Source of the DNA: an uncultured Gammaproteobacteria bacterium
Lineage (GTDB): Bacteria > Patescibacteriota > Patescibacteriia > Magasanikbacterales > JBBTQS01
Assembly: GCA_964627525.1 (NCBI GenBank)
Contig: CAZVIA010000001.1
Span: 72,384 to 136,383, forward strand
Length of the DNA stretch: 64,000 nt
Direction: 5' to 3'
Shown here: one piece after another, positions 1 to 64,000 of the stretch
How positions within the stretch are numbered: the stretch's first letter is position 1
Layout of the letters: every line of letters begins with the position of its first letter
The notes under the pieces: generated by a model
The model's input: only the letters and a program-made list of their open reading frames with translations
Told to the model about the DNA's origin: nothing
Database searches by the model: none
Position numbers and translations under genes: made by a program

Positions 1-2
1 GT

Positions 3-506
3 GAAATAGCTGAAGGAAGAGTTGTGTATGTGCAAAAGAAATCTGAAGGAACAAAAGTTGGTGAAATGGTGGGTACAGAAACTGTAACTGGTGTTAATGT
101 TCATGATGAAGGTGATCCAGATATAAAAGGTGATGAAATTGATTATTCTGCTCGTTTTTATCGATTTGCTGAAGATGGAACAAAAATTGTTGAGCAAAAA
201 GGTAGAATTTTGAGTGAAGGTAGTGAAAAGTTGGACACAAGTCCATTTGCAACTTTACTTGAAAATACAAGTTGGATGAGTGCACGTAAGGGATTTCGAG
301 ATAATAAACAAAGAAGCATTCGTGGTAAGGTGCGTGGTTTTAATGAACAACTTGTTATAATACGTGCAATGCGTGCAGTAGGAATGGGTGAAAGTAATGA
401 ATGTAAAGGTGAAGTAGGAAGTTTATTAAAAGGTCTTGAGAGGTTGCAAGAGCGATATCCAGAAGCACCAATAAGTCATGAGTTAATAACTGAAATTAGA
501 GGTTAA
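3..506 (+). CDS. hypothetical protein, 5' end truncated by the window edge
   Basis: The open frame continues to position 3 with no upstream stop. The listed ORF 24..506 starts at an internal GTG. No recognisable motif. Confidence 0.4.
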   Translation, partial: EIAEGRVVYVQKKSEGTKVGEMVGTETVTGVNVHDEGDPDIKGDEIDYSARFYRFAEDGTKIVEQKGRILSEGSEKLDTSPFATLLENTSWMSARKGFRDNKQRSIRGKVRGFNEQLVIIRAMRAVGMGESNECKGEVGSLLKGLERLQERYPEAPISHELITEIRG

Positions 507-805
507 TTTGGGTTTATAAAAAATTAGATAAAAAGCTAAGCCCTTGATATTTGTCAGGGGTTTTGATATAAATATTTCTCAACTAACGGTGGTTGAAGTT
601 CACAAGCTTTGATCAATGGGTCCCCCCCCCAAAAAAAATAATTGCCGATAAGTAACATAACGTTCTTATTGGTTTTTGTATTCACAATTTTTCCACCATT
701 AATCAACAGATTTAATCTTTTTTATTTTGTGAAGTGATTGTATAATCATCTAATTTGGTTTTGTTGTTTTAAAAAATAAAACATTGTTTTGTTTGATTGT
801 TTGCC

Positions 806-946
806 AACTGCACACCTACCTAAGGTACTCGTGAGCCGAAAGCGGGCATGGTGTCCGGCTTTACCGCCGGACGAGCGAAGGTGAACGCGTAGCGAAGTGC
901 GCCACGCTGGGGCGCATGAGCGTGCCGAAGGAGGTGTGTGGTTGGT
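806..946 (+). ncRNA. candidate structured RNA or cis-regulatory leader upstream of comEC
   Basis: This 140-nt block is about 60% GC in a 33% GC background. Inverted repeats are visible: gtccggc..gccggac and cacgct..agcgtg. A TGtataat extended -10 lies about 60 nt upstream near 737. The 3' end carries AAGGAGGTG at 929-937. No match to SRP, tmRNA or RNase P motifs by eye. Confidence 0.35.
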
Positions 947-1001
947 AATAACAATCAGACAAAAGCAGTTGTACTTGTTTTTACAACAATCACAAAAATA
1001 A

Positions 1002-2324
1002 ATGTTAAAAAAAAATATCCAATCACCTTCGCAAAGGTTTGTTGTGGCTTGTTTAGTGTTGTTAATTTTTTTTGGAGTAAAAGTTTACATACAAGAGCAA
1101 ATTTTGGCAAAAAATCATCCGCGATCAAGACAAATAGATTTTCAAGCGCAAGTTGTGCGTGAAGTTTTTGATAAAAATAATTCTCAAGAGTTGGTTGTGC
1201 GTTCAGAAGAAGGTTTGGTTCAGGTGCGCATTCCAAAATATCCAAGTTTTAAATACGGCGACATTATAAATATAAGATGTACAAGATTTTTTCCAGATGC
1301 ATTAGATAAAGATGGTGCACATTATGGTCGTTATTTGCGAATGCAGGGGATTAATTGGGTTTGTAAAAATTCAGAAGTTGAGTGGGTGGGTTATAAAAAA
1401 ATTCTGTCTTTGCGATATTATGTAATTTTTGTGCGTAAAAAAATTGCACAAACAGTTGAAAATATTTGGCCAGAACCACACGCATCTTTTATTGCTGGGA
1501 TTTTGTATGGCGAGCGTAAAGGAATGTCCAAAGATTTAAAAGATAAATTCGCCATAACAGGATTAACACACATCATGGCAGTGTCTGGATATAATGTCAC
1601 AATTGTTGCAAATATTATTTTGGCTTTTTTGGCAGCAATCGGAGTGCGCAGAAAACGTGCATTTGGTTTTGTTTTAGTTGGAGTTGCATTTTTTGTAGTG
1701 CTGGTTGGTGGAAGCGCATCTGCAGTACGTGCTGGGATTATGGGAGTAGTTGCTTTGTTAGGTAGGACTTTGGGTCGTGGCAATAATGCTGCAGCTCTTA
1801 TAATTTCAGCTTCAATAATTATGACATTGCACAATGAAATGGTTTTGCTTTATGATGTGGGATTTCATTTATCAGTACTCGCAACAATTGGTTTAATTTA
1901 TTTTTCGCCAATTATTGAAAAATTTTTGCGATGGGTCCCGGGGATTTTTGGGTTGCGCGAAATAATTTCAACAAGTGTGAGTGCAATAATTTTTACCGCG
2001 CCATTAATCAGTTTTGTTTTTGGAAAAGTCACAGTTGTTTCTTTAATCACAAATGTTTTGGTGTTACCAGTGATTCCAATTTTAATGTTACTGTCCGGAG
2101 TCGCGATGTTGTTTGGTTTATTTTTAAAACCAGCTGGAGTTTTATTAGGTGTGGTAGCCTGGTTGTTAAGTTCGTATGTTTTATTGATTGTAAAAATATT
2201 TTCCGAGTTAAGTTTTGCATCTCTAAGTTTTGCAATGCCGTTGTGGGTCGTAATTATTAGTTATTTAATTTTATGGATTTTAATTTTTCAAAAAAACAAA
2301 TTATTGGATTGGTTGGAATCTTGA
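1002..2324 (+). CDS. comEC: ComEC/Rec2 DNA-uptake channel, N-terminal and competence domain (multi-TM)
   Basis: ITGLTHIMAVSGYNV competence-domain motif and many TM helices. The ORF ends inside an A7 tract; the MBL domain continues in another frame. Confidence 0.8.
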   Translation: MLKKNIQSPSQRFVVACLVLLIFFGVKVYIQEQILAKNHPRSRQIDFQAQVVREVFDKNNSQELVVRSEEGLVQVRIPKYPSFKYGDIINIRCTRFFPDALDKDGAHYGRYLRMQGINWVCKNSEVEWVGYKKILSLRYYVIFVRKKIAQTVENIWPEPHASFIAGILYGERKGMSKDLKDKFAITGLTHIMAVSGYNVTIVANIILAFLAAIGVRRKRAFGFVLVGVAFFVVLVGGSASAVRAGIMGVVALLGRTLGRGNNAAALIISASIIMTLHNEMVLLYDVGFHLSVLATIGLIYFSPIIEKFLRWVPGIFGLREIISTSVSAIIFTAPLISFVFGKVTVVSLITNVLVLPVIPILMLLSGVAMLFGLFLKPAGVLLGVVAWLLSSYVLLIVKIFSELSFASLSFAMPLWVVIISYLILWILIFQKNKLLDWLES

Positions 2325-3148
2325 TTTTGTTGTTAGGTGTGTTGAGTTTTTACTTGTACAACTTTTTTGTTCATGCTCAAATTCATTTTTTAGACGTTGG
2401 TCAAGGTGATTCAATTTTAATTCATGCACCACATAATCAGCAGATGTTAATTGATTGCGGATATAATGATATTGTGATTGAAGCTCTTGGTCGGAAAATG
2501 AATTATTTTGATCGCACAATTGAATATTTAGTTGTGACGCATAGTGATCGTGATCATTTTGGAGGTTGCTTAGATGTTTTGGATAAATTTGAAGTCAAAA
2601 ATTTTATTTATAATGGTTTGAATAATAAAAACTTTTTGTGGAAAAAGTTTATAGAAAAACTCCGCGCTGAAAACGTAAATTTTATTCATATAAAAAATTT
2701 GCAACAATGGGAATTAGATAAAATAAAAATTCAAAGTTTGTTTCCGGATTTGGATTTAAAAACAAACAAAAAGATTTTTCCAAAAAAAGATCAAACTAAT
2801 AATAATTTTTCTGTTGTGTTAAAAGTAGAAGCAGGGGAGCAGAGTTTTTTATTATTAGGTGATGCAGAAGTTGCTTTGGAAAAATATCTTGCAGAAAGTT
2901 TTTCAGAAAAATCCAAAGAACCAGAAAAATTAAAAGTTGATTATTTGAAAACCGGACATCATGGAAGTAAAACTTCAACAACAGAATTGATTTTACAAAA
3001 AACACAACCGCAAAAAGCAATAATTTCAGTTGGTGCGGAAAACAAATTTGGACATCCGTCAGGTCGAGTAATTTCAAGATTAAATAGGTATAAAGTGCAG
3101 ATTTACAGGACAGATATGGAGGGAGATATAAGTTTTATGCTATACTAG
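2273..3148 (+). CDS. comEC: ComEC C-terminal metallo-beta-lactamase domain, separate ORF
   Basis: HFLDVGQGDSILIH, VVTHSDRDHFGG and LKTGHHGSK MBL motifs preceded by one TM helix. Overlaps the upstream ComEC ORF by 52 nt in a different frame. Confidence 0.8.
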   Translation: MDFNFSKKQIIGLVGILILLLGVLSFYLYNFFVHAQIHFLDVGQGDSILIHAPHNQQMLIDCGYNDIVIEALGRKMNYFDRTIEYLVVTHSDRDHFGGCLDVLDKFEVKNFIYNGLNNKNFLWKKFIEKLRAENVNFIHIKNLQQWELDKIKIQSLFPDLDLKTNKKIFPKKDQTNNNFSVVLKVEAGEQSFLLLGDAEVALEKYLAESFSEKSKEPEKLKVDYLKTGHHGSKTSTTELILQKTQPQKAIISVGAENKFGHPSGRVISRLNRYKVQIYRTDMEGDISFMLY

Positions 3149-3168
3149 TGTCAATTGAAGCAAAAAAT

Positions 3169-4674
3169 ATGAGTTATCGCACATACAAATTGAGCGCACT
3201 TTTTAGTGTATTTTTGTGTTTATTATTTTTAATGCCTTTTGCTACGCCAGCAAATGCAAATACAGGAGTTGGTTTTGTGCCAAGTTCTGGAGTTTGGTTT
3301 TCGCAAGATGTTTTTTATGAAAACGAAACTGTAAAATTATATACAGTTGTTGTGAACAATACATACAAATCACTTTCTGGAATAATTGGTTTTTATGATA
3401 ATGATCAATTAATTGTGGAGACAGTTTTTTCAAATATAAGGTTTGAAGAAGCAAAACAAATTTCAGCAACTTGGGAGCCACAATCTGGTGATCATGATTT
3501 AGTTGCAAAATTTACTCAAGTGACTGGAACTAATGATGATGGTTCAAAAGAAAATTTTGACGGTGCGACTTTTACTGGAGGTGCTTCTGAAGTTAAAACT
3601 TCTCGTTTTGTAGATAAAGATACTGATGGCGATAAGGTCGGAAATGAAGTTGATGATGACGATGACAACGATGGTTTGAGTGATGCAGAAGAAGAAACTT
3701 TAGGTTCTGATCCTGAAAAAACTGATACTGATGGTGATAGTTTGGATGATAAAAAAGAAGTTGATCGTGGTACTGATCCAACTCGTGCTGATACTGATGG
3801 TGATGGTGTTGATGATGATAAGGATGTGTTCCCAACAAACAAAGGAGAGTGGAATGATATTGATGGTGACGGGCAAGGGGATAATTCAGATTCAGATGAT
3901 GATAATGATGGTTTGTCTGATGATGATGAAAAAAATTATGGTTCAGATCCATATAAAAAAGATACTGATGCAGATGGTTTAAATGATAAAGAAGAAATTG
4001 ATTTTAAATCAGATCCAACTAAACCTGATACTGATGCAGATGGTTTAACAGATTATGAAGAAAGAGATTTTGGAACTGATCCTGAAAAAACTGATACTGA
4101 TGGTGATGGTTTAAGTGATTTTACTGAAAAAGAATTAGGTACTGATGCAACAATGGTTGATACTGATGAAGATACTTTGGCTGATGGTGATGAAGTTAAA
4201 GCTGGTACAAGTCCTTTGTTTCAAGATTCAGATGCTGATGAGGTAAATGATAATGTCGATGCTTTTCCAATGAATAAAGCTGAAACTGCTGACACAGATG
4301 AAGATGGTGTTGGAGATAATGCTGATGAAGATGATGATAATGATGGTTTAAATGATGTGCAGGAATTGGAGATGGGGTTAGATCCTTTGAAAGCAGATAC
4401 TGATGATGATACTTTGAGCGACAAAGATGAGATTGAAGTTACTTTGACAGATCCTTTGAAAGCAGATACTGATGAAGATGGTGTTAGTGATGGGGTGGAA
4501 GTTCAGGAGGGTACTGATCCAAATTCAGCTGATTCAGTTCCAGATTTGCCAGATGAAGAAGGTGAAGGTGGGTCAATGTCAATGCAAAAAGTTTTGACTT
4601 TTCTAGCAGTTGTTTCTTCTTTGTGTGTGTTATTTTTTGCAGGACTATATGTGTTCAAGCGCAAAGAATCTTAG
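3169..4674 (+). CDS. cell-surface acidic Ca-binding repeat protein (thrombospondin type-3-like DxDxDGxxD repeats) with C-terminal TM anchor
   Basis: Signal peptide MSYRTYKLSALFSVFLCLLFLMPFATPANA. About 20 DTDGDGLSD / DTDADGLND repeats. C-terminal hydrophobic anchor VLTFLAVVSSLCVLFFAGLYVFKRK. Confidence 0.7.
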   Translation: MSYRTYKLSALFSVFLCLLFLMPFATPANANTGVGFVPSSGVWFSQDVFYENETVKLYTVVVNNTYKSLSGIIGFYDNDQLIVETVFSNIRFEEAKQISATWEPQSGDHDLVAKFTQVTGTNDDGSKENFDGATFTGGASEVKTSRFVDKDTDGDKVGNEVDDDDDNDGLSDAEEETLGSDPEKTDTDGDSLDDKKEVDRGTDPTRADTDGDGVDDDKDVFPTNKGEWNDIDGDGQGDNSDSDDDNDGLSDDDEKNYGSDPYKKDTDADGLNDKEEIDFKSDPTKPDTDADGLTDYEERDFGTDPEKTDTDGDGLSDFTEKELGTDATMVDTDEDTLADGDEVKAGTSPLFQDSDADEVNDNVDAFPMNKAETADTDEDGVGDNADEDDDNDGLNDVQELEMGLDPLKADTDDDTLSDKDEIEVTLTDPLKADTDEDGVSDGVEVQEGTDPNSADSVPDLPDEEGEGGSMSMQKVLTFLAVVSSLCVLFFAGLYVFKRKES

Positions 4675-5446
4675 TGTAAAACTTAGTTTAAATTTTGGTG
4701 CATTTTTAATAATAATTTTGTTTGGTGTTTTTGCTTTTGCAAATAATGTGAGTGCTGAACAAGATTTTGTGATACAAGATAGTGATAATGATGGGTTGTC
4801 AGATTATGATGAACAAAATTTATATTATACAAACCCTCTGAATCCAGACACTGATGGTGATGGTTATTTTGATGGTCAGGAAATAAAATTTGGTTATTCG
4901 CCGCACATGGGTGATGGTGTTCGCTTGTCTAAAAATGATTTTGATAAAGATGGGATGAATGATTATTTAGAAATTGCGTTTCATACCAATTTAATAAATC
5001 CAGACACTGATGGTGATGGTTATTTTGATGGTTTGGAGTTGAGGTATAGTTATGATCCGCGGATTTTTGTTCCTAAGAAAATTAAAAAACGAATTATTGT
5101 GGATTTATCTGAACAAATGTTGCGTTATTATTGGGATGACATAAAAATGGGGGAGTTTTTAATTTCTTCTGGGCGTGCTACAGTACCAACTCCTTTGGGA
5201 AAGTTTTCTATTAATACAAAATTACCTGTGCACACATATTCAGGTGCAAATTATTATTACCCAAATACAAAATGGAATATGCGTTTTCATGGAACTCCGC
5301 CGTATTCATATTATATTCATGGAGCTTTTTGGCATGATAATTTTGGTACACCAATGAGTGGTGGTTGTATAAATGTTTCTTATGATAAAATGGAAGGGTT
5401 GTATCATTGGGCAGAAATTGGGACTGAAGTTGAAATTATAGAATAA
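4649..5446 (+). CDS. L,D-transpeptidase (YkuD domain) with N-terminal TSP3-like Ca-binding repeats
   Basis: Signal peptide, then NPDTDGDGYFDG repeats twice. C-terminal HG(T)...SGGCIN catalytic motif typical of YkuD L,D-transpeptidases. Confidence 0.75.
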   Translation: MCSSAKNLSVKLSLNFGAFLIIILFGVFAFANNVSAEQDFVIQDSDNDGLSDYDEQNLYYTNPLNPDTDGDGYFDGQEIKFGYSPHMGDGVRLSKNDFDKDGMNDYLEIAFHTNLINPDTDGDGYFDGLELRYSYDPRIFVPKKIKKRIIVDLSEQMLRYYWDDIKMGEFLISSGRATVPTPLGKFSINTKLPVHTYSGANYYYPNTKWNMRFHGTPPYSYYIHGAFWHDNFGTPMSGGCINVSYDKMEGLYHWAEIGTEVEIIE

Positions 5447-5475
5447 AAATTATTGTTTATGGTTGAAAAATTTTT

Positions 5476-6165
5476 ATGAAAAAAACTATTGTTATATCAG
5501 TTGGTGGTTCAGTTGTTGTGCCAGCAAAAGGTGATGGTGTTGCAGCTTTAAAAAATTTGCGCGCACTGTTGTTTGAGTTTTGTAAAAAAGGATATAAATT
5601 TATTTTGGTTGTTGGTGGTGGTGTAACTTGTCGTGAATATAGGGATAGATTAATAAAGTTGGGTGTTAAGGAGCGAGATGATTTAGATTGGATGGGAATT
5701 TTTGCAACACATTTAAATGCAAAATATATTGCGCGTGCTTTACAACCAGTTGCTGATAAAGAAATTATTATAGACCGCAACACTAAGAAAAAGTTTTTGA
5801 AAAAAATAATGATTGCTGGTGGTGATAAACCTGGATCTTCAACAGATCATATGGCGGTTTTGTTAGCTAAAAAATTTGGAGCGGATTTTGTGGTAAATTT
5901 AAGTGATGTTGATTATATTTATTCTGCAGATCCTAGAAAAAATCCTAACGCTAAAAAATTTACTTCTTTGAGTTGGGATCAAATGCAAAAAATTGTTGGA
6001 ACAAAATGGTCTCCTGGAATGCATTCACCATTTGATCCTGTAGCTACTGCTTTGGCACGAAAAAAAGACGTTGATGTGGCTATGGTGAGTGGTGCGAAGT
6101 TGGGGGAGTTGAAAAAGTTGTTAAATGGTGGGGATTTTAAAGGGACTTGGGTTAGTAATAAGTAG
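5476..6165 (+). CDS. pyrH: amino-acid-kinase family protein, most likely archaeal-type UMP kinase
   Basis: GGSVV, VVGGG and GG.KPGSSTD..A.LLA motifs. About 229 aa, collinear with short archaeal-type PyrH. Confidence 0.65.
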   Translation: MKKTIVISVGGSVVVPAKGDGVAALKNLRALLFEFCKKGYKFILVVGGGVTCREYRDRLIKLGVKERDDLDWMGIFATHLNAKYIARALQPVADKEIIIDRNTKKKFLKKIMIAGGDKPGSSTDHMAVLLAKKFGADFVVNLSDVDYIYSADPRKNPNAKKFTSLSWDQMQKIVGTKWSPGMHSPFDPVATALARKKDVDVAMVSGAKLGELKKLLNGGDFKGTWVSNK

Positions 6166-6257
6166 ACAGCGCGTTGTCTTAACAGACAGCGCGTTTGTGT
6201 TTTTTTGATTTAAAAGTTTTTAACAGGATGTGCACATTTTATAAACTGATTTTATCT

Positions 6258-6292
6258 TGACCGTTAAATTTTTCAAATATATACTAAACTAG
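6258..6292 (+). promoter_or_regulatory. sigma70-type promoter TTGACC-N17-TATACT
   Basis: ttgacc at 6258, a 17-nt spacer, then tatact, upstream of the coiled-coil gene. Confidence 0.55.
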
Positions 6293-6318
6293 CTCTAGTG
6301 TTAAAAGTAGTAAAAAAT

Positions 6319-6651
6319 ATGGAAAAAAGAATTGAAAATAAAATAGACAAGATTGAAAATAATATAGGCAGGATTGAAAAAAATATAGATAGGGTTTTAA
6401 ACAAACTTGAAGAGCATGATGAAAAGTTTGATTTAGTGTTCGGTAAACTTGAAGAGCATGATGAAAAGTTTGATTTAGTGTTCGGTAAACTTGAAGAGCA
6501 TGATCGTGTCTTTGATAATATGTTTATGATGTTGGATGATTTGTCTTTAAAAGTAGATAAGGTAGTAAAATGGAAAGCATTTTCAGACAAAACACTCAAA
6601 AGACATGATTCGGAAATAACTGATATACAAATTGCCTTAGGAACAATTTAA
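6319..6651 (+). CDS. small coiled-coil protein with a perfect internal 42-bp tandem duplication
   Basis: KLEEHDEKFDLVFG is repeated. The DNA unit 6403-6444 is repeated exactly at 6445-6486, with a partial third copy at 6487-6504. Confidence 0.55.
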   Translation: MEKRIENKIDKIENNIGRIEKNIDRVLNKLEEHDEKFDLVFGKLEEHDEKFDLVFGKLEEHDRVFDNMFMMLDDLSLKVDKVVKWKAFSDKTLKRHDSEITDIQIALGTI

Positions 6652-6734
6652 AATTTTCGCTAAATTTAGCCAAAAAATAAGCACTATAAATAAACTTGAC
6701 TTATAATTTTTTTTCTGATAAACTTATTTCAAAT

Positions 6735-6840
6735 GCCACAGACAGCAGGCTGTTTCATAAGTCCTGCCGAGGTAAAAGACTATTAATTAGGTCGACTTTT
6801 ACTAGTTTCCTGTGGCGAATGTGTCACAGTTTTTTGTTTA
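6735..6840 (+). promoter_or_regulatory. putative ribosomal protein L10 (rplJ) autoregulatory leader
   Basis: Nested inverted repeats gccacag..ctgtggc, gcagg..cctgc and gtaaaag..cttttac lie immediately upstream of rplJ. This position is typical for the L10(L12)4 binding leader. Confidence 0.4.
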
Positions 6841-6843
6841 AAT

Positions 6844-7371
6844 ATGCCAAAAACAAGACAACAAAAAGAAAAAGATGTAGCAGATTTGACTGATGTTATC
6901 AAACAAAGCAAAGCTGCTGTTTTTGCATCATTTAAAAACATCACAGTTGGCGACGCGCAAACATTGCGTAGAAGCTGTCGTGAAGTAGATGTAAAATATT
7001 TAGTTGCAAAAAAGACTTTAATGAACCGTGCATTTAAAAATGCTGGTTATGATGATGTGGACACTTCTCCTTTTGAAGGTAACATTGGTGTTGCTTTTGG
7101 AATGGGTGATGAGGTTGCATCAGCAAAAACATTAGATACATTTGCCAAAGACCATGAGGGTTTCACTATTTTGGGTGGAATTTTAGAAGGACGTTATATT
7201 AAAGCTGATCAAGTGATTAGTTTGGCTAAATTGCCAAGTCGCGATGAATTACTTGCCAAGTTGGTAGGTTCATTAGCTGCTCCAATGTCTGGTTTTGTAA
7301 ATGTATTAGCAGGTGTACCGCGTAATTTTGTACAGGTTTTATCTGCAATAAAAGATGCTAAAGAAGCATAA
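6844..7371 (+). CDS. rplJ: 50S ribosomal protein L10
   Basis: L10-like sequence and size, directly upstream of rplL. Confidence 0.9.
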
Positions 7372-7406
7372 AGCATAAAAAGAAACATAAATTAATTTAT
7401 AAAGAT

Positions 7407-7823
7407 ATGAGTGAAGAAACAACACAAGAAGAAAAAAAGGACGTAGTTGTCCCAGAAAAATTCAAATCTCTTGTTGAAGAGGTTGAAAAAATGTCAGTAC
7501 TTGATTTAGCTGAACTTGTAAAAATTCTTGAAGACAAGTTTGGTGTTTCAGCTTCTGCTCCAGTTGCAATGATGGCTGGTCCAGCTGCTGGCGAAGCTAC
7601 TGTAGAAGAAAAAGATGAGTTTGATATTGAGCTTACAGGATCTGGAGAAAATAAGATCTCAGTTATTAAAGTTGTTCGTGAAATAACTGGTCTTGGTTTG
7701 AAAGATGCTAAAGACATGGTAGATGGCGCTCCTAAGGTAATTAAGGAAAAGGCTAAAAAAGAAGAAGCAGAAGAAATTAAGAAAAAGATTGAAGAAGCAG
7801 GTGGTACTTGCGATTTGAAATAA
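7407..7823 (+). CDS. rplL: 50S ribosomal protein L7/L12
   Basis: Ala/Glu-rich hinge and a C-terminal domain with [20 protein letters not shown]. Confidence 0.95.
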
Positions 7824-7826
7824 AGT

Positions 7827-7926
7827 AAAAAAAGTATTACATTCCGTACCTATCTCGCACATGTCTCCAACATGCGCTTGACCCTCTATGGGCAAACAGT
7901 GCTAAGATGTAATACTTTTTTATTTT
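7827..7926. terminator. bidirectional terminator: A-run, 14-bp stem (gtattacat/atgtaatac), T-run, enclosing a 65-nt structured loop
   Basis: aaaaaaagtattacat ... atgtaatacttttttt lies between convergent rplL and the 763-aa gene. The loop contains its own hairpin gcacatg..catgcgc. Confidence 0.5.
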
Positions 7927-7934
7927 TTATAAAA

Positions 7935-10226
7935 TTATTCCTCCAAATGTCCCAGCACAAATTGTTTAACTTGTGTGCCATCTAAAATAAAACCCTGGCC
8001 TTTCACTTCGTCTATTGCAAAGTCCAATAAGTTTTCAGAATTATCAAACAAATATTGCACTTTTAATTTTCCAGTTTCTTTTTCAAAAACAACCACACGC
8101 TTATTCAGAGGATCAAAAACATACAACCAATCAGATTCAAATTTTGTCCAAACAGAAGTAGGGGATTCAAGAACAGGATCTGCACTACTTAATTTAAATT
8201 CTTGCAATTCGCCACGACTAAATGATTTTACATCACCATTGCCCATTAAAACCCAAGCCAAGCCATCAATACTCACACTAACTGCTTCAGATAAATCAAT
8301 TGCACCTTTAATCCAAGTAGTGCCAGAATCAAATCCTTCTTGATGCCTACCATGTTTGAAAATTTGATTTTGTTCAGGTACTAAAGAATACAAACGATCA
8401 TTATAAACCACGAGATCTTTAATTAAACCACCACCAGGAATATCAACTTGCATCAACTTATCTTCACCAGCGTATTTCCATTGCACGGCATTTTCATTTC
8501 CAACAAAGAAAATATGATCTTCATCAGTTGCAACACCAATATATTTTGCATCACTAAAACCACTAGAACTAGATTCAATATTTTCTTCAAATTTTGTAAC
8601 TTGAGTACCTCGCTCCAAAGCAACTAATTTTTTCAAATCATCAGACACAACAACTAACCCAGTAGAAACAATTAAATTATTTGCTTCATTCAAACCTTGG
8701 TCCACAGCATCTAACAAAATGGTAACTCCTGGATGTTCAGCATGTCTTAATTTTTCACGCATTTCATCAACTTTTTTTGTAAGACGTTCAGTTGTATTTT
8801 TTTGTTCACGAGATTTTGTTGGCAAAGCATTAAGTTTTTCAACAACATCCATAATCATTTCGCGCGCATGATCTTCTTCATTAAAAATCAAATTAGATTC
8901 TGCAGCGCTTAATTTAGATTCAATGCTAGTAATTTGCGCTTGATAAGCAGCTTCTTTGATTTGAGTTGTTTTGCGGTGTTTTAATACACCAATACTAATA
9001 ATAAAAATCACAATCAAAACAAGTCCAACAATAAATGCTATTTTACTAATGGTTGATAGTTTTTCAAACCACTTGCGCGCGCGTTCATAATTATCTGTAG
9101 TGATTTTTTTCCAATGATCGGTAAATTCTTTTCTACGATCACCTTGGTTTGTAATAAGAAAATATAAGGTTTGCAAAACTGTGACACAAGCAATTGCAGT
9201 CCATTTAATTCCACGCCAAATTAGATTTGCTCCAAGTAATCCATATTTTGTTCCGTGTCGGGCACTTGTATGCAAAATACCTTTTACTTGTTTGCGCCTA
9301 TCAGTTTGTTTTGGTTTTTCGTCATGATTATTTTCTCTATTGTCATCTTCATGTTCGCGACTACTTTTTTTACCAGCTTTTTCTTCAAACCGTGATTTAA
9401 GTTTTCCAAACAAACTAGGAGCAAGAATTTCTTCAGTATCTTGTTGTGTTTTTAAAAACTCTGTCAAAGATTCGTGTGGTTTTTTTCCGTCAGATTTATT
9501 TTTTGAAGAAACAAGTTCTTCGTTATCATAATCATGTTTTAATCTTTCAATTAAAATTCCACCAAAAGAAAATCCATTGTCAACATCTTCCAAAATATTT
9601 TGGAAATGCTTAATAGATTTTTTTGGCAACTTGTTTGCAAGAATTTGTTCGATTTGTTTTTTAGAAAAACCATCATCCACATGAGGTGAACAATATAGCA
9701 CGCGATCGTTTTCACCAATTCCTCCAGACACAATGTTTGAAAACATTTGTGAGTCATTATCTTGCTCACGATTTTCTTCAACTATGTCAATTGTTTTGTA
9801 AGAGCCATGCTTGTCTTGATATGCAACACAACCAATTGGATCGCCACGCATTGCAAAACACAAATCTTCTTCATTTACATAACCAAGAATAATGTGGATT
9901 TCTTCTTCCTCAATTTGCATTGCTCGCAACAAAGTAGAGCTACGTTTATTAATCCGTTCTAATAATTTTTCAAAATGAGACCCAATGTCTCGACCTCTTA
10001 ATTCTTCATCGTAAAAACCAGTTTCCAGTTCTTCAATCCATTTATTGATTGTATCCACTGTTTTTACTGTGGCTTGGTTGGCTTCAGCAACCATAAATAG
10101 GTAGCCGCGCCGATATTCCTCTTCATTTGCAGGTTCTGTTATGTGTAAAATTACCTGCGAACTGTCTGCATCGCGGCCTTCTACGAAAAATTCGTGTATA
10201 TTGATTTTTGAGTTTAATGCTCTCAT
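7935..10226 (-). CDS. large hypothetical membrane protein: N-terminal cytoplasmic domain, one TM, coiled coil, C-terminal beta-rich extracytoplasmic domain
   Basis: TM helix IAFIVGLVLIVIFIISIGVL at mid-protein. No confident family motif. Confidence 0.5.
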   Translation of the reverse strand: MRALNSKINIHEFFVEGRDADSSQVILHITEPANEEEYRRGYLFMVAEANQATVKTVDTINKWIEELETGFYDEELRGRDIGSHFEKLLERINKRSSTLLRAMQIEEEEIHIILGYVNEEDLCFAMRGDPIGCVAYQDKHGSYKTIDIVEENREQDNDSQMFSNIVSGGIGENDRVLYCSPHVDDGFSKKQIEQILANKLPKKSIKHFQNILEDVDNGFSFGGILIERLKHDYDNEELVSSKNKSDGKKPHESLTEFLKTQQDTEEILAPSLFGKLKSRFEEKAGKKSSREHEDDNRENNHDEKPKQTDRRKQVKGILHTSARHGTKYGLLGANLIWRGIKWTAIACVTVLQTLYFLITNQGDRRKEFTDHWKKITTDNYERARKWFEKLSTISKIAFIVGLVLIVIFIISIGVLKHRKTTQIKEAAYQAQITSIESKLSAAESNLIFNEEDHAREMIMDVVEKLNALPTKSREQKNTTERLTKKVDEMREKLRHAEHPGVTILLDAVDQGLNEANNLIVSTGLVVVSDDLKKLVALERGTQVTKFEENIESSSSGFSDAKYIGVATDEDHIFFVGNENAVQWKYAGEDKLMQVDIPGGGLIKDLVVYNDRLYSLVPEQNQIFKHGRHQEGFDSGTTWIKGAIDLSEAVSVSIDGLAWVLMGNGDVKSFSRGELQEFKLSSADPVLESPTSVWTKFESDWLYVFDPLNKRVVVFEKETGKLKVQYLFDNSENLLDFAIDEVKGQGFILDGTQVKQFVLGHLEE

Positions 10227-10296
10227 ACCTTTGACGTCTTAAGTCATAGATATTATACTAAACTTACTGTATTAGGCAAAGTAATACTTAAAATAT

Positions 10297-10884
10297 ATGC
10301 TTGAACACTTATTTGGTTCAAAGACACGGGTACGCTTGCTGCGTCTTTTTTTTAGAAATTCAGACCAGCCGTTTTATGTGCGTGAAATGTCCAGACAGAT
10401 AAATAGTCAAATAAATGCGGTTCGTAGAGAACTTCAAAATCTGCAAAAAGCAGGTGTAATTAAAATTATTGAAAACCCTCCAGAAGATTCAGTTACAGAA
10501 ACCAACGCATCAAATCGTTGCACTTGGTATCAGCTTGATAAAGAATATTCTTTGCATGAGGAGATCAAAGCTTTGGTTATGAAGTCTCGTGTTTTAGATG
10601 AACAAGCTTTGGCAGATGAGATTGTAAAAGTTGCAAACAATGTCCACACACTTTTGTTCACAGGATGTTTTGTTGGAACTGAAGAAGCTCCGGTTGATTT
10701 GTTGGTAGTTGGTTCAGTGGACAAAACAAAATTTAATCGCTTGTTAAAAAAATACGAAAAAGAAATTGGTTCAGTAATTCGTTACACAATTTTGTCTACA
10801 AAAGAGTTTCAAGAGCGTCAACAAGTGGTTGATAGGTTTTTATATTCAATTTATCAAAATCCACATTTAATTGTCACTCCATAA
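10297..10884 (+). CDS. winged-helix DNA-binding protein with a C-terminal nucleotidyltransferase-like domain
   Basis: N-terminal LFGSKTRVRLLRLF...VREMSRQI wHTH pattern. C-terminal GCFVGTEEAPVDLLVVGS resembles a minimal nucleotidyltransferase fold. Confidence 0.4.
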   Translation: MLEHLFGSKTRVRLLRLFFRNSDQPFYVREMSRQINSQINAVRRELQNLQKAGVIKIIENPPEDSVTETNASNRCTWYQLDKEYSLHEEIKALVMKSRVLDEQALADEIVKVANNVHTLLFTGCFVGTEEAPVDLLVVGSVDKTKFNRLLKKYEKEIGSVIRYTILSTKEFQERQQVVDRFLYSIYQNPHLIVTP

Positions 10885-10885
10885 T

Positions 10886-11326
10886 ATGGCAGAAAAAATA
10901 TTTCTAGGTGTTGATTGTACACAAGATAATGAGTGTGAGTTGTTTTTGTTCATGAATACAAAAATTGTTCATGAAAAATTTCAGTCGCGCGCACAGTCTT
11001 TGGCAGAAAATCTGGAAACTTTTTTAGACAAAAATAAAATAAAATTAAATCAGCTTTGTGGAATTTTAGTTGTAAATGGAAAAGGTTCATTTATGGCAAA
11101 TAGAATGAGCACAACCTTTGTAAATGGGTTGGCATATTCATTACAAATTCTAGCTAAAGAAGTTGATTCTCTTGAAAATTTTAATTTAAGGGATTTTGAG
11201 GCTTTAAAAGCCTCAAAATCCCCAAAAAACCAAAAACCCCAAGAACCTTCTCAAGCCCTTGCAAAATTTGCCAAAACACGTTATTATACAGAGCCTAACA
11301 TAACCATAAAAAAGGCAAAAAAATGA
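10886..11326 (+). CDS. TsaB/YeaZ-like (inactive Kae1 paralog) fragment-sized protein
   Basis: IFLGVD at the N-terminus and GKGSFMANRMSTTFVNGLAYSL match the TsaB GPGSFTGxRxG...GLA pattern. Only 147 aa. Confidence 0.4.
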   Translation: MAEKIFLGVDCTQDNECELFLFMNTKIVHEKFQSRAQSLAENLETFLDKNKIKLNQLCGILVVNGKGSFMANRMSTTFVNGLAYSLQILAKEVDSLENFNLRDFEALKASKSPKNQKPQEPSQALAKFAKTRYYTEPNITIKKAKK

Positions 11327-12855
11327 TTTCAGATTATACAAAATATCGTATCTATGAGACTTTACCTGGGTTGCTGATTTGGGCTGTTTTGATTGGTGGT
11401 TTTGTGTTCTCATTTATAAAGCCACTTTGGGTAATTTATTTTATTATTATTTTTGATATTTTTTGGGTGCACAGAGTTGTATATTTTTCAGTTTATCTGA
11501 CAACTTCAATTATCAAATACAAACAAGCACAAAAAACAAATTGGCACGAAAAACTTAAATTAGAAAAACCAGAATGGAAAGAATATCTGCATTGTATTTT
11601 TTTGCCAGTTTATAATGAAGAAGAATATGTTGTGCGTTCTTCAATTGAAGCTTTATTAAAAGAAACAATGCCTTCTGAACAAATGATTGTTGTGTTAGCA
11701 GGGGAGGAGCGTAAAAAAGAACACTTTGAAACTTTTTGTTATAAAATGCAAAAAGAATATGGTCATAAGTTTAAACATTTCATGGTGACAATTCACCCAA
11801 AAGATTTGCCAGATGAGATTCCTGGAAAAGGTTCTAACACACATTTTGCAGCTCATTTAGTTCAAAATTATATTGATGATTTGGGTATCCCATATGAAAA
11901 AGTAATTGTGAGTAATTTTGATATTGATACAATTGCGCATCCACAATATTTTAGTTATCTAACTTATAAATATTTAAGTCAGCCAGATCCAACTCGCGCT
12001 TCTTATCAGCCAGTGCCTTTGTATAATAATAATATGTGGGAGTCGCCGTCAGTTTTAAGAGTGATGGCTTTTGGTACAACTTTTTGGTTGTTAACAGAAT
12101 TACCGCGACCAGATCGCATGATTACTTTTTCTTCTCATAGTATGAGTTTTAAGGCGTTAGTTGATGTTGGTTTTTGGGAAAAAAGAATTGTGAGTGAGGA
12201 TTCAAGAATTTTTTGGCAATGTTATTTGCATTATGAAGGTGATTATCAAACAGTACCAATGTATTTGCCGGTTTCAATGGACACTGTTCGTGATGATAAT
12301 TGGTGGGTTTCTATTAAAAACTTATACAAACAGCAACGTCGTTGGGCATGGGGTGCAGAACATATTCCTTTTTTGCTTTGGCACTTTCCAAAAAAACCAA
12401 AAATTTCTTTGTTTTGGAAATTCAAATATTTGTTTAACATGATTGAGGGAAAATTTTCTTGGTCAACTGCAGCTGTAATGATTTTGGTTTTTGGTCGTCT
12501 TCCTTTGTGGGTTGCTGGAGATGAAGTTCGTCAGACAGTTTTATTTCAAAACACACCACATATTTTAGAGTGGTTAATGGGAATTGCAATGCTTGGTATA
12601 CTAGTTTCAATGACATATAGTTTGGCAATGTTACCACCACGACCAAATTCAGCTAGATCAAAACAAATGTTAATAATGGTTTTGCAGTGGGTGTTGTTGC
12701 CAATTTCTTTGTTAGTAGTTGGTGCAATTCCAGCAATTGATTCTGTAACAAGATTAATGTTTGGAAAATATTTAGGTTTTGATGTTTCAAAAAAACAACG
12801 TAAAATTTTAGGAGTACACACAGATTATGTTCAACAAAAACAAGGACAAGCATAA
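11323..12855 (+). CDS. membrane-embedded processive family-2 glycosyltransferase (cellulose/chitin-synthase-like)
   Basis: LPVYNEEE GT2 start, NFDID (DxD), QQRRWAWG (QxxRW) and TM helices at both ends. Confidence 0.7.
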   Translation: MISDYTKYRIYETLPGLLIWAVLIGGFVFSFIKPLWVIYFIIIFDIFWVHRVVYFSVYLTTSIIKYKQAQKTNWHEKLKLEKPEWKEYLHCIFLPVYNEEEYVVRSSIEALLKETMPSEQMIVVLAGEERKKEHFETFCYKMQKEYGHKFKHFMVTIHPKDLPDEIPGKGSNTHFAAHLVQNYIDDLGIPYEKVIVSNFDIDTIAHPQYFSYLTYKYLSQPDPTRASYQPVPLYNNNMWESPSVLRVMAFGTTFWLLTELPRPDRMITFSSHSMSFKALVDVGFWEKRIVSEDSRIFWQCYLHYEGDYQTVPMYLPVSMDTVRDDNWWVSIKNLYKQQRRWAWGAEHIPFLLWHFPKKPKISLFWKFKYLFNMIEGKFSWSTAAVMILVFGRLPLWVAGDEVRQTVLFQNTPHILEWLMGIAMLGILVSMTYSLAMLPPRPNSARSKQMLIMVLQWVLLPISLLVVGAIPAIDSVTRLMFGKYLGFDVSKKQRKILGVHTDYVQQKQGQA

Positions 12856-14335
12856 AGACAAATATAAAGAGCAAAAATCACACACTTGTATGTGGTTGGT
12901 TTTTTTGTTTATTGCACTTGCTGTTGGGTTGGGAATTTGGGGATATCGTTTTAGTAAAGATATGGTAAATGATTTTAAGGAAGAGTTTAAATTAATTGGT
13001 GAGGATTATGGTGAGTCTCTTTCTTCTGTGCAAGAAATAATGCCATATTTTTTAGGAACAGGTGGACAGAAAAGAAAGATTTTAGTTTTATTACAAAACA
13101 ATACTGAATTGCGGCCTACAGGAGGTTTTATTGGAACATATGGAATTATAGAAATTAAAGATGGAGAATTATTAGATTGGTTTATACAAGGAACTGAAAT
13201 TTTGGATGGTGCTGCAAATCCAGATTCTTTGCAAAAATCTCCAGAGCCACTTGAAAAATATATGGTTCAGCCAGTTTATTATTTTAGAGATGGAAATTGG
13301 TCTCCGGATTTTCCAACAGCAGTGAACAATTTACTTGTTCAGTATAATCAGGAAACAGGAACTGATACAAAGTTTGATGGTGTGGTTGCAATCAATGCAA
13401 CTGTACTTGAAAGAATGATGGAATATATTGGAAATATAGAAGTTGAAGGTGTTGAATTGCGTGCAGATAATTTTATTGAGCGTTTAGAGTATGAAGTTGA
13501 GTATGGTTATGAGCAACGAGGTCATAGTTTTGAAAATAGAAAGAATTTTATTCCAAAAGTTTTTGAAGAAATTTTAAAAAAGTTTGAAGAGGATCCTATG
13601 GGATTGTGGCCAATGCTTGTGCGTGTGCCTTTGGAAAGTTTAATGGATAATCATATTTTGTTGTGGTCTGCAGATACTGAAGTTCAAGAAAATATTTTAA
13701 AGCAAGGTGGTTCAGGTCAGGTGCATAAGTTGCATGAAAAGCAAGATGGTTTTATGGTGGTTGATGCAAACTTAGCAAGTTTAAAAACAGATCATGCAAT
13801 TGAGAGATCTTATGATTATAAAGTTTCAAAAGATGAGTTATTAGACAGGTGGAATGGTGAGTTGACAGTGACGTATAAACACAATGGAACTTTTGATTGG
13901 CGTACAACAAGGTATAGAAGTTATACAAGATTTTACTTACCAAAGGGTGCTAATCTTGCTGATGGTGAAGGTGCTATGGTAAAAGATAGAAGTGATGAAC
14001 AAGGTGCTTTTCAAGATTGGGGTGAGGAATTTGGCAGAAAAGTATATGGTGCTTTTATTTCTGTTGAGCCAGGACAGACTCATGTTTTGAGGATTAAATA
14101 TCAACTTCCAGAAAATATTGATAAAGCAATAGAATCAGGGTTGTATACACTTTTTGTTCAGAAGCAACCTGGACTTCATAATCCTGAATTGACTATTGCT
14201 CTAGATTTTGGTAAAAATATTACTGCAGCTGCACCTGGAGAAGATGAGTCACAATGGGGTGACACAAGTTATAAAATAAAGACTGATTTGCGAGTTAGTC
14301 GCAATGTCTGGGTGGAGTTTCAAAAAACAAAATAA
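12827..14335 (+). CDS. DUF4012-like secreted/membrane-anchored protein
   Basis: N-terminal TM, then the LLQNNTELRPTGGFIGTYG motif characteristic of DUF4012. Overlaps the GT2 gene, so likely functionally coupled. Confidence 0.55.
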   Translation: MFNKNKDKHKDKYKEQKSHTCMWLVFLFIALAVGLGIWGYRFSKDMVNDFKEEFKLIGEDYGESLSSVQEIMPYFLGTGGQKRKILVLLQNNTELRPTGGFIGTYGIIEIKDGELLDWFIQGTEILDGAANPDSLQKSPEPLEKYMVQPVYYFRDGNWSPDFPTAVNNLLVQYNQETGTDTKFDGVVAINATVLERMMEYIGNIEVEGVELRADNFIERLEYEVEYGYEQRGHSFENRKNFIPKVFEEILKKFEEDPMGLWPMLVRVPLESLMDNHILLWSADTEVQENILKQGGSGQVHKLHEKQDGFMVVDANLASLKTDHAIERSYDYKVSKDELLDRWNGELTVTYKHNGTFDWRTTRYRSYTRFYLPKGANLADGEGAMVKDRSDEQGAFQDWGEEFGRKVYGAFISVEPGQTHVLRIKYQLPENIDKAIESGLYTLFVQKQPGLHNPELTIALDFGKNITAAAPGEDESQWGDTSYKIKTDLRVSRNVWVEFQKTK

Positions 14336-14338
14336 AAT

Positions 14339-15346
14339 ATGTTTATAAAAAAGGTTGGCATAGATTTGGGCACAACCAATGTCTTGGTTTTTGTTCCAAA
14401 AAGAGGAATCATTATAAATGAGCCTTCTGTTGTTGCGATTTCAAAAGCTGACCGCAAAGTTTTGGCTGTTGGTAAAGAAGCTAAAGATATGATTGGTCGT
14501 ACACCAGATACAATTGTTGCTGAACGACCCTTGAAAGATGGTGTGATTGCAAATTATAGAACAACTGAAGCAATGTTGCGATATTTTATTAATAAGGCTT
14601 TGGGTGGTGTTCGGTTGTTTAGACCAGAAGTTATGGTTGCTGTTCCTGGAGGAATTACTTCAACAGAACGTCGTGCTGTTATTGATGCAACAATTGCTGC
14701 GGGCGCGCGTGCTGCTTATATTATTAAAGAGCCGATTGTTGCAGCTATTGGTTCAGATATTCCAATTGGTTCTGCATCAGGTCATATGATTGTAGATATT
14801 GGTGGTGGTACAGCTGAAATTGCTGTGATTTCTTTGGGTGGAATTGTGAGTAGTGGAAGTGTGCGTATTGGTGGAAATAAATTTGATTCAGCAATTGCAG
14901 AACATGTTCGTCGTAAATATGGTTTAGCTGTTGGCGAAAGAACTGCTGAAGATATAAAAATTCAAGTTGGTTCTGCAATGTATATGGATAAAAAACTTTC
15001 AATGGAAGTTCGTGGTCGTGATATGGTGAGTGGTTTACCAAGAACAATTACTGTTTCTTCACATGATGTAACTGATGCAATTCAACATGAGTTACAGGGT
15101 TTGATTCAAGCGATTAAAGAAGTTTTGCATGACACTCCACCAGAATTATCTGCAGATGTTATGGATAAAGGAATGATAATGTCAGGTGGTTCTTCTCAAT
15201 TACGAAATTTGGATGAATTAGTGGCGCAAGCAACTGGTGTGCCAACTTATATGGCAGATGAGCCGTTGTTGTGTGTTGCAAAAGGAACTGGTATTGCTTT
15301 GGAAAATCTAGACAGTTATAAGAGAAGTATTTTGGCTACTAGATAG
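14339..15346 (+). CDS. mreB: rod-shape-determining actin homolog MreB
   Basis: [13 protein letters not shown] phosphate-1 motif, IVDIGGGTAEIAVIS, 335 aa. Confidence 0.9.
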   Translation: MFIKKVGIDLGTTNVLVFVPKRGIIINEPSVVAISKADRKVLAVGKEAKDMIGRTPDTIVAERPLKDGVIANYRTTEAMLRYFINKALGGVRLFRPEVMVAVPGGITSTERRAVIDATIAAGARAAYIIKEPIVAAIGSDIPIGSASGHMIVDIGGGTAEIAVISLGGIVSSGSVRIGGNKFDSAIAEHVRRKYGLAVGERTAEDIKIQVGSAMYMDKKLSMEVRGRDMVSGLPRTITVSSHDVTDAIQHELQGLIQAIKEVLHDTPPELSADVMDKGMIMSGGSSQLRNLDELVAQATGVPTYMADEPLLCVAKGTGIALENLDSYKRSILATR

Positions 15347-15397
15347 TTTTGAGTTGGGTTGGATTTTGGATTGGTTGAATTTAAGTTTTGGGTTTTT

Positions 15398-16504
15398 ATG
15401 AAAATTGCAATTGATGCTTCTCGTGCAAATGTTAAACAAAGAACAGGCGTAGAAAATTATGCTTTTTTTGTTATTCAAAATTTAAAAAAAATTATTGGGC
15501 CAGAGTCTGGACATGAAGTTATTTTATATGCGCGCGAGTCATTGCAAGGGGGGTTAGCTAAGTTGCCTACAAACTGGAAAGCAAAAACTTTGCGCGCGCC
15601 GTTTAATAAATTTTGGACACAAGTGCGCTTGTCTTTAGAAATGTTGTTTAGTCGTCCAGATGTTTTGTTTGTGCCAGGGCATGTTTTACCATTTATTTGT
15701 CCAAAAAAATCTGTTGTTGTTGTGCATGATGTTGCAGCAATGAGATTTTCTGAATCTTATTCTGGTTTTGAGAGGTGGTATAACAAATTTTCTGTGAAAT
15801 TTGCTTTAAAGCGTGCGAACACAATTATTGTTCCTTCTAATTTTACAAAAAGAGAAATTGAGATTTTTTTTGACGCAAAACATAGGGCAGAAATTGTTGT
15901 GGTGGCTGAAGGTTTTGATCATGAAAATTTTTATCCAGAGTTAAGTGCGGAAAAAGTTGGGGAAGTTTTGCGGCGATTAAAAGTTCAACAGCCTTATTTG
16001 TTTTTTGTTGGAAGGTTGGAAGAAAAAAAAGATGTTGTAACTTTGGTCAAAGCTTATGAAAAAGTTTGTGAATATTTGGGTGTGGAGTTGCAATTGGTTT
16101 TAGGTGGAAAGTCAGGTTATGGTTATGAAAAAATTCAAAATGTGATTAGTCAGTCTAAATTTAAAAATAATATTAAGGAATTGGGTTGGGTAAGTGATGA
16201 TGATTTGCCTTGCTTATATAAAGAGGCAAAAGTTTTTTGTTTTGCAACAAAGTATGAGGGGTTTGGTTTGCCTGTTTTAGAAGCTTTGGGTTGTGGTACG
16301 CCAGTGATTGCAAGGCAGGGGAGTGCTTGTGAAGAAATTGCAAAAGATTATGTGACTTTGGTTGATGATTCAGTTGAAAGTTTGGTGGATGCTATTTTGG
16401 AAATTTTACAAAAAGATTTTAAATTGGATTTTTCAAAAATTATTCATGAAAAATTTTCTTGGGAAAAAACTTCTGAACAAATTGCACGAATTTTACAAGG
16501 GTGA
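15398..16504 (+). CDS. GT4-family (GT-B) glycosyltransferase
   Basis: EGFGLPVLEALGCGTPVIA motif near the C-terminus. Confidence 0.8.
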   Translation: MKIAIDASRANVKQRTGVENYAFFVIQNLKKIIGPESGHEVILYARESLQGGLAKLPTNWKAKTLRAPFNKFWTQVRLSLEMLFSRPDVLFVPGHVLPFICPKKSVVVVHDVAAMRFSESYSGFERWYNKFSVKFALKRANTIIVPSNFTKREIEIFFDAKHRAEIVVVAEGFDHENFYPELSAEKVGEVLRRLKVQQPYLFFVGRLEEKKDVVTLVKAYEKVCEYLGVELQLVLGGKSGYGYEKIQNVISQSKFKNNIKELGWVSDDDLPCLYKEAKVFCFATKYEGFGLPVLEALGCGTPVIARQGSACEEIAKDYVTLVDDSVESLVDAILEILQKDFKLDFSKIIHEKFSWEKTSEQIARILQG

Positions 16505-16511
16505 TTTTTTA

Positions 16512-16552
16512 TGGGCAAAATTTGCAAAGCAAATTTTGCCCCCCCCTATTTA
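16512..16552 (+). terminator. intrinsic terminator
   Basis: gggcaaaatttgc aaa gcaaattttgccc hairpin, then a C9 tract and an AT-rich run. Confidence 0.6.
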
Positions 16553-16692
16553 ATAAAAAGAAAAAACACTTGGGAAGAGGTTCCTAATGTAGGAAGCTGA
16601 TATCCAGGTGTTTTTCTTGTTGGTTTGTCCCGAGAAGCTAGGGTCTATTACACCGTTCATGTATCTCAGGATTTTATTTTGTTGTGAAAGGA

Positions 16693-17172
16693 TCAGGAAG
16701 CTTCTTGAGACCCAAGATGTGTGTCATCTTGGGAACAGTACCAACCCTTGGTAGCGTCGTACACCATCACAGCATGACATTGGGGGCACTCTGGAGGTTC
16801 GTCGTCACTAAGTTTGGGAGGTTCAGTTGGAGCTTCAGTTTTCTCATGACTTTTTTTACTAAGCCTAGATTCGAGTCTTCTTGCTGTTTCAAGCAAATTA
16901 CCCTCAAGCATAGTAATTTGAAACAAAGCTTCTGCAAGTGTTATCTTGGCCTGACTCACAGAATCTGAATGTTCTAGCAGTGCTGCAGTACATGTTTCAA
17001 TATCTTTTGAGTTCAGCTTTCCTTTTGCCAACAATTTTGCAGATGAAGAAATCAACGCAACACTTGTTTCAACATTACCTGAAATTGATACTTGTGAACG
17101 TACTAGAGAGTAGATCATTGTGTGAAGTTCTCTCAAAATAAGTGCATGCAAAGGATCGTACTGGTCTTTCAT
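16693..17172 (-). CDS. hypothetical protein with C-terminal zinc-ribbon-like CPQC...C motif
   Basis: Strong SD aagggaggg 5 nt before the ATG (MKDQYD...). GC is higher than in neighbouring genes. Confidence 0.45.
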   Translation of the reverse strand: MKDQYDPLHALILRELHTMIYSLVRSQVSISGNVETSVALISSSAKLLAKGKLNSKDIETCTAALLEHSDSVSQAKITLAEALFQITMLEGNLLETARRLESRLSKKSHEKTEAPTEPPKLSDDEPPECPQCHAVMVYDATKGWYCSQDDTHLGSQEAS

Positions 17173-17301
17173 CTTTCCCTCCCTTTTTTTCCCTCTTCTT
17201 AAACACCCGAGCAAAATCACCCGAGAGATTATGCTAGCATTTGTACCTAATTTTGTCAAGACTGTTGTCAGGCTGGTTTTTCTGCTAAAGTATGTGCAGT
17301 T

Positions 17302-18264
17302 ATGATCACTTTTTCATACAAAAACCTTAAAGATCACATTAAAAAAACATGGGATGAAAACACAATTTCCCATGCTTATTGTATTACAGGCCCATCAGGA
17401 GCAGGGAAGGAGTTGTTAACACAAGAATTGCTCAATAGTTTTTATCCAAAAAAAGCTGAACAAATTGGAAATGTGTTTCAAATATATCCACAAACAGCAG
17501 AGCAATCTAAAACTAAAAAAACTCGCAAAGATATTACAATAGATCAAATCCGTGACATAAGATCAATGCTAATGGGCGGTTCACTTTTTAGTAAAAAACG
17601 AATTATAATAATTCAACCTGCTGAAGCAATGAGTTCAGGTGCAGCAAACGCTCTTTTGAAAATTTTAGAAGAAGCACCGCGTGACACAATTTTTTTCTTA
17701 CTTTCAAATGCATGGCATGAGCTTCCTGAAACAGTTTTATCAAGATGCCAAACTTTTCACTTAACAACAACAAACAAAGACTTGGCAAAAGAAGTTTTAA
17801 AACAGCACAGTACAGATACAATTTTTACGGAACATGTTATTGATACTAGTTTTGGTTTATTGGGAAATGCGTACAAAAGATTAACTGATCAAGAGCTCCG
17901 TGATGAGTTTGATAAAAATACACAATTGTTTTTTGATTTAATTGGTCAGCCAATTCATGAGCAACGCAAAAAAATTGAACATATTTTTGGAGATAAAAAA
18001 GATCACACAGCGCAGCGTAGAAAAATTTCTCAACTATTAAAAAATTGGCAGTGTATGATTGATGTGTGTATTAAGCACAACACAAGTCCTGAATTAGTTC
18101 CGCAAATTTACGCACCATATTTTAAGAAAATAGAAAATGCGCAATTTACCAACAAGAAATTTGCGCAGATTTTGCGTTCGCTAATGTATGCAGATCATGC
18201 TATTATTAATAATGTAAATCCTAGATTATTATTTGAAAACATAATGATAAAAATGTATGCGTAA
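17302..18264 (+). CDS. holB: DNA polymerase III delta-prime subunit
   Basis: AYCITGPSGAGKE Walker-like motif and LKILEEAP...LSRCQ motif. Confidence 0.8.
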   Translation: MITFSYKNLKDHIKKTWDENTISHAYCITGPSGAGKELLTQELLNSFYPKKAEQIGNVFQIYPQTAEQSKTKKTRKDITIDQIRDIRSMLMGGSLFSKKRIIIIQPAEAMSSGAANALLKILEEAPRDTIFFLLSNAWHELPETVLSRCQTFHLTTTNKDLAKEVLKQHSTDTIFTEHVIDTSFGLLGNAYKRLTDQELRDEFDKNTQLFFDLIGQPIHEQRKKIEHIFGDKKDHTAQRRKISQLLKNWQCMIDVCIKHNTSPELVPQIYAPYFKKIENAQFTNKKFAQILRSLMYADHAIINNVNPRLLFENIMIKMYA

Positions 18265-19339
18265 TTTTTCATTTAAAGCGATTTTATTAGTCGCTACTTT
18301 TGCACTTGTGGGTGCAAGTTGTGGTGGTTCAAGTGATGGAGTTTCAACTGGAGTTTATCGTAGTTCAGACAGGGGAGACACTTGGCAAACTGCTTCAGCG
18401 GTTTTAACAACAAGTGCTGGTCAAACTTCATTAACAAGTGGAGTTGATATTTTGGAATTTGTGGCAGATCCACAAGATTCAAAAGTAATTTATGCTGGAA
18501 CTCGTGCACATGGAATTTGGTACACAATAAATGGGGGGGCTGCTTGGACTCGTCCTAGAAATGAAAACTTAGCAAACAAAAGAGTCCGTTCTCTTGCAAT
18601 AAATCCGTCCAATACTTGTATTTTGTATGCTGCCATTGATAACACAATTCAAAAATCTACAAATTGCGGTCGTACATGGAATGGAATTTATAAAAAAGAA
18701 GGTAAGGGTGAATCTAGTAATTCAGCAGAAGTTATCAATGATGTTGTTTTAAATCCGCACAATGTAAATGAACTTTATATTGGGACATCTGGTGGTTCTG
18801 TTTTAAAAAGTATAGATACTGGGAAAAGTTGGAAATCAGTGACAAGACTTGATGATCCTGTAAAAGAAGTTTTGGTTAATCCTAAGTTGGGTAGTCAAGT
18901 TGTAGTTGCAACTGCAGAAGAGGGGGTATTTAGATCAGATGATGGTGGAAATACTTGGGAAGATATTTCTCCAAATTCAAAAGAGTTTAGGGGTTCAGAT
19001 GAATATAGTTCAGGAGTTTTTGATGCAACTAAAGAAAAAACTTTGTTTATTGCTACTAAATATGGTTTGTTAAAATCAGATGATGCAGGAGATAATTGGG
19101 TTGCTGTTAATTTAAATACAGCACCAGGTGAAGCTCTAATCTTTTCATTAGCAATAAGTCCAAAAAATGCTAACCATATTTATTATGGAACTTTGAATGC
19201 ATTTTATCGCAGTTTAAATGGTGGAGAAACTTGGGAAACAAAGAAGATCCCAACCAATGGTGCAATTACAGCTTTACTTGTTGACAAAGAAGACACAAAC
19301 GTGGTGTACTTAGGGTCAACATTTTTAAATAGAAAATAA
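18257..19339 (+). CDS. BNR/Asp-box repeat beta-propeller lipoprotein
   Basis: Lipobox LVGASCGG. Seven SxDxGxTW repeats (SSDRGDTWQT, STNCGRTWNG, SDDGGNTWED and so on). Confidence 0.75.
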   Translation: MRNFSFKAILLVATFALVGASCGGSSDGVSTGVYRSSDRGDTWQTASAVLTTSAGQTSLTSGVDILEFVADPQDSKVIYAGTRAHGIWYTINGGAAWTRPRNENLANKRVRSLAINPSNTCILYAAIDNTIQKSTNCGRTWNGIYKKEGKGESSNSAEVINDVVLNPHNVNELYIGTSGGSVLKSIDTGKSWKSVTRLDDPVKEVLVNPKLGSQVVVATAEEGVFRSDDGGNTWEDISPNSKEFRGSDEYSSGVFDATKEKTLFIATKYGLLKSDDAGDNWVAVNLNTAPGEALIFSLAISPKNANHIYYGTLNAFYRSLNGGETWETKKIPTNGAITALLVDKEDTNVVYLGSTFLNRK

Positions 19340-19341
19340 AT

Positions 19342-19893
19342 ATGGAATATCTTGAAACTGCCAAGGAGGCAGGCGAAGCTGCTTTTTCTAGATTAAAGCA
19401 GGAGCTTTCTGGTATAAGAACTGGGCGTGCAAACCCAATGCTTGTTGAAGACATTCAGGTTGAGGCATATGACTCAAAACAACCAATGAAAAACGTCGCA
19501 ACAATCACTACGCCAGATGCGCGTACAATTATGATTGCTCCTTGGGACAAAACTTTGCTTGCAATAATTGAAAAAGCAATTACGATTTCAAATCGTGGTT
19601 TAAATCCTGTTAATGATGGAGTTGTTTTGCGTGTTCCAATTCCGGTTTTAACTGAAGAGACTCGTAAGGAACTAGTCAAAACAATAAAAGATAAAATTGA
19701 AGCAGCTAGAATTCGTATCCGTAAAGAGCGTGATGAGATTCGTAGTAAAATTGCTAAGTTGCAAAAAGATGGTGAAATTTCAGAAGATCAAAAGTTTTCA
19801 GATTTTGATAAGCTAGATGAAATTGTAAAAGATTATAATCAAAAAATTGAACAAACAGGAAAAGAAAAAGAAGGAGAAATAATGAAAGTATAA
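19342..19893 (+). CDS. frr: ribosome recycling factor
   Basis: RRF-like sequence throughout, 183 aa. Confidence 0.9.
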   Translation: MEYLETAKEAGEAAFSRLKQELSGIRTGRANPMLVEDIQVEAYDSKQPMKNVATITTPDARTIMIAPWDKTLLAIIEKAITISNRGLNPVNDGVVLRVPIPVLTEETRKELVKTIKDKIEAARIRIRKERDEIRSKIAKLQKDGEISEDQKFSDFDKLDEIVKDYNQKIEQTGKEKEGEIMKV

Positions 19894-19894
19894 T

Positions 19895-21283
19895 ATGCCA
19901 GAAAATACACCAGAAGAAAATTTAATGGAAAAAATTACAAACTTAGCAAAGACTCGGGGTTTTATTTTTCCGGGAAGTGCTATTTATGGAGGGTTGGCAA
20001 ATAGTTGGGATTATGGTCCTCTTGGTGTGCAGTTGAAAAATAATATTAAGGCATTGTGGTGGAAACATTTTGTAACTTCACGCACAGATATGGTTGGTTT
20101 GGATCCAGCTATTATTATGAATCCTAAGGTTTGGGAGGCAAGTGGGCATATTGGAAGTTTTAGTGACCCTTTGGTTGAGTGTAAAAAATGTCATCACAGA
20201 TTTCGTGCGGATCATTTGTTGGAATCAAAACAATTAGAGCCTGGTTATGAAAAAGAAAAGCCAGTTGATTTGAAAAATGTTAATTGTCCAAAATGTGAAG
20301 GTGAATTAACTGAACCGCGTGATTTTAATTTATTGTTCAAAACTTTTATTGGTGCAGTTGAAGATGATCAAAGTGTTGCGTACTTGCGTGGTGAAATTGC
20401 GCAAGGAATGTTTGTGAATTTAAAAAATGTTTTGCAAACAAGTCGTAAGCGTTTGCCATTAGGTATTGCAGCAATTGGAAAGGCTTTTAGAAATGAAATC
20501 ACAACTGGTAATTTTATTTTTAGAGTTCGTGAATTTGAAATAATGGAGTTGGAGTATTTTGTTAAAGAAGATGAATGGGAAAAACATTTTGACATGTGGT
20601 TAGAATCAATGAAAGATTGGTTGTCAAAGTTGGGTGTGGATGAGAAAAAATTGTTTTTCAATGATTTGTCTGAAAAAGATCGCGCGCATTATTCAAAGAA
20701 AACAATTGATATTGAATATGAATATCCATTTGGTCGGAAAGAATTGTATGGTTTGGCGTATCGCACTGATTATGATTTGAAAAAACACACAGAACATTCT
20801 GGTGAAGATTTACAATATACAGATCCAGAAACTGGTGAAAAGTTTTTGCCACATATTGTTGAGCCAAGTATGGGGTTGGATAGAACTATTTTGGCGGTTT
20901 TATTGTCTGCTTATAATGAAGAAGAAGCACCAACTGCGAATAAAGGTGAAACTGAAAAGCGTATTGTAATGAAGTTTCCAAAATATTTAGCGCCAATTCA
21001 GGTTGCTGTTTTGCCTTTGTCTAAAAAACAAGATTTAGTTGAGCTGACTAATGATGTTGCACAAAAGTTGTCTGAAGATTTTGTAACTGAAATTGATGTG
21101 ACTCAATCAATTGGAAAAAGATATCGTCGCCAAGATGAAATTGGTACTCCTTATTGTGTGACAATTGATTTTGATTCTTTGGAAGATAAAAAAGTTACTG
21201 TGCGTGATCGTGACACAATGGAACAAGAGAGAATTGGTGTTGATGAACTTTTAGATTATCTTAAAAAACAATTTGCTTCATAA
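19895..21283 (+). CDS. glyQS: glycine--tRNA ligase, alpha2 (archaeal/eukaryal-like) type
   Basis: N-terminal KTRGFIFPGSAIYGGLANSWDYGPLG and a class II core. 462 aa, single-chain type. Confidence 0.85.
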   Translation: MPENTPEENLMEKITNLAKTRGFIFPGSAIYGGLANSWDYGPLGVQLKNNIKALWWKHFVTSRTDMVGLDPAIIMNPKVWEASGHIGSFSDPLVECKKCHHRFRADHLLESKQLEPGYEKEKPVDLKNVNCPKCEGELTEPRDFNLLFKTFIGAVEDDQSVAYLRGEIAQGMFVNLKNVLQTSRKRLPLGIAAIGKAFRNEITTGNFIFRVREFEIMELEYFVKEDEWEKHFDMWLESMKDWLSKLGVDEKKLFFNDLSEKDRAHYSKKTIDIEYEYPFGRKELYGLAYRTDYDLKKHTEHSGEDLQYTDPETGEKFLPHIVEPSMGLDRTILAVLLSAYNEEEAPTANKGETEKRIVMKFPKYLAPIQVAVLPLSKKQDLVELTNDVAQKLSEDFVTEIDVTQSIGKRYRRQDEIGTPYCVTIDFDSLEDKKVTVRDRDTMEQERIGVDELLDYLKKQFAS

Positions 21284-21285
21284 GT

Positions 21286-22557
21286 ATGAAAATGGAATAC
21301 AATAAAAAGCGTCTTGAAAATGGCGCAACATTAATAACTGTTCCATTAAAAAGTACTTCATCAGTAACAATTTTTATTGGTTTTCCAGTTGGGTCGCGTT
21401 ATGAATCAAAACGTATAAACGGTGCTTCTCATTTTATTGAACACATGATGTTCAAGGGCACTAAGCGTCGTCCAACAACAAAAGATATTTCAATGGAAAT
21501 TGATGGAGCTGGCGCACAATGGAATGCATTTACTAGTAAAGAAGTTACAGCTTATTATATTAAAATTGATTCAGCGCGTTTGGAAGAAGCTGGTGATTTG
21601 TGGGAAGATGTTTTGTTTCATAGTAAGTTTGACACAAGAGAATTTGAAAAAGAAAAAGGTGTAATTAATGAGGAGTTGCGAATGTACGAAGATACTCCTT
21701 TGCGAGATGTGCAAGAAGAGTTTGAGGTTTTGATGCATGAAGGTTCTGCTTTGGGGTATAAAATTGGTGGAACTCCAGATATAATAAATGCTTTAAAGCG
21801 AGTCGATTTAATTAAGTATCGTGATAAGTTTTATCATCATAATAAAATGGTTGTTTGTGTTGCTGGAAATTATTCTGAAAAACAAATTGATTTTATTGAA
21901 AAACTTTTTGCGAAAGGAAATAAAAAAGGTGCAATGCCGAAATTTCAGTTGAGTCGTCCTGGAAAAAGTAAAGTTAATGTTCGTTTGAAATATAAAGATA
22001 CAGATCAGGTTCATATTGCTTTGGGGTTTCCAGCTTATAAAAAAGGAGACAAGAGGTTGCTGGCTTTGAGTTTGTTGCAAAATATAATGGGTGGAACAAT
22101 GAGTTCTAGATTATTTAGAGAAGTTCGTGAGAAAAGAGGGTTGGCTTATAGTGTGCGAACAGATATTGAAGCTTATCGTGATTGTGGAAATACTTATGTG
22201 CATGCTGGTTTGCACACACAAAGAATTGATCAGGCGGTTGAAGTTATTGTGCGTGAATTAAAAAAAGTTGCTGAAAAAGGTGTGACATCAAAAGAATTAA
22301 AATATGCAAAAGGTAATGCGCGTGGTGGAACAATTTTAGCTTTAGAAGATTCAAGTGCTGTTGCAAATTATTTTGCAGGACAACAGTTGTTGTTGGATAA
22401 AATTAAAACACCAGGGCAGAAATTAGAAGAATTGGAAAAAGCTACTTGTGCTGATGTGCAAAAAGTAGCCAAAGAGATTTTTGATTTTAAGAAAGTTAAA
22501 ATGGCGGTGATTGGGCCGTTTAAAGATAAGAAGAAATTTGAGAAATTATTAATGTGA
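21286..22557 (+). CDS. M16-family zinc peptidase (insulinase-like)
   Basis: HFIEHMMFKGT inverted zincin HxxEH motif. Confidence 0.8.
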   Translation: MKMEYNKKRLENGATLITVPLKSTSSVTIFIGFPVGSRYESKRINGASHFIEHMMFKGTKRRPTTKDISMEIDGAGAQWNAFTSKEVTAYYIKIDSARLEEAGDLWEDVLFHSKFDTREFEKEKGVINEELRMYEDTPLRDVQEEFEVLMHEGSALGYKIGGTPDIINALKRVDLIKYRDKFYHHNKMVVCVAGNYSEKQIDFIEKLFAKGNKKGAMPKFQLSRPGKSKVNVRLKYKDTDQVHIALGFPAYKKGDKRLLALSLLQNIMGGTMSSRLFREVREKRGLAYSVRTDIEAYRDCGNTYVHAGLHTQRIDQAVEVIVRELKKVAEKGVTSKELKYAKGNARGGTILALEDSSAVANYFAGQQLLLDKIKTPGQKLEELEKATCADVQKVAKEIFDFKKVKMAVIGPFKDKKKFEKLLM

Positions 22558-22560
22558 TTT

Positions 22561-22600
22561 TTTATGGGATTTTTGCGTTGGCGCAAAAATCCCATAAAAT
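22561..22600 (+). terminator. intrinsic terminator
   Basis: tgggatttttgcg ttgg cgcaaaaatccca, a perfect 13-bp stem. Confidence 0.6.
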
Positions 22601-22612
22601 AAACCCAAATAT

Positions 22613-23326
22613 ATGAAAAAAGTTTTTTGCAACTGGAAAATGTATTTAAGTTCTGAAGAAGCTGTGGCTTTATCTGCAGAAATTGCTGAAAATCATGGAA
22701 ATAAAGGTGATGCAATTGCTGTTTTTCCTTCTGCTGAAGTTTTGGATCAGGTTTATCAAATAATTGAATCAACAGATGTGGTTTTAGGTGCACAAAATTG
22801 TCACTGGGAAGGTGTTGGTGCACACACTGGTGAACTGTCTGCAGACAACTTAAAAGAGCTGGGTTGTCATTATGTTTTGGTTGGACATTCAGAACGTCGG
22901 GCAATGGGGGAGACAGACGAACAAATTAATTTAAAAATAAAATCATCACGCGCCAGTGGTTTGGTTCCTGTTTTGTGTGTTGGTGAATTAGAAAAAGATC
23001 GCGCAGACGGGAAGCAAGAGGAAGTTGTGAACGCTCAATTAGAAGCTGGCTTAAGAGATGTAGAAGGTGGAAGTTTTATTGTAGCTTATGAGCCGGTTTG
23101 GGCAATTGGAACTGGAAATCCTGCAACACCAGAAGATGCAGAAAAAATGTGCGCGTATATTAAGGAGAAAATTGCAGATAAAGAAATTGAAGTTTTGTAT
23201 GGTGGTTCTGTAAATCCAGATGATGTTAAAAAATATCGTGACTTGGAAAATGTGGATGGGTTTTTAATTGGTGGTGCATCAACAAAAGCTCAAACTTTGT
23301 TTCCAATAATAGAAACTTTAGAATAA
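22613..23326 (+). CDS. tpiA: triosephosphate isomerase
   Basis: AYEPVWAIGTG active-site loop and LVGHSERR. Confidence 0.9.
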   Translation: MKKVFCNWKMYLSSEEAVALSAEIAENHGNKGDAIAVFPSAEVLDQVYQIIESTDVVLGAQNCHWEGVGAHTGELSADNLKELGCHYVLVGHSERRAMGETDEQINLKIKSSRASGLVPVLCVGELEKDRADGKQEEVVNAQLEAGLRDVEGGSFIVAYEPVWAIGTGNPATPEDAEKMCAYIKEKIADKEIEVLYGGSVNPDDVKKYRDLENVDGFLIGGASTKAQTLFPIIETLE

Positions 23327-23329
23327 AAT

Positions 23330-24232
23330 ATGCTGTACGGATATTTACCGATTTTAATAATTTTAATTGGGCTGGCAATTGCAGTTGTAATTATTATACG
23401 AAAGTTTCCTCAATTAAAAGTTTTGGATGTAGATGAGTTGCCAGAAGAACAAGATCGTAAAAAGAAAGATAAGTTGTTAGAGGAAAAATTTTATCGCGCA
23501 ATGAGTCCTTTGAAAAAACGTGGGATTGGTTGGGGTAGAAAGTTTTTGGAAAGAATGAAAGTTTTTCAAGAAGATTTTCGTGGTTATGTAAATAGGATTG
23601 CTGATTCATATCGCGAAGAGCATGGAAAAGTTCACAAGAAAAAACAAAAATCCAAAACTCCGGCAGAGCGCAAAAAAGAAGTTGCGCGTTTGGTGGAAGA
23701 AGCAGATGAATTGAGACATAAAAATGATTTAGTGCATGCTGAAGAAAAATATATTGCTGCGATTGGAATTGCGCCGCGAAGTATTAGTGCTTATAAAGGT
23801 TTGGGAAAAGTTTATTTTGCACAAGAAAAGTTTGATGATGCGCGTGAGACTTTTACTTATTTGGCAAAGTTGGCAAAGAGTGATGATATTGTTCATGCGT
23901 TTTTGGGAAGGATTGCTAAGGCAAAAGAAAAATGGGAAGAATCTGTGAAGCATTATAAGCGTGCGATTGAATTAAATGGAGGTTTGGCTAAGCGACATAT
24001 TGATATTGCAAAAGTTTATATTGAGTTAGATAAAAAACGTGAGGCTGTTGCAGCGTATCGCAGAGCGTTTGAGTTAGAGCCAAAAAATCCAGCGGTTTTA
24101 GATCAGATAATTGAGTTTGCTTTTGATGTAAAAGATAAGGTTTTGGCAAGGGAAATGATTAAGCGTTTGCAAGAAGTAAATCCAGAAAATAAAAAGTTAG
24201 AGCAGTTTAAAAAAGATTTGCAAAAGTTGTGA
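23330..24232 (+). CDS. TPR-repeat protein with N-terminal TM helix
   Basis: N-terminal hydrophobic helix, then repeated A..Y..A TPR-like helices. Confidence 0.55.
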   Translation: MLYGYLPILIILIGLAIAVVIIIRKFPQLKVLDVDELPEEQDRKKKDKLLEEKFYRAMSPLKKRGIGWGRKFLERMKVFQEDFRGYVNRIADSYREEHGKVHKKKQKSKTPAERKKEVARLVEEADELRHKNDLVHAEEKYIAAIGIAPRSISAYKGLGKVYFAQEKFDDARETFTYLAKLAKSDDIVHAFLGRIAKAKEKWEESVKHYKRAIELNGGLAKRHIDIAKVYIELDKKREAVAAYRRAFELEPKNPAVLDQIIEFAFDVKDKVLAREMIKRLQEVNPENKKLEQFKKDLQKL

Positions 24233-24255
24233 GGAGGGCTAAAAAGGTGGGCTAA

Positions 24256-24329
24256 GCCACAGTAGCTCAGTTGGTTAGAGCGCATCCATGGTAAGGATGA
24301 GGTCTCCGGTTCGATTCCGGACTGTGGCT
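24256..24329 (+). tRNA. tRNA-Thr (anticodon GGT)
   Basis: Cloverleaf by hand: acceptor gccacag/ctgtggc, D arm gctc..gagc, anticodon stem catcc/ggatg with loop atGGTaa, T arm tccgg ttcgatt ccgga. Confidence 0.85.
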
Positions 24330-24342
24330 CATAAACAATATA

Positions 24343-24371
24343 TTGATAAAATCCAAAAAATCTGCTAAAAT
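24343..24371 (+). promoter_or_regulatory. promoter TTGATA-N17-TAAAAT for the Fic toxin-antitoxin pair
   Basis: ttgata at 24343, a 17-nt spacer, taaaat at 24366. The SD aaaggtga lies 5 nt before the antitoxin ATG. Confidence 0.5.
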
Positions 24372-24380
24372 AAAGGTGAT

Positions 24381-24527
24381 ATGAGAGAAAAAATTGCCAA
24401 AAAAAAAGAACTAAAAAAAGCAGTATCTAGATCTTCAAAACTCGAAGGTCTTAGTTGGAATAGTGCAAAAAAAAATACTTCTATCATCCGCAAACTAAAA
24501 AAATATGGCAGAGCCTTCTCGATATAG
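24381..24527 (+). CDS. small Fic antitoxin (FicA/VbhA-like) with SxxxEG inhibitory motif
   Basis: 48-aa ORF absent from the ORF track (under 60 aa): MREKIAKKKELKKAVSRSSKLEGLSWNSAKKNTSIIRKLKKYGRAFSI. SSKLEG fits [ST]xxxE[GN]. Overlaps the fic start by 23 nt and has a good SD. Confidence 0.6.
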   Translation: MREKIAKKKELKKAVSRSSKLEGLSWNSAKKNTSIIRKLKKYGRAFSI

Positions 24528-25116
24528 TGTTAGTGATAAGGATGCAGGTGTTCAAAATGGTATTTTAAAAAATAAACTCAAGATTAAAGACCAGAAAATT
24601 TTGGATGATGCTGAAACCATACTTCTTGGTGACACATATACGCATTTTTTTGAATTGCTTGAAAAAGGTGAAATTAAATTTGATTTTTCTCTGATATTTG
24701 AGATACATAGATTTTTTTTAAACACTTTGTATTCTTGGGCTGGAAAGACTAGGACTATTGATATTTCAAAAGACGGAATGTTTTTTGCCTCGGTAAAATA
24801 TATTGATAGTTCGCTTAAAGATTTTGAACAGATTTTGAGAAAAAATATTCCAGTTGAAAAAGATACAAAGAGAAGGTTCGCGCAAAAACTTGCTGTTATT
24901 CACAATGAATACAATGCTATTCATCCATTTCGTGAAGGTAATGGGAGAGCTGTTCGTCTTTTTCTTGATTTGCTTGTAGTAAAATTTGGATACAATCCAA
25001 TTGATTGGAGTAAAAAACAAAAAAATAAGTATATCGAAGCATGTGTCAAAGGCATGTCACAAAAAAATAAACAGATGGAGCAGATAATTTATTTTGGTTT
25101 GTATAAGCAAAAGTAA
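24505..25116 (+). CDS. fic: Fic-domain protein (class I Fic toxin, AMPylation/adenylyltransferase family)
   Basis: HPFREGNGRAVRLF matches the Fic motif HxFx(D/E)GNGRxxR. 203 aa. Confidence 0.85.
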   Translation: MAEPSRYSVSDKDAGVQNGILKNKLKIKDQKILDDAETILLGDTYTHFFELLEKGEIKFDFSLIFEIHRFFLNTLYSWAGKTRTIDISKDGMFFASVKYIDSSLKDFEQILRKNIPVEKDTKRRFAQKLAVIHNEYNAIHPFREGNGRAVRLFLDLLVVKFGYNPIDWSKKQKNKYIEACVKGMSQKNKQMEQIIYFGLYKQK

Positions 25117-25207
25117 ATGACATGGTTTTGTCCTGTGGGTAATATAGATCTGGACAAATTCTGTCAGATATAATATCATTATTTCAGTTAATTTAGTTTT
25201 ATTATTA

Positions 25208-25291
25208 GGGTCGGTAGCGAAGTGGTTAAACGCATCAGACTGTAAATCTGACGGCCTCGTGCCTCCGGGGGTTCGAATCCCTCCCGGCCCA
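25208..25291 (+). tRNA. tRNA-Tyr (anticodon GTA), long variable arm
   Basis: Acceptor gggtcgg/ccggccc, anticodon stem tcaga/tctga with loop ctGTAaa, long variable arm, T arm ttcgaat. Confidence 0.8.
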
Positions 25292-25294
25292 CAA

Positions 25295-25388
25295 AACTTA
25301 AAAAACATATTATTTGTTCCTATCCCGTGCTAATTCTAGCACTCGACCCTCAACGGGTAAGTGTCACAAATAATATGTTTTTTAAGTT
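25295..25388. mobile_element. 94-bp MITE-like element or integration scar: perfect 23-bp terminal inverted repeats around a 48-nt structured core
   Basis: aacttaaaaaacatattatttgt (25295-25317) and acaaataatatgttttttaagtt (25366-25388) are exact reverse complements. The core contains nested hairpins cccgt..acggg and gtgcta..tagcac. Sits 3 nt after tRNA-Tyr. Confidence 0.45.
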
Positions 25389-25503
25389 AATAAATTAATT
25401 TACAACAATTTTACTAACTAAAACTTGTTTTTTTTACATTAAGTGTATACTTCGTATCAACTGGCGTGAATGGACACGTCAAAAAAGCAAAGGAGGGTTA
25501 GCC

Positions 25504-26049
25504 ATGAAAAAGGCAACCTACTTGTTGTTGGCAGGGCTAGCGCTCGTTGCGCTGGTCTGGCCAATCTTGGCAACAGCATCTCAACCGTCAGACGACGCGG
25601 GAGAGCAGTTGTGCCAGGTTTGGCCGGGGATTTCGTTCTGCATGTCAGCACCCGACGAGGTCGTGGTTGCTGGCAGTGATCTGTTGTTCACGTTCGATGA
25701 TCAGAGCGCGCCGCAGATCCTGATGCAGGACAAGAACGGGTTGTTCATGGTGACGGGGCTGATCCAGGTTCCGTATGACCAGTTGGCAGTGCTGATGAGC
25801 CAGAAACTCGTCGGACTGCTGATCTGGGAAGATGGGCAAGGTCGTATTCTCATGCAGGCGCCCGACGGGCTCTTCGTGTGGTGCGACAAAGCAGAAGGCA
25901 CGTGCTTTATCATGGAGAAGAAGCCGGCGGAGAGCGGCGACTTCATCATGCAGAGCAGCTTGATCATCGGACCGTGTACTGGGAATCTCATTCTGGTGAA
26001 CAAGGCTTGGGGTGGTCCGATCGTGCCAATCAACATCGTGTTCTGTTAG
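25504..26049 (+). CDS. secreted hypothetical protein, horizontally acquired (about 57% GC against a 33% GC genome)
   Basis: Signal peptide MKKATYLLLAGLALVALVWPILATA. SD aaaggaggg precedes the ATG. Strongly GC-rich codon usage unlike neighbours. Confidence 0.7.
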   Translation: MKKATYLLLAGLALVALVWPILATASQPSDDAGEQLCQVWPGISFCMSAPDEVVVAGSDLLFTFDDQSAPQILMQDKNGLFMVTGLIQVPYDQLAVLMSQKLVGLLIWEDGQGRILMQAPDGLFVWCDKAEGTCFIMEKKPAESGDFIMQSSLIIGPCTGNLILVNKAWGGPIVPINIVFC

Positions 26050-26075
26050 TACTGCACAGACAGTGCGAAGCAGAA

Positions 26076-26126
26076 AAACACGCGAGAGCGTCTAGGTAAC
26101 ACTAGGCGCTTCTCTGTTTTTTTAAA
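26076..26126 (+). terminator. intrinsic terminator
   Basis: GC hairpin cgcgagagcg...cgcttctctg followed by T7. Confidence 0.5.
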
Positions 26127-26194
26127 TTAAATTTGATACATGGTTTAAAAAGTTATAAAGTAAGAATGTAAGAAATTATTACTTATATAAAAAT

Positions 26195-26440
26195 ATGAAT
26201 GTGATTTTAAAAGCTACTACAAAAGGGCAAATAACTTTGCCTGCAAAATGGAGAAGGTCTTTTAATACAGATCAGTATCTTGTAACAAGTAAGGGTGGAA
26301 TGCTTGAGGTGCGCCCTGTTGATCTTAAATCAGCTATAAATACAAAAGATGAATATACTGTTTTTGATGCAATCCGAGATAATAAAGGTAAAGGTATAAA
26401 AGCAAAAGATCTTGTAAAAGTTTTGAAAAAAATGACTTAA
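26195..26440 (+). CDS. AbrB/MazE/SpoVT-family swapped-hairpin DNA-binding protein (antitoxin-like), AT-rich
   Basis: KGQITLPAKWRRSFN is typical of AbrB/MazE N-termini. 81 aa. No cognate toxin adjacent. Confidence 0.5.
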   Translation: MNVILKATTKGQITLPAKWRRSFNTDQYLVTSKGGMLEVRPVDLKSAINTKDEYTVFDAIRDNKGKGIKAKDLVKVLKKMT

Positions 26441-26608
26441 GCTTTTATGGATCAAATACAAAAATTGTTTAAGATAGTATAAAATTAAGAAATGAGCAGA
26501 TTTATAAATAATATTTTTTAAATTAAAAAAGACCTCACTTCGTGTGGGTCTTTTTTGTTGTTTAAGTTTCTGACTCATCTTGAGTCAGTCGGCCGAAATG
26601 GCCTGTCC

Positions 26609-27226
26609 TTAGTGGATCGCCTCGTTGTCGTCCATGCCAGCTCCTGTCACGTTGCAGTGCACCCGAATGGCGCTCCGCGGAATCGTGACACAGAACTCAC
26701 CGTGTTCTGAGGAGGTCGAAACCTCTTCAGTGGTGGTCAACACAATGTGCCTTCCCACCTCACAGTTCGCCTTGACAAGGACTTGCTCGATCCACTCCAC
26801 CAGGTTGTCCGTGGCAGTACGCTCACCCAAGTCCATTGCTTCGACCTCGGGCATGCACTGTTCGAACACCACGATCGTCGGGATGCGCACCGTCTTGGTG
26901 AATATCACGCCGCCACTCTTCTTCGAGCTTGGGGTGGGCTTGGATTCCTTGGTCGTCAGCGTCTTGCCAGCAACCCAGGTTTCCTCCTTGTCTTGGATCT
27001 CCACCTCGCTGCCGGTTTGGCGAGCGAAGCGCAGAACCTCCAGGAGGGTGGGATCGCCGCGCCCGACGTCCACGGTCTCCTCGCCAGCGACCGGAGTCGC
27101 TGTCCGAGTCGGACCGCCTGCAGGTTGAGCTGTCGCCGTCGTGGCACAGCCTGGGTTGAGGGCGATAATAGCTATGACCACCGCAAGGGCGATCGAAGAA
27201 AAAATCAGTTGCACTATTGCCTTCAT
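26609..27226 (-). CDS. hypothetical lipoprotein, horizontally acquired (about 58% GC)
   Basis: Start MKAIVQLIFSSIALAVVIAIIALNPGCATT (signal plus lipobox-like NPGC). It is preceded by SD caaggaga and by a perfect TTGACA-N17-TATAGT promoter. Confidence 0.65.
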   Translation of the reverse strand: MKAIVQLIFSSIALAVVIAIIALNPGCATTATAQPAGGPTRTATPVAGEETVDVGRGDPTLLEVLRFARQTGSEVEIQDKEETWVAGKTLTTKESKPTPSSKKSGGVIFTKTVRIPTIVVFEQCMPEVEAMDLGERTATDNLVEWIEQVLVKANCEVGRHIVLTTTEEVSTSSEHGEFCVTIPRSAIRVHCNVTGAGMDDNEAIH

Positions 27227-27350
27227 TGAAGGGTGTCTCCTTGTGGTTTGATTTACGGTCGTTTGTGCAGTTTTAGAGAACCCTACTGATGATCTGTTCT
27301 GCGTCAGCTCATCATGCAGTACTCTCCAAAAAGTACATATTAAACAGATA

Positions 27351-27379
27351 ACTATAGCATATTTTAGCGATTTTGTCAA
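27351..27379 (-). promoter_or_regulatory. sigma70 promoter TTGACA-N17-TATAGT driving the GC-rich lipoprotein gene
   Basis: Reverse complement of 27351-27379 reads ttgaca aaatcgctaaaatatgc tatagt. Near-identical (26/29) to the promoter at 60899-60927. Confidence 0.6.
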
Positions 27380-27456
27380 CCCTCACTGGCTTTGCCAGCT
27401 CGGGTTGTCAACTGCGTCTTTAATTTTTGCCTAAAATAAGCTAAAATCATAACACA

Positions 27457-27485
27457 TTGACTACTTAGGTTTTTCAGTGTACAAT
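27457..27485 (+). promoter_or_regulatory. sigma70 promoter TTGACT-N17-TACAAT for tRNA-Thr/rpmG
   Basis: ttgact at 27457, a 17-nt spacer, tacaat at 27480, 13 nt before the tRNA. Confidence 0.6.
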
Positions 27486-27498
27486 ACCCTCGTAATCT

Positions 27499-27572
27499 GC
27501 CACCTTAGCTCAGCTGGTTAGAGCGACGGTTTTGTAAACCGTAGGTCCAGGGTTCGATTCCCTGAGGTGGCT
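27499..27572 (+). tRNA. tRNA-Thr (anticodon TGT)
   Basis: Acceptor gccacct/aggtggc, D arm gctc..gagc, anticodon stem acggt/accgt with loop ttTGTaa, T arm cagggttcgattccctg. Confidence 0.8.
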
Positions 27573-27596
27573 CTGAAAAAATTGAATAAAAATTTT

Positions 27597-27752
27597 ATGT
27601 CACAAGACGCATTAACAAAAATGGAGTGTACTGAATGCAAAAGAGTAATGATTTACACCCGTAAAAACAAGAAAAAAATCAAAGAAAGATTGGTGTTAAA
27701 AAAGCATTGTAAAAGTTGTAAAAAACACACCTCGCACAAAGAAACCAAATAA
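27597..27752 (+). CDS. rpmG: 50S ribosomal protein L33 (zinc-ribbon type)
   Basis: CTECKRVMIYTRKNKKK...KKHCKSCKKHTSHKETK. The listed GTG start at 27567 lies inside the tRNA, so ATG 27597 was chosen. Confidence 0.85.
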   Translation: MSQDALTKMECTECKRVMIYTRKNKKKIKERLVLKKHCKSCKKHTSHKETK

Positions 27753-27754
27753 TT

Positions 27755-28210
27755 ATGGTTGAAATTGTTCATGATCCTCTAGAAGCTAATGTTGCTCAAA
27801 AGCTTATTTTGCGTCAAGGAAATAAGCTTTTGCTTTTAAAGCACCAGCTAAGAGATGCTTGGGATTTTCCAGGAGGGCGTTTGAACAAAACAGTTACTAA
27901 AAATCCAACTCAAGCAGAGCTTTTAAAAGAATTTCATAGAGAGGTTTTAGAGGAAGTTGGCGAGGATGTTGAATACACTATTGAACCCAATCCGATTACA
28001 ACTGCTTTGTCTATAAAAAAAGATGGCAAGCGATATATCTTTTTGGTTTTTTACGAAGGGGAGTATAATAAAGGTGAGATAAAGTTGTGCGAAGAGCACA
28101 CTGAATATAAGTGGGTAGATGTAAATACTTATGAGCCAGAAAAAGACACTTGGATTCCAGAGTATTTAGAAGTTGTAAAAAATTATTTGGAAAAAGTTCG
28201 TTCAAAATAA
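27755..28210 (+). CDS. NUDIX hydrolase
   Basis: GGRLN...ELLKEFHREVLEEVGEDV matches the Nudix box GX5EX7REUXEEXGU. Confidence 0.8.
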   Translation: MVEIVHDPLEANVAQKLILRQGNKLLLLKHQLRDAWDFPGGRLNKTVTKNPTQAELLKEFHREVLEEVGEDVEYTIEPNPITTALSIKKDGKRYIFLVFYEGEYNKGEIKLCEEHTEYKWVDVNTYEPEKDTWIPEYLEVVKNYLEKVRSK

Positions 28211-28231
28211 AATAAAAATTTGTCCAAAATT

Positions 28232-28304
28232 GGGCCCATAGTTTCAATGGCTAAAATGTCGGTCTCCAAAACCGAAGTTCTTGGTTCGAGTCCAAGTGGG
28301 CCTG
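28232..28304 (+). tRNA. tRNA-Trp (anticodon CCA); genomic CCA follows the discriminator
   Basis: Acceptor gggccca/tgggcct, anticodon stem tcggt/accga with loop ctCCAaa, T arm cttgg ttcgagt ccaag. Confidence 0.8.
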
Positions 28305-28390
28305 CCAAAAAAACAAAGTCCTGTTGTACTTTGACGCGTTATGCGTCTAGTAACAACAGGACTTAGTCTGTTTTTGAGGGGGGTAGAATC

Positions 28391-30325
28391 TTATCTACCT
28401 CTGCCTCTGCTTCTACCTCTACCCCTACCCCTACCTCTTTTGCCATGTTTGGGCTTGGAAGGCTTGCGAACTGTTTTCGCAGGCTCGGTAGTTTTTACAG
28501 GTATGCCACCAACCACTTCTTCAGATTTATTTTCTTCAGAAGTCGGTTCAATAGAGTCTCGCAATATCACCAACTCAAGAATGTAAGTAGTTTTACCTGA
28601 TAGGAATCGAGTTGCTCGCATTTCTTCTAGGTTGTAGTCAACCCATTCTGCGATTTTTTGATGTTCGAGCATTACCGCGATTTTAACCATCAAATAGCGA
28701 AACAATGTTATGTGATCATTGCCAGCTTCTCCACGACCCTTTGCAATCCAGCGGCGCATGTACCAGCCTTGACGTTTTGACCGATTTGCTTTGAGCCAGC
28801 TATCATCACCTCTAACATTTGATTCAATCTGCGCAAAGTCATCTATGCTAGCAAGCCACCATTCTTCCAGCCAACTTGATAGCTCTTTTTTTGCATCTTC
28901 ACTTAGTATTGTTGCTGACATTGGTATTGCCCAATTTGCCAGCTGCACAAGCTGAATTTCATCTTCAGAAATATCTTTTAGTCTGTTAAACAAACTATTC
29001 ACAAATGCTGAATTTAGTGATGTCTTGTTAAAGCTGTGTCTTGTTGTGCCAGAGGGGTTTTTGGCTATAGTAGGCCACCCAGATTCAGGAATCATGTCAT
29101 ACAAACGCATCATCTTTCTAACTTGTGTGATGTAAGGATCCCAGGTTCTGCCAGCTTTTTCTACTTCTGTTTTCTCAACAGCAATTCCATTGAAATAATG
29201 CACACCAATTGCAAGCAAAAATTTCCAATTGCCATTATAATGAGCTTTAGGTAAGCTCACCGAACTACGAGTTGCCACAGGTTCACAATTATCTGAAGTA
29301 TTTAGCTTTGCAGAAAAATTTATTGTAGGACAACTAAGTTTTATTGCTACAGGATTTACTGCATAGAGATTAGTATCTGGTTCTGAGGTGATATTTGAAG
29401 CTAGTTTTTCGATTTCTTGGAGTTTGCCAACCTTACTTGTATATTGTGCATTGGCATGATCAGGTGTTGTGGCTAGTGTGGATTTTTCAAAAGCCGCAGC
29501 TTTTTCAGGTACTACTTCTTTGATAGATTCCCAAGTACATTCCCTTTCTCTTTTCTCTTGAAGCAGTGCTACGAGTTCTTCTGATTTCACACCCTTGAAC
29601 GGATTGCTCATGTCTTCATCAGTAGCTTCTGTTGAAACCGCATCAGAAGTGTCAGTAGGAGGTTCATCAACTTGATTTTCGCTTCTAACAATCGCAGAAA
29701 TATAAATCGTCACAAGAGCACCAATAATCAAACCGACAGCAAGACCAGAATACAAGCGTAGTTTGCGCTTATTTTCTTGCAGTGCTATTAAGTGTTTTGT
29801 ATATTCATCACGCTCATCTTTTGGTAGATCTTGGAAAGGAATTATTTTTCGTTCAAGAAGTGCATCATAAGCTGCTCTTGTTATTGATACACGATGACCA
29901 CCATCGCATTCTTGGAGGTGGGACAAAGTGCATATGCTATGTATAAATACACCTTTTTCATCTTCTTCTTTGTCAGAACCAATAAGTGCATTCCAACAAG
30001 AGACAAAAAATCCAATTACAGAATCCAAGATTCTAGGCAGAGTTCTTCCACTCCATTTCCAGATACTCACAAGAATATATAGAATAAAGTTAAGAGCTTT
30101 TCTTACTACGGATGGTTTGTGTAGTCTACCACTAAGAGATTCTATTTCTTCAGTAGCTTCACCTTCATCCTCATCTTTGCTCTTACCTTCACCTTCTTGA
30201 ATTATAAGCTGTGTTTTTTCTGGATCAGATTCACCAGGAATCCTAATCTTAACTTCTTTGGGTTCCATATCTTGAGGTACTCCAGATTTGTCTGTATCAG
30301 TAGGCGGTTTTTTTACATCACTCAT
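28391..30325 (-). CDS. large hypothetical membrane protein with acidic N-terminus, two TM helices and a C-terminal RG-repeat tail
   Basis: The tail is ...KPKHGKRGRGRGRGRSRGRGR*. GC is somewhat above background. No recognisable catalytic motif. Confidence 0.5.
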   Translation of the reverse strand: MSDVKKPPTDTDKSGVPQDMEPKEVKIRIPGESDPEKTQLIIQEGEGKSKDEDEGEATEEIESLSGRLHKPSVVRKALNFILYILVSIWKWSGRTLPRILDSVIGFFVSCWNALIGSDKEEDEKGVFIHSICTLSHLQECDGGHRVSITRAAYDALLERKIIPFQDLPKDERDEYTKHLIALQENKRKLRLYSGLAVGLIIGALVTIYISAIVRSENQVDEPPTDTSDAVSTEATDEDMSNPFKGVKSEELVALLQEKRERECTWESIKEVVPEKAAAFEKSTLATTPDHANAQYTSKVGKLQEIEKLASNITSEPDTNLYAVNPVAIKLSCPTINFSAKLNTSDNCEPVATRSSVSLPKAHYNGNWKFLLAIGVHYFNGIAVEKTEVEKAGRTWDPYITQVRKMMRLYDMIPESGWPTIAKNPSGTTRHSFNKTSLNSAFVNSLFNRLKDISEDEIQLVQLANWAIPMSATILSEDAKKELSSWLEEWWLASIDDFAQIESNVRGDDSWLKANRSKRQGWYMRRWIAKGRGEAGNDHITLFRYLMVKIAVMLEHQKIAEWVDYNLEEMRATRFLSGKTTYILELVILRDSIEPTSEENKSEEVVGGIPVKTTEPAKTVRKPSKPKHGKRGRGRGRGRSRGRGR

Positions 30326-30375
30326 TGGGCACCTCCTCTAGGTTGCACAGGTTTTGTGTTCAGTTGTAACTAACG

Positions 30376-30408
30376 CTCTAATTTTGCTTAAAATAAGCGA
30401 AATTAGAG
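30376..30408. promoter_or_regulatory. 33-bp near-perfect palindrome (candidate operator) in the divergent intergenic region
   Basis: ctctaattt tgcttaaaataagcg aaattagag: perfect 9-bp arms with a near-palindromic spacer. Shares TTTTGCYTAAAATAAGC.AAA with 27424-27447. Confidence 0.4.
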
Positions 30409-30525
30409 AAGATAGCACCTTATCAAAAATCACCAAGTTTGTCAAGTCTAATGTGCTATTTCAATGGGTTTATTAGCTTTTAATTTACTTGACTTTTTGT
30501 TATAATATGCATACAATCAATACCT

Positions 30526-32280
30526 ATGATAAAAAAAACTTGGGAAAATATAAAGAAATATAAAAAAACAAGCATTGTTGGGTTAATAGTTTTAATATTA
30601 ATTTTAATGTCAGTGTTTAGTGGTGGAGAAGAAATAGTGCGCGAAACAATTTATGTTGAAAATAATTACATAATTCAAGAGGTGAGTGTAACTGGAAATG
30701 TAAAAGCAGCCGATGAAGTTAGTTTAGGTTTTGAACAATCTGGAAAAGTTGGCAAAGTAAATGTAGAAGTTGGGCAAGTTGTAAAGGAGCGAGATATTTT
30801 AGCTACTTTAGTTGGTACTGGCTCTTATGCAAGTTTGCAACAAGCTCAAGCAAGTGCTCAAAGTTCTCAAGCTTTGGTTGATCAGTATAAGCAGGCGTTA
30901 ACAAAGCAAGAAACTGATTTAAAGGAATTAAAATCTGGTCCAAGAATTGAATCAATAGTTGTTGCTCAAACAACAGTTTCAAATGCTGAAAAATCTGCAA
31001 AACAAGCACAAGATAATTATGATGCAATTTTGGCAAAAGCTGATGATGATTTAGTGCAAGTTTATGATGATATAGATGATGTTTTACATACAGCTTATGC
31101 AAAAGTTAATGACGCAGTGCGTCGTTTGACAGATCCTTTGTTTACTAAAGATACATCTGTAAATCCACAACTTACTTTTACTACTTCAAATTCAAGTGCA
31201 AAAAGTCTTGCTCAACAAATGAGACATAAGGCAGAGATAGCTTTGGTTGAATTAGCAACAATTACTTCTAATATTCCAACTGATGAACTTGGAAAAATAA
31301 ATGCACTTACAAGTGCACAAGTAGCATTAAACACAACACGTGATTTTTTTAATGCTTTAACAACTGTAATGAATAGTGCGTCTGGTTTTGATGCAGCAAC
31401 TTTAGCAACTTATCAAAATAATGTTAGTACTGGAATGAATACAACTGTTACTCAAACAACAGCCATATTAGCTCAAATACAATTAGTGAGCACTCAAAAA
31501 AATACAAATCAAAATAGCATTACAACTGCGCAAGTAAGTTTAACAACAGCTGGAAATACTTTATCTGCTGCTCAAGAAAATTTGAATTTGGTTTTAGCTG
31601 GAGCAACTGCTGGTGAGATTCAAGCTCAAGAAGCTTTAGTTGAGCAAGCTCGTGCAAATTTTAGATCTCAACAAGCTTTGCTTTCAAGTGCATGGGCTTC
31701 AATTACTCAAGCGCAGGCAGTTTATAATCAAACAATAATTCGTGCGCCGTTTACTGGAATAATTACAAAACAAGATTTGCAAGTTGGGGAGATTGTATCA
31801 GCACAAACAGAACAAATTTCAATGATTTCAGATGTTGAATTTGAAATTGAGGCATTTGTTCCAGAAGTTGATATCGCAAAAATTTCTGTAGATGATGAAG
31901 CTCTGGTGACTTTAGATGCTTATGGTGTTGATCAGGAATTTATTGCAAAAGTTGTATCAGTAGATCCTGCAGAAACTGTTATTGAGGGTTTGTCTACTTA
32001 TCGTGTGCGTTTGCGTTTTGCAGAACAAGATGAACGAATTAAATCTGGTATGACTGCGAATGTAGATATTTCAACTGATAGACGTGATGATGTTTTGGCA
32101 GTACCACAGCGTGCATTAGTTCGTAAGGATGGTAAAAGATTTATTAGGGTTGTTGATGGTGCAAAAACACATAAGGAAGTTGAGATTGAAACTGGTTTGC
32201 GCGGTTCAGATGGTTTGATAGAAATTATAAGTGGTTTAATTGAAGGTGATGAGATTGTAACTTATATAGAAGAAAAATAA
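30526..32280 (+). CDS. efflux-pump periplasmic adaptor (HlyD/MacA-type membrane fusion protein)
   Basis: N-terminal TM, long Q/A-rich coiled coil, IIRAPFTGIITK...VGEIV lipoyl/beta-barrel motifs. First gene of an adaptor-ATPase-permease operon. Confidence 0.75.
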   Translation: MIKKTWENIKKYKKTSIVGLIVLILILMSVFSGGEEIVRETIYVENNYIIQEVSVTGNVKAADEVSLGFEQSGKVGKVNVEVGQVVKERDILATLVGTGSYASLQQAQASAQSSQALVDQYKQALTKQETDLKELKSGPRIESIVVAQTTVSNAEKSAKQAQDNYDAILAKADDDLVQVYDDIDDVLHTAYAKVNDAVRRLTDPLFTKDTSVNPQLTFTTSNSSAKSLAQQMRHKAEIALVELATITSNIPTDELGKINALTSAQVALNTTRDFFNALTTVMNSASGFDAATLATYQNNVSTGMNTTVTQTTAILAQIQLVSTQKNTNQNSITTAQVSLTTAGNTLSAAQENLNLVLAGATAGEIQAQEALVEQARANFRSQQALLSSAWASITQAQAVYNQTIIRAPFTGIITKQDLQVGEIVSAQTEQISMISDVEFEIEAFVPEVDIAKISVDDEALVTLDAYGVDQEFIAKVVSVDPAETVIEGLSTYRVRLRFAEQDERIKSGMTANVDISTDRRDDVLAVPQRALVRKDGKRFIRVVDGAKTHKEVEIETGLRGSDGLIEIISGLIEGDEIVTYIEEK

Positions 32281-32289
32281 ATAATAATT

Positions 32290-33027
32290 TTGAAAATTAT
32301 TATGGCTTTGTTTAAAGCTCAAGGTTTGGAAAAAACTTATTATACAGAAGATGGAGAAATTGCAGCGCGTGCATTAGCTGGTGCAGATTTTGAGATTAAG
32401 AAAGGTGAGTTTGTTGCGATCATGGGGCCGTCTGGTTCTGGAAAATCTACTTTATTGCAGATTGTTGGTTTTTTAGATGATCAAACAAAAGGGGATTATC
32501 TTTTTGAAGGTAGAAAAGCTGCGAAGTACAATGAAGAAGAAAAAGCTCATATTCGTAATAAGAAAATGGGTTTTGTTTTTCAGGCTTTTAATTTGTTGGC
32601 GCGTACAACTGTTTTGGAAAATGTTAAATTACCTTTGGTTTATTCTGATATACCAGAATCAAAATGGGATGAGCAAGCAAAAAAAGCAATTGAATCTGTT
32701 GGTTTGAGTCATCGTTTAGATCATGAGCCTTCACAGCTTTCTGGTGGTGAAAAACAGCGTGTAGCAATTGCTCGTGCTTTGGTAAATGATCCTGAAGTAA
32801 TTTTTGCTGATGAACCAACTGGAAATTTGGATTCAAAATCTGGGAAACTGGTAATGGAGGCTATTGAAGATTTGCATAGTAAGGGTGGTCGCACAATTGT
32901 TTTGATCACTCATGAAACTAGTACTGCACAGCACGCTGAAAGAATTTTAAAAATGAAAGACGGTGTAATTATTTCAGATACAAAAGTAAAAGGGCAGTTA
33001 CATGCGCACGATTCCTATGAAAAATAG
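32290..33027 (+). CDS. ABC transporter ATP-binding protein (MacB/LolD-type)
   Basis: Walker [10 protein letters not shown], signature [15 protein letters not shown], Walker [12 protein letters not shown]. Confidence 0.9.
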
Positions 33028-34270
33028 TTTTGTAAAATTTTTTTCACAATTAAAAACTTCTGTGACTGCTTTACGCACAAACAAGTCGCGTTCTTTGTTA
33101 ACTATTTTGGGAATTGTGATTGGAATTGCAGCAATTATAATTGTGATGGCTGTTGGTCGTGGTGCGGAAAATTTAATTTTAAATGAGATTAGTGCTTTTG
33201 GTTCACATAATATTTCTGTTGAGCCAGGAAGGCGTCCAAGTGGACCTTCTGATTTTGCTGAAATTTATACAGACTCTTTAACTAAAAAAGATGTTACAGC
33301 TTTGAGAAGGGCTGAAAATGTTAGAGGGGTTGAAGAAGTAGTTCCTGCTGTAATTTTGCCAGCTACAATTTCTTATGAAAATGAAACTTATCGCGGGACA
33401 ATTTTTGGGAGTACGGATTTTTATTTAGAAAGTTTTAAAGTTCCAGTTGGTGTTGGAAGAGTTTTTTCTGATGAAGAAGCTAGGCAAAGAGCAAATGTTG
33501 TGGTGTTGGGTTATGAAATTTACGAAGAATTATTTGGAACATCTGAAGCTGTTGGGCAAAAAGTAAAAATTAAAAACCGTACTTTTAGAGTTGTGGGAAT
33601 TTTGGAAAAAGTTGGTACTGTTGCGTTTTTTAATTTTGATAAAATTGCTTTAGTCCCTTATACAGTTGCACAACAGCAACTTTTGGGGATTGATTATTTT
33701 CATAATATTATTGTAAAAGTTTCTGAAGATGTTTCTGTACCAAGAGCTGTGCGTGAAATTGAAGCTACTTTGAGAGAAACTCATAATATTGATGATCCAG
33801 AAAAAGATGATTTTCATGTTGAGACACAAGAAAGTGCTGTTGAGATTATTAGTGTGGTTACTGATTCTTTGTCTGCGTTGTTAATTGCGATTGCATCTAT
33901 TTCTTTGGTTGTTGGTGGAATTGGAATTATGAATATAATGTTGGTTTCTGTGACGGAGCGTACTCGAGAAATTGGTTTGCGCAAAGCTTTGGGTGCAACA
34001 AGAAATAATATTTTAAATCAATTTTTAATGGAAGCTGTTTTACTAACAATTATTGGTGGAGTGATTGGTATACTTTTTGGGGCGTTTATGTCGTGGTTGA
34101 TAGCTATTATTATGCAACAGTTTGTTGCTCAAGGTTGGGTGTTTACATTTCCAATTTCAGCAGCTGTGATTGGTTTGGTTGTGGCAGCTGTGATTGGTTT
34201 GGTGTTTGGTTTTTATCCTGCAAAAAGTGCTGCAAGTAAAAGCCCGATGGAGGCTTTGCGTTACGAATAA
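33002..34270 (+). CDS. ABC transporter permease, FtsX/MacB family
   Basis: N-terminal TM, large periplasmic domain, C-terminal FtsX-like 3-TM bundle. Confidence 0.8.
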   Translation: MRTIPMKNSFVKFFSQLKTSVTALRTNKSRSLLTILGIVIGIAAIIIVMAVGRGAENLILNEISAFGSHNISVEPGRRPSGPSDFAEIYTDSLTKKDVTALRRAENVRGVEEVVPAVILPATISYENETYRGTIFGSTDFYLESFKVPVGVGRVFSDEEARQRANVVVLGYEIYEELFGTSEAVGQKVKIKNRTFRVVGILEKVGTVAFFNFDKIALVPYTVAQQQLLGIDYFHNIIVKVSEDVSVPRAVREIEATLRETHNIDDPEKDDFHVETQESAVEIISVVTDSLSALLIAIASISLVVGGIGIMNIMLVSVTERTREIGLRKALGATRNNILNQFLMEAVLLTIIGGVIGILFGAFMSWLIAIIMQQFVAQGWVFTFPISAAVIGLVVAAVIGLVFGFYPAKSAASKSPMEALRYE

Positions 34271-34295
34271 AAATTTGGGATTTTTTTTAAAAACT

Positions 34296-34332
34296 TTTTT
34301 ATAGACCCGGCCGCGCAAGCGGCTGGGTCTTA
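34296..34332 (+). terminator. intrinsic terminator
   Basis: gacccggccgc gcaa gcggctgggtc, then a T-run. Confidence 0.6.
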
Positions 34333-34374
34333 AATTTATGGTATAATTATTCTGGTGAAGAATAATTTTTTAGT

Positions 34375-34995
34375 ATGCAAAAAAAACCCGGAACCAAACA
34401 AAAAGAAAAGAAAAGTTTCCTGAAAATGGAAATAAATATTGGTGGAACTAGCTTGGCAGAAAAAGCAGTTTTTGCAAAACATTTGTCTGTGATGTTGAAA
34501 TCTGGCTTAACAATTGCAGAAGCTTTAAATATTTCTCAAGATTCAGCACAAGGAAAAATGAAAAAAGTTTTGCAAAGTGTTTTAACTTCTGTTGAGTCTG
34601 GTCAGCCTTTGTCTGTTGCGTTTGGTCGGCATCCAAAAGTTTTTACAGGAATATTTATTAGTGCAACACAAGCTGGTGAAACTTCTGGAACTCTTTCCGA
34701 AAATTTAGAACACTTAGCAGAACAACTTGAAAAAGATAAAGAGCTTGTTGCAAAAGTTAAAGGTGCTGGGTGTGGAGTTTGTGGGGATACTGGTTTTACA
34801 GGTCGTATTGGTGTGTTTGAGGTTTTGGAAATGACAGATGGTGTTAAAGAATTGATTTTGAAAAATGCTTCAAGTGATGAAATTTCTGCTGCTGCAAAAG
34901 CAGAAGGTATGACAACAATGATGGAAGATGGTATTAATAAGGTTTTGAGTGGGGCAACAACTCTTGGTGAGGTATTAAGAGTTACTAGGGAATAA
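34375..34995 (+). pseudogene. chimeric remnant: type II/IV secretion platform protein (PilC/GspF T2SSF domain) fused to a PilB/GspE ATPase C-terminal fragment
   Basis: Residues about 25-120 (AVFAKHLSVMLKSGLTIAEALNI...GQPLSVAF..FISATQAGETSGTLSENLEHLAEQLE) look like one T2SSF repeat. Residues about 130-206 (GCGVCGDTGFTGRIGVFEVLEMTDGVKELI...DGINKVLSGATTLGEVLRVT) look like the zinc-binding C-terminus of a PilB-type ATPase. Neither parent is full length. Confidence 0.5.
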
Positions 34996-35168
34996 AGCAA
35001 AAGAAACAGAATAAAAAGTAAAATTTGTGGGAAATAGGGGGTTTTTGGTGACCGCTTGCTTTGTTATTGCTTTATAATGTAAAATATAGTTTCCAGTGAG
35101 TTTTAAAAAAGTTTTAAAAAAGGGGTTTAATAAAAGGATTAATAATTTAATATTTAATACAAAAATTT

Positions 35169-35909
35169 ATGGAACATTCACATGAGCCAAGAGGCGGTAC
35201 AAATGTAGATAAAAAAAGTGCTGCTTTTGGATTTGTTGGGGGGATTTTAGTTTTATGTACAATTGGTTTTTTTATTTTGTTGGGAGTTGTTTTAAACAAA
35301 GATGGTGCAGATGTGGTTGAAGCACAAGATCCAACACCTACTGTTATAGAGCCTAGTAATCCACAACCAACAAATGTAAAGATTACTTTAACAGACAGTG
35401 ATCATGTTTTTGGAAATGAAGATGCTAAAATAACAATTGTTGAGTATTCTGATTTTGATTGTCCTTATTGTTCAAAACATCATCCAACAGTTGAACAAGT
35501 TGTAAATGATAATGCAGGAAAAGTAAATTGGGTTTATAGACATTTTCCTTTGAGATCATTACATCCTTTGGCAGCAAGAAAAGCTGAAGCATCTGAATGT
35601 GTTGCTCAAGTGGCTGGTAATGATGCTTTTTGGAAGTTTACAGATGACGTGTTTAAAGGTGTGGCATCAGAAACAGATGATAACTTGGCAAGTATTGCAC
35701 AAACAGCTGGTGCAGATAAAACAAAATTTTCAGAGTGTCTAACAAATGGTGGTGGAAAAGCAGCTGTTGAGGAAGATGAAAAATCTGGTTTAGCTGCAGG
35801 TGTACAAGGTACTCCTCATTCTGTGATTATTGGACCAGATGGAGAGGGAATTCCTTTGTCTGGAGCTTTGCCAGCAGTACAACTTCAAGCTGTGATTGAT
35901 AGTTTGTAG
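35169..35909 (+). CDS. DsbA/BdbD-family thiol-disulfide oxidoreductase, membrane anchored
   Basis: N-terminal TM; FDCPYCSKHHP with a CxxC active site. Confidence 0.8.
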   Translation: MEHSHEPRGGTNVDKKSAAFGFVGGILVLCTIGFFILLGVVLNKDGADVVEAQDPTPTVIEPSNPQPTNVKITLTDSDHVFGNEDAKITIVEYSDFDCPYCSKHHPTVEQVVNDNAGKVNWVYRHFPLRSLHPLAARKAEASECVAQVAGNDAFWKFTDDVFKGVASETDDNLASIAQTAGADKTKFSECLTNGGGKAAVEEDEKSGLAAGVQGTPHSVIIGPDGEGIPLSGALPAVQLQAVIDSL

Positions 35910-35994
35910 ATTAGGGTTTAAGGTTTGGTGGTAAAAATTTTTTATAAAGAAAAATTTTAATAGGTCGGTTGTTCGAGCGGTCGGCCTATTACAC

Positions 35995-36028
35995 AAAAAA
36001 AAAGAGTGCACTTCGCACTCTTTTTTGT
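35995..36028 (+). terminator. intrinsic terminator
   Basis: A-run, agagtgc acttc gcactct hairpin, T6. Confidence 0.6.
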
Positions 36029-36052
36029 TATAATTTATAAGAACAAAAAACT

Positions 36053-37126
36053 ATGGAAGAATTTTTACAATTTTTAGATCAATATAATTATTTTGGAAAT
36101 TCAGGGCGTGAATATTTTTATGCTTTGATAGCTTTTGTAGCAACCATAGTAATTTTAAAACTATTTCAATTAATAATTTTAGTAAAAGTTCGTAAGTGGG
36201 CAGAAAGCACAAAAACAAAGTTTGATGATGTTTTGCTAGATGTTATTAGTTCTGTTAAAACTTATTTTTACTTTATTTCAGCGTTGTACTTATCGTTTTT
36301 GTTTTTGGTTGTGCCTGTTTGGCTAAATCGCGCGGTTGCAATATTGTTTTTAATTTCTGCGACATTAGAAGTTGTTCGAGCAATAGATGGAGTGATTGAT
36401 CATCTTTTAGAAAGATATCAAAAACAATTAGAAGAAAGTGGTGGAAAAAGAGCTACAAGCAAACCAATTATAAATGCTACAAGAGTTGCTTTGAAAATAA
36501 TTGTCTGGTTTTTGGCGGTTACAATAATTTTGTCTAACTTGGGTGTAAATGTCACTTCTTTAATTGCAAGCTTAGGTGTTGGTGGAATTGCAATTGCTCT
36601 GGCTTTAAAAAATATTTTAAGTGATATTTTTAGTTCGTTTACAATTTATATTGACAAACCTTTTGAAGTGGGGGATACAATTGTTGTTGGAACAGATAAA
36701 GGTAAGGTAGAAAAAATTGGCCTGAAATCAACTCGTTTGCGAACACCACTTGGAGAGCAATTAATTATTTCAAACCAAGAGTTGACAACTACTAGGGTTC
36801 AAAATTTTGAACAAATGAAAGAGCGTCGTGTGCTTTTGCAGTTACAAGTTGAATATGGTACACCACACACAAAATTGAAAAAAATTCCTGGGATGTTGAA
36901 AAATCTTGTGAAAGAAGAAGGTCTTGTAAGATTTGATCGTTGTAGTTTTGCTGATTTTATGGATTCTGGTTTAATGTTTGAGTTGTCTTATTATGTTCAA
37001 ACTACTGACTACAAAAAATATATGTCAGTGCGGCAAAAAATTAATATTGCGATTTATCGTGCGTTTGAACGTGAGGAAATTGTGTTTGCATTCCCAACGC
37101 AAACAGTTTTTGTGCGAAAAGATTAG
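36053..37126 (+). CDS. small-conductance mechanosensitive channel (MscS family)
   Basis: TM helices followed by the DKPFEVGDTIVVGTDKGKVEKIGLKSTRLRT beta-domain signature. Confidence 0.8.
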   Translation: MEEFLQFLDQYNYFGNSGREYFYALIAFVATIVILKLFQLIILVKVRKWAESTKTKFDDVLLDVISSVKTYFYFISALYLSFLFLVVPVWLNRAVAILFLISATLEVVRAIDGVIDHLLERYQKQLEESGGKRATSKPIINATRVALKIIVWFLAVTIILSNLGVNVTSLIASLGVGGIAIALALKNILSDIFSSFTIYIDKPFEVGDTIVVGTDKGKVEKIGLKSTRLRTPLGEQLIISNQELTTTRVQNFEQMKERRVLLQLQVEYGTPHTKLKKIPGMLKNLVKEEGLVRFDRCSFADFMDSGLMFELSYYVQTTDYKKYMSVRQKINIAIYRAFEREEIVFAFPTQTVFVRKD

Positions 37127-37217
37127 GGTTTTAAAAGTCTCGTCCTGTTGGCGCTCAACTTGACCAAAACCCATAGTTAGTGTAAGGTAAATCCTACACA
37201 CAAAAATAAAACAAAAT

Positions 37218-38447
37218 ATGGGGAAAACAAATAAAAAAACTCAATTTTTATATATAATTTTGACAGCATTTTTTGCTGTTTTTATTTTTTCTTTTTCAAT
37301 AAACCAAACAAACAGTTCAGAATTAGAGTATTTAGAGATTTTTAAATCTGCAAATACTCCACAAGAAAAAGACATTATTTTGAACAAATCTTTTGAAGAA
37401 CAAGATGGTTTAATTTTTAAGTTTAATGTAAAAGCAATTGGAACAAATTTTGTTTTTGATAAAGTGGGTGTGAAAATTAAATCCGCAGATACTAATACTT
37501 CAAATTCGTTTTTCAAACAATCTTGTGGAATAAATAGTTTTACTTTGGATTCAGATGAATGGAGTGGTAGCAGTAATGTTGCGGTGGGAAACAATGGATT
37601 TTATGTTTACTTTAATCCGGATGATACACAAGGTGCAGGTGGTGCAATAATTTTAAAAAACAGCACAATGAATTTTAATTTGAAAGCAAATAGTTTTTTT
37701 AATTCTTTAAAAAATAATCCAGCAGAAACTTCAAAATTAAATGGATGTAAATTTGTGGCAGAAATTAGTGCAAATGATTTTGGTCTTATATCTACTTCTA
37801 CAATTCATGATAATGGGGGAGAGGATGCAGCGTCTCATGCAGTTAGCAGTGTGATGACTACTGTAGAATTTAATGCGCCACATATTAATTGGGATAAAAA
37901 TTTTTCACAAGAACTAGAAAATGTTTTTCCATACCCCACAGTTGAAATAGCAAAATATAAAATTATAAATAAAAATCCACAAGCCACAAATTTAGCAATA
38001 GATAATATGGCTTTTATTTTTGATACAGATTTAAGTCCATATACAAATCGCACAATAGGGTTTTATTATGAAGATGGATCAGGTATGCAAACAGTTTTGC
38101 AAACTAAATTAAATATTAACAACGCAAGTTATAGTAATAAGTATAAGAAATATTACTGGAAAATTTACCCAAAAGAAAAAGATTTTAAAGATATAAAAAT
38201 TAATGGACAAGGGTTTTTATCAATAGTGATTAATGCAAAAGATGCAAAAGACGGGAATAAGTTTTGTACAAAAATTAAAGATGCAAAACATATTAAGTGG
38301 CATGATGGTTGGAGTTATTTTGCATTTCCAAATAATAAAATAGTACCGCAAGAAAATGTTGATTTAGATGAAAAATGTTTAACATTTCAAAAACCCAAAA
38401 TAGAAAGTCAAGTAAATAATAGATATGTACGCAGACGTAGAAAATAA
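37218..38447 (+). CDS. secreted hypothetical protein
   Basis: N-terminal signal/TM. No known motif. Confidence 0.5.
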   Translation: MGKTNKKTQFLYIILTAFFAVFIFSFSINQTNSSELEYLEIFKSANTPQEKDIILNKSFEEQDGLIFKFNVKAIGTNFVFDKVGVKIKSADTNTSNSFFKQSCGINSFTLDSDEWSGSSNVAVGNNGFYVYFNPDDTQGAGGAIILKNSTMNFNLKANSFFNSLKNNPAETSKLNGCKFVAEISANDFGLISTSTIHDNGGEDAASHAVSSVMTTVEFNAPHINWDKNFSQELENVFPYPTVEIAKYKIINKNPQATNLAIDNMAFIFDTDLSPYTNRTIGFYYEDGSGMQTVLQTKLNINNASYSNKYKKYYWKIYPKEKDFKDIKINGQGFLSIVINAKDAKDGNKFCTKIKDAKHIKWHDGWSYFAFPNNKIVPQENVDLDEKCLTFQKPKIESQVNNRYVRRRRK

Positions 38448-39579
38448 ATCATGTTCTCCACATGAGTTTTCAACAATTGAGGAAGCTATTCTTTATTATG
38501 AAACTCTAGTTGAACATTTGGGTGCGGATTTTGCTTTGGTAGATAAAAATAAAAATATATTGTGTGTTACTAAAAAAGCACTGTCCAATCATATAGAAAA
38601 AAAAGACGCGATTGGTAAGAATTTTTTTGAAGTTTTTTCACACTTAAGAGACATTGGTTTTGATGAAACAATGGATCGTGTAATGGAATCTAAAAAACCT
38701 TATATTGATTTGTATGCTAAGCATACGACTGTAACTGGTTTGTCTGGATATTTTCATAGAAAATTTTTACCAATAGAATTGCCAGATCTTGGGACGTGCA
38801 TAATTGCAATGATTGAAAATGTTAATGAGCACAGGTTGGCAGAATTGCATGCACATGAATCAGAGTTTCGTTATCAGCGGTTGATTGAAACAATGAGTTT
38901 GATTTCATTTAGATTAGATGCAACAGGTAGATTTACTTATGTTAATAATGCTTCCCTAGGAATTTTTGAATGGAGTCCTGCTGAAATAGTTGGGACTTCT
39001 TTAGTTCAGTATTTGCACCCAGATGATGTTGGAACTTTTTGGAGAGTTTTTTGGCACGTTGTAAATCATGATCAAAGATTTGGAACTGTTGAAAACAGAA
39101 TTGTAACACGCACAGGTATTGTAAAACATATAAGATGGAATATTCATCCGGTTTATGATAATGAAGGAAAAATTATTGGGTCACAAGGTGTTGGTGAAGA
39201 TATTACAAGTGCACGTGAGGTTATGCAGAATTTGCAAGAAGGTTATGGAAAGTACAAAGGTTTTTTTAATGCTTTGCCAGTGCCAGTTTGTATTGTAAGT
39301 AAAGATGATAAAATCATGAGCGCAAACAGAAGTATGTGCAAGATGATCGGTTATTCGCAAAAAGAAATGCGTAATAAAACAATTTTTGATATACTACCTA
39401 TAGATCATTTAGATGAATCAACAAAACTTTGGACACGCTTAAAAGAGCGTGGGGGAATACCTAGAAAAAGATTTGTTTTTATGCGTAAAGACAAAGCCAA
39501 GGTTGTTGTAATGCTAAATGGCGTGCGGTTTGGTGATTATTTAATGTTAATCAGTGAACGTATAGGGAGGACATCATGA
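38425..39579 (+). CDS. tandem PAS-domain protein without obvious output domain
   Basis: Two PAS-like blocks (FTYVNNASLGIFEWSPAEIVGTSLVQYLHPDDV and IMSANRSMCKMIGYSQKEMRNKTIFDILP). Confidence 0.55.
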   Translation: MYADVENKSCSPHEFSTIEEAILYYETLVEHLGADFALVDKNKNILCVTKKALSNHIEKKDAIGKNFFEVFSHLRDIGFDETMDRVMESKKPYIDLYAKHTTVTGLSGYFHRKFLPIELPDLGTCIIAMIENVNEHRLAELHAHESEFRYQRLIETMSLISFRLDATGRFTYVNNASLGIFEWSPAEIVGTSLVQYLHPDDVGTFWRVFWHVVNHDQRFGTVENRIVTRTGIVKHIRWNIHPVYDNEGKIIGSQGVGEDITSAREVMQNLQEGYGKYKGFFNALPVPVCIVSKDDKIMSANRSMCKMIGYSQKEMRNKTIFDILPIDHLDESTKLWTRLKERGGIPRKRFVFMRKDKAKVVVMLNGVRFGDYLMLISERIGRTS

Positions 39580-40727
39580 AAAAACGAACTTTAAGTCTTT
39601 TTGAGGCAGTAATGATAATCGTCGGTTCAGTAATAGGAGCTGGCGTTCTTGGTATTCCGTATGTAGTTGCGCAGGTTGGTTTTTGGGTGGGATTACTTTA
39701 TATTGCAGGTCTTGGTTTTGTAATGATTTTGTTGCATTTGTTTTTGGGTGAAATAGTTTTAAGAACAAAAAAATATTTACAAATAGGTGGTTTGTGTGAA
39801 AAATATCTTGGGAAAAAAGCAGGTGGCTTTATGAAGTTGTTAATGTTATTAATGCTCACAAGTGCATTAGTAGCATACATAGTTGGAATGGGAGAGGCAG
39901 CTCAAGCAATTTTTATAAATTATGGAATTGATATTCCAGCATATGCTTGGAGTATTATTGCATGGTTAATAGGATCAATTGTTGTTATAGCTGGTGTGCG
40001 AACTTTAGCACATATTGAATTTGTTTTGGCAAGTGTAATTTTTGTGATCATAATAATAATTGCAGCACTTGCAGCACCGCATATAGAAGTTGAAAAATTA
40101 ATGAGGTTTGATTTAGCGCAATTCTTTTTGCCTTATGGTGTTGTGTTATTTGCATTTCATGGAACAAATGCAATTGCAGAAGTTGAAGAGATAATGCCAA
40201 ATCAGCAAAAAAGAATGAAACAAGTAATTATTTTGGCTGGAGTTTTGCCAATAATTATTTATATATTATTTGCACTTGCGGTTGTTGGTGTGACTGGAAT
40301 TAACACAACTGAAATTGCAACAGTTGGTCTTGGAAAAGTTCTTGGCCCAGGAGCAATTGTTTTTGGAAATCTGTTTGCGTTGTTTGCAATGATGACAAGT
40401 TTTTTTGCTTTAGGTTTTGCATTGAGAAGAACTTATGAATGGGATTTTAATTTCAAAAAAATCATCGCATTACTACTAACACTTTGCGTGCCAATTTTGA
40501 TTTTTATTTTAGGGCTAAGAAATTTTATCGCAACAATTGGAATTGCAGGTGCGTTGTTTGGGAGCATTGAAGCGATTATGATAATTATGATGTTTTGGCG
40601 TGCGCGCAAAAAAGGTGACATGTCAGTTCGTGCTTATGCATTACATGGAGCGTCTTTTGTTGCAGTGTTGTTATTTTTAGTTTTTCTAGTTGGTGGTGTG
40701 TATGGATTGTTTGAAATTTTGTTTTAA
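39576..40727 (+). CDS. amino-acid permease (hydroxy/aromatic amino acid permease-like)
   Basis: About 11 TM helices. SLFEAVMIIVGSVIGAGVLGIPYVVAQ N-terminal motif. SD agggagg precedes the ATG. Confidence 0.6.
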   Translation: MKKRTLSLFEAVMIIVGSVIGAGVLGIPYVVAQVGFWVGLLYIAGLGFVMILLHLFLGEIVLRTKKYLQIGGLCEKYLGKKAGGFMKLLMLLMLTSALVAYIVGMGEAAQAIFINYGIDIPAYAWSIIAWLIGSIVVIAGVRTLAHIEFVLASVIFVIIIIIAALAAPHIEVEKLMRFDLAQFFLPYGVVLFAFHGTNAIAEVEEIMPNQQKRMKQVIILAGVLPIIIYILFALAVVGVTGINTTEIATVGLGKVLGPGAIVFGNLFALFAMMTSFFALGFALRRTYEWDFNFKKIIALLLTLCVPILIFILGLRNFIATIGIAGALFGSIEAIMIIMMFWRARKKGDMSVRAYALHGASFVAVLLFLVFLVGGVYGLFEILF

Positions 40728-40745
40728 GTTTAATTTTAAGTCCAA

Positions 40746-41552
40746 ATGATTTTACAAACAATTTTACTTGGAGCATTACAAGGAATAACAGAATTTTTAC
40801 CAGTGTCTAGTTCAGGACACTTGGTTTTTTTGCCATATTTAGCTGGTTGGGATTATCAGGGTTTGGCTTTTGATGTGTTAGTTCACACCGCAACACTAGT
40901 AGCAATTATTTTTGTTTTTAGAAAAATTATTTGGCAATTGATCAAAGGTTTTTTTGCGCCAAAAAAATTACCAAAAGAAAATCGTTTAGCTTGGTTTTTA
41001 ATTGTAGCAACAATACCAGCTGGTTTGGCAGGATATTTTTTAGCAGATCTGATTGAAGCACAATTACATACACCAAAAATAGTTGCAATTGGTTTATTGG
41101 TTGGTTCAGTGTTTTTGTGGGGAGCAGATTATTTATTGAAAAAAAATCGCAAACCAATTACTGATGTAAAAAAAATAAACATAAAACAAGCTTTATTAAT
41201 TGGGTTGGCACAAGTTATAGCTTTGATTCCAGGAATTTCAAGATCAGGTGTGACAATGAGTGCTGCTGTATCTTTGGGTGCAAGCAGAAAAACAGCAGCA
41301 GAGTTTTCGTTTTTACTAGGAGCCCCAGTATTTTTTGGAGCAAGTTTATTTCAAATATTAGACTTAATAGAGCAGGGGAAGTTAAGAGATTTTTTAAGTT
41401 TAGTAAATATTATAGGATTTTTTGTTGCTTTAATAATGGGAATTTTAGCAATTCGCGTTTTATTGAAGTTTTTACAGACAAAAACATTTAAAATTTTTAT
41501 AATTTACAGGATTTTGTTGGGGATTTTGATTCTTGGAATGTTGGTTGTGTAG
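40746..41552 (+). CDS. uppP: undecaprenyl-diphosphate phosphatase
   Basis: GITEFLPVSSSGHL BacA/UppP motif. Confidence 0.85.
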   Translation: MILQTILLGALQGITEFLPVSSSGHLVFLPYLAGWDYQGLAFDVLVHTATLVAIIFVFRKIIWQLIKGFFAPKKLPKENRLAWFLIVATIPAGLAGYFLADLIEAQLHTPKIVAIGLLVGSVFLWGADYLLKKNRKPITDVKKINIKQALLIGLAQVIALIPGISRSGVTMSAAVSLGASRKTAAEFSFLLGAPVFFGASLFQILDLIEQGKLRDFLSLVNIIGFFVALIMGILAIRVLLKFLQTKTFKIFIIYRILLGILILGMLVV

Positions 41553-41605
41553 ATAAAATATCCGTGCTAAAATTGTATTAACCTTATTTTAGGGAAAAAA
41601 CACCA

Positions 41606-42301
41606 ATGATAGTAGAATTTTTTTCAACAATTTTATATGAGCCACTGTTTAATTTGCTGGTGTGGCTTTATAATAATTATACTGCAGAAAGTTTTGGCTG
41701 GGCAGTTATTTTTATGACGGTTGGGTTGCGTATTGCAATGTTGCCGCTTTCAATTATTTCTGAAAGAAACAAGTTGAGATATGCATCATTGGAGCGAAGA
41801 ATTGGTTCAATTAAAAGAGATTATCATAAAGATCCAGTGGGTGAAAGAGTTAGAATTAGACAACTGACACGTGATCATGGTGTAAGCCCTTGGGCAAAAA
41901 CAATGTTGCTACTGATTCAAGGTTTGATTTTTGTTGTGCTGTATTGGGTGTTTATTCGTGGAGTTAATAATCAAAAAATTGCGCAAGTGTTGTATGAGTT
42001 TGTTGATCATCCAGGATTGATTAGTACAGATTTTTATGGTTTTGATATTGCAAAGCGAAGCATGATTTGGTCTGGCCTAGTTGGAATTTTAATGTATATT
42101 GTGATTTGGCTTGAGCAAAAAGGAATGCGAATGACAAAATCAGAAATGTATTTTAGGATATTTTTCCCATTAGGAATTTTCCTTTTCTTGTGGCTACTTC
42201 CAATGGTAAAATCTTTGTTCTTTATGACATCAATAATGTTTTCAGCTGTCCTCATTGTTGTAAGAAAAATTTTTATTAAAGCACCGAAAGCTTCGGGTTA
42301 A
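41606..42301 (+). CDS. yidC: membrane protein insertase, short YidC/Oxa1 type
   Basis: GWAVIFMTVGLRIAMLPLSI and HGVSPW..LLLIQGLIFVVLYWV match the YidC core. Confidence 0.7.
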   Translation: MIVEFFSTILYEPLFNLLVWLYNNYTAESFGWAVIFMTVGLRIAMLPLSIISERNKLRYASLERRIGSIKRDYHKDPVGERVRIRQLTRDHGVSPWAKTMLLLIQGLIFVVLYWVFIRGVNNQKIAQVLYEFVDHPGLISTDFYGFDIAKRSMIWSGLVGILMYIVIWLEQKGMRMTKSEMYFRIFFPLGIFLFLWLLPMVKSLFFMTSIMFSAVLIVVRKIFIKAPKASG

Positions 42302-42339
42302 ATACTAAACACCAAACATTAAACACTAAACAAAAAATT

Positions 42340-42912
42340 ATGTCTGCAGAATCTTTAGATAAATTAATGTATTCATTTGTAATTGAGGATGTGCTCAAGG
42401 GTGTTTTTATTCATGTGCCACCGGGTTATGTTGCTTGTGTTTATGATTTGGGTAGAGGTGTGTTGAAAAAAGTTTTAACTCCAGGTTTGCATTTGAAAAT
42501 TCCTTTTTGGCAAAAAGCAAAATTATTTAATACACAAACTTTGGAATATAGTATTACTACAGAATTTAATCCAGCAAATGAACATGCGCTTGGAGATGTG
42601 CCTTTGTCTGCTACTAGTAAAGATGATAAAAAAATGTTGATTCAAGGTTCTGTGTTAATGCGATTAGATATTCATCAGATTCCAGCTATTTGGCAAACAA
42701 TTGGTGAGGATTTTGTTATGAAAATTATTCGCCCAGCGATTCGTTCTCGTTTAAGATTAAGTGCTTCACATTGGAATGCGCAAGAAATTATTTCTGCAAA
42801 ACGTGATGAAGTTGAAGAAGAAATGCGTAAGTCTTTAGAAGAAGTGTTTAAACCAAGAGGAATTTATGTTGAGGATATTTTGTTAAGTGAGGTAAGTGGT
42901 TCGGGAAGATAG
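42340..42912 (+). CDS. SPFH/band-7 domain protein
   Basis: Band-7 core pattern (VFIHVPPGY..., QGSVLMRLDIHQIPAI..., AKRDEVEEEM). Confidence 0.6.
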   Translation: MSAESLDKLMYSFVIEDVLKGVFIHVPPGYVACVYDLGRGVLKKVLTPGLHLKIPFWQKAKLFNTQTLEYSITTEFNPANEHALGDVPLSATSKDDKKMLIQGSVLMRLDIHQIPAIWQTIGEDFVMKIIRPAIRSRLRLSASHWNAQEIISAKRDEVEEEMRKSLEEVFKPRGIYVEDILLSEVSGSGR

Positions 42913-42939
42913 TTTTATTTTTAAAGGGATTTAAAATAT

Positions 42940-43545
42940 ATGAAAATATTTTTTGCGCTACTACTATTATTTTTTCCATTGTTAACTAGTGCTGCCACAG
43001 AAACATCTGTTGTAGAAAATTCTGTAACAGACATTCCAGAGTTTATTATTTGTGAAGAAAATCAAGAGCAAGATGATGTTGATTGGTGTAAATGGGATTT
43101 GGCAATTGAACTTGGTGATATAAATGTTTGTGATTCAATAATTAACAAAACTTATTTATATTATTGTTATACAGATATAGCAGTAACTTTAAACCAAGGT
43201 AAGGTTTGTGGAAATATTCCTTTGGGCGAGTATCGTGATAATTGTAATAAAAAAGTTGCTGAAGCTACTAAAGATTCAGCTCCTTGTGAATATGTTCAAG
43301 ATGAAGCTGTAAAAAATCAATGCTTGGTTTTGTCAGGGGCTATTGAAGTTGATGTTGGGGAAGAGGAAACTTTTGATGAGGTAGTTGATCCAGAATTAAA
43401 TGAAAATGATTTAATTGATTTTGTTTCAGATGATGATTTTTGGGAAAATAATGTAATTCAGATTTTGGGAATCGTTGTTGGTACAATAATTTTTGTGATA
43501 ATTTTAGTAGTAATTTTAAGTAGAAGAAAAAAATATGACGTCTAA
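42940..43545 (+). CDS. secreted Cys-rich hypothetical protein with C-terminal TM anchor
   Basis: Signal peptide, about 10 Cys, acidic stretch, C-terminal hydrophobic helix followed by RRKK. Confidence 0.5.
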   Translation: MKIFFALLLLFFPLLTSAATETSVVENSVTDIPEFIICEENQEQDDVDWCKWDLAIELGDINVCDSIINKTYLYYCYTDIAVTLNQGKVCGNIPLGEYRDNCNKKVAEATKDSAPCEYVQDEAVKNQCLVLSGAIEVDVGEEETFDEVVDPELNENDLIDFVSDDDFWENNVIQILGIVVGTIIFVIILVVILSRRKKYDV

Positions 43546-43978
43546 AGGAAAAAAACGATTGGGAATATTTTTTATTTTGTTACCAATAGTATTGTTGTTG
43601 GTTGCTGTTATAGGTTATGCTATTGCAAGTTTTGTTGTGGCAACTGATCAGGTTCCTAGAAAAATAGAAAACATTGAAATTTCAACATCAACTGCAGGAC
43701 TACAAGAGGTGGGTCTGCGAGATACTGTCGGTAGTATAGTGCAAATAATTCTTGGGTTTTTAGGAATAATTGGGGTGTTGGGGTTGTTTGTGTTTATTCC
43801 TTTGGGAATTGTGTTAATGGTTACTGCTAAAGAAAAAGTTCCAGAAGGAGCTAAGGTTCCAGATTATGTTGGGGTTGGAGAAAAGTCTGGAGAAAAGTCC
43901 GCAGCAGAGTCCGTAGAAAAACCAGAAGAACAATCTAAAGAGTCAGAGCAAAAACCCACAGAAAAACCAAAAGAATAA
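43535..43978 (+). CDS. hypothetical membrane protein with Lys/Glu-rich C-terminal tail
   Basis: Two TM helices; low-complexity EKS/EKP tail. Confidence 0.45.
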   Translation: MTSKGKKRLGIFFILLPIVLLLVAVIGYAIASFVVATDQVPRKIENIEISTSTAGLQEVGLRDTVGSIVQIILGFLGIIGVLGLFVFIPLGIVLMVTAKEKVPEGAKVPDYVGVGEKSGEKSAAESVEKPEEQSKESEQKPTEKPKE

Positions 43979-44057
43979 AAATTTCTCACTAAATTAGATA
44001 AAATTCAAAATACTTGCATTGATTGATGCAAGTATTTTGTTAGGGTTATGTGAGTAT

Positions 44058-44086
44058 TGACACATTTCCCGCCTCTTGATACAATC
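44058..44086 (+). promoter_or_regulatory. sigma70 promoter TTGACA-N17-TACAAT of the hrcA-grpE-dnaK operon
   Basis: ttgaca at 44058, a 17-nt spacer catttcccgcctcttga, then tacaat. Confidence 0.7.
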
Positions 44087-44089
44087 TCA

Positions 44090-44116
44090 TTAGCACTCGC
44101 TTGACGAGAGTGCTAA
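44090..44116 (+). promoter_or_regulatory. CIRCE operator (HrcA binding site), perfect consensus
   Basis: TTAGCACTC-gcttgacga-GAGTGCTAA matches TTAGCACTC-N9-GAGTGCTAA exactly. It lies 3 nt after the -10. Confidence 0.9.
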
Positions 44117-44133
44117 TTGCATTTAAAATATAT

Positions 44134-44850
44134 ATGCAACCAAGAAAACAAAAATTACTTCAAGGAATTGTAGAGTTATACACAGAAAATGCCGAGCCAG
44201 TTGGATCGCAAAAACTACTAAATTTTTGTGATTTAAATATTAGTTCTGCAACTGTGCGAAATGAACTCAAGTCTTTGGAACAAAACAATTATGTTATCCA
44301 GCCACACACAAGTGCTGGCAGAGTTCCAACAGCAGAGGCGTATAGATATTATGTAAAATATTTTCTTAAGCCATCAGTTCCTCAAGAAGTTTTACAATTT
44401 ATTCAAAGCAATCAAGCATCTGAAAATCTTGATCAAGTCAAAAATTTAGCACAAGACATAAAACAGTTTGCAAAATTTTTAGCAGAAGAGTTGGGTCAAA
44501 TGGTTTTTATAGTTTTCTCAAAAGATCAATTGTACTACACAGGATTGTCTAATTTATTTGCAAAACCAGAATTTGCAGATCAAGGTACAGTGCAAAATGT
44601 AAGTCAGTTGCTAGATAGATTTGATGAAATTGCATATAACATGTTTGGTTTGGTTAAAGATAAAGATTTGCACATTCATATTGGCGAAGGAAATCCTTTT
44701 GGAAAAAATTGCGCAATAATGCACAGTCCATTTCGTATTGATGAAAATCAAAATAGTTTGATTGGGGTATTAGGGCCAACAAGAATGAATTACAATAAAG
44801 TAATTGGTGTGATGCGCGCTGCAAAACAATATCTAGATGCAATGAAATAA
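44134..44850 (+). CDS. hrcA: heat-inducible transcription repressor HrcA (short form, 238 aa)
   Basis: KLLQGIVELYTENAEPVGSQKL wHTH start. The listed TTG start at 44101 lies inside CIRCE, so ATG 44134 was chosen. Confidence 0.8.
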   Translation: MQPRKQKLLQGIVELYTENAEPVGSQKLLNFCDLNISSATVRNELKSLEQNNYVIQPHTSAGRVPTAEAYRYYVKYFLKPSVPQEVLQFIQSNQASENLDQVKNLAQDIKQFAKFLAEELGQMVFIVFSKDQLYYTGLSNLFAKPEFADQGTVQNVSQLLDRFDEIAYNMFGLVKDKDLHIHIGEGNPFGKNCAIMHSPFRIDENQNSLIGVLGPTRMNYNKVIGVMRAAKQYLDAMK

Positions 44851-44856
44851 TTTTTT

Positions 44857-45351
44857 ATGAAAAGAAAAAAGAAAATCAAATGTAATTGTGAAGAGTATTT
44901 AAATAATTGGAAGCGTGCTTTGGCTGATTATGAAAATTTGCAAAAAAACTTATCACAACAAAAGCAACAAATGCGAATTTCAACTATAGAAAATGTTGCT
45001 CAGATGGTTTTGCCAATATTAGATAATTTTACAATGGCATTTGATCATGCACCAAAAACTAAAACAAAAAAGATTAGTCAATGGATTGAGGGGATTGGTC
45101 ACATAAAACACCAGTATGAAAATATGTTAGATGAAATTGGTTTGCAAGAAATTGATTGTACAGGAATAGCAAATCCAGAATTGCATGAAGTAATAGATAC
45201 TGAAAAAAGCCTAAGCTCTGAAAAAAGCCCAAACCCAAATCCAAATCCAGACACACAAGAAGACGGAAAAATCATAAAAATAATTCAAAGAGGATATAAA
45301 TTTGGTGACACAGTTATAAGGTGTGCCAAAGTAATAACAATAAATAATTAA
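44857..45351 (+). CDS. grpE: nucleotide exchange factor GrpE
   Basis: KRALADYENLQK coiled-coil start and a C-terminal beta domain. Confidence 0.8.
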   Translation: MKRKKKIKCNCEEYLNNWKRALADYENLQKNLSQQKQQMRISTIENVAQMVLPILDNFTMAFDHAPKTKTKKISQWIEGIGHIKHQYENMLDEIGLQEIDCTGIANPELHEVIDTEKSLSSEKSPNPNPNPDTQEDGKIIKIIQRGYKFGDTVIRCAKVITINN

Positions 45352-45358
45352 TTAAAAT

Positions 45359-45790
45359 ATGGCAATAATTCCTTTCGATGAAATGGATCAAATGATGCGC
45401 GAGTTTTGGCCAATGCCGGCTTTGCGACATGGTGGAAGTTTTATTCCAGCTGTTGATGTTTATGAAACAAAAGACAGTGTGGTTGTTGAAACTCCTTTGG
45501 CAGGTATTGATCCAAAAGATGTAAAAGTTGAAATGGAGGGTAATATGCTTGTGATTTTTGGTGAATCAAAAAAAGAACGCGAAGTTGATGAGAAAAATTA
45601 TTATAGAAAAGAATGTCGTTCAGGTTCGTTTCATCGTGCTTTAAGAATGCCAACAAGTGTTGATGCAAACAAAATTAAAGCAGAATATGAAAATGGTGTT
45701 TTAAAAATTACAGCACCAAAGCAGAAAAAAGAAAAATCACATAAGATTGAAGTAAAAATTAATAAACACATTAATAAACAAAACAAATAA
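45359..45790 (+). CDS. Hsp20/alpha-crystallin small heat-shock protein
   Basis: PAVDVYETKDSVVVETPLAGIDPKDVKVE ... AEYENGVLKITAPK. Confidence 0.85.
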   Translation: MAIIPFDEMDQMMREFWPMPALRHGGSFIPAVDVYETKDSVVVETPLAGIDPKDVKVEMEGNMLVIFGESKKEREVDEKNYYRKECRSGSFHRALRMPTSVDANKIKAEYENGVLKITAPKQKKEKSHKIEVKINKHINKQNK

Positions 45791-45799
45791 TAAAAATTT

Positions 45800-47794
45800 A
45801 TGCCGAAAATTTTAGGAATAGACTTAGGAACTACAAACTCTGCCATGGCGATCATGGAAGGTGGTAGTCCAAAAATTTTAGAAAATAAAGAAGGAAATCG
45901 TACGACACCTTCTATTGTTGCAATGTCTAAAAATAATGAACGTCTAGTTGGTCAAACAGCAAAACGTCAGGCAGTGACAAATCCGGAAAATACTTTGTTT
46001 TCAATTAAGCGATTGATTGGTCGTTCTTTTGAAGATGAGGAAGTTCAAAATGCAATGAAGATTTTGCCTTATAAAATAGTTAAAGCAGGTGAGGGTGTAA
46101 AAGTTGTGATGGGAGATAAGGAACACACTCCGCAAGAAATTGCTGCAATGGTTTTAGGAAAACTAAAAGCAGATGCAGAAGAGCGTTTGGGTGAAAAAAT
46201 TGAAGAAGCTGTTATTACAGTTCCAGCTTATTTTGATAATGCACAAAGACAAGCTACAAAAGATGCAGGTGAAATTGCTGGGCTAAAAGTTAGTCGTGTG
46301 ATTAATGAGCCAACTGCAGCTGCGTTTGCATATGGTTTTGACAAAGATAATGATCACAAAATTGCAGTTTATGATTTGGGTGGTGGAACTTTTGATGTGT
46401 CAATTCTTGAAGTTGCTTATGATAAAGAAGCAAATCAAAATACAGTGGAAGTTAAGGCGACAAACGGTAATACGCTTTTAGGTGGTGATGATTTTGATAA
46501 AAAACTTATTGATTGGATTATTGATGAGTTTAAAAAAGATCAGGGCGTTGATTTGTCTGGAGATCCTTTGGCAATGCAAAGAATTAAAGAGGCTGCAGAA
46601 AAAGCTAAGATTGAATTGTCTTCAGCAGTTGAAACAGAAATTAATCAGCCGTTTATTACAAGTGATGCTTCGGGACCAAAGCACATGGTTATGAAAATGA
46701 CTCGTGCGAAAATGGAAGAATTAGTTGATGAGTTGGTTGAAAAAACTTTAGAGCCATGTCGTAAGGCTTTGCAAGATGCTGGTTTGCAAACAGCTGATAT
46801 AAATGAAGTGATTTTAGTTGGTGGAATGACTCGTATGCCTTTGGTGCAAAAAAAGGTTGAGAACTTTTTTGCAAAAAAACCAAACTTAAGTGTTAATCCA
46901 GATGAGGTTGTTGCATCAGGTGCTGCAATTCAAGCAGGTCAGTTGCAAGGTGATTTGGGTAAAGATATTTTGTTGCTAGATGTAACTCCATTGTCTTTGG
47001 GTATTGAAACTTTGGGTGGTGTTTGTACAAAACTTATTGAGAGAAATACAACAATCCCTTCTTCAAAATCACAAATTTTTTCAACAGCTGCAGATAGTCA
47101 GCCGTCTGTTGAAATTCATGTGTTGCAAGGTGAGCGTGAAATGGCAGGGGATAATAAAACTTTGGGTAGATTTATTTTGGATGGTATTCCACCAGCACCA
47201 CGCGGTATTCCACAAGTTGAAGTAAGTTTTGATATTGATGCAAATGGAATTTTAAATGTTAAAGCACAAGATAAAGCAACTAACAAAGAGCAGTCAATTA
47301 GAATTGAGGCTTCAAGTGGTTTGTCTAAAGATGAAATTGAAAAAATGAAACAAGATGCAGAAACACATGCTGATAGCGACAAGAAAAAGCGTGAGCAAAT
47401 TGATATTCGAAATACTGCAGACACAATGGTTTATACAACTGAAAAAATGTTGAAAGAAGCTGAAGAAAAGAAAATTAATATTCCAGAAGCAGACAAAAGT
47501 GAAGTGCAGGAGAAATTGGATGCTTTGAAAAAAGTTAAAGATGGTGATGATATTGAAGCAATTAAAAAAACTTCAGATGAATTGGCAACTTCTGCACAAA
47601 AAGTTGGCACTGCGATGTACCAACAACAGCAAGCTCAAGCGCAGGCGCAAAAAGGTGGTGGGCAAGCTCCAGGTCAACCAGGGCAGTCAGGTGCAGCTGG
47701 ACCAGAACAACCAACCCAACCTGAACAACCTAAAGCAGAAGACAAAAAAGATGAGCCAGAAGTTGTTGAGGGTGAGGTTGTAGATGAAAATTAA
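45800..47794 (+). CDS. dnaK: chaperone DnaK (Hsp70)
   Basis: [18 protein letters not shown] and [12 protein letters not shown]; 664 aa. Confidence 0.97.
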
Positions 47795-47796
47795 AA

Positions 47797-48861
47797 ATGT
47801 CCCAAGACCCATACAAAACATTAAACGTTGATAAATCCGCATCAGAAGATGAGGTTAAAAAATCTTATCGGCGTTTAGCACATAAATACCACCCAGACAA
47901 AGAAGGTGGTGATGAGAAAAAGTTCAAAGAAGTGAACTCGGCTTTTCAAATACTTGGAAATAAAGAAAAGCGTCAGCAATTTGATCAATTTGGTACTACA
48001 TTTGATCAAGCTGGTGGTGCTGGGGGTCAAGGCCCTTTTGGTGGTTTTGGGGGCTTTGGAGGGCAAGCAGGTGGCTTTAATGTGAATTTTGAGGACTTGG
48101 GTGACTTGTTTGGTGGTATGTTTGGAGGTGGAAGAGCAAAACGTCGCGCAAAAGGTCAGGACATTGTTGTTGATCTGGAATTAGAGTTTTCAGAATCAAT
48201 ACTTGGAGTGAAAAGAACTATTGTTTTGCATAGAGGTGTAAGTTGTGATTCATGTTCTGGAACAGGTGCTGAAGCTGGTACAACAATGAAGAATTGTACT
48301 TCTTGTAATGGTTCTGGGCAAGTTACTCAAATGCAAAGAACAATTTTAGGAAATATTCAAACTTCAAAAACTTGTACTTCATGCCAAGGTCAAGGACAGT
48401 TTCCAGAAATAAATTGTAAGCAATGTCGTGGTGCAGGAATTGAAAAAAAGAACACTGAAATAGAAGTGCATATTCCAGCTGGTATTGATGATGGTGCTAC
48501 AATGAAATTTGCTGGAAAAGGTGAGGCCTCAACACATAAAGGAGTGTCAGGTGATTTATATGTGAGGATTCATGTGCAAGACGACAAAAGTTTTGAAAGA
48601 AAAGGATTTGATTTGCACACAACAAAATTTGTAAGTTTTAAACAAGTTGTTTTAGGTGATACTGTTGATGTTAAAACAGTTGATGGTTTAGTTAATTTAA
48701 AAATTCCTTCAGCAACGCAGTCAGGTACTATTTTTAGAGTAAAAGGACGTGGTGTAAAAGATAGGGGAGATATGTATGTGAGGATTGAGGTTGATGTGCC
48801 GAAAAAAATGAGTAGAAAAGCTAAAAAATTATTAGAGGAATTTGAGCAAGAGCTTTCATAG
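47797..48861 (+). CDS. dnaJ: chaperone DnaJ
   Basis: J-domain HPD (YHPDK), G/F region, four CxxCxG zinc-finger repeats. Confidence 0.95.
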   Translation: MSQDPYKTLNVDKSASEDEVKKSYRRLAHKYHPDKEGGDEKKFKEVNSAFQILGNKEKRQQFDQFGTTFDQAGGAGGQGPFGGFGGFGGQAGGFNVNFEDLGDLFGGMFGGGRAKRRAKGQDIVVDLELEFSESILGVKRTIVLHRGVSCDSCSGTGAEAGTTMKNCTSCNGSGQVTQMQRTILGNIQTSKTCTSCQGQGQFPEINCKQCRGAGIEKKNTEIEVHIPAGIDDGATMKFAGKGEASTHKGVSGDLYVRIHVQDDKSFERKGFDLHTTKFVSFKQVVLGDTVDVKTVDGLVNLKIPSATQSGTIFRVKGRGVKDRGDMYVRIEVDVPKKMSRKAKKLLEEFEQELS

Positions 48862-48907
48862 TTAACACTTTGGCGTTTTTGTTTTATAATGTATTTATAA
48901 AATAGTT

Positions 48908-49465
48908 ATGGAGGGTGCTTTAGATTTAATTACAAATTTTTCACAAAACATAAACTGGTCAGCACCGACTTGGGATCTTTTTATTTTGATCTTTTTTATT
49001 GTGGCAACATTTTTGTATGGAATTTCTTTGGGGCGCGATAGAATAATAGTAATAATGGTGGGCTTATACATGGCTTTGGCAATTGTTGGTAACACCCCGT
49101 TCTTACAAGACTTTACAGCAAAAATAGATGTGCAGGGTTTTGGTTTTAAATTTTCAATTTTTGTTGGGTTGTTTGTTGTGTTCTTTTTTCTTTTATCAAA
49201 CAGTGCTCTTTCAGATGCTTTAAATGGTTATAAAATTTCAAAAAAAGGAAATTGGATTCAAACACTGTTGATAAGTATTTTGCATGTTGGTTTGTTGATA
49301 AGTATTGTGTTGTCTTTTATCCCAGCAGATTCAGTTGCAATTCTTTCTTCTGTTACACAAAAAATCTTTCTCGCAGACATGTCTAGATTTCTTTGGTTGA
49401 TAATGCCAATAGCTGCAATGATTTTGTTTCAAGGTGGTGGCAAGAGGAGGGGAGAAGATGAATAA
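48908..49465 (+). CDS. hypothetical membrane protein
   Basis: Four to five TM helices. No motif. Confidence 0.45.
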   Translation: MEGALDLITNFSQNINWSAPTWDLFILIFFIVATFLYGISLGRDRIIVIMVGLYMALAIVGNTPFLQDFTAKIDVQGFGFKFSIFVGLFVVFFFLLSNSALSDALNGYKISKKGNWIQTLLISILHVGLLISIVLSFIPADSVAILSSVTQKIFLADMSRFLWLIMPIAAMILFQGGGKRRGEDE

Positions 49466-49493
49466 TTAATTTGTTTTAAAAAAATTTTTATAA

Positions 49494-49534
49494 AAAAGTC
49501 GACCCCAGCTGATGTTAGTCAACTGGGGTCTTTT
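49494..49534. terminator. bidirectional intrinsic terminator
   Basis: gaccccag ctgatgttagtcaa ctggggtc flanked by an A-run and a T-run. Confidence 0.6.
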
Positions 49535-49535
49535 G

Positions 49536-49662
49536 TCACGCTCAGGTGTTGAACCTGAAACTTACGTTCGCGGAACCTGGGTTCGCGTAACAGTAGAACT
49601 GCGTGTTCGTGACGTTGGGTTGGGACAAAGGTCGATTCTCTAGCCAAGTTGTATTATGGCGG
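49536..49662 (-). ncRNA. GC-rich structured segment in the rnhA 3' region (candidate sRNA or structured 3' UTR)
   Basis: About 55% GC. Hairpins gtcacg..cgtgac and cgcggaac..gttcgcg. A T-arm-like tcagg-ttcaaca-cctga on the minus strand. It lies between the rnhA stop and the terminator. Could not be folded as a tRNA. Confidence 0.25.
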
Positions 49663-49703
49663 GTTTGAAGAGTTTTGTCAAATTTTTTTGTTGAGATTTA
49701 TTT

Positions 49704-50102
49704 TTAGTTCTTATCCAAAACCTTATTTACCCACGCATCTGCAACTTTATTTTTTTCCCGACGAATATGTTTAAAATTTGCTTTTTTAAATTGCGAAGCA
49801 GTGTTCCATGCTTTTACAAAAAGTTTTTGCAAAGTAGGTTCTTTGACTCTCCAATTTTGTTTTAATTGTTCAACAACTAATTTTGAATCTAAAAAACATT
49901 CTACTTCAGTTGCACCTAAATCAAACGCACGATTTAGCCCAGAAATAATTGCAGAATATTCCGCAAAATTATTTGTTTGTTTTCCCAAATATTCACCATA
50001 TTCTGCCAGTACTTTTCCGCGCGCATCCAAAATAACAATTCCAGTTGCAGCTGGCCCAGGATTTCCTCTTGCTCCGCCGTCTGTGTAAATTAAAACTTTC
50101 AT
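49704..50102 (-). CDS. rnhA: ribonuclease HI
   Basis: VLIYTDGGARGNPGPAATGIV and the DEDD residue pattern. Confidence 0.85.
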   Translation of the reverse strand: MKVLIYTDGGARGNPGPAATGIVILDARGKVLAEYGEYLGKQTNNFAEYSAIISGLNRAFDLGATEVECFLDSKLVVEQLKQNWRVKEPTLQKLFVKAWNTASQFKKANFKHIRREKNKVADAWVNKVLDKN

Positions 50103-50122
50103 AAATTAAAACCAAATTAAAT

Positions 50123-51862
50123 TTATAATTTTTTATAATCAACAATTTTTAATTGTAATTCGCGCCGTCCATTCCATTCATTTACACTCATTTCAAAAAC
50201 CATATCAATCATATCATGAGTTTTAATATCTTGTAACCATTTTTCACAACCAAATGCAATAAATTTTTGCACCTTAGTTCCATCCAAATGTTTTCCAAAC
50301 AATCGCATGTGCTTTCCGGTTTTTCCAATTGCTTGCACATCAACAACTTGAACATTTCGCATAACAAATAATGGTTCAGGATTTCCCATACCAAAAGGTG
50401 AAAATTTTTCCAAAACATTCCACAGTTGCCAATCAGCATCTTCAATTTTCATTTCAGCTTCAATTTCCAAAATTGGCACAAGATTTTTATCATTTAATTC
50501 TGCACGCGCAATTTCTGTCATTGTTTTTGTGAAATCAGGATAAGTTTCTTTTGACTTTAAAGAAAAACCACAAGCTTGTGGATGTCCACCATACTTTGAA
50601 AATAAATCAGGTGCTTGGTTTAAAGCATTTGTAATATCAAACTGTGGAATACTTCGACCAGATCCAACATAAGTTTCACCACCTTCACCTAAAACTATCA
50701 CTGGCTTAAAAAATTTATCTTTTAAACGACTCGCAATCAAACCAATTATTCCGGGAGACCAACCATCTCCACGTACAAATAAAATAAAATCATCTGCATC
50801 ATGATTTTCAGAAACAAATTTTTTAGCATCTTTGGTTAATTGTTCTGTGAGTTTTTGGCGCATCACATTGTACTCATGAATTTTTTGCGCCAAGTCCAGA
50901 GCTTTTGTATCTTCACTTTCCAGCATTAAAGCCAAAGCTTGGTTTGCGTCATGCATTCTACCAGCTGCATTTAATCTTGGTGCAATCCTAAAACCAATTG
51001 AAGTTGCATCTAGTTGTGCTCCTTTTTTAATTCCAGCAGTTTCCATTAATTTTTTTAAACCAAGTCTGCGAGTTTTATTTAAAACAACCAAACCATATTT
51101 AGTTAAGGTGCGAGTTTCATCAATTAAAGGAACCATATCTGCAACAGATGAAATTGCAACCAAATCCAACAGCCATTTTTCAAAAGCCTCATGAGTCATT
51201 TCGGAAATTTGTGTATTTTTATTTTTCTTGTGCGCAATTAATAAGGCTTGCGCAAATTTAAATGCAACACCACCTCCAGACAAAGTTTTATCTGGATAAG
51301 TTTCACCTTGAATTTTAGGGTGGAGAATTGAAAATGCTTCAGGTAATTCATCTGGCTCTTGATGATGATCTGTGATAATTGTTTCAATTCCGTTTTTTAA
51401 AGCTAAAGCAATTTCAGTTTTATTACTAACCCCACAATCACAAGTAACAATTAGCCCAACTTCGTCAGAAATAAATTTTTCAATTGTCTGATCGTTCATT
51501 CCATAACCATCTTTTTCGCGATGGGGTAAAAAGAAATCTAATTTTTTTGCACCCAAAGCTTGCAAAGTTACAAACAAAATTGCAGAACCACAAATTCCAT
51601 CTGCATCATAATCTCCATGAATCATTATTTTTTCGTCATTAGCAATTGCCTGAAAAACTCGTGCAACAGATTTTTCCATATCACGAAACAAAAAAGGATC
51701 GTGAATATCACGTTTATAATCTGGATATAAAAATTGATCTATTCGCGCCTCATCAACTAAATTACGATTGTGTAAAAGTTGCGAAACAATCGGATGTTGT
51801 TTTTTGTGCAATAACAAAAAAGCGTGCGGAACTTTTTGGGCTACTTGCCAAAGTTTTTCCAT
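50123..51862 (-). CDS. recJ: single-stranded-DNA-specific exonuclease RecJ
   Basis: DHH motifs (IMIHGDYDADGICGSAIL, DHH) and the DHHA1 domain GGGHPQACG. Confidence 0.9.
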   Translation of the reverse strand: MEKLWQVAQKVPHAFLLLHKKQHPIVSQLLHNRNLVDEARIDQFLYPDYKRDIHDPFLFRDMEKSVARVFQAIANDEKIMIHGDYDADGICGSAILFVTLQALGAKKLDFFLPHREKDGYGMNDQTIEKFISDEVGLIVTCDCGVSNKTEIALALKNGIETIITDHHQEPDELPEAFSILHPKIQGETYPDKTLSGGGVAFKFAQALLIAHKKNKNTQISEMTHEAFEKWLLDLVAISSVADMVPLIDETRTLTKYGLVVLNKTRRLGLKKLMETAGIKKGAQLDATSIGFRIAPRLNAAGRMHDANQALALMLESEDTKALDLAQKIHEYNVMRQKLTEQLTKDAKKFVSENHDADDFILFVRGDGWSPGIIGLIASRLKDKFFKPVIVLGEGGETYVGSGRSIPQFDITNALNQAPDLFSKYGGHPQACGFSLKSKETYPDFTKTMTEIARAELNDKNLVPILEIEAEMKIEDADWQLWNVLEKFSPFGMGNPEPLFVMRNVQVVDVQAIGKTGKHMRLFGKHLDGTKVQKFIAFGCEKWLQDIKTHDMIDMVFEMSVNEWNGRRELQLKIVDYKKL

Positions 51863-51880
51863 ACGCTAATTTCGTAAAAA

Positions 51881-51982
51881 TTAAATTGCGTTGAAAAATG
51901 GAATTAAAGTAAAGAACAGCATTCCAAAAATCATAATTGCAAATACTATTCCATTTAAAATTCGTTTTGTGCGTTTTTTCAT
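51881..51982 (-). CDS. candidate 33-aa hydrophobic micro-protein between lepA and recJ
   Basis: MKKRTKRILNGIVFAIMIFGMLFFTLIPFFNAI: KR-rich N-terminus plus one TM helix. No SD. Below the ORF-track cutoff. Confidence 0.25.
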   Translation of the reverse strand: MKKRTKRILNGIVFAIMIFGMLFFTLIPFFNAI

Positions 51983-52003
51983 ATTTTTTTGACTATCAAA
52001 TTT

Positions 52004-53797
52004 CTATCTTTTTAATACAGCCATGTATGCGTCTGTTGGAATATCAACTTTTCCAGCTCCACGCGCCATCATTTTTTTCTTACCTTTTTTCTGTTTTTCT
52101 AGTAACTTGCGTTTACGAGTTACATCACCACCATATAATTTTGCAGTAACATCTTTTCGCATTGCAGATAATCTTTCTGCTGCAATAACTTTTCCACCGA
52201 TCGCTGCTTGTATTTTTAATGCGAACATTTGGCGAGGCAAAGTATCTTTTAGTTTTTTCACGATTGCTTTTCCAATTTTAAAAGCTTCGTCTTTGCGAAC
52301 CAAAGTTGCCAATGCCTCCACTGGCTCTTCAGCAACTAAAATATCTAATCGCACAACATCAACTGGTCGCATTTCTGAAAACTCATAATTTAAAGATGCA
52401 TAACCAGCACTCGCACTTTTAAGTTTATCATAAAAATCCACAAGTATAGAAGACAACGGCAAACTATAATGCAAAATCGCGCGCTTATCTCCAGCAGCAC
52501 CTTCCAAATATTCAGTGTTTGCATATTCACCATATTTTTCCTGAACAATCGGCATAATATTTCCAATTGTTTCTTGTGTGGTAATAATATCAATTTTCAC
52601 CCAAGGTTCTTGCACTTCTTGCACATGACTTGGTTCGGGCAAATCCAAAGGACTTTTTATCGTAAACTCATCACCATTTGTTCGCTTAACAGTGTAAGCA
52701 ACAGAAGGAACAGTTACAATAATTTCCAAATTATATTCGCGACTCAAACGTTCTTGTACAATTTCCAAATGTAATAATCCCAAAAATCCACACCTAAACC
52801 CAAATCCCAAAGCTTTAGAATGTTCAGGTTCAAAATGCAAAGAAGCATCAGACAAAGAAAGTTTATCAATAGCATCACGCAGTTCAGTGTATTCATTTCC
52901 TTCTTTTGGGAAAAATCCCGCAAAAACCATTGGTTTAATTTCTTTATAACCTTCCAAAGCTTTTACATTTTTATGATCCTTATTTAAAGTAATTGTGTCA
53001 CCAACCCTACAAGCTTTAATATCTTTAAAACCTGTCACCAACATTCCAATCTCGCCTGTAGCAATTTTTTTTGTGGAAGAAAATTTTGGTTTAAAATATC
53101 CAACATCAGTTGTTTCAGCAGTTTTTTCAGTTCCAATAAAAAATAATTTATCTCCTTTGGAAATTTCACCACTCATAACTCTTATTGAAGCAACAACTCC
53201 ACGAAACTCATCATAGTAAGAATCAAAAATCAAAGCTTGCAAAATGTTTTCTTTAGAAGTTTTTGGAGAAGGAATACGATCAATCACAGCTTTTAAAATT
53301 TCTTCGACACCTTCGCCAGTTTTTGCGCTAGCACAAATAATTTCTTCATCTTTACAACCAATCAATCCTTTAATTTCAGCTTTTGTTTTTTCTAAATCTG
53401 CATTTGGTAAATCAATTTTATTTACAACAGGAATTATTTCTAAATCTTGATCTAAAGCTAAATATAAATTTCCTAAAGTTTGTGCTTGGACACCTTGGGT
53501 TGCATCAACTAATAACAACACACCTTCAACAGCAACTAAAGATCGAGAAACTTCATAAGTAAAATCCACATGTCCAGGTGTATCAATCAAATTTAAAACA
53601 TGTCCACTATAATCCATTCGTACTGGTTGCAACTTAATTGTAATTCCACGTTCACGTTCTAATTCCATTTGATCTAATAATTGATCTTTCATGTCACGTT
53701 CAGAAACAGTTCCAGTAAATTCCAAAAGACGGTCAGCTAGAGTTGACTTACCATGATCAATATGGGCGATGATACTAAAGTTTCTTATTTTGTCCAT
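52004..53797 (-). CDS. lepA: translation elongation factor 4 (LepA)
   Basis: IRNFSIIAHIDHGKSTLADRLLE, DTPGHVDF and a LepA-specific C-terminal domain. Confidence 0.97.
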   Translation of the reverse strand: MDKIRNFSIIAHIDHGKSTLADRLLEFTGTVSERDMKDQLLDQMELERERGITIKLQPVRMDYSGHVLNLIDTPGHVDFTYEVSRSLVAVEGVLLLVDATQGVQAQTLGNLYLALDQDLEIIPVVNKIDLPNADLEKTKAEIKGLIGCKDEEIICASAKTGEGVEEILKAVIDRIPSPKTSKENILQALIFDSYYDEFRGVVASIRVMSGEISKGDKLFFIGTEKTAETTDVGYFKPKFSSTKKIATGEIGMLVTGFKDIKACRVGDTITLNKDHKNVKALEGYKEIKPMVFAGFFPKEGNEYTELRDAIDKLSLSDASLHFEPEHSKALGFGFRCGFLGLLHLEIVQERLSREYNLEIIVTVPSVAYTVKRTNGDEFTIKSPLDLPEPSHVQEVQEPWVKIDIITTQETIGNIMPIVQEKYGEYANTEYLEGAAGDKRAILHYSLPLSSILVDFYDKLKSASAGYASLNYEFSEMRPVDVVRLDILVAEEPVEALATLVRKDEAFKIGKAIVKKLKDTLPRQMFALKIQAAIGGKVIAAERLSAMRKDVTAKLYGGDVTRKRKLLEKQKKGKKKMMARGAGKVDIPTDAYMAVLKR

Positions 53798-53812
53798 AAA
53801 TTAATCAACAAT

Positions 53813-55432
53813 TTAATCAGCGTGTGTGCTAGTGTCTGGCATTTCAACCGCAACTTCTTTTTGTTTAAAAACTCGTCTTTTTATTGCTCCTAAAAGATGT
53901 AACATTTCATCTGATTTTAATATGTACATTACTAAACAATAAACAATTAGGCCGAGCAAACCAGCCACTAATCCTTGTGTAAATACAGCCCAAAATGTTT
54001 GTGTACCAAGAGTCTCACCAATCCAAGTTTTTGTCAATTGAACTAACCCTGCCATTATAATTGCTGATCCAAAAGTTTTATATAAAGATGTGAGAATTTT
54101 TTGCTCATGCAAAGTTCCAACTTCTATTCTTAAGGCAACCCATAACAAAGCAAATTGAACGATTACACCAATTGAAAACGCTAGAGCAATTCCTGCTACT
54201 CCCAAAATGTTTTTTAAATATAAAGCCAAAATAACATTTACAAAAATTCCAACAACAGCTGCGTACAAAGGAGTTTTTGTATTGTGCATTGCATAAAAAG
54301 CTCTGTTCACCATTGGTAATAAAGCTTGCGCAAATAAAGATAAAGTGAAAAACGCTAAAGTGTCGCCAGTTGTAATTGTAGCAGTCCAATCAAAAGCACC
54401 TGTTCCCAAAACCACACGAGTAATTTGTGCGCGCAATAATAAAAATAAAACACTAATCGGCACAATAAAAAATAAAATTTGGCGAGTTGTATTATTAATA
54501 TGCCCAACCATTTTTTCAATATGGCCTTTGCTAACCATTGCACAAAAAGTTGGAAACGCAGCTATGCCAAATGATACTCCAAAAATTCCAATAGGGAAGT
54601 GCTGCAAATTATTTGCATAATGAAAAACCGCAACAGAACCAACTGCCAAAGTAGAAGCAATTGTTGTCATTATAATTACATTAATTTGTGTTGCACCCAA
54701 AGACAAAGCGCGCGGAACCATCATGCGAATAATTTCATGCAAAGCACGGCTTTTCAAATTCAGTACACGAGAAAATTTAAACCCAGCTTTAATTAAAACA
54801 GGAATCTGAATCAACAAATGCAAAACCGCTCCAATAATTACACCAATTGCTAAGCCATCTGGCCCCATTGTTGGCGCCAAAAACATTGCACCAAAAATTA
54901 TTCCAATATTATAAAAAACCGGAGTCAGTGCATAAATAAAAAAGTATCGTAAGGTTTGTAAAACACCAGACACAACAGAACTAACCCCTAAAATTATCGG
55001 ACTAATAAACATTATCCGCATTAAGCGAGTTGTGAGTTCTAATTTTTCTGGAGAAAATCCAGGAGCAACAACTTCAGCCAAAGCTGGAGCAAAAATAATC
55101 AAGACCACACCAATACCTATTAACAAAAGCCCCAATAAATTTACAGTTGTATTAACTAATTCCCATGCTTTTTGTTTATTAGTTTCCCACAACCGAGAAA
55201 AAACTGGAATAAATCCAGCAGACAAAGCACCCATCACCAACAACATATAAATCAGATCTGGAAAACGAAACGCTGCAACATAAGCATCCATTATATCTCC
55301 AGCACCAAACTGATGTGCAAAAACTCTTTCACGAATTATTCCAATGAACCTACTCAAAAAAGAAGCACCAGCCAAAATGATAGCAGCACTTGTGATTGTT
55401 TTGCTTTGTCCATTTAAAAGTTTTTTGAACAT
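53813..55432 (-). CDS. murJ: lipid II flippase MurJ
   Basis: FLSRFIGIIRERVFAHQFGAGDIMDAYVAAFRFPD and 14 TM helices. Confidence 0.9.
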   Translation of the reverse strand: MFKKLLNGQSKTITSAAIILAGASFLSRFIGIIRERVFAHQFGAGDIMDAYVAAFRFPDLIYMLLVMGALSAGFIPVFSRLWETNKQKAWELVNTTVNLLGLLLIGIGVVLIIFAPALAEVVAPGFSPEKLELTTRLMRIMFISPIILGVSSVVSGVLQTLRYFFIYALTPVFYNIGIIFGAMFLAPTMGPDGLAIGVIIGAVLHLLIQIPVLIKAGFKFSRVLNLKSRALHEIIRMMVPRALSLGATQINVIIMTTIASTLAVGSVAVFHYANNLQHFPIGIFGVSFGIAAFPTFCAMVSKGHIEKMVGHINNTTRQILFFIVPISVLFLLLRAQITRVVLGTGAFDWTATITTGDTLAFFTLSLFAQALLPMVNRAFYAMHNTKTPLYAAVVGIFVNVILALYLKNILGVAGIALAFSIGVIVQFALLWVALRIEVGTLHEQKILTSLYKTFGSAIIMAGLVQLTKTWIGETLGTQTFWAVFTQGLVAGLLGLIVYCLVMYILKSDEMLHLLGAIKRRVFKQKEVAVEMPDTSTHAD

Positions 55433-55489
55433 GTTTTTAGTTTCGGGCTAATTTTTTTTTGGCTAATTAGTTCAGGCTAATTTCAGAAG

Positions 55490-56176
55490 TTATTTTTTTG
55501 TAGGAAAATCAACAGTCAAAGTCATATAATCAGTTCCGCGCAATTCAGTGTCTAAATCTTCTAAAAATAAAGTTCCGCGCACATCACCCTTAGAAAAAAT
55601 TATTTTATGAACTTCGTCAGTCCGCGCAACCCTTTCATAAGTATATCCACTATTCCCAAATTCATTCATGTAAAAATCTGAAATAAATTCTATTTCAGCA
55701 CCTAAGTCAGCCCACTCAATTGCAACTGTATCTGTTTGTTTGCCAATTGGTGTTGTGGCAAAATTCATAAAGTCATCCCAACTTAATTCTTTTTTATAAA
55801 CCACATGCCCAGACTTAACTGATTTTTCCAGTTGACGTTCAGGATTTAAAGTCAAAAAGATAGGGGACAAGATAATTTTTGGAACTAAAGCTGCAATTTC
55901 AAATCCACGGTTTTTAGTTTTTCCAGAAACAAAATAAGTTTGTTCAATTTTTTCCACATTATACAAACTAAAATCCTGTGGAAAGTGAGAAGGAATTCCA
56001 TTGATATCTTTTGGTCCTGGACCCATTGCAACTCTTACCAAAACAATTATAAAAGCAACAAACAATGCGATGCAGCCAAGGCCACTCACACAGCTTCTTT
56101 TTAAGCAAGATTGCTTTTTCCCAAGCGTCTTGATTGTTGGATCTTGGATCTCAACTGAATTTGGTTCTTGACGCAT
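55490..56176 (-). CDS. hypothetical membrane-anchored protein
   Basis: One N-terminal TM; extracytoplasmic domain without a motif. Confidence 0.45.
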   Translation of the reverse strand: MRQEPNSVEIQDPTIKTLGKKQSCLKRSCVSGLGCIALFVAFIIVLVRVAMGPGPKDINGIPSHFPQDFSLYNVEKIEQTYFVSGKTKNRGFEIAALVPKIILSPIFLTLNPERQLEKSVKSGHVVYKKELSWDDFMNFATTPIGKQTDTVAIEWADLGAEIEFISDFYMNEFGNSGYTYERVARTDEVHKIIFSKGDVRGTLFLEDLDTELRGTDYMTLTVDFPTKK

Positions 56177-56222
56177 ATGTTGTACAGATATTTTAACAAA
56201 AAATGTGCTACAATACCAGCGT

Positions 56223-57584
56223 ATGCAGATTCAATTTTTTGGAGCCACTAGAGAAGTTACTGGCTCGTGTAATTTAGTAAAATTGCATGAAAATAAAATA
56301 CTAGTCGATTGTGGCTTGTTTCAAGGTTCAAGATTTGCTTCTGAAAAGAATTTTGAGCCATTTAAGTTTGATCCAACAAAGATCGATACTGTTTTAATAA
56401 CTCATGCGCACATAGATCATTGTGGACGAATTCCAAAATTAGTGCACGAAGGTTTTCGTGGAAAAATTATTGCAAGCGAGCCAACAGCTGAACTTGTAAA
56501 ATTAATGTGGCAAGATGCTGTGCGAATAATGCGTTATGGTTTTGAAAAAACAAAACAGCCAATGTTGTTTCAAGAAGAAGATGTTAAATTGGCGCTGTCA
56601 TTGATTGATTCAGTTCCATATCATGAGCCAGTTAGGTTGCCAGACAATGCAACAGCAACTTTTTATGATGCAGGTCATGTGTTAGGTTCTTCTTGGATAA
56701 AAATTCAACTAAACGGAAAGTCAGTTGTTTTTTCTGGTGATATTGGAAATGATGATGTTCCAATTATTCGTGACACAGAACCAATTGGAAAAGCTGATGT
56801 TGTTGTTTGTGAATCAACTTATGGTGATCGCACACATGAAAGTCCTGCGGTTCGTTCTACAAAATTAAAAAAAGTAATTGAAAATGCTGTTGAGCGCGGT
56901 GGAGCTTTAATGATTCCAGCTTTTTCTTTAGAAAGAACTCAAGAAATTTTATATGAATTAAATTGGCTAACAGAAGAATGTAAATGTTTGCCACACGTGC
57001 CAATTTTTCTAGATAGTCCACTGGCAATTGCAGCTACAGATGTTTTTAAAAAATATACAAATTATTATGATCGTGAGGCCAAGGAAATCAGATCTGTTGA
57101 CAGTGATTTGTTTGATTTTCCTAGATTAGAAGTTACACAATCAAGTCATGCTTCTCGTAAAATAAATGACCGTAATAATCCAAAAGTAATTATTGCAGGT
57201 GGTGGGATGATGGTAGGTGGAAGAATTTTGCATCACTTGATTAGGTATTTGCAAGATCCAAAATCTACTTTATTGATTGTTTCTTATCAAGCTGAAGGAA
57301 CTTTGGGTAGAAAAATTCAAGACGGCGCAAAGTCAGTTTCAATTTTTGGAAAACAGATTGAAGTTAAATGTCATATAGAAAAAATTGGTTCATATAGTGC
57401 GCATGGTGATCAGAAAAAAATGTTAAGGTGGTTGCAAACAGCAGATCCAACACCAGAACATATTTATTTAAATCATGGAGATCCTGATTCGCAAGATGAG
57501 TTTATAAAATATATTGAAACTGAAATAAAAACAAAAGCAAGTGCACCAGAGTTTGGTGGAATTGCAGAAATTCCTCTGGATTAG
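56223..57584 (+). CDS. beta-CASP family MBL-fold ribonuclease (CPSF/Ysh1-like, COG1236 type)
   Basis: MQIQFFGATREVTGSC start, HAHIDHCGRIP (HxHxDH), and beta-CASP motifs after the MBL domain. Confidence 0.7.
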   Translation: MQIQFFGATREVTGSCNLVKLHENKILVDCGLFQGSRFASEKNFEPFKFDPTKIDTVLITHAHIDHCGRIPKLVHEGFRGKIIASEPTAELVKLMWQDAVRIMRYGFEKTKQPMLFQEEDVKLALSLIDSVPYHEPVRLPDNATATFYDAGHVLGSSWIKIQLNGKSVVFSGDIGNDDVPIIRDTEPIGKADVVVCESTYGDRTHESPAVRSTKLKKVIENAVERGGALMIPAFSLERTQEILYELNWLTEECKCLPHVPIFLDSPLAIAATDVFKKYTNYYDREAKEIRSVDSDLFDFPRLEVTQSSHASRKINDRNNPKVIIAGGGMMVGGRILHHLIRYLQDPKSTLLIVSYQAEGTLGRKIQDGAKSVSIFGKQIEVKCHIEKIGSYSAHGDQKKMLRWLQTADPTPEHIYLNHGDPDSQDEFIKYIETEIKTKASAPEFGGIAEIPLD

Positions 57585-57587
57585 ATT

Positions 57588-58943
57588 ATGAAAAAACTTT
57601 ACATTGCTGCGATGATTTTTGTTGCGATTTTTGCTGTTTGTATTAGGTTCAATAATTTACAAAATTATTCAACAGTTTGGGCAGATGATGGGGGAGCGCA
57701 CATGCAATATGTTGAAATAGTTTTGCGTGAACATGTTTTGCCAACAATGGATCAAACTTATTTAGCTTGGCACGAACCACTTTATTATGTTGTAAATGCA
57801 GTTTGGATTCAGTGGGGCGAGTGGTTAGGTTTCCAAGGATTAAATTTGTGGGAAACTTTAAATTTTGTTATCGGGTTATTGTTTTTAGTGGTAGTTGGTT
57901 GGTTTACTTATGTTTTTTCAAAAGACAAATGGTTGGCTTTGTTAAATGTTTTTTTGTTCACGGTTTTTTTTCAAAGTGTAAAACTTAGTGCGTTTGTAAA
58001 TAATGAATTATTAGCCCAAACTTTAATTGTCTTGCTAGTTGGGTTATTTATTTTTTGGAAATTATTTGAGCTGGGCAAAATTAAACAAGTTGTGTTGTGG
58101 TCTGTAATTTTGGGTTTGGCTTTGTTAGCAAAATTAACAGTTGTAATTGTTTTTATTGCAGTGGGAATTTTGTGGCTAGGTTATGCTTTGATTAAGAAAA
58201 AACCACACACAATAAAATATTTAATTTTGTGCGCAGTAATTGTTGGTGCAATAAATACACCTTGGTTAATTTATAAACAGCAAAATTTTGGTCATGCATT
58301 TTCCACAAATATTTATGAACAAAACACAAAGCAATCTTTATTAACAAGTGATGCTTGGGATTATATTTTTGAAATTGATTTAGCTTTTATAAAAACTTAT
58401 CCATATTGGCACGGAAAAATTATTCCAGTATCTTATTCTTTTGCAGGAATTTTTATTGCAGACAGTTTTTCAGATTATTATAATTTATTTACAAATGCAG
58501 ATGCTGTTGAAAATTTAGCAGATGAACAAAAACAAATTGTTGGAAATGGTCGTGCAGTGAATTTAGAAAATTGGAATAACATGTTGTGGATGAATAGGTT
58601 GGGATTACTTTTTGTGATGATTTGGCTGGCGGGGTTGTTAGTATTATTTTGGCGATTGATTTTTGCACAAAAGTTTAAGCAAAAAAATAATTGGTATGAA
58701 TATTTTGTGATTTTGATTTTAATAGGTGGTTGGTTGGCGCTTTTGTATAATAATTTAAGACATCCGTATTTAGAGCGTGGAGTTTTAAAAACTTCATTTA
58801 TATTATTTACTTTCCCGATTTGGACGACTTTAGCTTATCAAGGTTGGCACAAAATTATTAAGAAAAAAACATTATTGTTTAGCTTGATGCTTGTGTTAAT
58901 TGTGATATATGCTGTAATTGCATGGCCAGTGATTTTTGTATGA
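57588..58943 (+). CDS. polytopic membrane protein, probable GT-C glycosyltransferase (ArnT/PMT-like)
   Basis: About 12 TM helices and an early periplasmic loop with DDGG. Overlaps (ATGA) the downstream polyprenol-phosphate glycosyltransferase, which is a typical pairing. Confidence 0.4.
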   Translation: MKKLYIAAMIFVAIFAVCIRFNNLQNYSTVWADDGGAHMQYVEIVLREHVLPTMDQTYLAWHEPLYYVVNAVWIQWGEWLGFQGLNLWETLNFVIGLLFLVVVGWFTYVFSKDKWLALLNVFLFTVFFQSVKLSAFVNNELLAQTLIVLLVGLFIFWKLFELGKIKQVVLWSVILGLALLAKLTVVIVFIAVGILWLGYALIKKKPHTIKYLILCAVIVGAINTPWLIYKQQNFGHAFSTNIYEQNTKQSLLTSDAWDYIFEIDLAFIKTYPYWHGKIIPVSYSFAGIFIADSFSDYYNLFTNADAVENLADEQKQIVGNGRAVNLENWNNMLWMNRLGLLFVMIWLAGLLVLFWRLIFAQKFKQKNNWYEYFVILILIGGWLALLYNNLRHPYLERGVLKTSFILFTFPIWTTLAYQGWHKIIKKKTLLFSLMLVLIVIYAVIAWPVIFV

Positions 58944-59653
58944 AGACTTTAGTTATAATTCCAACTTATAATGAAAAAGAAAACATTGAAAAATTAATCA
59001 ATGAGGTTTTGAAATTTAATGTTAATGTTTTGGTTGTAGATGATAATTCTCCAGATGGTACGGGCGAAATTGTTAAAAATATGTTAAGGCAAAATTCAGC
59101 ACAAAGGTCTGGGCAAAATGTAAATTTAATTAAGCGTGCACAAAAGTTAGGTTTGGGAAGTGCATATCAAGCTGGTTTTAAATGGGGGATTGAAAATAAT
59201 TTTGATTTGTTTTTTCAAATGGATGCAGATTTTTCTCATGATCCAAAAGATTTGCAAAAAATGATTCAGGAAATTCAAAACAGTGCAGAAGTTGTAATTG
59301 GTTCTCGCAGAATTCTTGGTGGAAAAATTATTGGATGGAGTTGGTTTAGACATTTTTCAAGTTGGGGAGCCATGAGTTTTTCAAGATTAATTTTAAGATT
59401 AAAAACAAAAGATGTCACAGCTGGTTATCGTGCGTTTACAAAAAATGCTTTAGCAAAGATTAATTGGCAAAATGTTAAATCAAATGGTTATGCTTTTCAA
59501 GAGGAGATAATTTATTTGTGTGAGCGTGCTGGATTGAAAATTAAAGAAGTTCCGGTTGTATTTGTGGATCGTAAAGTAGGGAAGTCAAAGTTGGGGATTA
59601 AAGAGATTTTTAATTTTTTTAAAACTTTGTTTAGGTTGTTTTTTTCAAAATAA
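58940..59653 (+). CDS. polyprenol-phosphate sugar synthase, GT2 (DPM1/ArnC/GtrB-like)
   Basis: IIPTYNEKENI...VVDDNSPDGTGEIV and DADFSHDP. Confidence 0.8.
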   Translation: MKTLVIIPTYNEKENIEKLINEVLKFNVNVLVVDDNSPDGTGEIVKNMLRQNSAQRSGQNVNLIKRAQKLGLGSAYQAGFKWGIENNFDLFFQMDADFSHDPKDLQKMIQEIQNSAEVVIGSRRILGGKIIGWSWFRHFSSWGAMSFSRLILRLKTKDVTAGYRAFTKNALAKINWQNVKSNGYAFQEEIIYLCERAGLKIKEVPVVFVDRKVGKSKLGIKEIFNFFKTLFRLFFSK

Positions 59654-59676
59654 CATCATTCAAAATAATTTTTAAT

Positions 59677-59738
59677 AAAAAAAGACCCCCCGCACTATGT
59701 TACAATTCGTGCGTAAGGGCCTTGTTTTGGGGGGTCTT
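59677..59738. terminator. strong intrinsic terminator (terminates minus-strand ncRNA-2; also lies 3' of the plus-strand GT2 gene)
   Basis: A7, then gaagacccccc ...38-nt loop... ggggggtcttc. On the minus strand it reads stem then U7. Confidence 0.6.
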
Positions 59739-60209
59739 CAGACGCCGCCATGTCCCCCCGGTTCAGTACTCCAGGATTAGAAGGACTTGCATCTCTTCTG
59801 CCTTCCTTTGGCTTTTGAGGTCAGCCACTCCAGAGAGCCATCGCGTTTTTTTTGCGGTTGTTACAAAGGTGCGATAACTGTTTTTGACAATTTCGTATCG
59901 TGCTGTCGTCAGCAGTCAACTTAGTTTCTTAAAACTCGCTTTGTTTATTCTGCTGTTTTTACACTGCAGGTTGTTTTGCGAGTTACACATGCTTTCATGC
60001 TTTCATAGTCCTTGGAGGTTCAGATTAACATCCTCCCCAAGCTACACCGCCTTGTGTGTTTAGGCGCTGAGGTGCTTCCACCTAACTGATTCAGTCAGGC
60101 TTTAGTAGCCGTGCGAGCAGAACCATTTCTCGCGTACCTCCTTTGCTGGCTTTTGTACGCATTACCAGCGTTTTACTGCTCGTGGTTCTTTTTGTACAAG
60201 TAAGCAGTA
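59677..60209 (-). ncRNA. candidate large structured noncoding RNA, unit 2 (about 530 nt, about 50% GC), family unknown
   Basis: Defined by a perfect promoter (60216-60244) and terminator (59677-59738). No ORF longer than 24 codons in the transcribed sense. Many GC-rich hairpins. The 5' end folds immediately (tactgct..agcagta). Confidence 0.5.
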
Positions 60210-60215
60210 AATGGT

Positions 60216-60244
60216 ATTGTAACACATGTGCGAGATTCTGTCAA
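60216..60244 (-). promoter_or_regulatory. sigma70 promoter TTGACA-N17-TACAAT (minus strand) for ncRNA unit 2
   Basis: Reverse complement reads ttgaca gaatctcgcacatgtgt tacaat. Confidence 0.6.
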
Positions 60245-60284
60245 GCTCGTGCCTACGGCACTCGCTTGTCAACTGCGTCGCTAC

Positions 60285-60320
60285 GCAAAAAAGCAAGTAA
60301 AACTTGCTTTTTTAGTCTCC
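60285..60320. terminator. bidirectional hairpin terminator between the two ncRNA units
   Basis: aaaaaa gcaagt aaaa cttgc tttttt. Confidence 0.45.
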
Positions 60321-60350
60321 ACTCCTTGTTGTCAAACCCTTAGTTTAAAC

Positions 60351-60892
60351 AAAAAAAGAAGACCCGTACCGTAATGGTTCGTGTCTTCTACAGGAGGATC
60401 AAGTTTTGACAGAAACTATGGTAGTTAACCTCCAGAGCAGGTGTTCCAATTCTGCTCCTGCTAATGATGGGGTGCCGAAGCCCACCTTTGCTTCCACTAC
60501 CAGGAGGGTTCCTATTATATGGCCCAACCCATCCAACCTTCTGCTTTGTCGCATCAAGTTGGTCCTTACTCCACACTTGTCATCGTGTGTAAGGCATAAG
60601 AGCCGTTTTTTAGGGTATTTTAGTTCTCAGGCGCGACCCCGAGATCTTGGTACCTCTCTAAACCTCACCAACTATGGGACGCGACTCCCTTTCTGCTGCA
60701 CTGTTGGCGTACAGGTTCTAGCGCTTAGAATTGGATCCAGGCCTTTCAGCGGGACCCAGTTCAATGCGTTCTGGTGCGTAGTTAGAGCACCTCTTTATTA
60801 TCTCCTTTTTGCCGTTATTCGTTTGTCGCCCTTTGAGCACACAGACCCTCTTCAAAAGTTGTCAGAGTCTTGGCTTGCAAAAGACCAAACGA
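60351..60892 (-). ncRNA. candidate large structured noncoding RNA, unit 1 (about 540 nt, about 50% GC), family unknown
   Basis: Defined by a perfect promoter (60899-60927) and an intrinsic terminator (hairpin 60358-60388 plus U7 on the minus strand). The only sense ORF has a GTG start, 62 codons and a low-complexity product. The antisense 181-aa ORF has a non-protein-like composition. Confidence 0.5.
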
Positions 60893-60898
60893 AGACAT

Positions 60899-60927
60899 AC
60901 TATAGCATGTTTGAGAGATTTTGTCAA
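60899..60927 (-). promoter_or_regulatory. sigma70 promoter TTGACA-N17-TATAGT (minus strand) for ncRNA unit 1
   Basis: Reverse complement reads ttgaca aaatctctcaaacatgc tatagt. 26/29 identical to the promoter at 27351-27379. Confidence 0.6.
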
Positions 60928-60977
60928 GTCTTTGGTTTCGTGGTAATCTAATATTGTGTAATTTAAGAGAAATTTAT

Positions 60978-61676
60978 ATGAAAAAAATTATTATTTTGGC
61001 GACAATTGTTTTGTTAGGATTAGGATGTTCAACTCCAAATCCTGCTCCTGTAGACAGCACTGCAGATAAACCTGCTTCTGCTGAATCTGATCAGCCGGTT
61101 GAAAATCAAGAAAAACCAACTACTGAAGCGCCAGCACCTGCAATAGATACACCACCACTTCCACAAGATGCACCAATTTACACTCGCAAACAAGGTGAGT
61201 CTAATGATACCTTTGTACATAGAGTTGCAATGACTCATTACAATAATATGCTTGGAATGAGAATGCATGATGTAATTGAGGGTATGATGGCTGGTGTGGA
61301 TAAGTCTTTGTTGGCTTTTTATTTTCCAGAAGAAGTTTCAGCAACAAAAAGTTATAAAGGTTTTGTGTTAGTTCCATTAAATGTTCAGGGCGAACATGCT
61401 TTTTTACCAATGCCAGATATGGATATGGGATTTTACACTGGAATTGAATCTGTGTTTTTCGCAAATGCTGATGATGATTCTGCAAAAGAAATTGTTGTGT
61501 TAATGTCTCAAATGTCTGGTGCTGGGCAAATAGCAGGAGAATCAATGATGTATGAGTCGGCTGTGTTTGATTGGACTGGTGAAAAGTTTAAATTTAAACA
61601 AGATGTAAGTAAATTAATCGGAAACTTGTACCCAGCTTCAGAAGTTAAAAAACAATTAAAAAGTCTCGGGTTTTAA
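60978..61676 (+). CDS. lipoprotein, hypothetical
   Basis: MKKIIILATIVLLGLGCSTP lipobox and a Pro/Ala-rich linker. Confidence 0.6.
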   Translation: MKKIIILATIVLLGLGCSTPNPAPVDSTADKPASAESDQPVENQEKPTTEAPAPAIDTPPLPQDAPIYTRKQGESNDTFVHRVAMTHYNNMLGMRMHDVIEGMMAGVDKSLLAFYFPEEVSATKSYKGFVLVPLNVQGEHAFLPMPDMDMGFYTGIESVFFANADDDSAKEIVVLMSQMSGAGQIAGESMMYESAVFDWTGEKFKFKQDVSKLIGNLYPASEVKKQLKSLGF

Positions 61677-61693
61677 AATTTTTTTAAAAAAAT

Positions 61694-62119
61694 ATGAAAA
61701 CAAAATTTTTTACTTTAATTGGTGTGATGGTTTTGGTGGGTTTGGGTTGTGGAAATGGTTTGTTGGGTGTACAGCCAGAAGGTGCGATTGGGCTTGAGCA
61801 AGGTTATTATATGATTCCTCCGGAGGGATATTTAACACCTGAAGATAAAACAAATGCAATAACTGATTATCATTGTTTGGTTTATTTGGATGATAGTTAT
61901 AAATTGACTGGGCAAAGTTGGCATGAAGAAACTGCTACACAAAGATTTGGTGATAATGGGTATAATTTGGTTAGATGGCGTGATGGGGGATATCTTATGA
62001 AAATTGATGCGCATTTGTTGGGTACAAAAGTAAAATTCACTTTGGATAATCCATCAGGAAAGCAAAGGTGTGTTGATGAGTTTTATGAGATATTAAGATC
62101 TGTTGGTGGTGGAGAGTAA
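61694..62119 (+). CDS. lipoprotein, hypothetical
   Basis: MKTKFFTLIGVMVLVGLGCGNG lipobox. Confidence 0.6.
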   Translation: MKTKFFTLIGVMVLVGLGCGNGLLGVQPEGAIGLEQGYYMIPPEGYLTPEDKTNAITDYHCLVYLDDSYKLTGQSWHEETATQRFGDNGYNLVRWRDGGYLMKIDAHLLGTKVKFTLDNPSGKQRCVDEFYEILRSVGGGE

Positions 62120-62234
62120 AAAACACTTTTTGAAAAAGTTTAAAAATTTTAAAGGCTGGTTGTTTTAAAAAACAGCTGGCTTTTTTAATAAAACCAAAGT
62201 TATACACAACCAAGTGGCTTGACTTAACATATCA

Positions 62235-62290
62235 GTGGGGTAAAATGGAGATATAGGATGATTATGTGGGGATAAGTGGGAAAGGGAGCC
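62235..62290 (+). promoter_or_regulatory. MraZ operator-like direct repeats (GTGGG series) upstream of mraZ
   Basis: gtgggg at 62235, gtgggg at 62266 and gtggga at 62276 with about 10-nt phasing (GTGGGgataaGTGGGaaag). Confidence 0.45.
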
Positions 62291-62345
62291 ACTTATCCCT
62301 GCTAAAGATCGAAAAGTTTTAGTCGATCAATTTTGTGTATACATT

Positions 62346-62777
62346 ATGTTTATTGGAGAATTCCAACACAGCATAGATAGTAAAGGCAGGTTAGCAGTTC
62401 CTGGTAAATTCCGCGCCCAAGTAAAAGCAGGTGCAGTTGTAACTAGGGGACTAGATAACTGTTTGTTTCTATACACAAAAAAAGAATGGCAAGTTCTTGC
62501 AAAAAAACTCGCTACATTACCTCTAAGTAAATCTAATACTCGTGCATTCGCCCGACTCATGCTTGCTGGCGCAATGGATGTAAAGTTAGATTCACAAGGA
62601 AGAATTCTTCTTCCAGAATATCTGCGAAAGTTCGCAGGGCTGAAAAAAAATGCTGTTGTTGCAGGTTTGTATGACCGCCTAGAAATCTGGGATAAGCAAC
62701 AATGGGAAAAATATAAAGCAGGGACTGAAAAAGATTCAGTAAGCATTGCCGAGCAAATAGGAGAATTAGGAATTTAG
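62346..62777 (+). CDS. mraZ: division/cell-wall cluster transcriptional regulator MraZ
   Basis: FIGEFQHSIDSKGRLAVP ... LDSQGRILLP: duplicated SpoVT/AbrB-like halves. Confidence 0.9.
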   Translation: MFIGEFQHSIDSKGRLAVPGKFRAQVKAGAVVTRGLDNCLFLYTKKEWQVLAKKLATLPLSKSNTRAFARLMLAGAMDVKLDSQGRILLPEYLRKFAGLKKNAVVAGLYDRLEIWDKQQWEKYKAGTEKDSVSIAEQIGELGI

Positions 62778-62779
62778 TT

Positions 62780-63658
62780 ATGAGGCATATACCTGTATTA
62801 AAAGGAGAAGTAATCTCCTCGCTTAACTTGTCTTCAAATGACTTGGTAATTGACTGCACACTTGGTGATGCAGGACATGCACAAGCAATTTTGGAGAGCA
62901 AATCAGATGTTGAGTTGTTGGGAATAGATGCTGACCCTGAAGCAATTTTGCGTAGTAAAAAATTTCTTGATAAATATTTAGATCAAGTGATTTTTGTGCG
63001 AGATTCATTTTCAAACATTGCACAAATTTCTCGTAAAAATAATTTTGAGCCAAATGCAATTTTATTTGACCTTGGCTGGAGCACTCCACAATTTGAAGAA
63101 CGTGGTAGGGGATTTTCATTTCAAAAAAATGAAAATTTAGATATGAGATACGATGCTCCAATCCATAATGGTGCAGGTGCAATGACAGCTGCTGATGTAG
63201 TTAATAAATATTCGGTTCAAGATTTGACTCTAATATTCTCAAGATATGGGGAAGAAAAAAAAGCAAAACAAATTGCAAAAGAAATAGCTAAGGTTCGCAG
63301 TAAAAAGAAAATTAAAACAACACAAGAATTAGCAGACCTGATTGAAGGGGTTTATAAAAATCGTCGTGGAAAAATTCATCCTGCAACAAAAGTTTTTCAG
63401 GCCTTAAGAATAGAAGTTAATGATGAGTTTGGGGTTTTAAGACAAGGTCTAAAAGATGCAGTTGAAGTTTTGAAAAAAGATGGTCGGTTGTGTGTGATAA
63501 GTTTTCATTCTGGAGAAGATAGAATTATAAAAAAATTTATTGATTCACATCCTGATTTAAAATCATTTACAAAAAAACCAATCACAGCAAGTTCAGAAGA
63601 GTTAGAGGAAAATCCGCGCGCACGAAGCGCAAAATTAAGAGTTGCAATAAAACAATAG
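62780..63658 (+). CDS. rsmH: 16S rRNA (cytosine1402-N4)-methyltransferase RsmH
   Basis: HIPVLKGEV...DCTLGDAGHA and FHSGEDRIIK. Confidence 0.9.
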   Translation: MRHIPVLKGEVISSLNLSSNDLVIDCTLGDAGHAQAILESKSDVELLGIDADPEAILRSKKFLDKYLDQVIFVRDSFSNIAQISRKNNFEPNAILFDLGWSTPQFEERGRGFSFQKNENLDMRYDAPIHNGAGAMTAADVVNKYSVQDLTLIFSRYGEEKKAKQIAKEIAKVRSKKKIKTTQELADLIEGVYKNRRGKIHPATKVFQALRIEVNDEFGVLRQGLKDAVEVLKKDGRLCVISFHSGEDRIIKKFIDSHPDLKSFTKKPITASSEELEENPRARSAKLRVAIKQ

Positions 63659-63664
63659 AATAAA

Positions 63665-64000
63665 ATGAAATTTATTTCATCATACAAATCAAATAAAAAA
63701 GAGCCAAAGCGCGCAAGAAGAATGCGCAGAGGTTTGGGTTGGTGGTATGAAAAAGTTTGCGAGTCAACAATGCTGCGAATGGCTTTGTGTGGAATGATTT
63801 TAATGTTTGGAGTAGGGTACAGTGTTTTAACAAGTAGTACTGCAACTAAGGGTTATGAATTAAGTGATGTTGAACAACAAGTTTATGATTTGCGTGAAGA
63901 AAATCAGAGATTGCGTCTTTCAATTGCAGAGCATCGTTCATTGCAAAACATTCAATCAAAAATAAATACACTTGGTTTAGTGCCAGTTGAAAAAATAAAT
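63665..64000 (+). CDS. ftsL: cell-division protein FtsL-like, 3' end truncated by the window edge
   Basis: Short basic cytoplasmic segment, one TM (MLRMALCGMILMFGVGYSVL) and a coiled coil. Positioned after rsmH as in dcw clusters. Confidence 0.5.
   Translation, partial: MKFISSYKSNKKEPKRARRMRRGLGWWYEKVCESTMLRMALCGMILMFGVGYSVLTSSTATKGYELSDVEQQVYDLREENQRLRLSIAEHRSLQNIQSKINTLGLVPVEKIN

Follow-up and report, generated by a model that had tools for sequence, protein, structure and literature searches.

Near-identical promoters ahead of a GC-rich lipoprotein gene and a distant RNA locus probably reflect a common housekeeping promoter type

The stretch of DNA analysed here, 64,000 nucleotides in all and called the window below, holds a GC-rich lipoprotein-like gene close to a tRNA gene and, about 33 kb away, a locus with two RNA units whose promoters resemble that of the lipoprotein gene. 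The features that matter for the comparison of these promoters are the following.

26609..27229, minus strand: GC-rich lipoprotein-like gene, an ORF of 206 aa
27230..27344, minus strand: leader of the lipoprotein mRNA, about 115 nt from the predicted transcription start, ending with AAGGAG, 8 nt and ATG
27351..27379, minus strand: promoter of the lipoprotein gene, TTGACA, 17 bp, TATAGT, with TG at -15/-14; score 11/12
27457..27485, plus strand: promoter of tRNA-Thr(UGU)-L33-NUDIX, TTGACT, 17 bp, TACAAT, divergent from the lipoprotein promoter; predicted transcription start near 27492
27499-27573: tRNA-Thr(UGU)
49653..49681, minus strand: promoter of a third unannotated small RNA, TTGACA AAACTCTTCAAACCCGC CATAAT
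59680..60209, minus strand: ncRNA unit 2, about 530 nt with its terminator, fold z-score -2.9
60216..60244, minus strand: promoter of ncRNA unit 2, TTGACA, 17 bp, TACAAT, with TG
60345..60892, minus strand: ncRNA unit 1, about 548 nt with its terminator, fold z-score -3.9
60899..60927, minus strand: promoter of ncRNA unit 1, score 11/12 with TG

The minus strand of unit 1 lacks a sizeable ORF, and the small RNA covers about 150 nt (49495-49646). Rfam gave no match for any of the RNA units or for L099, a locus of a relative, and an nhmmer search of the fetched loci gave no homologs of unit 1, unit 2, the small RNA or the lipoprotein leader. The idea that units 1 and 2 are paralogs was rejected when they were compared, and unit 2 aligns poorly with the L099 unit that lies beside a GT2 gene, save for the short block GCGNCTARACACACAAG. 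The 206-aa lipoprotein has no Pfam match, and a word-based database search returned only the protein itself.

Read as reverse complements, the lipoprotein promoter is TTGACAAAATCGCTAAAATATGCTATAGT and the unit 1 promoter is TTGACAAAATCTCTCAAACATGCTATAGT, while the unit 2 promoter (60244-60216) is TTGACA gaatctcgcacatgtgt TACAAT. The original prediction had paired the first two at 26 of 29 positions, and this identity was reproduced, as was every sequence that it named, each at its position. All three promoters have a -35 hexamer that is perfect (6/6), a spacer of 17 bp, a -10 hexamer with 5/6 consensus positions (TATAGT, TATAGT and TACAAT for the lipoprotein gene, unit 1 and unit 2) and TG at -15/-14, in the form TATG, CATG and TGTG respectively, so that the first T of TRTG is missing in unit 1. 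Downstream of each follows either a unit with a hairpin and T-run terminator or a gene with AAGGAG, 8 nt and ATG. The likeness between the lipoprotein and unit 1 promoters does not extend beyond the promoter edges. The spacer of the small-RNA promoter resembles that of unit 1, to which this promoter is identical at 21 of 29 positions.

How unusual such a match is depends on what it is compared with. When 22 TG-type promoter-like sites of this lineage are compared in all 231 pairs, no two are as alike as the lipoprotein and unit 1 promoters, with 26 identities against 24 for the next best and a mean of about 16, and the lipoprotein promoter is closer to unit 1 (26/29) than to its own ortholog in the relative L110, where it is TTGACAAAATATCAAAAGTATGATATAGT, also of the TATAGT type (24/29). 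Under a position-weight model of TG-type promoters the probability of at least 26 of 29 is 3.3e-4 per pair and about 0.07 over the 231 pairs, and about one pair of at least 26/29 would be expected per genome if it contained around 100 TG-type promoters, the latter number being assumed. The majority consensus of the 22 sites, taken from this genome and its relatives, is TTGACAAAATATCCAAATTATGCTATAAT, and the match of 26 positions arises because the lipoprotein promoter lies almost on the consensus and that of unit 1 only three or four steps away from it.

The same promoter form recurs far outside this lineage. A degenerate pattern spanning all three promoters was found in 93 metagenome stretches, 70-77 of them non-redundant, and the resulting consensus is partly circular, with 19 positions fixed by the query pattern. 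The unconstrained spacer positions are strongly biased: A at position 1 (83%), position 9 (71%) and position 11 (89%), T at position 13 (83%) and a purine at position 14 (74%), where the background for A is 31%. At least 26 of 29 positions of the lipoprotein promoter are matched by 27 of the 77 distinct pattern matches, and the exact 29-mer (29/29) is found in L018, an unrelated metagenome contig with 55% GC. The metagenomic loci have no other DNA in common with the window and no island proteins. A further 120 promoter-like sites at these loci, which the pattern had not picked out, carry T-R-T-G at 72/81/85/69%, and their proximal spacer is A/T-rich. Such unselected promoters have no general preference for the TC-C part of the spacer, with C at 14% and 20% in the positions concerned, so some residual similarity beyond the general promoter model remains.

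Upstream of two of the promoters lies a second common element, here given together with the hairpins between it and the -35 hexamers.

27405..27418, minus strand: 14-mer GACGCAGTTGACAA, copy 1, exact match, ending 25 nt upstream of the lipoprotein -35
27386..27398, minus strand: 5-bp GC hairpin CTGGC-aaa-GCCAG, in the linker from the 14-mer to the lipoprotein -35
60266..60279, minus strand: 14-mer GACGCAGTTGACAA, copy 2, exact match, ending 21 nt upstream of the unit 2 -35
60249..60261, minus strand: 5-bp GC hairpin GTGCC-gta-GGCAC, in the linker from the 14-mer to the unit 2 -35

Both copies are placed and oriented as the original prediction had described. They raise the alternative that the lipoprotein gene and ncRNA unit 2 are under joint control of a specific regulator, perhaps an activator, repressor or insulator protein, which would act on an upstream module consisting of GACGCAGTTGACAA, CGAG, the 5-bp GC palindrome, GAG and the -35. 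Candidate binding proteins are the AbrB/MazE-like protein (26195-26440), MraZ (62346-62777), HrcA and ArsR/HTH_5-type proteins known from relatives. Joint control would fit with the exact 14-mer being confined to two sites in 79 kb that agree in orientation and lie at similar distances from the -35, with the low probability of a common 14-mer among 15 promoter upstream regions (family-wise P 0.004, and 1.6e-4 given the TTGACA that is aligned in both copies), and with a perfect hairpin in both linkers, for which the joint shuffle probability is about 0.002 and in which two positions differ on both arms. The relative L243 adds three near-copies clustered in one GC-rich promoter-terminator unit, and at least two matches with at most one edit were seen in 4 of 400 shuffles. 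We nevertheless consider a specific regulator unlikely. There are just two copies of the module, their distances to the -35 differ by 4 bp, which would place them on different helical faces, and the similarity of the linkers by itself is not significant (p = 0.21). The module is also absent from the closest relative found, both at the promoter of the lipoprotein ortholog in L110 and in the L099 units beside the GT2 gene, and the L244 ortholog of the L243 unit lacks the near-copies.

Several other roles for the 14-mer were considered and rejected. It is not the -35 of a second promoter, as by inspection there is no usable -10 at 16-18 bp on either strand, nor a general tandem -35 feature, an upstream TTGACA being present in 4 of 134 promoters against 4.4 expected. 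No inverted partner was found nearby, as a mobile-element end would have, and the two copies do not bound a 33-kb element as direct repeats, the interval containing the housekeeping genes dnaK, dnaJ and recJ. A DNA-uptake sequence would be expected in far more copies than two in 79 kb. The 14-mer with its hairpin is thus one small candidate cis element for which promoter architecture does not account.

The lipoprotein gene itself has been regarded as part of a foreign island, and this view did not survive comparison with L110, a family-level relative whose housekeeping proteins are 54-66% identical to those of the window. The gene order there is tRNA-Tyr, a GC-rich lipoprotein gene on the minus strand, tRNA-Thr(UGU), L33, NUDIX and tRNA-Trp, and the protein in the same slot can be aligned with our lipoprotein from end to end, at 28% identity (E 2e-8) and with the cysteines conserved. 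Thus an ortholog sits in the identical slot and orientation with an orthologous promoter, and the leader blocks TGTT, GTACTT and TGAnGAGCTG are conserved between the two. As read from the sequence the L110 gene is equally GC-rich, in a genome of about 43% GC, and a high GC content is therefore a stable trait of the lipoprotein gene. Being orthologous, syntenic and equally GC-rich in L110, the gene and its promoter are old; by this comparison they are evidently ancestral at the tRNA-Tyr/tRNA-Thr site and no recent foreign insertion. The 181-aa ORF and the AbrB-like gene are absent at the L110 site, and this part may be lineage-specific. The strain variants of the window (L001-L005, L101-L106 and L111-L114) are 99.8-100% identical to it with all motifs unchanged, and their sole indel is a scaffolding gap of Ns.

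Descent of the promoters from a single cassette that was duplicated or mobile, with one mobile origin for both the island and the ncRNA locus, would account for the 26 of 29 positions, for the 46 of 68 positions that are aligned between the lipoprotein and unit 2 modules from the 14-mer through the -10, and for the GC content of the region between tRNA-Tyr and tRNA-Thr (0.42-0.45 versus about 0.34). It is, however, extremely improbable. In the three ORFs between the tRNAs (25504-27229) Pfam gave no integrase or other mobility domain, the sole signal being a weak AbrB/MazE-like one below the curated cutoff, and neither flanking direct repeats nor terminal inverted repeats were found by self-comparison and near-match search. 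The self-comparison did give a 23-bp inverted repeat adjoining tRNA-Tyr. Beyond the promoter edges the lipoprotein and unit 1 loci no longer resemble each other, L110 has kept the lipoprotein gene together with its promoter, and in viral contigs none of 120 14-mer matches is followed by a promoter. The 29-mer, exact or nearly so, also occurs in unrelated organisms, and the common mobile origin that the original prediction had offered as one explanation finds no support.

A third motif, TTTTGCYTAAAATAAGCNAAA, was said to connect the island with the 644-aa gene, and it is indeed present at 27425-27445 and at 30382-30402, the second copy within a 33-bp palindrome. The copies and their surroundings are listed here.

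6655..6675, either strand: further member of the third-motif family, TTTCGCTAAATTTAGCCAAAA; 21 nt separate its end from the downstream -35 of the rplJ promoter (6697)
6718-6845: L10 leader, downstream of the rplJ promoter
27425..27445, plus strand: third-motif copy TTTTGCCTAAAATAAGCTAAA, of the family GCYTAAAWTWAGC, its centre about 57 nt upstream of the predicted tRNA-Thr transcription start
30376..30408, either strand: 33-bp palindrome holding the second copy, between the divergent 644-aa and macA-like genes

With up to three mismatches the motif has 4 matches against 0.21 expected, and in CPR-like loci its family counts 15 strand-sites versus 1.4 in shuffles, about tenfold. It is A/T-rich with alternating tracts, TTTT-GC-TAAA/TTTA-GC-AAAA, and the centres lie at about -57 (27425) and -67 (6655) from the predicted starts, and at -53 to -59 in L006, L030, L037, L082 and L088. 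The copies at 30382 and 41578 are not in such an UP-like position and have no recognisable promoter downstream. With a copy upstream of the rplJ promoter and others upstream of promoters in further CPR-like contigs, the motif loses its value as a link to the island. The motif belongs to a palindrome family, GCTAAAWTTAGC, which is most likely an UP-element-like or class-I-type upstream site of housekeeping promoters. TAGCYAA as a general upstream motif was dismissed, being present in just 4-6 of 69 promoters. The 33-bp palindrome directly follows a weak minus-strand candidate promoter (TTGACA, 17 bp, TAAGGT), and its placement suggests a 5' stem-loop or an operator. A word-based database search with the 644-aa protein returned only itself; in relatives, its place upstream of macA is taken by a gene for a pilin or a PPIase. 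The named homologs of the macA-like protein all come from CPR or Patescibacteria.

All three common elements could in principle be coincidences that come from inspecting an AT-rich window. In a self-comparison of all against all, E is 0.21 for the promoter match of 29 nt, the 40 best matches listed do not include the third motif, and near matches of the 14-mer occur at about chance frequency (7 versus 5.1 expected). Such a reading is nonetheless very unlikely, considering the context-restricted probability of the 14-mer, the excess of the third motif in the window and in independent loci, and the plainly functional type of the promoters, which stand ahead of units with terminators.

The most rational explanation to the likeness of the promoters is probably that they are of a near-optimal housekeeping type, and not that they have a common mobile origin. 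Each of the three modules would independently offer a near-optimal promoter to the housekeeping (sigma-70/sigmaA-type) RNA polymerase of what appears to be a small-genome, low-GC CPR/Patescibacteria-like bacterium, with a perfect TTGACA, a 17-bp spacer, an extended -10 (TG, mostly T-R-T-G) and a -10 of TAtAgT or TAcAAT, and their spacers would follow a general four-part pattern, with an A/T tract on either side of a slightly GC-containing middle and the TG region last. They would serve the presumably strong expression of GC-rich, self-contained units with a terminator each, namely the two RNAs of about 530-550 nt, the small RNA of about 150 nt and the lipoprotein mRNA. Strong promoters converge on a long consensus that includes the spacer as well as the hexamers, and near-identical promoters are thus no evidence of mobile ancestry here. 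Of the common regulator that had been proposed as the other explanation, what holds is the trivial part, one housekeeping sigma factor for all three promoters, together with an upstream module of the lipoprotein gene and unit 2 that is statistically real; the third motif, not being specific to the island, drops out.

For the annotation of CPR genomes, the 29-nt promoter consensus would flag highly expressed units, among them three unannotated RNAs in the window. A candidate upstream palindrome family is available as well, and so is one 14-mer module as a possible lead to a regulator. GC-rich does not equal foreign here, the GC-rich lipoprotein gene being old and syntenic. A bolder proposal, which we hold to be quite unlikely, is that the 14-mer and hairpin form the operator of a lineage-specific DNA-binding factor by which the lipoprotein is coupled to the RNA of about 530 nt, and, separately, that GCTAAAWTTAGC is a CPR-wide control site upstream of housekeeping promoters with a conserved regulator. 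If true, the lipoprotein coupled in this way would be a fast-evolving GC-rich surface protein and its partner a large RNA without a known family, and GCTAAAWTTAGC would be among the first cis-regulatory motifs defined for these uncultured bacteria.

Known systems offer several comparisons, although a literature search gave no paper on CPR promoters or on the GCTAAAWTTAGC palindrome. The window has a GC-rich segment between two tRNA genes, as tRNA-adjacent islands do, but here without integrase or flanking repeats and with the lipoprotein gene kept in a family-level relative. It has a strong promoter at more than one locus, as with promoter-carrying repeats of the MITE or Correia type, but without terminal inverted repeats and with just two copies of the 14-mer. 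The third motif is like UP elements in its alternating T- and A-tracts and, at 27425 and 6655, in its position upstream of genes of the translation apparatus (tRNA-Thr with L33, and rplJ); it differs from a generic UP element in lying at a variable distance from the -35 (11 to 25 nt) and in having the palindromic core GCTAAAWTTAGC with two invariant GC dinucleotides, more like the site of a dimeric protein. In being a palindrome with TTAGC/GCTAA half-sites beside a promoter it also recalls the CIRCE/HrcA operator (TTAGCACTC-N9-GAGTGCTAA), but the order of the half-sites is reversed and the spacing is different, and this identity was rejected as neither 27425 nor 30382 matches the operator. The window does contain one perfect CIRCE, at 44090-44116, the sole match there. 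The closest parallels are the promoters themselves. TTGACA, a 17-bp spacer, TG at -15/-14 and a TATAAT-like -10 are what extended -10 promoters of the sigma-70/sigmaA type have, and a G at position 5 of the -10 (TATAGT, TACAGT), common in this lineage (7 of 22 sites), is where they differ from the known ones. The T-R-T-G of the lipoprotein and unit 2 promoters is that of the '-16 region' of Firmicutes, and the succession of A/T tract, GC-containing middle, A/T tract and TG region is that of the four-region spacer; TRTG has been described in Firmicutes and the four-region spacer across bacteria (PMC12641261).

The promoter of a GC-rich, lipoprotein-like gene had been proposed to be near-identical to those of two distant ncRNA units and tied to them by shared upstream motifs. 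All coordinates and sequences in that original prediction are correct, and the lipoprotein and unit 1 promoters are identical at 26 of 29 positions; the interpretation, a common regulator or a common mobile origin, is only partly supported. The promoters, with a third small-RNA promoter of similar style, and the RNA units are as follows.

27351-27379, minus strand: lipoprotein promoter, reverse complement TTGACAAAATCGCTAAAATATGCTATAGT
60899-60927, minus strand: ncRNA unit 1 promoter, reverse complement TTGACAAAATCTCTCAAACATGCTATAGT
60244-60216, minus strand: ncRNA unit 2 promoter, TTGACA-gaatctcgcacatgtgt-TACAAT
49681-49653, minus strand: third small-RNA promoter, TTGACA AAACTCTTCAAACCCGC CATAAT
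60345-60892, 59680-60209 and 49495-49646, minus strand: unannotated RNA units without a sizeable ORF, every one with a promoter and a terminator of its own

The lipoprotein, unit 1 and unit 2 promoters each score 11 of 12 over the two hexamers, and all have a 17-bp spacer and TG ahead of the -10. The first lies ahead of a leader of about 115 nt, followed by AAGGAG, 8 nt and the ATG of the 206-aa gene. Units 1 and 2 (about 548 and 530 nt) are structured and ORF-free, each ending in a terminator, and the promoter at 49681-49653 leads into the third unannotated RNA, about 150 nt long. The three RNAs exceed the DNA around them in GC and fold better than their shuffled versions (z = -3.9 for 60345-60892, -2.9 for 59680-60209 and -4.2 for 49495-49646); none has an Rfam family, the loci fetched yielded no homologs, and unit 1 is no paralog of unit 2. 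A perfect 17-mer, TGCGACAAAGCAGAAGG, is found in the same sense in a 181-aa GC-rich ORF (25882-25898, plus strand) and in unit 1 (60537-60553, minus strand), a sharing at chance level window-wide (E = 0.21).

A metagenome collection was scanned with a degenerate pattern fitting all three promoters (19 fixed and three two-fold positions), which gave 93 stretches, 70-77 of them non-redundant. The free spacer positions of the matches are biased, with A at positions 1 (83%), 9 (71%) and 11 (89%) against a background of 31%, T at position 13 (83%) and a purine at position 14 (74%), which gives the consensus TTGACAAAATCNCNAAAATRTGYTATAAT. Compared with a fully specified form of this consensus, the lipoprotein promoter deviates at two positions only (27/29); its exact 29-mer occurs in contig L018 (locus GC 55%), contigs L016, L021, L037, L038 and L085 match it at 28/29, and 27 of the 77 distinct matches resemble it at least as closely as the unit 1 promoter does. 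Neither flanking DNA nor homologs of the proteins of the "island", the GC-rich segment between tRNA-Tyr and tRNA-Thr, are common to the matching loci and the window. Because the pattern itself fixed 19 positions, we also collected 120 promoter-like sites outside it from the same loci, and in these T-R-T-G stands at 72/81/85/69% and the proximal spacer is A/T-rich. For their TG-bearing subset a column-independent model gives a mean pairwise identity of 18.7/29 and a probability of 3.3e-4 per pair of reaching at least 26, at which about one pair this similar would be expected in a genome with roughly 100 such promoters, a number that we assume. When 22 TG-type sites from the window's genome (79 kb, both ends extended) and the related contigs L099, L110 and L107 were compared, the majority consensus was TTGACAAAATATCCAAATTATGCTATAAT and the G of TATAGT proved common in the lineage (7/22). 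The lipoprotein and unit 1 promoters were the best of the 231 pairs, at 26, and the second best, at 24, paired the lipoprotein promoter with its own ortholog; the 26/29 match therefore falls in the tail of a distribution centred by a long consensus. The likeness stops at the promoter borders, which fits functional convergence and not the copying of a segment.

The window, a metagenome contig of 34% GC, has its DNA also present in JGI sample 3300009374, the ENA assemblies SUTE22-1/SCRA20-1 and Logan SRR8062331. Its nearest relative found is the MAG GCA_964554065, which includes L099 and L110 (GT2 protein 66% and macA-like protein 54% identical). This assembly (GCA_964554065.1, L099 = CAZKMQ010000014.1) carries the title "uncultured Gammaproteobacteria bacterium", a label that looks doubtful since the named homologs of the window's macA-like gene are all from CPR/Patescibacteria.

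The gene order of L110 is that of the window: tRNA-Tyr, a GC-rich minus-strand gene, tRNA-Thr(UGU), L33, NUDIX and tRNA-Trp. The GC-rich gene encodes a lipobox protein that aligns to the window lipoprotein over its full length (28% identity, E 2e-8, cysteines conserved), its promoter is TTGACAAAATATCAAAAGTATGATATAGT, and the start of its leader aligns through TATAGTT, TGTT, GTACTT and TGAnGAGCTG. From this synteny and the homologous protein, promoter and leader it follows that the lipoprotein gene is ancestral at the site, as are its high GC and strong TATAGT promoter. L110 lacks the 181-aa ORF and an AbrB/MazE-like ORF of the island, both of which may be lineage-specific. The island ORFs tested showed no integrase domain, and no direct repeats flanking the island were found. 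GC-rich orphan genes and small RNA-like units behind the same kind of promoter occur also in relatives and other CPR-like contigs.

L099, 2563-3307 and 5395-7130: GC-rich orphan or small RNA-like units
L243, 2140-2560: unit of the same kind
L038, 6810-7211: unit of the same kind

The promoter is TTGACA-17-TAnnnT in each, with TG ahead of the -10 in nearly all, and most carry a terminator of their own; downstream of the GT2 gene L099 has three or four such units in a row, at the place of units 1 and 2 in the window. A GC-rich unit with a consensus promoter is a recurring pattern of the group and no mark of recent transfer. A common mobile origin of island and ncRNA locus is not supported, given the 29-mer in the unrelated L018 and the ancestral locus in L110. 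Directly after tRNA-Tyr, a perfect 23-bp inverted repeat (25295-25317 and 25366-25388) surrounds a small GC-richer insert, and L110 has at the same place (about 3326-3455) an inverted repeat of equal arm length and different sequence, a sign that a long hairpin transcribed together with the tRNA may be conserved here.

A third motif, TTTTGCYTAAAATAAGCNAAA, had been taken to link the island with a 644-aa gene, an orphan. It is present at 27425-27445 and 30382-30402 as described, and if up to three mismatches are allowed, the window contains four matches where 0.21 are expected.

27425: core ending 15 nt before the -35 of the tRNA-Thr promoter
6655: ending 21 nt before the -35 of the rplJ promoter; the L10 leader lies beyond
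30382: within the 33-bp palindrome 30376-30408
41578: just ahead of a start codon

The core is a palindrome, GCYTAAAWTWAGC, and lies 11-18 nt upstream of the -35 in L006, L030/L089, L037, L082 and L088, contigs otherwise unrelated to the window's genome; with these copies and that at rplJ, the motif is not specific to the island. The palindrome family GCTAAAWTTAGC (window 6658-6669 and 27428-27441, and these other contigs) sits 11-25 nt upstream of -35 elements. It has 15 strand-sites in 697 kb of CPR-like loci, where composition-preserving shuffles give 1.4 +/- 1.3, a count of sites somewhat inflated as palindromes score on both strands and one locus pair is orthologous. We found no description of it in searchable papers. 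The motif appears to be a general upstream element of housekeeping promoters: its centres at about -53 to -67 from the inferred starts and its alternating T- and A-tracts would fit an UP-element-like function, and the two invariant GC dinucleotides would also suit a dimeric protein site. At 30376-30408 the copy forms a longer palindrome, its arms 15 bp each, immediately downstream of a weak candidate promoter of the 644-aa gene (TTGACA, 17 bp, TAAGGT), and is possibly a 5' stem-loop or an operator. The macA-like gene nearby (30489-30528) appears nearly leaderless, its -10 TACAAT ending at 30517 and its ATG at 30526. CIRCE was considered for the third motif and rejected; a perfect CIRCE operator, TTAGCACTC-N9-GAGTGCTAA, sits elsewhere (44090-44116, plus strand), right after a promoter at 44057-44085 and ahead of an operon with dnaJ (Pfam) and a likely dnaK (by position and size).

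The 14-mer GACGCAGTTGACAA has exactly two copies in the window, and in the 79 kb of its genome, at 27405-27418 and 60266-60279 on the minus strand, the first ending 25 nt upstream of the lipoprotein -35 and the second 21 nt upstream of the unit 2 -35. When the 70-nt stretches upstream of 15 promoters were shuffled, an exact shared 14-mer appeared 12 times in 3000 (0.004), and once TTGACA is aligned in both regions a match at the eight extra bases has P = 1.6e-4. Between each copy and its -35 lie, in this order, CGAG, a perfect 5-bp GC hairpin whose loop is 3 nt, and GAG. The hairpins, CTGGC-aaa-GCCAG and GTGCC-gta-GGCAC, differ at two positions, changed on both arms; the joint shuffle probability of a hairpin in both linkers is about 0.002, and the similarity of the linkers by itself is not significant (p = 0.21). 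Three observations speak against a classical activator site: the spacing to the -35 differs by 4 bp, an upstream tandem TTGACA is no general feature (4 of 134 promoters, 4.4 expected), and the orthologous places in L110 and L099 lack the module. The 14-mer has no inverted partner, and none of 120 viral contigs carrying it has a promoter after it, both of which count against a mobile origin. As a hint, three near-copies fall within one 400-nt GC-rich promoter-terminator unit of the relative L243.

TTGACAAACTGCGTC: in the promoter spacer
GACGCGTTGACA: at codons 4-8
GACGCAGTTGGCA: just before the terminator hairpin

At least two matches within one edit in 82 kb of relatives occurred in 4 of 400 shuffles, and the orthologous unit in L244 has no near-copies. 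We regard the 14-mer with its hairpin as real, the sole element beyond promoter architecture, and a small genuine puzzle; it could be a protein site peculiar to the lineage, or what is left of a local duplication.

As for a common regulator, the three promoters most simply share the housekeeping sigma factor, and the part of the idea that stays puzzling is the module shared by the lipoprotein and unit 2. Taken together, the organism is unusual and the promoter biology ordinary, and the useful leads are a CPR promoter consensus, the upstream palindrome family and the three unannotated RNAs. The spacer organisation seen here is known from bacteria at large: PMC12641261 reports an A/T tract, a middle weakly enriched in GC, another A/T tract and an extended -10 region rich in G, a pattern that it finds shaped by selection, and gives TRTG as the extended -10 form of Firmicutes.

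Follow-up and report, generated by a model that had tools for sequence, protein, structure and literature searches.

The window analysed here, a stretch of 64 kb, consists of housekeeping and envelope DNA from a low-GC, Patescibacteria-like genome. One part of it carries, in this order, macA, the macB ATPase gene, the macB permease gene, a 206-codon gene, a DsbA-like gene and an MscS gene. The 206-codon gene is real, and it consists of the front domain of PilC spliced to the last 75 residues of PilB (Table 1). The open reading frame (ORF) is present as a sequence-only reading had described it, on the forward strand and with an ATG start. Starting at Met18 instead gives the shorter protein of the NCBI record (P0001). 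The upstream ATG is favoured as the start because the N-terminal extension that it adds resembles the PilC N-termini of relatives.

Table 1. The chimeric ORF, its parts, and the signals around it (window coordinates)
Feature	Position	Strand	Remarks
Chimeric ORF	34375..34995	+	206 codons plus stop, ATG start
PilC-derived part, residues 1-131	34375..34767	+	native pilC start and complete cytoplasmic domain 1, ending right before TM1
PilB-derived tail, residues 132-206 and native stop	34768..34995	+	second CxxC, one beta-strand, C-terminal helices
Second CxxC (Cys133, Cys136)	34771-34782	+	within the PilB-derived tail
Alternative start, Met18	34426	+	yields the 189-aa protein that the NCBI record annotates (P0001)
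Junction microhomology AAA GGT GCT (Lys129-Gly130-Ala131)	34759..34767	+	encoded by pilC and pilB alike
GC-rich hairpin, 12-bp stem, GCAA loop	34303..34330	+	33 nt past the macB stop; resembles a terminator for the macAB operon
Perfect extended -10 promoter-like element TGGTATAAT	34339..34347	+	ends 27 nt before the chimera ATG
Extended -10 motifs TGNTATAAT	30498-30506, 34339-34347, 36026-36034	+	before macA, the chimera and mscS, respectively

The gene is set off from the macAB operon, as the earlier reading had proposed. The segment 34268-34345, which includes the hairpin, folds at -27.9 kcal/mol (z = -4.8, with 0 of 200 shuffles as stable); a consensus terminator scan missed the hairpin because its T-run is weak. 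The promoter region ascribed to the gene also has a counterpart, in the form of a promoter-like extended -10 element. The motif TGNTATAAT has four matches in the window, which is the number expected by chance, and three of the four lie 27-36 nt upstream of plus-strand starts (macA at 30526, the chimera at 34375 and mscS at 36053). This placement suggests, as pattern evidence, that the three copies are real promoters, and that the host organism may use short-leader promoters without a recognisable -35 element. Transcription of the chimera probably starts from an extended -10 promoter of its own. Its GC content, GC3, strand skew and codon usage equal the genome mean, and the idea of a recent foreign acquisition is rejected on this ground.

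Several other genes of the window deserve a brief description. A 181-aa ORF at 25504-26049 (+), between tRNA-Tyr and tRNA-Thr, has a signal-peptide-like N-terminus, a GC content of 0.56 (genome, 0.345) and the highest GC3 of the window; it matches nothing in Pfam or Rfam and is possibly a horizontally acquired secreted protein. Divergent to macA, a 644-aa ORF at 28391-30325 (-) without a Pfam match has an acidic N-terminal region and a RGRGRGRSRGRGR C-terminal tail. A gene for a DUF4012 protein (12827-14335, +) adjoins mreB. ComEC is split into two overlapping plus-strand ORFs, one encoding a Competence domain protein of 440 aa (1002-2324) and the other a Lactamase_B protein of 291 aa (2273-3148). 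The split recurs in all assemblies of this population and is either natural or a frameshift. The chimera had been described as lying next to ComEC, which overstates their proximity, since ComEC (1002-3148) is 31 kb away.

Profile and structure databases identify both halves of the chimera, and the match of the two halves to PilC and PilB is confirmed to be far beyond chance. Pfam assigns residues 33-130 to T2SSF (E 3e-22) and residues 118-202 to T2SSE (E 2e-11), the latter covering no more of the 370-position profile than 290-370. In NCBIfam, the PilC/GspF models cover residues 11-131 or so, and the PilB/GspE models of the same collection match about residues 116-205 with their extreme C-terminus. 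Among sequences in the PDB, residues 24-131 align with the PilC N-domain of crystal structure 2WHN (E 1e-16) and residues 127-204 with PilB/PilF chains. The 2WHN construct and the PilC fragment of the chimera end at the same point. The measured split is therefore 131 plus 75 residues; the sequence-only reading had estimated about 120 residues for the T2SSF part and about 75 for the tail. Its view that neither parent is complete also holds, with a single T2SSF repeat on one side and the end of the T2SSE profile on the other. The tail is a PilB/GspE C-terminus and retains only the second CxxC, which is half of the zinc site.

The PilC half shares 66 % identity with P0002 and P0003, two intact PilC proteins. 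About residues 24-131 are alike in sequence and fold to PilC/GspF proteins (PF00482; 2WHN, 2VMA/2VMB/3C1Q, 5NBG), which differ from the chimera in having two T2SSF repeats and three transmembrane (TM) helices; the chimera has one repeat, no TM helix and no membrane platform. With the PilB/GspE/PilF proteins (PF00437; 5TSG/5TSH, 5IT5/5OIU, 1P9R/4KSS) the chimera shares its last 75 residues; identity to the tails of PilB proteins from Parcubacteria relatives is 58-71 %, and the stop position is the same. The 71 % value is that of the L001 PilB tail, and both proteins end in RVTRE followed by the stop. Among GTDB genomes, a Candidatus Parcubacteria MAG is the nearest match to the pil genes.

Structure prediction gives a sharply two-part picture. 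AlphaFold2 was supplied with a shallow but correctly registered alignment that contained six N-domains and three tails as exact substrings. The pLDDT is 90-97 across the PilC bundle (about residues 25-125), below 50 at residues 129-149 (the junction, the half zinc knuckle and the beta-strand) and 56-75 for the tail helices. In Foldseek searches, the confident part resembles the cytoplasmic domains of EpsF, OutF and PilC (2WHN, 2VMB, 5NBG; TM-scores 0.8-0.9, rmsd 1.3-1.9 A), so that the helical-bundle fold of cytoplasmic domain 1 is present; for the tail, no more than a local match to about the last 50 residues of PilB/PilF results. According to these models, the gene would give a soluble PilC N-domain followed by a poorly structured tail.

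The elements on which platform and motor function depend are missing. The chimera has no TM helix, with a top 19-residue hydropathy of 0.91 as against 2.8, and three hydrophobic regions, in the PilC protein P0003. The second T2SSF repeat is absent as well (one Pfam stretch as against two in intact relatives). Walker A, Walker B, the Asp box and the His box are all lacking; the PilB of L001, used for comparison, has GPTGSGKT, RQDPDI and TGHLV. The N1 (MshEN/GSPII) and N2 domains present in the relatives' PilB proteins are absent, as is the first CxxC. The tetracysteine zinc site is accordingly incomplete, with only CGVC at 133-136 in the chimera and both CEKC (444) and CKVC (491) in the PilB of L001. 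The conserved C-terminal tail past the second CxxC is present. According to PMC11656802, PilB-type ATPases cannot function without the zinc motif. Lacking TM helices, a second T2SSF repeat, the Walker, Asp and His boxes and half of the zinc site, the chimera is neither platform nor motor.

The join itself lies within a short stretch that both parents encode. The PilC part of the chimera runs to KELVAKVKGA, after which TM1 (MLYP...) comes next in intact PilC, and the PilB part opens at GCxVCGDTG, the second CxxC. At this point, the PilC proteins of relatives read K-V/I-K-G-A|M (DNA AAA GGN GCN|ATG), and their PilB proteins read Y-K-G-(N/A/G)|G-C (DNA AAR GGN (AAY/GCG/GGT)|GGN TGY). The pilB of L013 has AAG GGT GCG GGT TGT, which encodes K-G-A-G-C. 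In the chimera, the tblastn match of PilC (ending at 34767) and that of PilB (starting at 34759) share exactly the nine bases AAA GGT GCT. The alignments indicate that the join is probably an in-frame crossover inside a microhomology of 5-9 nt carried by pilB and pilC. The retained frame and the position of the junction at domain borders follow from this shared microhomology, and selection is not needed to explain them.

Gene order in relatives bears directly on how such a join could form. In 9 of 9 independent loci that hold both genes, pilB is directly followed by pilC on the same strand; among these loci are those of the four closest relatives and of other CPR lineages, together with one from a Hyphomicrobiaceae MAG and one from an Oscillibacter MAG. 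The earlier observation that the chimera reverses the usual order is borne out by this comparison with related genomes. Two apparent further fusions, in L007 and L008 (query match 3-205 within about 700 bp), proved to be normal neighbouring pilB and pilC genes, across whose boundary the match runs. The surroundings of pilB vary among relatives: L013 and L014 have a larger DUF4012 protein (812 aa; L013 534-2972) just upstream of the pilB-pilC operon, and L007 has an 862-aa ORF (3410-5998) at the same position. On a 2.4-kb contig (L012, NCBI GCA_044240345.1), a 320-aa ORF at 1223-2185 (P0030) stands in the place of pilB, directly upstream of a normal pilC start. It combines about 210 N-terminal residues unrelated to PilB with the last 110 or so PilB residues, and is another truncated or chimeric pilB.

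The chimera is isolated from pilus genes. The window contains no pilin, PilM, PilT or PilD gene and no further piece of pilB or pilC, and no pil genes occur in about 16 kb of added flank from longer contigs (about 9 kb on the left and 7 kb on the right). PilC/GspF genes, in contrast, normally lie in a pilus or secretion cluster with pilB, pilins and pilM. The limits of the pil-derived DNA are almost exactly the start and stop of the chimera. DNA and protein alignments of its flanks revealed no remnant of a pilB 3' end or a pilC 5' end when compared with shuffled sequences (p = 0.2-0.9). Relaxed scoring of the downstream flank gave p = 0.04-0.09, as against p = 0.06 for a negative-control comparison. 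Two candidates picked out by eye were rejected in this way: a decayed second pilC 5' end after the stop (KQKKQNKK-stop-NLWEIGG), whose alignments were no better than those of shuffles, and a pilB 3' end before the chimera ATG, whose shuffle-tested alignments gave the same range of p = 0.2-0.9. No trace of an insertion scar was detected at the site.

The nearest MacB relative (75 % identity) offers a view of the same site without the chimera. It has macA, macB, macB and, further on, an orthologue of the dsbA-like gene (54 %), with order and strand unchanged. Between macB and dsbA lie 9.3 kb of pentose-phosphate and redox genes, with no pil genes among them, which argues against an ancestral pilus locus at the site. 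The argument is moderate and not decisive, because the relative is distant (GC 0.45 as against 0.34). When MacB was used as an anchor in JGI metagenome contigs, the best identity was 53 % and synteny was limited to macAB. Further genomes, those holding P0191, P0192, P0193 (on a 931-kb contig) and P0194, have a MacB of 69-71 % identity.

The architecture is apparently unique. A word-indexed search of 5.8 billion protein clusters found no second protein of this kind; only the query's own cluster carries both domains, and every other cluster match is either a PilB or a PilC protein some 360 aa long (identity up to 66 %). HMMER, run against 1.84 billion representatives, scored the chimera itself at 386 bits and a PilC as next best at 156 bits, and did not find the architecture again. 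On the strength of these sequence searches, a PilC-N/PilB-C protein of about 200 aa appears to exist in this population only. Its halves are fragments of T2SSF and GspE, and the combination is not widely conserved. The suggestion of a novel minimal fusion is an unlikely but conceivable reading that finds no support in conservation. The databases, assemblies of the same samples among them, contain no PilB or PilC whose identity to the halves exceeds 66-71 %; the chimera is thus not recently copied from an operon of the same genome that was assembled too. One intact PilC, P0005, shares the window's mix of sources and was considered as the same genome's pilC, a candidacy ruled out by its origin in other samples.

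Within the population, assemblies from ENA, Logan, JGI and NCBI, which draw on several runs and samples, agree at this locus to 99.995-100 %, and the contigs concerned measure 6.8-142 kb. The junction is identical in ENA ERZ23499057 and ERZ23498963, in Logan SRR8062331 and SRR9166041, and in the JGI and NCBI assemblies. Copies this alike leave no basis for a dN/dS estimate. Another sample contributes a 640-bp contig (L101, ENA ERZ23498963) that is 100 % identical to window positions 34550-35041 and has the same junction. Its first 148 nt are unrelated, with the break inside the PilC part, and are due either to a chimeric end of the contig or to structural variation in that sample.

The sequence of the chimera carries no sign of decay (stops, frameshifts, lost conserved residues or faster evolution), although it is truncated with respect to both parental families and its architecture is missing from relatives. 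None of the 17 PilC N-domain positions that are at least 90 % conserved is changed. The root-to-tip distance of the PilC half is 0.241, the shortest in its tree, as against a median of 0.315, and that of the PilB tail is 0.29, as against 0.26-0.34 for genuine PilB tails; in both comparisons, the homologues were chosen by similarity to the query. An intact ORF with all conserved PilC residues and without a long or accelerated branch fits a young relic and a gene under purifying selection equally well.

Given this evidence, we incline to regard the gene as a young, lineage-specific chimeric by-product of microhomology-mediated recombination between pilB and pilC, isolated from pilus genes and without platform or motor function. 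Chimeric genes can form at the junction of a tandem duplication or out of a circle that is excised between two short direct repeats. Illegitimate recombination between direct repeats of 5-9 nt would have made the present one. In an intramolecular exchange, the chromosome would keep PilB-N::PilC-C, and a circle of about 0.65-0.75 kb would carry PilC-N::PilB-C; in an unequal exchange, PilC-N::PilB-C would be placed at the junction of a tandem duplication. Since pilB lies upstream of pilC in all relatives, a gene that runs from a pilC 5' end to a pilB 3' end corresponds to the reciprocal product rather than to the remnant of a deletion. Like duplication-junction chimeras, it is joined in frame at a 5-9-nt repeat, takes its 5' part from the downstream gene and its 3' part from the upstream gene, and keeps the native start and stop. 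It departs from them in that an intact pilB upstream and an intact pilC downstream are absent and no scar accompanies it. We infer that the chimera was probably relocated or re-inserted, because the nearest relative has no pil genes at the site. Should the genome have an intact pilB-pilC operon whose two genes each carry AAAGGTGC, the chimera would be a relocated duplication-junction or circle product.

A second chimera shows that products of this polarity do arise. The metagenomic protein P0066 (442 aa) consists of about the first 335 residues of a PilC followed by roughly 105 residues from the end of a PilB, and it is also a singleton, located on a 1.35-kb contig without context. It differs from the chimera in the position of the junction in both parents and in the retention of TM helices. 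With only 32-34 % identity and different breakpoints, it represents an independent event.

Four observations count against the by-product reading. The unbroken ORF, with its conserved residues kept and no lengthened branch in either half, suits purifying selection just as well; the coincidence of the pil-derived DNA with the limits of the ORF is not predicted by neutral relocation; the promoter-like element is of the same type as those of bona fide neighbouring genes; and no trace of a parental locus or of an insertion scar is left. The chimera most likely has no essential role.

Several of these observations lend some weight to the alternative that the gene encodes a functional mini-protein, in which a soluble PilC domain 1, with or without the PilB tail, may bind the PilB/PilT hexamer or PilM and thereby tune or block pilus assembly as an endogenous decoy. 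The unbroken ORF with its conserved residues and unaccelerated rate, the confidently folding N-domain, the extended -10 promoter of its own and the agreement between ORF ends and pil-derived DNA would all suit such a protein. PilC cytoplasmic domains are thought to touch the ATPase hexamer, and small proteins are able to inhibit PilB (PMC11656802). Opposed to this are the lack of any homologue of the architecture found, and hence of any sign of selection over time, the near-identity of the copies, the poorly ordered tail with its half zinc site, and a host genome in which no pilus motor is seen across the window and its added flank. On these grounds, a functional mini-protein is unlikely.

Natural precedents exist for both ingredients of this alternative. 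In P0140 and P0145, as in the chimera, platform-type cytoplasmic material lies N-terminal to the ATPase in one polypeptide: one or two soluble T2SSF-type domains take the place of the N1 domain on a PilB-type ATPase. They differ from the chimera in keeping the whole ATPase (N2 and a CTD with P-loop), in having only about 36 % identity to it, and in belonging to unrelated GC-rich organisms. P0140 is a stand-alone gene that adjoins an ECF-sigma/TPR gene in two samples (L019 4216-5787; L020 3865-5436). A literature search found no relevant description of T2SSF/T2SSE fusions, the P0140/P0145 architecture included. Another variation on the ATPase occurs in P0073, P0107 and P0170 (about 1000-1018 aa), which have two complete T2SSE modules in tandem per polypeptide. 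The second precedent is functional. Aqs1 and Tip, small phage-encoded proteins, inhibit PilB (PMC11656802; PMC13436744) and, as small soluble proteins acting on the pilus motor, provide an analogy of function only. Neither is related to the chimera in sequence or fold, and binding of the chimera to the motor is hypothetical.

The sequence-only reading had favoured a fossil of a deleted type IV pilus locus. In the simple sense this is not supported, since a deletion between pilB and pilC would leave PilB-N::PilC-C and not PilC-N::PilB-C, and neither the flanks nor the corresponding site of the nearest relative contains detectable pil genes or remnants. A modified version, in which pilC once lay upstream of pilB between macB and dsbA and a single deletion took place between KGA repeats, needs a single event. 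It accounts for the native start and stop, the clean intergenic flanks and the gene's own promoter, and the want of closer intact parents in any database is consistent with loss of the locus. It requires, however, a gene order opposite to that of all nine independent loci, the four closest relatives among them; the nearest relative with the macAB...dsbA frame has non-pil genes only in between, and no pilins, PilM or other remnants lie nearby. An origin in place is accordingly quite improbable.

That the chimera is an assembly or sequencing product without biological reality is extremely improbable: the sequence is metagenome-derived and the short contig L101 does carry an unrelated end, but the same junction and flanks were assembled independently by different pipelines from different runs and samples, and a microhomology of 9 nt is too short to mislead k-mer assemblers.

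The by-product reading and its alternatives differ in what the gene would mean for the organism. If it is a relic only, it is a clean natural case of an in-frame K-G-A microhomology in adjacent genes giving a tidy, domain-bounded chimera. It also calls for caution in annotation, as it passes the Pfam thresholds for both T2SSF and T2SSE while being neither. Patescibacteria are reported to have well-conserved type IV pili that are predicted to aid symbiotic interactions (PMC11623550), and if the rest of the genome lacks pilB and pilC, the chimera would mark the loss of these pili in a Patescibacteria lineage. If it is expressed, its peptides would span the join (...KVKGAGCGVCGDTGF...). A more far-reaching version of the mini-protein alternative, and one that must be called quite unlikely, is that the gene is a newly born, expressed "mini-PilC" with a one-step origin at a microhomology of every pilB-pilC pair, which docks on the PilB/PilT hexamer (or PilM) and acts as a brake or decoy on the type IV pilus or DNA-uptake motor of an episymbiotic CPR bacterium. 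Were the chimera expressed and bound to the motor, it would be a case of the de novo birth of a regulator from the parts of a machine.

Follow-up and report, generated by a model that had tools for sequence, protein, structure and literature searches.

Noncoding RNAs and Autonomous Cassettes Related to the Locus

To our knowledge, bacterial noncoding RNAs (ncRNAs) longer than ~400 nt are rare. Nearly all of the well-studied long ones are elaborate in function: ribosomal RNAs, RNase P, tmRNA, group I/II introns, OLE, ROOL and GOLLD. CPR/Patescibacteria are obligate episymbionts with minimal genomes, and the RNA repertoire of this group is, as far as we know, essentially unexplored. Candidates for orphan ncRNAs are sought by the GC-IGR/DIMPL approach among the long GC-rich intergenic regions of AT-rich bacterial genomes (PMC6429828, PMC8723152, PMC11109978). 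Phage morons are independent transcription units of deviant GC, which carry their own promoter and terminator (PMC3594210).

The two units described here lie in a window of 64,000 nucleotides (the whole stretch of DNA analysed) from an uncultured Patescibacteria lineage. They resemble GC-IGR/DIMPL candidates, since their spacer is the longest and the most GC-rich in the window (other spacers have GC 0.33) and each unit, bounded by a promoter and a terminator of its own, lacks an ORF and belongs to no known family. However, GC-IGR/DIMPL accepts motifs only after homologs and covariation are found, whereas the units are single-sequence candidates. Like OLE, ROOL, GOLLD, raiA and HEARO, they exceed 500 nt, stand alone and contain many predicted hairpins, including those with cUUCGg and GAAA loops. 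Unlike these RNAs, they have no CM match at E ≤ 10 and no marker context (oapA, IscB, phage/tRNA).

The similarity to phage morons consists in a sigma-70-type promoter, a factor-independent terminator and GC unlike that of the neighbours, as well as in insertion between conserved genes, with other cargo at this site in the nearest relative. In contrast to morons, the units are located outside a prophage, their cargo is noncoding and their promoters are of the host type. Abundant RNAs that sequester proteins and are poorly conserved in sequence (6S RNA, the CsrB/RsmZ-type RNAs) would share with the units strong promoters, stable ends, a rapid change of sequence between genera and action as RNA. 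Nevertheless, the 6S model gives no match and the MFE fold lacks the rod-with-bubble shape, while the count of GGA motifs is not above the composition expectation, unlike in CsrB/RsmZ-type RNAs.

Intergenic Region and Genuineness of the Sequence

The spacer accounts for 24% of the total intergenic DNA of the window, and the runner-up spacer is 2.7 times shorter; coding density is 91%. GC is 0.43–0.51 over 59700–60900 and 0.29–0.36 in the flanks, which agrees with the contrast noted in an earlier reading made from the sequence alone (the sequence-only reading). Its further claim that such contrast is otherwise confined to tRNAs and the foreign island does not hold, as positions 795–960 and 49492–49646 show it too. 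The neighbourhood includes lepA, murJ, a beta-CASP RNase gene, PMT/GT2, lipoprotein genes and mraZ-rsmH; no phage genes are seen in it. A streamlined AT-biased genome would be expected to retain a spacer of this length and GC only if it is recent or selected.

The 1401 nt spanning the region are 100% identical in contigs of four different samples (two from JGI, one each from ENA and Logan); thus, the region is not an artefact. Two contigs considered as strain variants (L007 and L008) were rejected, since scaffold Ns are their sole differences. The features are as follows.

59654–60977, intergenic region with the units on the minus strand, 1324 nt, GC 0.45
60899–60927, minus strand, unit 1 promoter, TTGACA-N17-TATAGT with a TG extended -10, score 11/12
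60350–60892, minus strand, unit 1 RNA predicted from sequence, ~542 nt, GC 0.48, A-rich
60820–60891, minus strand, unit 1 5'-terminal irregular hairpin, from about +2, -24.3 kcal/mol
60350–60389, minus strand, unit 1 intrinsic terminator, GAAGAC...GUCUUC hairpin (60389–60357) followed by U7, -14.1 kcal/mol, z -3.35
60287–60313, extra hairpin between the units, bidirectional terminator, perfect 12-bp stem, A/T-flanked, -12.8 kcal/mol
60245–60279, minus strand, unit 2 upstream module, GACGCAGTTGACAA and a hairpin of 5 bp with a 3-nt loop
60216–60244, minus strand, unit 2 promoter, TTGACA-N17-TACAAT with a TG extended -10, score 11/12
59677–60209, minus strand, unit 2 RNA predicted from sequence, ~533 nt, GC 0.47, 34% A
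60171–60211, minus strand, unit 2 5'-terminal hairpin UACUGCU...AGCAGUA, -10.0 kcal/mol, z -4.3
60091–60144, minus strand, Shine–Dalgarno (SD) sequence AAAGGAGGU, 9-nt spacer and 11-codon ORF MVLLARLLKPD inside unit 2
59677–59738, minus strand, unit 2 intrinsic terminator, hairpin 59738–59682 followed by U7, -23.2 kcal/mol

Anatomy of the Transcription Units

Each unit is preceded by a sigma-70-type promoter and ends in an intrinsic terminator of the same strand, as is characteristic of an independent bacterial transcription unit. The two separate minus-strand units proposed earlier are supported, and their parts are confirmed: the promoters at 60927–60899 and 60244–60216, a hairpin at the predicted +1 of both RNAs, and terminator hairpins with U7. 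The transcription start of unit 1 was inferred at ~7 nt past the -10 element, and its 5' hairpin region contains helices with pair probability >0.9.

The window contains 6 copies of the extended motif TTGACA-N14-TGnTAnnnT, whereas 0.13 are expected, which makes it a genuine native promoter type; the remaining copies drive protein genes. The unit 1 promoter is identical at 26 of 29 positions to that of a GC-rich 205-aa lipoprotein gene (27379–27351). The same lipoprotein cassette (27405–27418 and its hairpin) has the upstream module in common with unit 2. Only these two exact copies of GACGCAGTTGACAA are found in the window, and the stems of the module hairpins differ on both sides (GTGCC/GGCAC and CTGGC/GCCAG).

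At the base of the unit 2 terminator are 10 perfect GC-rich base pairs, AAGACCCCCC/GGGGGGUCUU, which enclose an inner stem. Both terminators escaped a simple terminator scan, one stem being imperfect and the other having a long loop. The hairpin between the units at 60313–60287, AAAAAAGCAAGU-UUU-ACUUGCUUUUUU, is 100% complementary and represents a third terminator, which had been overlooked in the sequence-only reading.

Comparison of the Units and Search for Homologs

Only the promoters (74% identical) and the terminators (77%) are alike between the units. Paralogy was considered and rejected: the bodies are unlike, with a local alignment z of -0.8 and no shared k-mers. The mountain-plot correlation is 0.45 against a null of 0.38 ± 0.22. 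No common sequence, motif or fold architecture was found between the two bodies or with the analogous units, nor any hint of a functional core that they share. A target search by RNAduplex over 62 translation-initiation regions, and of unit versus unit, gave values not above those of shuffles.

Homologs of the RNA bodies were found neither in the loci of relatives nor in phage/plasmid records, viral contigs, metagenome pattern matches or the called ORFs of a set of 5.8 billion proteins. GT2 homologs include one relative at 66% identity (contigs L009–L012, which vary by 2–3 SNPs, all outside the units); others are at ≤59% and have different contexts. Scanning GTDB genomes with beta-CASP gave 9 loci, all at ≤51%. 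Comparison of both units with all the GT2- and beta-CASP-anchored loci by blastn and nhmmer returned nothing, and blastn in distant mode against phages and plasmids was likewise without a match. In a metagenome collection without source contigs, the pattern GACGCAGTTGACAA-N18-30-TTGACA had 36 chance matches (EF-Tu genes and others). Scans of viral contigs with the promoter, two body motifs and a 17-mer common to a 181-aa island gene also produced chance matches only. The promoter style is generic, since an unrelated phage contig contains it frequently.

The Same Slot in Relatives and the Cassette Class

In the nearest relative (GT2 66% identical), the corresponding place is occupied, with orientation unchanged, by a pentapeptide-repeat gene and by three noncoding units (~181, 119 and 411 nt), all with promoters and terminators built as in the window. 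This noncoding content is unrelated to units 1 and 2. One such noncoding unit is present in each of two further contigs (L017 and L018), and bona fide Magasanikbacteria lack the slot. A small RNA family suggested by two 9-mers shared between a unit of the nearest relative and that of L018 (L009_B/L018u) was rejected, as nhmmer gave no support.

The units are part of a broader group of moron-like cassettes, autonomous and GC-deviant, of which some encode ORFan proteins and others are noncoding. Coding cassettes with the same promoter module are located at 26609–27226 and 25504–26049 of the window and at 8936–9619 and 5661–6221 of contig L009 of the nearest relative. GC-richness is thus a trait of the whole deviant class, including its coding members, and is not specific to structured RNA.

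Proposed Explanation

The units can best be explained, though only tentatively, as two separate genes for stable, abundant ncRNAs of ~542 and 533 nt. Both are regarded as candidate ncRNA genes, new and lineage-specific, for which the case is credible but unproven. Host RNA polymerase would transcribe each unit from the strongest native promoter type of the genome (TTGACA with TGnTAnnnT). In Firmicutes and E. coli, 5' stem-loops guard transcripts against 5'-end-dependent decay by RNase J, Y and E, and by analogy the 5'-terminal stem-loop may shield each RNA from these enzymes. The terminator hairpin at each 3' end could also stop 3' exonucleases.

Expression level, stability, function at the RNA level and mode of action are deduced here from sequence. 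The RNAs probably act in trans as RNAs, a protein-binding or scaffold role being likelier than antisense regulation, and would be lineage-specific with fast evolutionary turnover. As to origin, the units may be noncoding members of the deviant cassettes scattered through this Patescibacteria lineage. Such cassettes appear phage-moron-like, as each is under its own promoter, ends in its own terminator and has 45–60% GC in a 33% GC genome, and the other members would encode ORFan secreted proteins or lipoproteins. In favour of the two RNA genes are the native promoter motif, the terminators and 5' hairpins, the noncoding character, the retention of the spacer, the strand bias in composition and folding, the analogous units of relatives and the identity of the assemblies. 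Counted against them are the lack of homologs, the MFE z-scores, the dissimilar bodies and the negative target search; in addition, deviant GC could reflect just a very recent horizontal acquisition.

Alternative Explanations

The strongest alternative, which appears rather unlikely, is functionless foreign DNA: recently acquired GC-balanced fragments in or beside promoter/terminator cassettes, transcribed as junk or carried as neutral cargo. The composition of the units deviates in the same manner as that of the ORFan cassettes, and their lack of homologs is shared by the 205-aa cassette gene, an ORFan among 5.8 billion proteins. The bodies look random, as their base frequencies are close to uniform and they have no motif in common, and both the different content of the slot in the nearest relative and its absence from bona fide Magasanikbacteria fit such an acquisition. 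However, both fragments are framed exactly, by a full strong promoter and +1 hairpin on one side and a terminator on the other, and they are in tandem and near-equal in length. Moreover, 1.3 kb is retained in a densely coding genome, and the sequence is identical across the four samples.

Folding also exceeds that of dinucleotide shuffles. The MFE is -180 kcal/mol for unit 1 (z -3.1 to -3.9) and -159 kcal/mol for unit 2 (z -3.0 to -3.1), and folding is stronger for the sense strand than for the antisense one (z -3.1 and -3.0 versus -2.0 and -1.9 for units 1 and 2). The transcribed strand of both units is purine/A-loaded. Nevertheless, the MFE z-score was dropped as evidence of structure, because GC-rich coding sequences score equally: the GC-rich ORFan protein-coding cassettes of the same genome reach z -3.05 and -5.45. 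The abundance of GC stems emphasized in the sequence-only reading is for this reason not evidence by itself. Membership in a class of large structured RNAs would be a plausible but unproven interpretation of the units.

According to another explanation, which we regard as improbable, the units derive from GC-rich cassettes for ORFan proteins, which have decayed to pseudogenes with promoters and terminators retained. It is consistent with the coding nature of the sister cassettes that use the same promoter module, and with the perfect SD followed by ATG that remains in unit 2. However, 3-base periodicity (P3) is only 1.5 in unit 1 and 1.1 in unit 2, against 6.7–11.3 in the intact coding cassettes and 6.6–13.3 in all the real CDSs tested. 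In 180-nt windows sliding over both units, its maximum is at or below the 95th percentile of shuffles, which leaves no residual periodicity for the highly degraded foreign genes suggested earlier. A Pfam search of all reading frames of both units gave no match. Frame fragments match no protein either: a 75-aa sense frame and the 181-aa antisense ORF find in protein databases only themselves, apart from a spurious Sushi-repeat match. Cassette proteins compared with the units by tblastn give nothing. Furthermore, an age sufficient to erase periodicity should also shift GC toward 33%. Neither unit thus shows the periodicity, ORF or translated similarity of a protein-coding gene or a recent pseudogene, in accordance with the noncoding nature assumed from the start.

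It is equally improbable that the units are micro-peptide mRNAs with long structured UTRs. The SD AAAGGAGGT and the 11-codon ORF reported for unit 2 are present (60144–60091), with a 9-nt spacer before ATG. One unit of the nearest relative (L009_D) also has GGAGGA, 6 nt, ATG and a 31-codon ORF. However, no counterpart with a comparable SD and start codon was found in unit 1, the ORF of unit 2 makes up 6% of the transcript and its SD is base-paired in the MFE fold. About 10 GGA/GGAGG-like motifs per unit are expected from composition, so an SD–ATG pair could arise by chance. The longest sense ORF within unit 2 (59821–59919) starts with TTG and comprises 32 codons, not 24 as previously stated.

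The possibility that the units are highly divergent known RNAs (RNase P, tmRNA, 6S, SRP, OLE, ROOL, GOLLD, raiA, HEARO/omega RNA) is essentially refuted. In AT-rich genomes, such RNAs do form islands of high GC with strong promoters, and the Rfam scan detects none of the known large or housekeeping RNAs elsewhere in the window. However, cmscan of the whole window at gathering thresholds (4227 Rfam families) matches neither unit, and at E ≤ 10 the 1.6 kb at 59500–61100 yields only noise, e.g., blv_FSE and SNORA4. ROOL, GOLLD, OLE, HEARO and raiA are without a match at either threshold. The CM of RNase P RNA type A/B, which includes the P4 helix and the conserved core, does not recognize the units, although the Rfam RNase P model works on CPR, scoring 113 bits in another CPR contig of the same sample (L014, positive control). 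ARAGORN reports 4 tRNAs and no tmRNA for the window, and the Rfam tmRNA models have no match. For 6S and SRP RNA, no CM match was obtained and the MFE folds of both units are multibranched; a length of ~540 nt is unfit for 6S, SRP and tmRNA. The exclusion of tmRNA, RNase P, SRP and rRNA, originally made by eye, is therefore supported by Rfam cmscan and ARAGORN.

A protein gene on the plus strand (181-aa ORF, 60406–60951) is likewise essentially refuted and is the least probable explanation: two gene callers annotate it (177 aa), but it finds only itself among 5.8 billion proteins, has no Pfam match or periodicity, starts with TTG and overlaps the upstream region of the next gene, and long stop-free frames arise by chance in GC-rich DNA of an AT-rich genome, which agrees with its earlier dismissal as junk.

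Possible Significance

If the two ncRNA genes are functional, a streamlined symbiont spends 2% of a 64-kb region on lineage-specific RNA genes, and both RNAs would merit study by metatranscriptomics and structure probing. A more far-reaching version, which we consider unlikely, makes them founding members of one or two new large (>500 nt) structured RNA classes restricted to an unsampled Patescibacteria lineage. According to it, the slot after the beta-CASP/GT2 operon would be a cassette site that swaps various highly expressed RNA genes, and ORFan effector genes, as “RNA morons” of CPR chromosomes. The cassette pattern, i.e., many autonomous GC-deviant cassettes with the strongest promoter of the host, ORFan or noncoding, with cargo varying at one site, may tell more than the two RNAs about how accessory functions are acquired and expressed. 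A third orphan unit of ~155 nt is present in the window at 49492–49681.

Two Transcription Units in the GT2-Lipoprotein Spacer

The spacer between the GT2 (polyprenol-phosphate mannose synthase) gene and a lipoprotein gene is, at 1324 nt, the longest in the window (the second longest is 495 nt). It accounts for 24% of the intergenic DNA of the window, which is 91% coding, and its GC content is 0.45 vs 0.33 in the other spacers. Two complete minus-strand transcription units are predicted within it (unit 1, RNA 60350-60892; unit 2, RNA 59677-60209), and they have the anatomy of real, autonomous, noncoding genes. The promoters, +1 hairpins and hairpin-U7 terminators claimed in the sequence-only reading were all located.

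Features of the spacer and its borders
58922-59653 (+), GT2 gene, left neighbour
59738-59682 (-), unit 2 terminator: Y-shaped hairpin with a perfect 10-bp GC base, -23.2 kcal/mol, then U7
+1 (-), unit 2 5' hairpin, -10.0 kcal/mol
60244-60216 (-), unit 2 promoter, TTGACA-17-TACAAT with TG
60313-60287, additional perfect bidirectional terminator hairpin between the units
60389-60357 (-), unit 1 terminator: hairpin, -14.1 kcal/mol, then U7
from about +2 (-), unit 1 5' hairpin, irregular, 72 nt, -24.3 kcal/mol
60927-60899 (-), unit 1 promoter, TTGACA-17-TATAGT with TG extended -10
60978-61676 (+), lipoprotein gene, right neighbour

The predicted RNAs are of similar length (about 542 nt for unit 1 and 533 nt for unit 2) and GC content (0.48 and 0.47), and the transcribed strand is A-rich in both. 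The promoters are 74% and the terminators 77% identical; the bodies give no alignment, and the likeness of their fold profiles is at chance level.

Contigs from four separate samples (JGI, two; ENA and Logan, one each) are 100% identical over 1401 nt of this region, so it is not an assembly artefact. Apparent strain variants differ only in scaffold Ns. The window is from a Patescibacteria (CPR) genome. The GT2 gene has its best named matches in Magasanikbacteria, Falkowbacteria and "Patescibacteria group", and the identity of the nearby beta-CASP gene to Magasanikbacteria MAGs does not exceed 51%.

Coding Potential

Three-base periodicity, taken as the ratio of the power at 1/3 to the mean power, is 1.5 in unit 1 and 1.1 in unit 2. 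Both values are lower than what shuffles reach at their 95th percentile (about 2.0), and no 180-nt sub-window of either unit exceeds 2.2. Every real CDS tested, GC-rich ones included, gives 6.6-13.3. None of the 10 longest stop-to-stop frames on both strands (41-181 aa) matches Pfam at E<=1. The 181-aa antisense ORF found only itself among 5.8 billion proteins, and for a 75-aa sense frame 1.84 billion representatives yielded its own 51-aa gene call and otherwise just a spurious Sushi-domain match inflated by repeats. On these negatives, both a plus-strand protein (the 181-aa ORF) and a frameshifted or degraded gene, the latter entertained in the sequence-only reading, are rejected. The SD with an 11-codon ORF reported for unit 2 is present; its longest sense ORF has 32 codons (TTG start) instead of the 24 given earlier.

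Known RNA Families and Folding

A cmscan of the whole window with all 4227 Rfam 15 families returned only four tRNAs and an L10 leader; on 59500-61100 at E<=10 it returned only noise, and ARAGORN found no tmRNA. The RNase P model of Rfam served as a positive control: it recovers a CPR RNase P in a 25%-GC contig of the same sample with 113 bits. By these searches, neither unit is an RNase P, tmRNA, SRP or 6S RNA, an rRNA piece, an intron, or a ROOL, GOLLD, OLE, HEARO or raiA RNA.

MFE z-scores against dinucleotide shuffles are -3.9 for unit 1 and -3.1 for unit 2 (-3.1 and -3.0 in a repeat run); the antisense strands are weaker (-2.0 and -1.9). About half of the unit 1 MFE pairs have a probability >0.9. 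Protein genes of this genome that are GC-rich ORFans reach -3.05 and -5.45, so the z-score cannot separate a structured RNA from a GC-rich cassette. The earlier interpretation stands as to noncoding nature and the lack of a known family, and a large structured RNA family is a candidate only.

Corresponding Loci in Relatives

The only relative that differs in sequence and keeps the gene order lepA-murJ-x-beta-CASP-GT2 (contigs L009-L012, GT2 66% identical) shows no similarity to either unit by blastn or nhmmer. Phage and plasmid records gave no match, and scanning viral and metagenome contigs for patterns gave chance matches only. At the homologous site just downstream of GT2, L009 carries four convergent units (8370-10110, -), each with CTTGACA-N14-TGnTAnnnT, a +1 hairpin and a terminator.

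Units in relatives
L009 (-), noncoding RNA, about 181 nt
L009 (-), noncoding RNA, about 119 nt
L009 (-), gene for a 227-aa pentapeptide-repeat protein
L009 (-), noncoding, about 411 nt, adjoining GT2
L009 5541-6221 (+), fifth cassette: 186-aa ORFan upstream of the beta-CASP gene, same promoter motif
L017 6540-6812 (-), noncoding, z -9.3
L018 5870-6127 (-), noncoding
L021 about 10360-10720 (-), strong-promoter, convergent cassette near beta-CASP with a GC-rich small membrane ORF

All three noncoding L009 units lack periodicity and have nothing in common with units 1 and 2 in sequence or k-mers. The small L009 RNAs carry the C/U-rich motifs CUCUCUCUCC (twice) and CCCUCCCCG. In each of the more distant L017 and L018, one convergent, strong-promoter orphan unit of 230-250 nt follows the beta-CASP operon; Rfam gave no match for the L017, L018 and L021 units. 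The slot is absent from bona fide Magasanikbacteria.

Promoter Type and Related Cassettes

TTGACA-N14-TGnTAnnnT occurs six times in the window (0.13 expected from shuffles); it is a strong promoter type native to the organism. Two copies drive units 1 and 2, and the other four lie upstream of protein genes; the copy at 17259 (-) precedes a good SD and a 160-aa ORF.

Cassettes and units of the same build
25504-26049 (+), 181 aa
26609-27226 (-), 205-aa lipoprotein gene, GC about 59%
49492-49681 (-), noncoding, RNA about 155 nt, promoter TTGACA-N17-CATAAT, MFE -52.8, z -4.4
L091 (left of the window) 1300-1990 (+), 187-aa ORFan, promoter TTGACA-N14-TGcTAtgtT, own terminator

The 186-aa cassette of L009 and the L021 cassette listed above are built alike. 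The promoter of the 205-aa lipoprotein, an ORFan among 5.8 billion proteins, is identical to that of unit 1 at 26 of 29 positions. Its gene also shares an upstream module with unit 2 (module at 27380-27418 and 60245-60279, respectively, both -): an exact GACGCAGTTGACAA, then a hairpin of 5 bp and a 3-nt loop just before the -35. The two copies have different bases in both arms of the stem (CTGGC/GCCAG vs GTGCC/GGCAC, respectively). The two cassettes are otherwise unrelated, and the module could be an operator or a cassette boundary. The 49492-49681 unit, a third orphan, is flanked by the RNase HI gene and a 185-aa gene; it ends in a 12-bp hairpin followed by U6 and has no Rfam match. At L091 1-400, a strong SD precedes an Arg-rich ORF of about 100 aa; this and the 1300-1990 cassette (both +), just outside the window, have a GC of 0.43-0.53.

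Possible Role

Units 1 and 2 are part of a set of self-contained expression cassettes of deviant composition that this lineage carries. Architecturally the cassettes correspond, on the chromosome, to phage morons, each of which brings its own promoter and terminator and stands out by its GC (PMC3594210); unlike morons, units 1 and 2 have host-type promoters, RNA cargo and no phage context. They are orphan members of the kind of ncRNA candidates found in GC-rich intergenic regions (PMC6429828, PMC11109978).

With the strongest native promoter, a stem-loop at the 5' end and a strong hairpin at the 3' end, both units are predicted to give abundant, long-lived transcripts. In B. subtilis and E. 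coli, 5' stem-loops guard against RNase J/E-type 5'-end-dependent decay. Function as RNAs is about evenly balanced: genome economy, maintained GC, sense-strand folding and the recurrence of such units speak for it, and non-discriminating z-scores, random-like bodies and the other content in the nearest relative speak against it. Since no antisense target stood out, a tentative best guess is that the RNAs would act by protein binding or as a scaffold.

Other GC-Rich and Repeated Elements

The island at 25300-27450, between tRNA-Tyr and tRNA-Thr, comprises two secreted-protein/lipoprotein genes of 58-60% GC (181 aa, +; 205 aa, -), both with unusually negative folding z (-5.45 and -3.05), and an AT-rich AbrB/MazE-like gene. 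A GC-rich core of about 50 nt, flanked by the arms of an 18-bp AT-rich inverted repeat (AAAAAACATATTATTTGT ... ACAAATAATATGTTTTTT), follows tRNA-Tyr directly (25300-25400, +); the whole element may be a MITE, a small RNA or an att-like site. Immediately upstream of comEC (795-960, +) lies a candidate for a structured leader or an sRNA: it is GC-rich, about 150 nt long, has a long closing helix (CCAACUGCACACCUAC.../...GGAGGUGUGUGGUUGG; MFE -87.2 kcal/mol, z -7.3) and gives no Rfam match even at E<=1. At 3658-5060 (+), Asp-rich repeats of 66 nt, or 22 aa (DTDGDG...), of the thrombospondin type-3-like calcium-binding type form long arrays inside two adjacent large ORFs.
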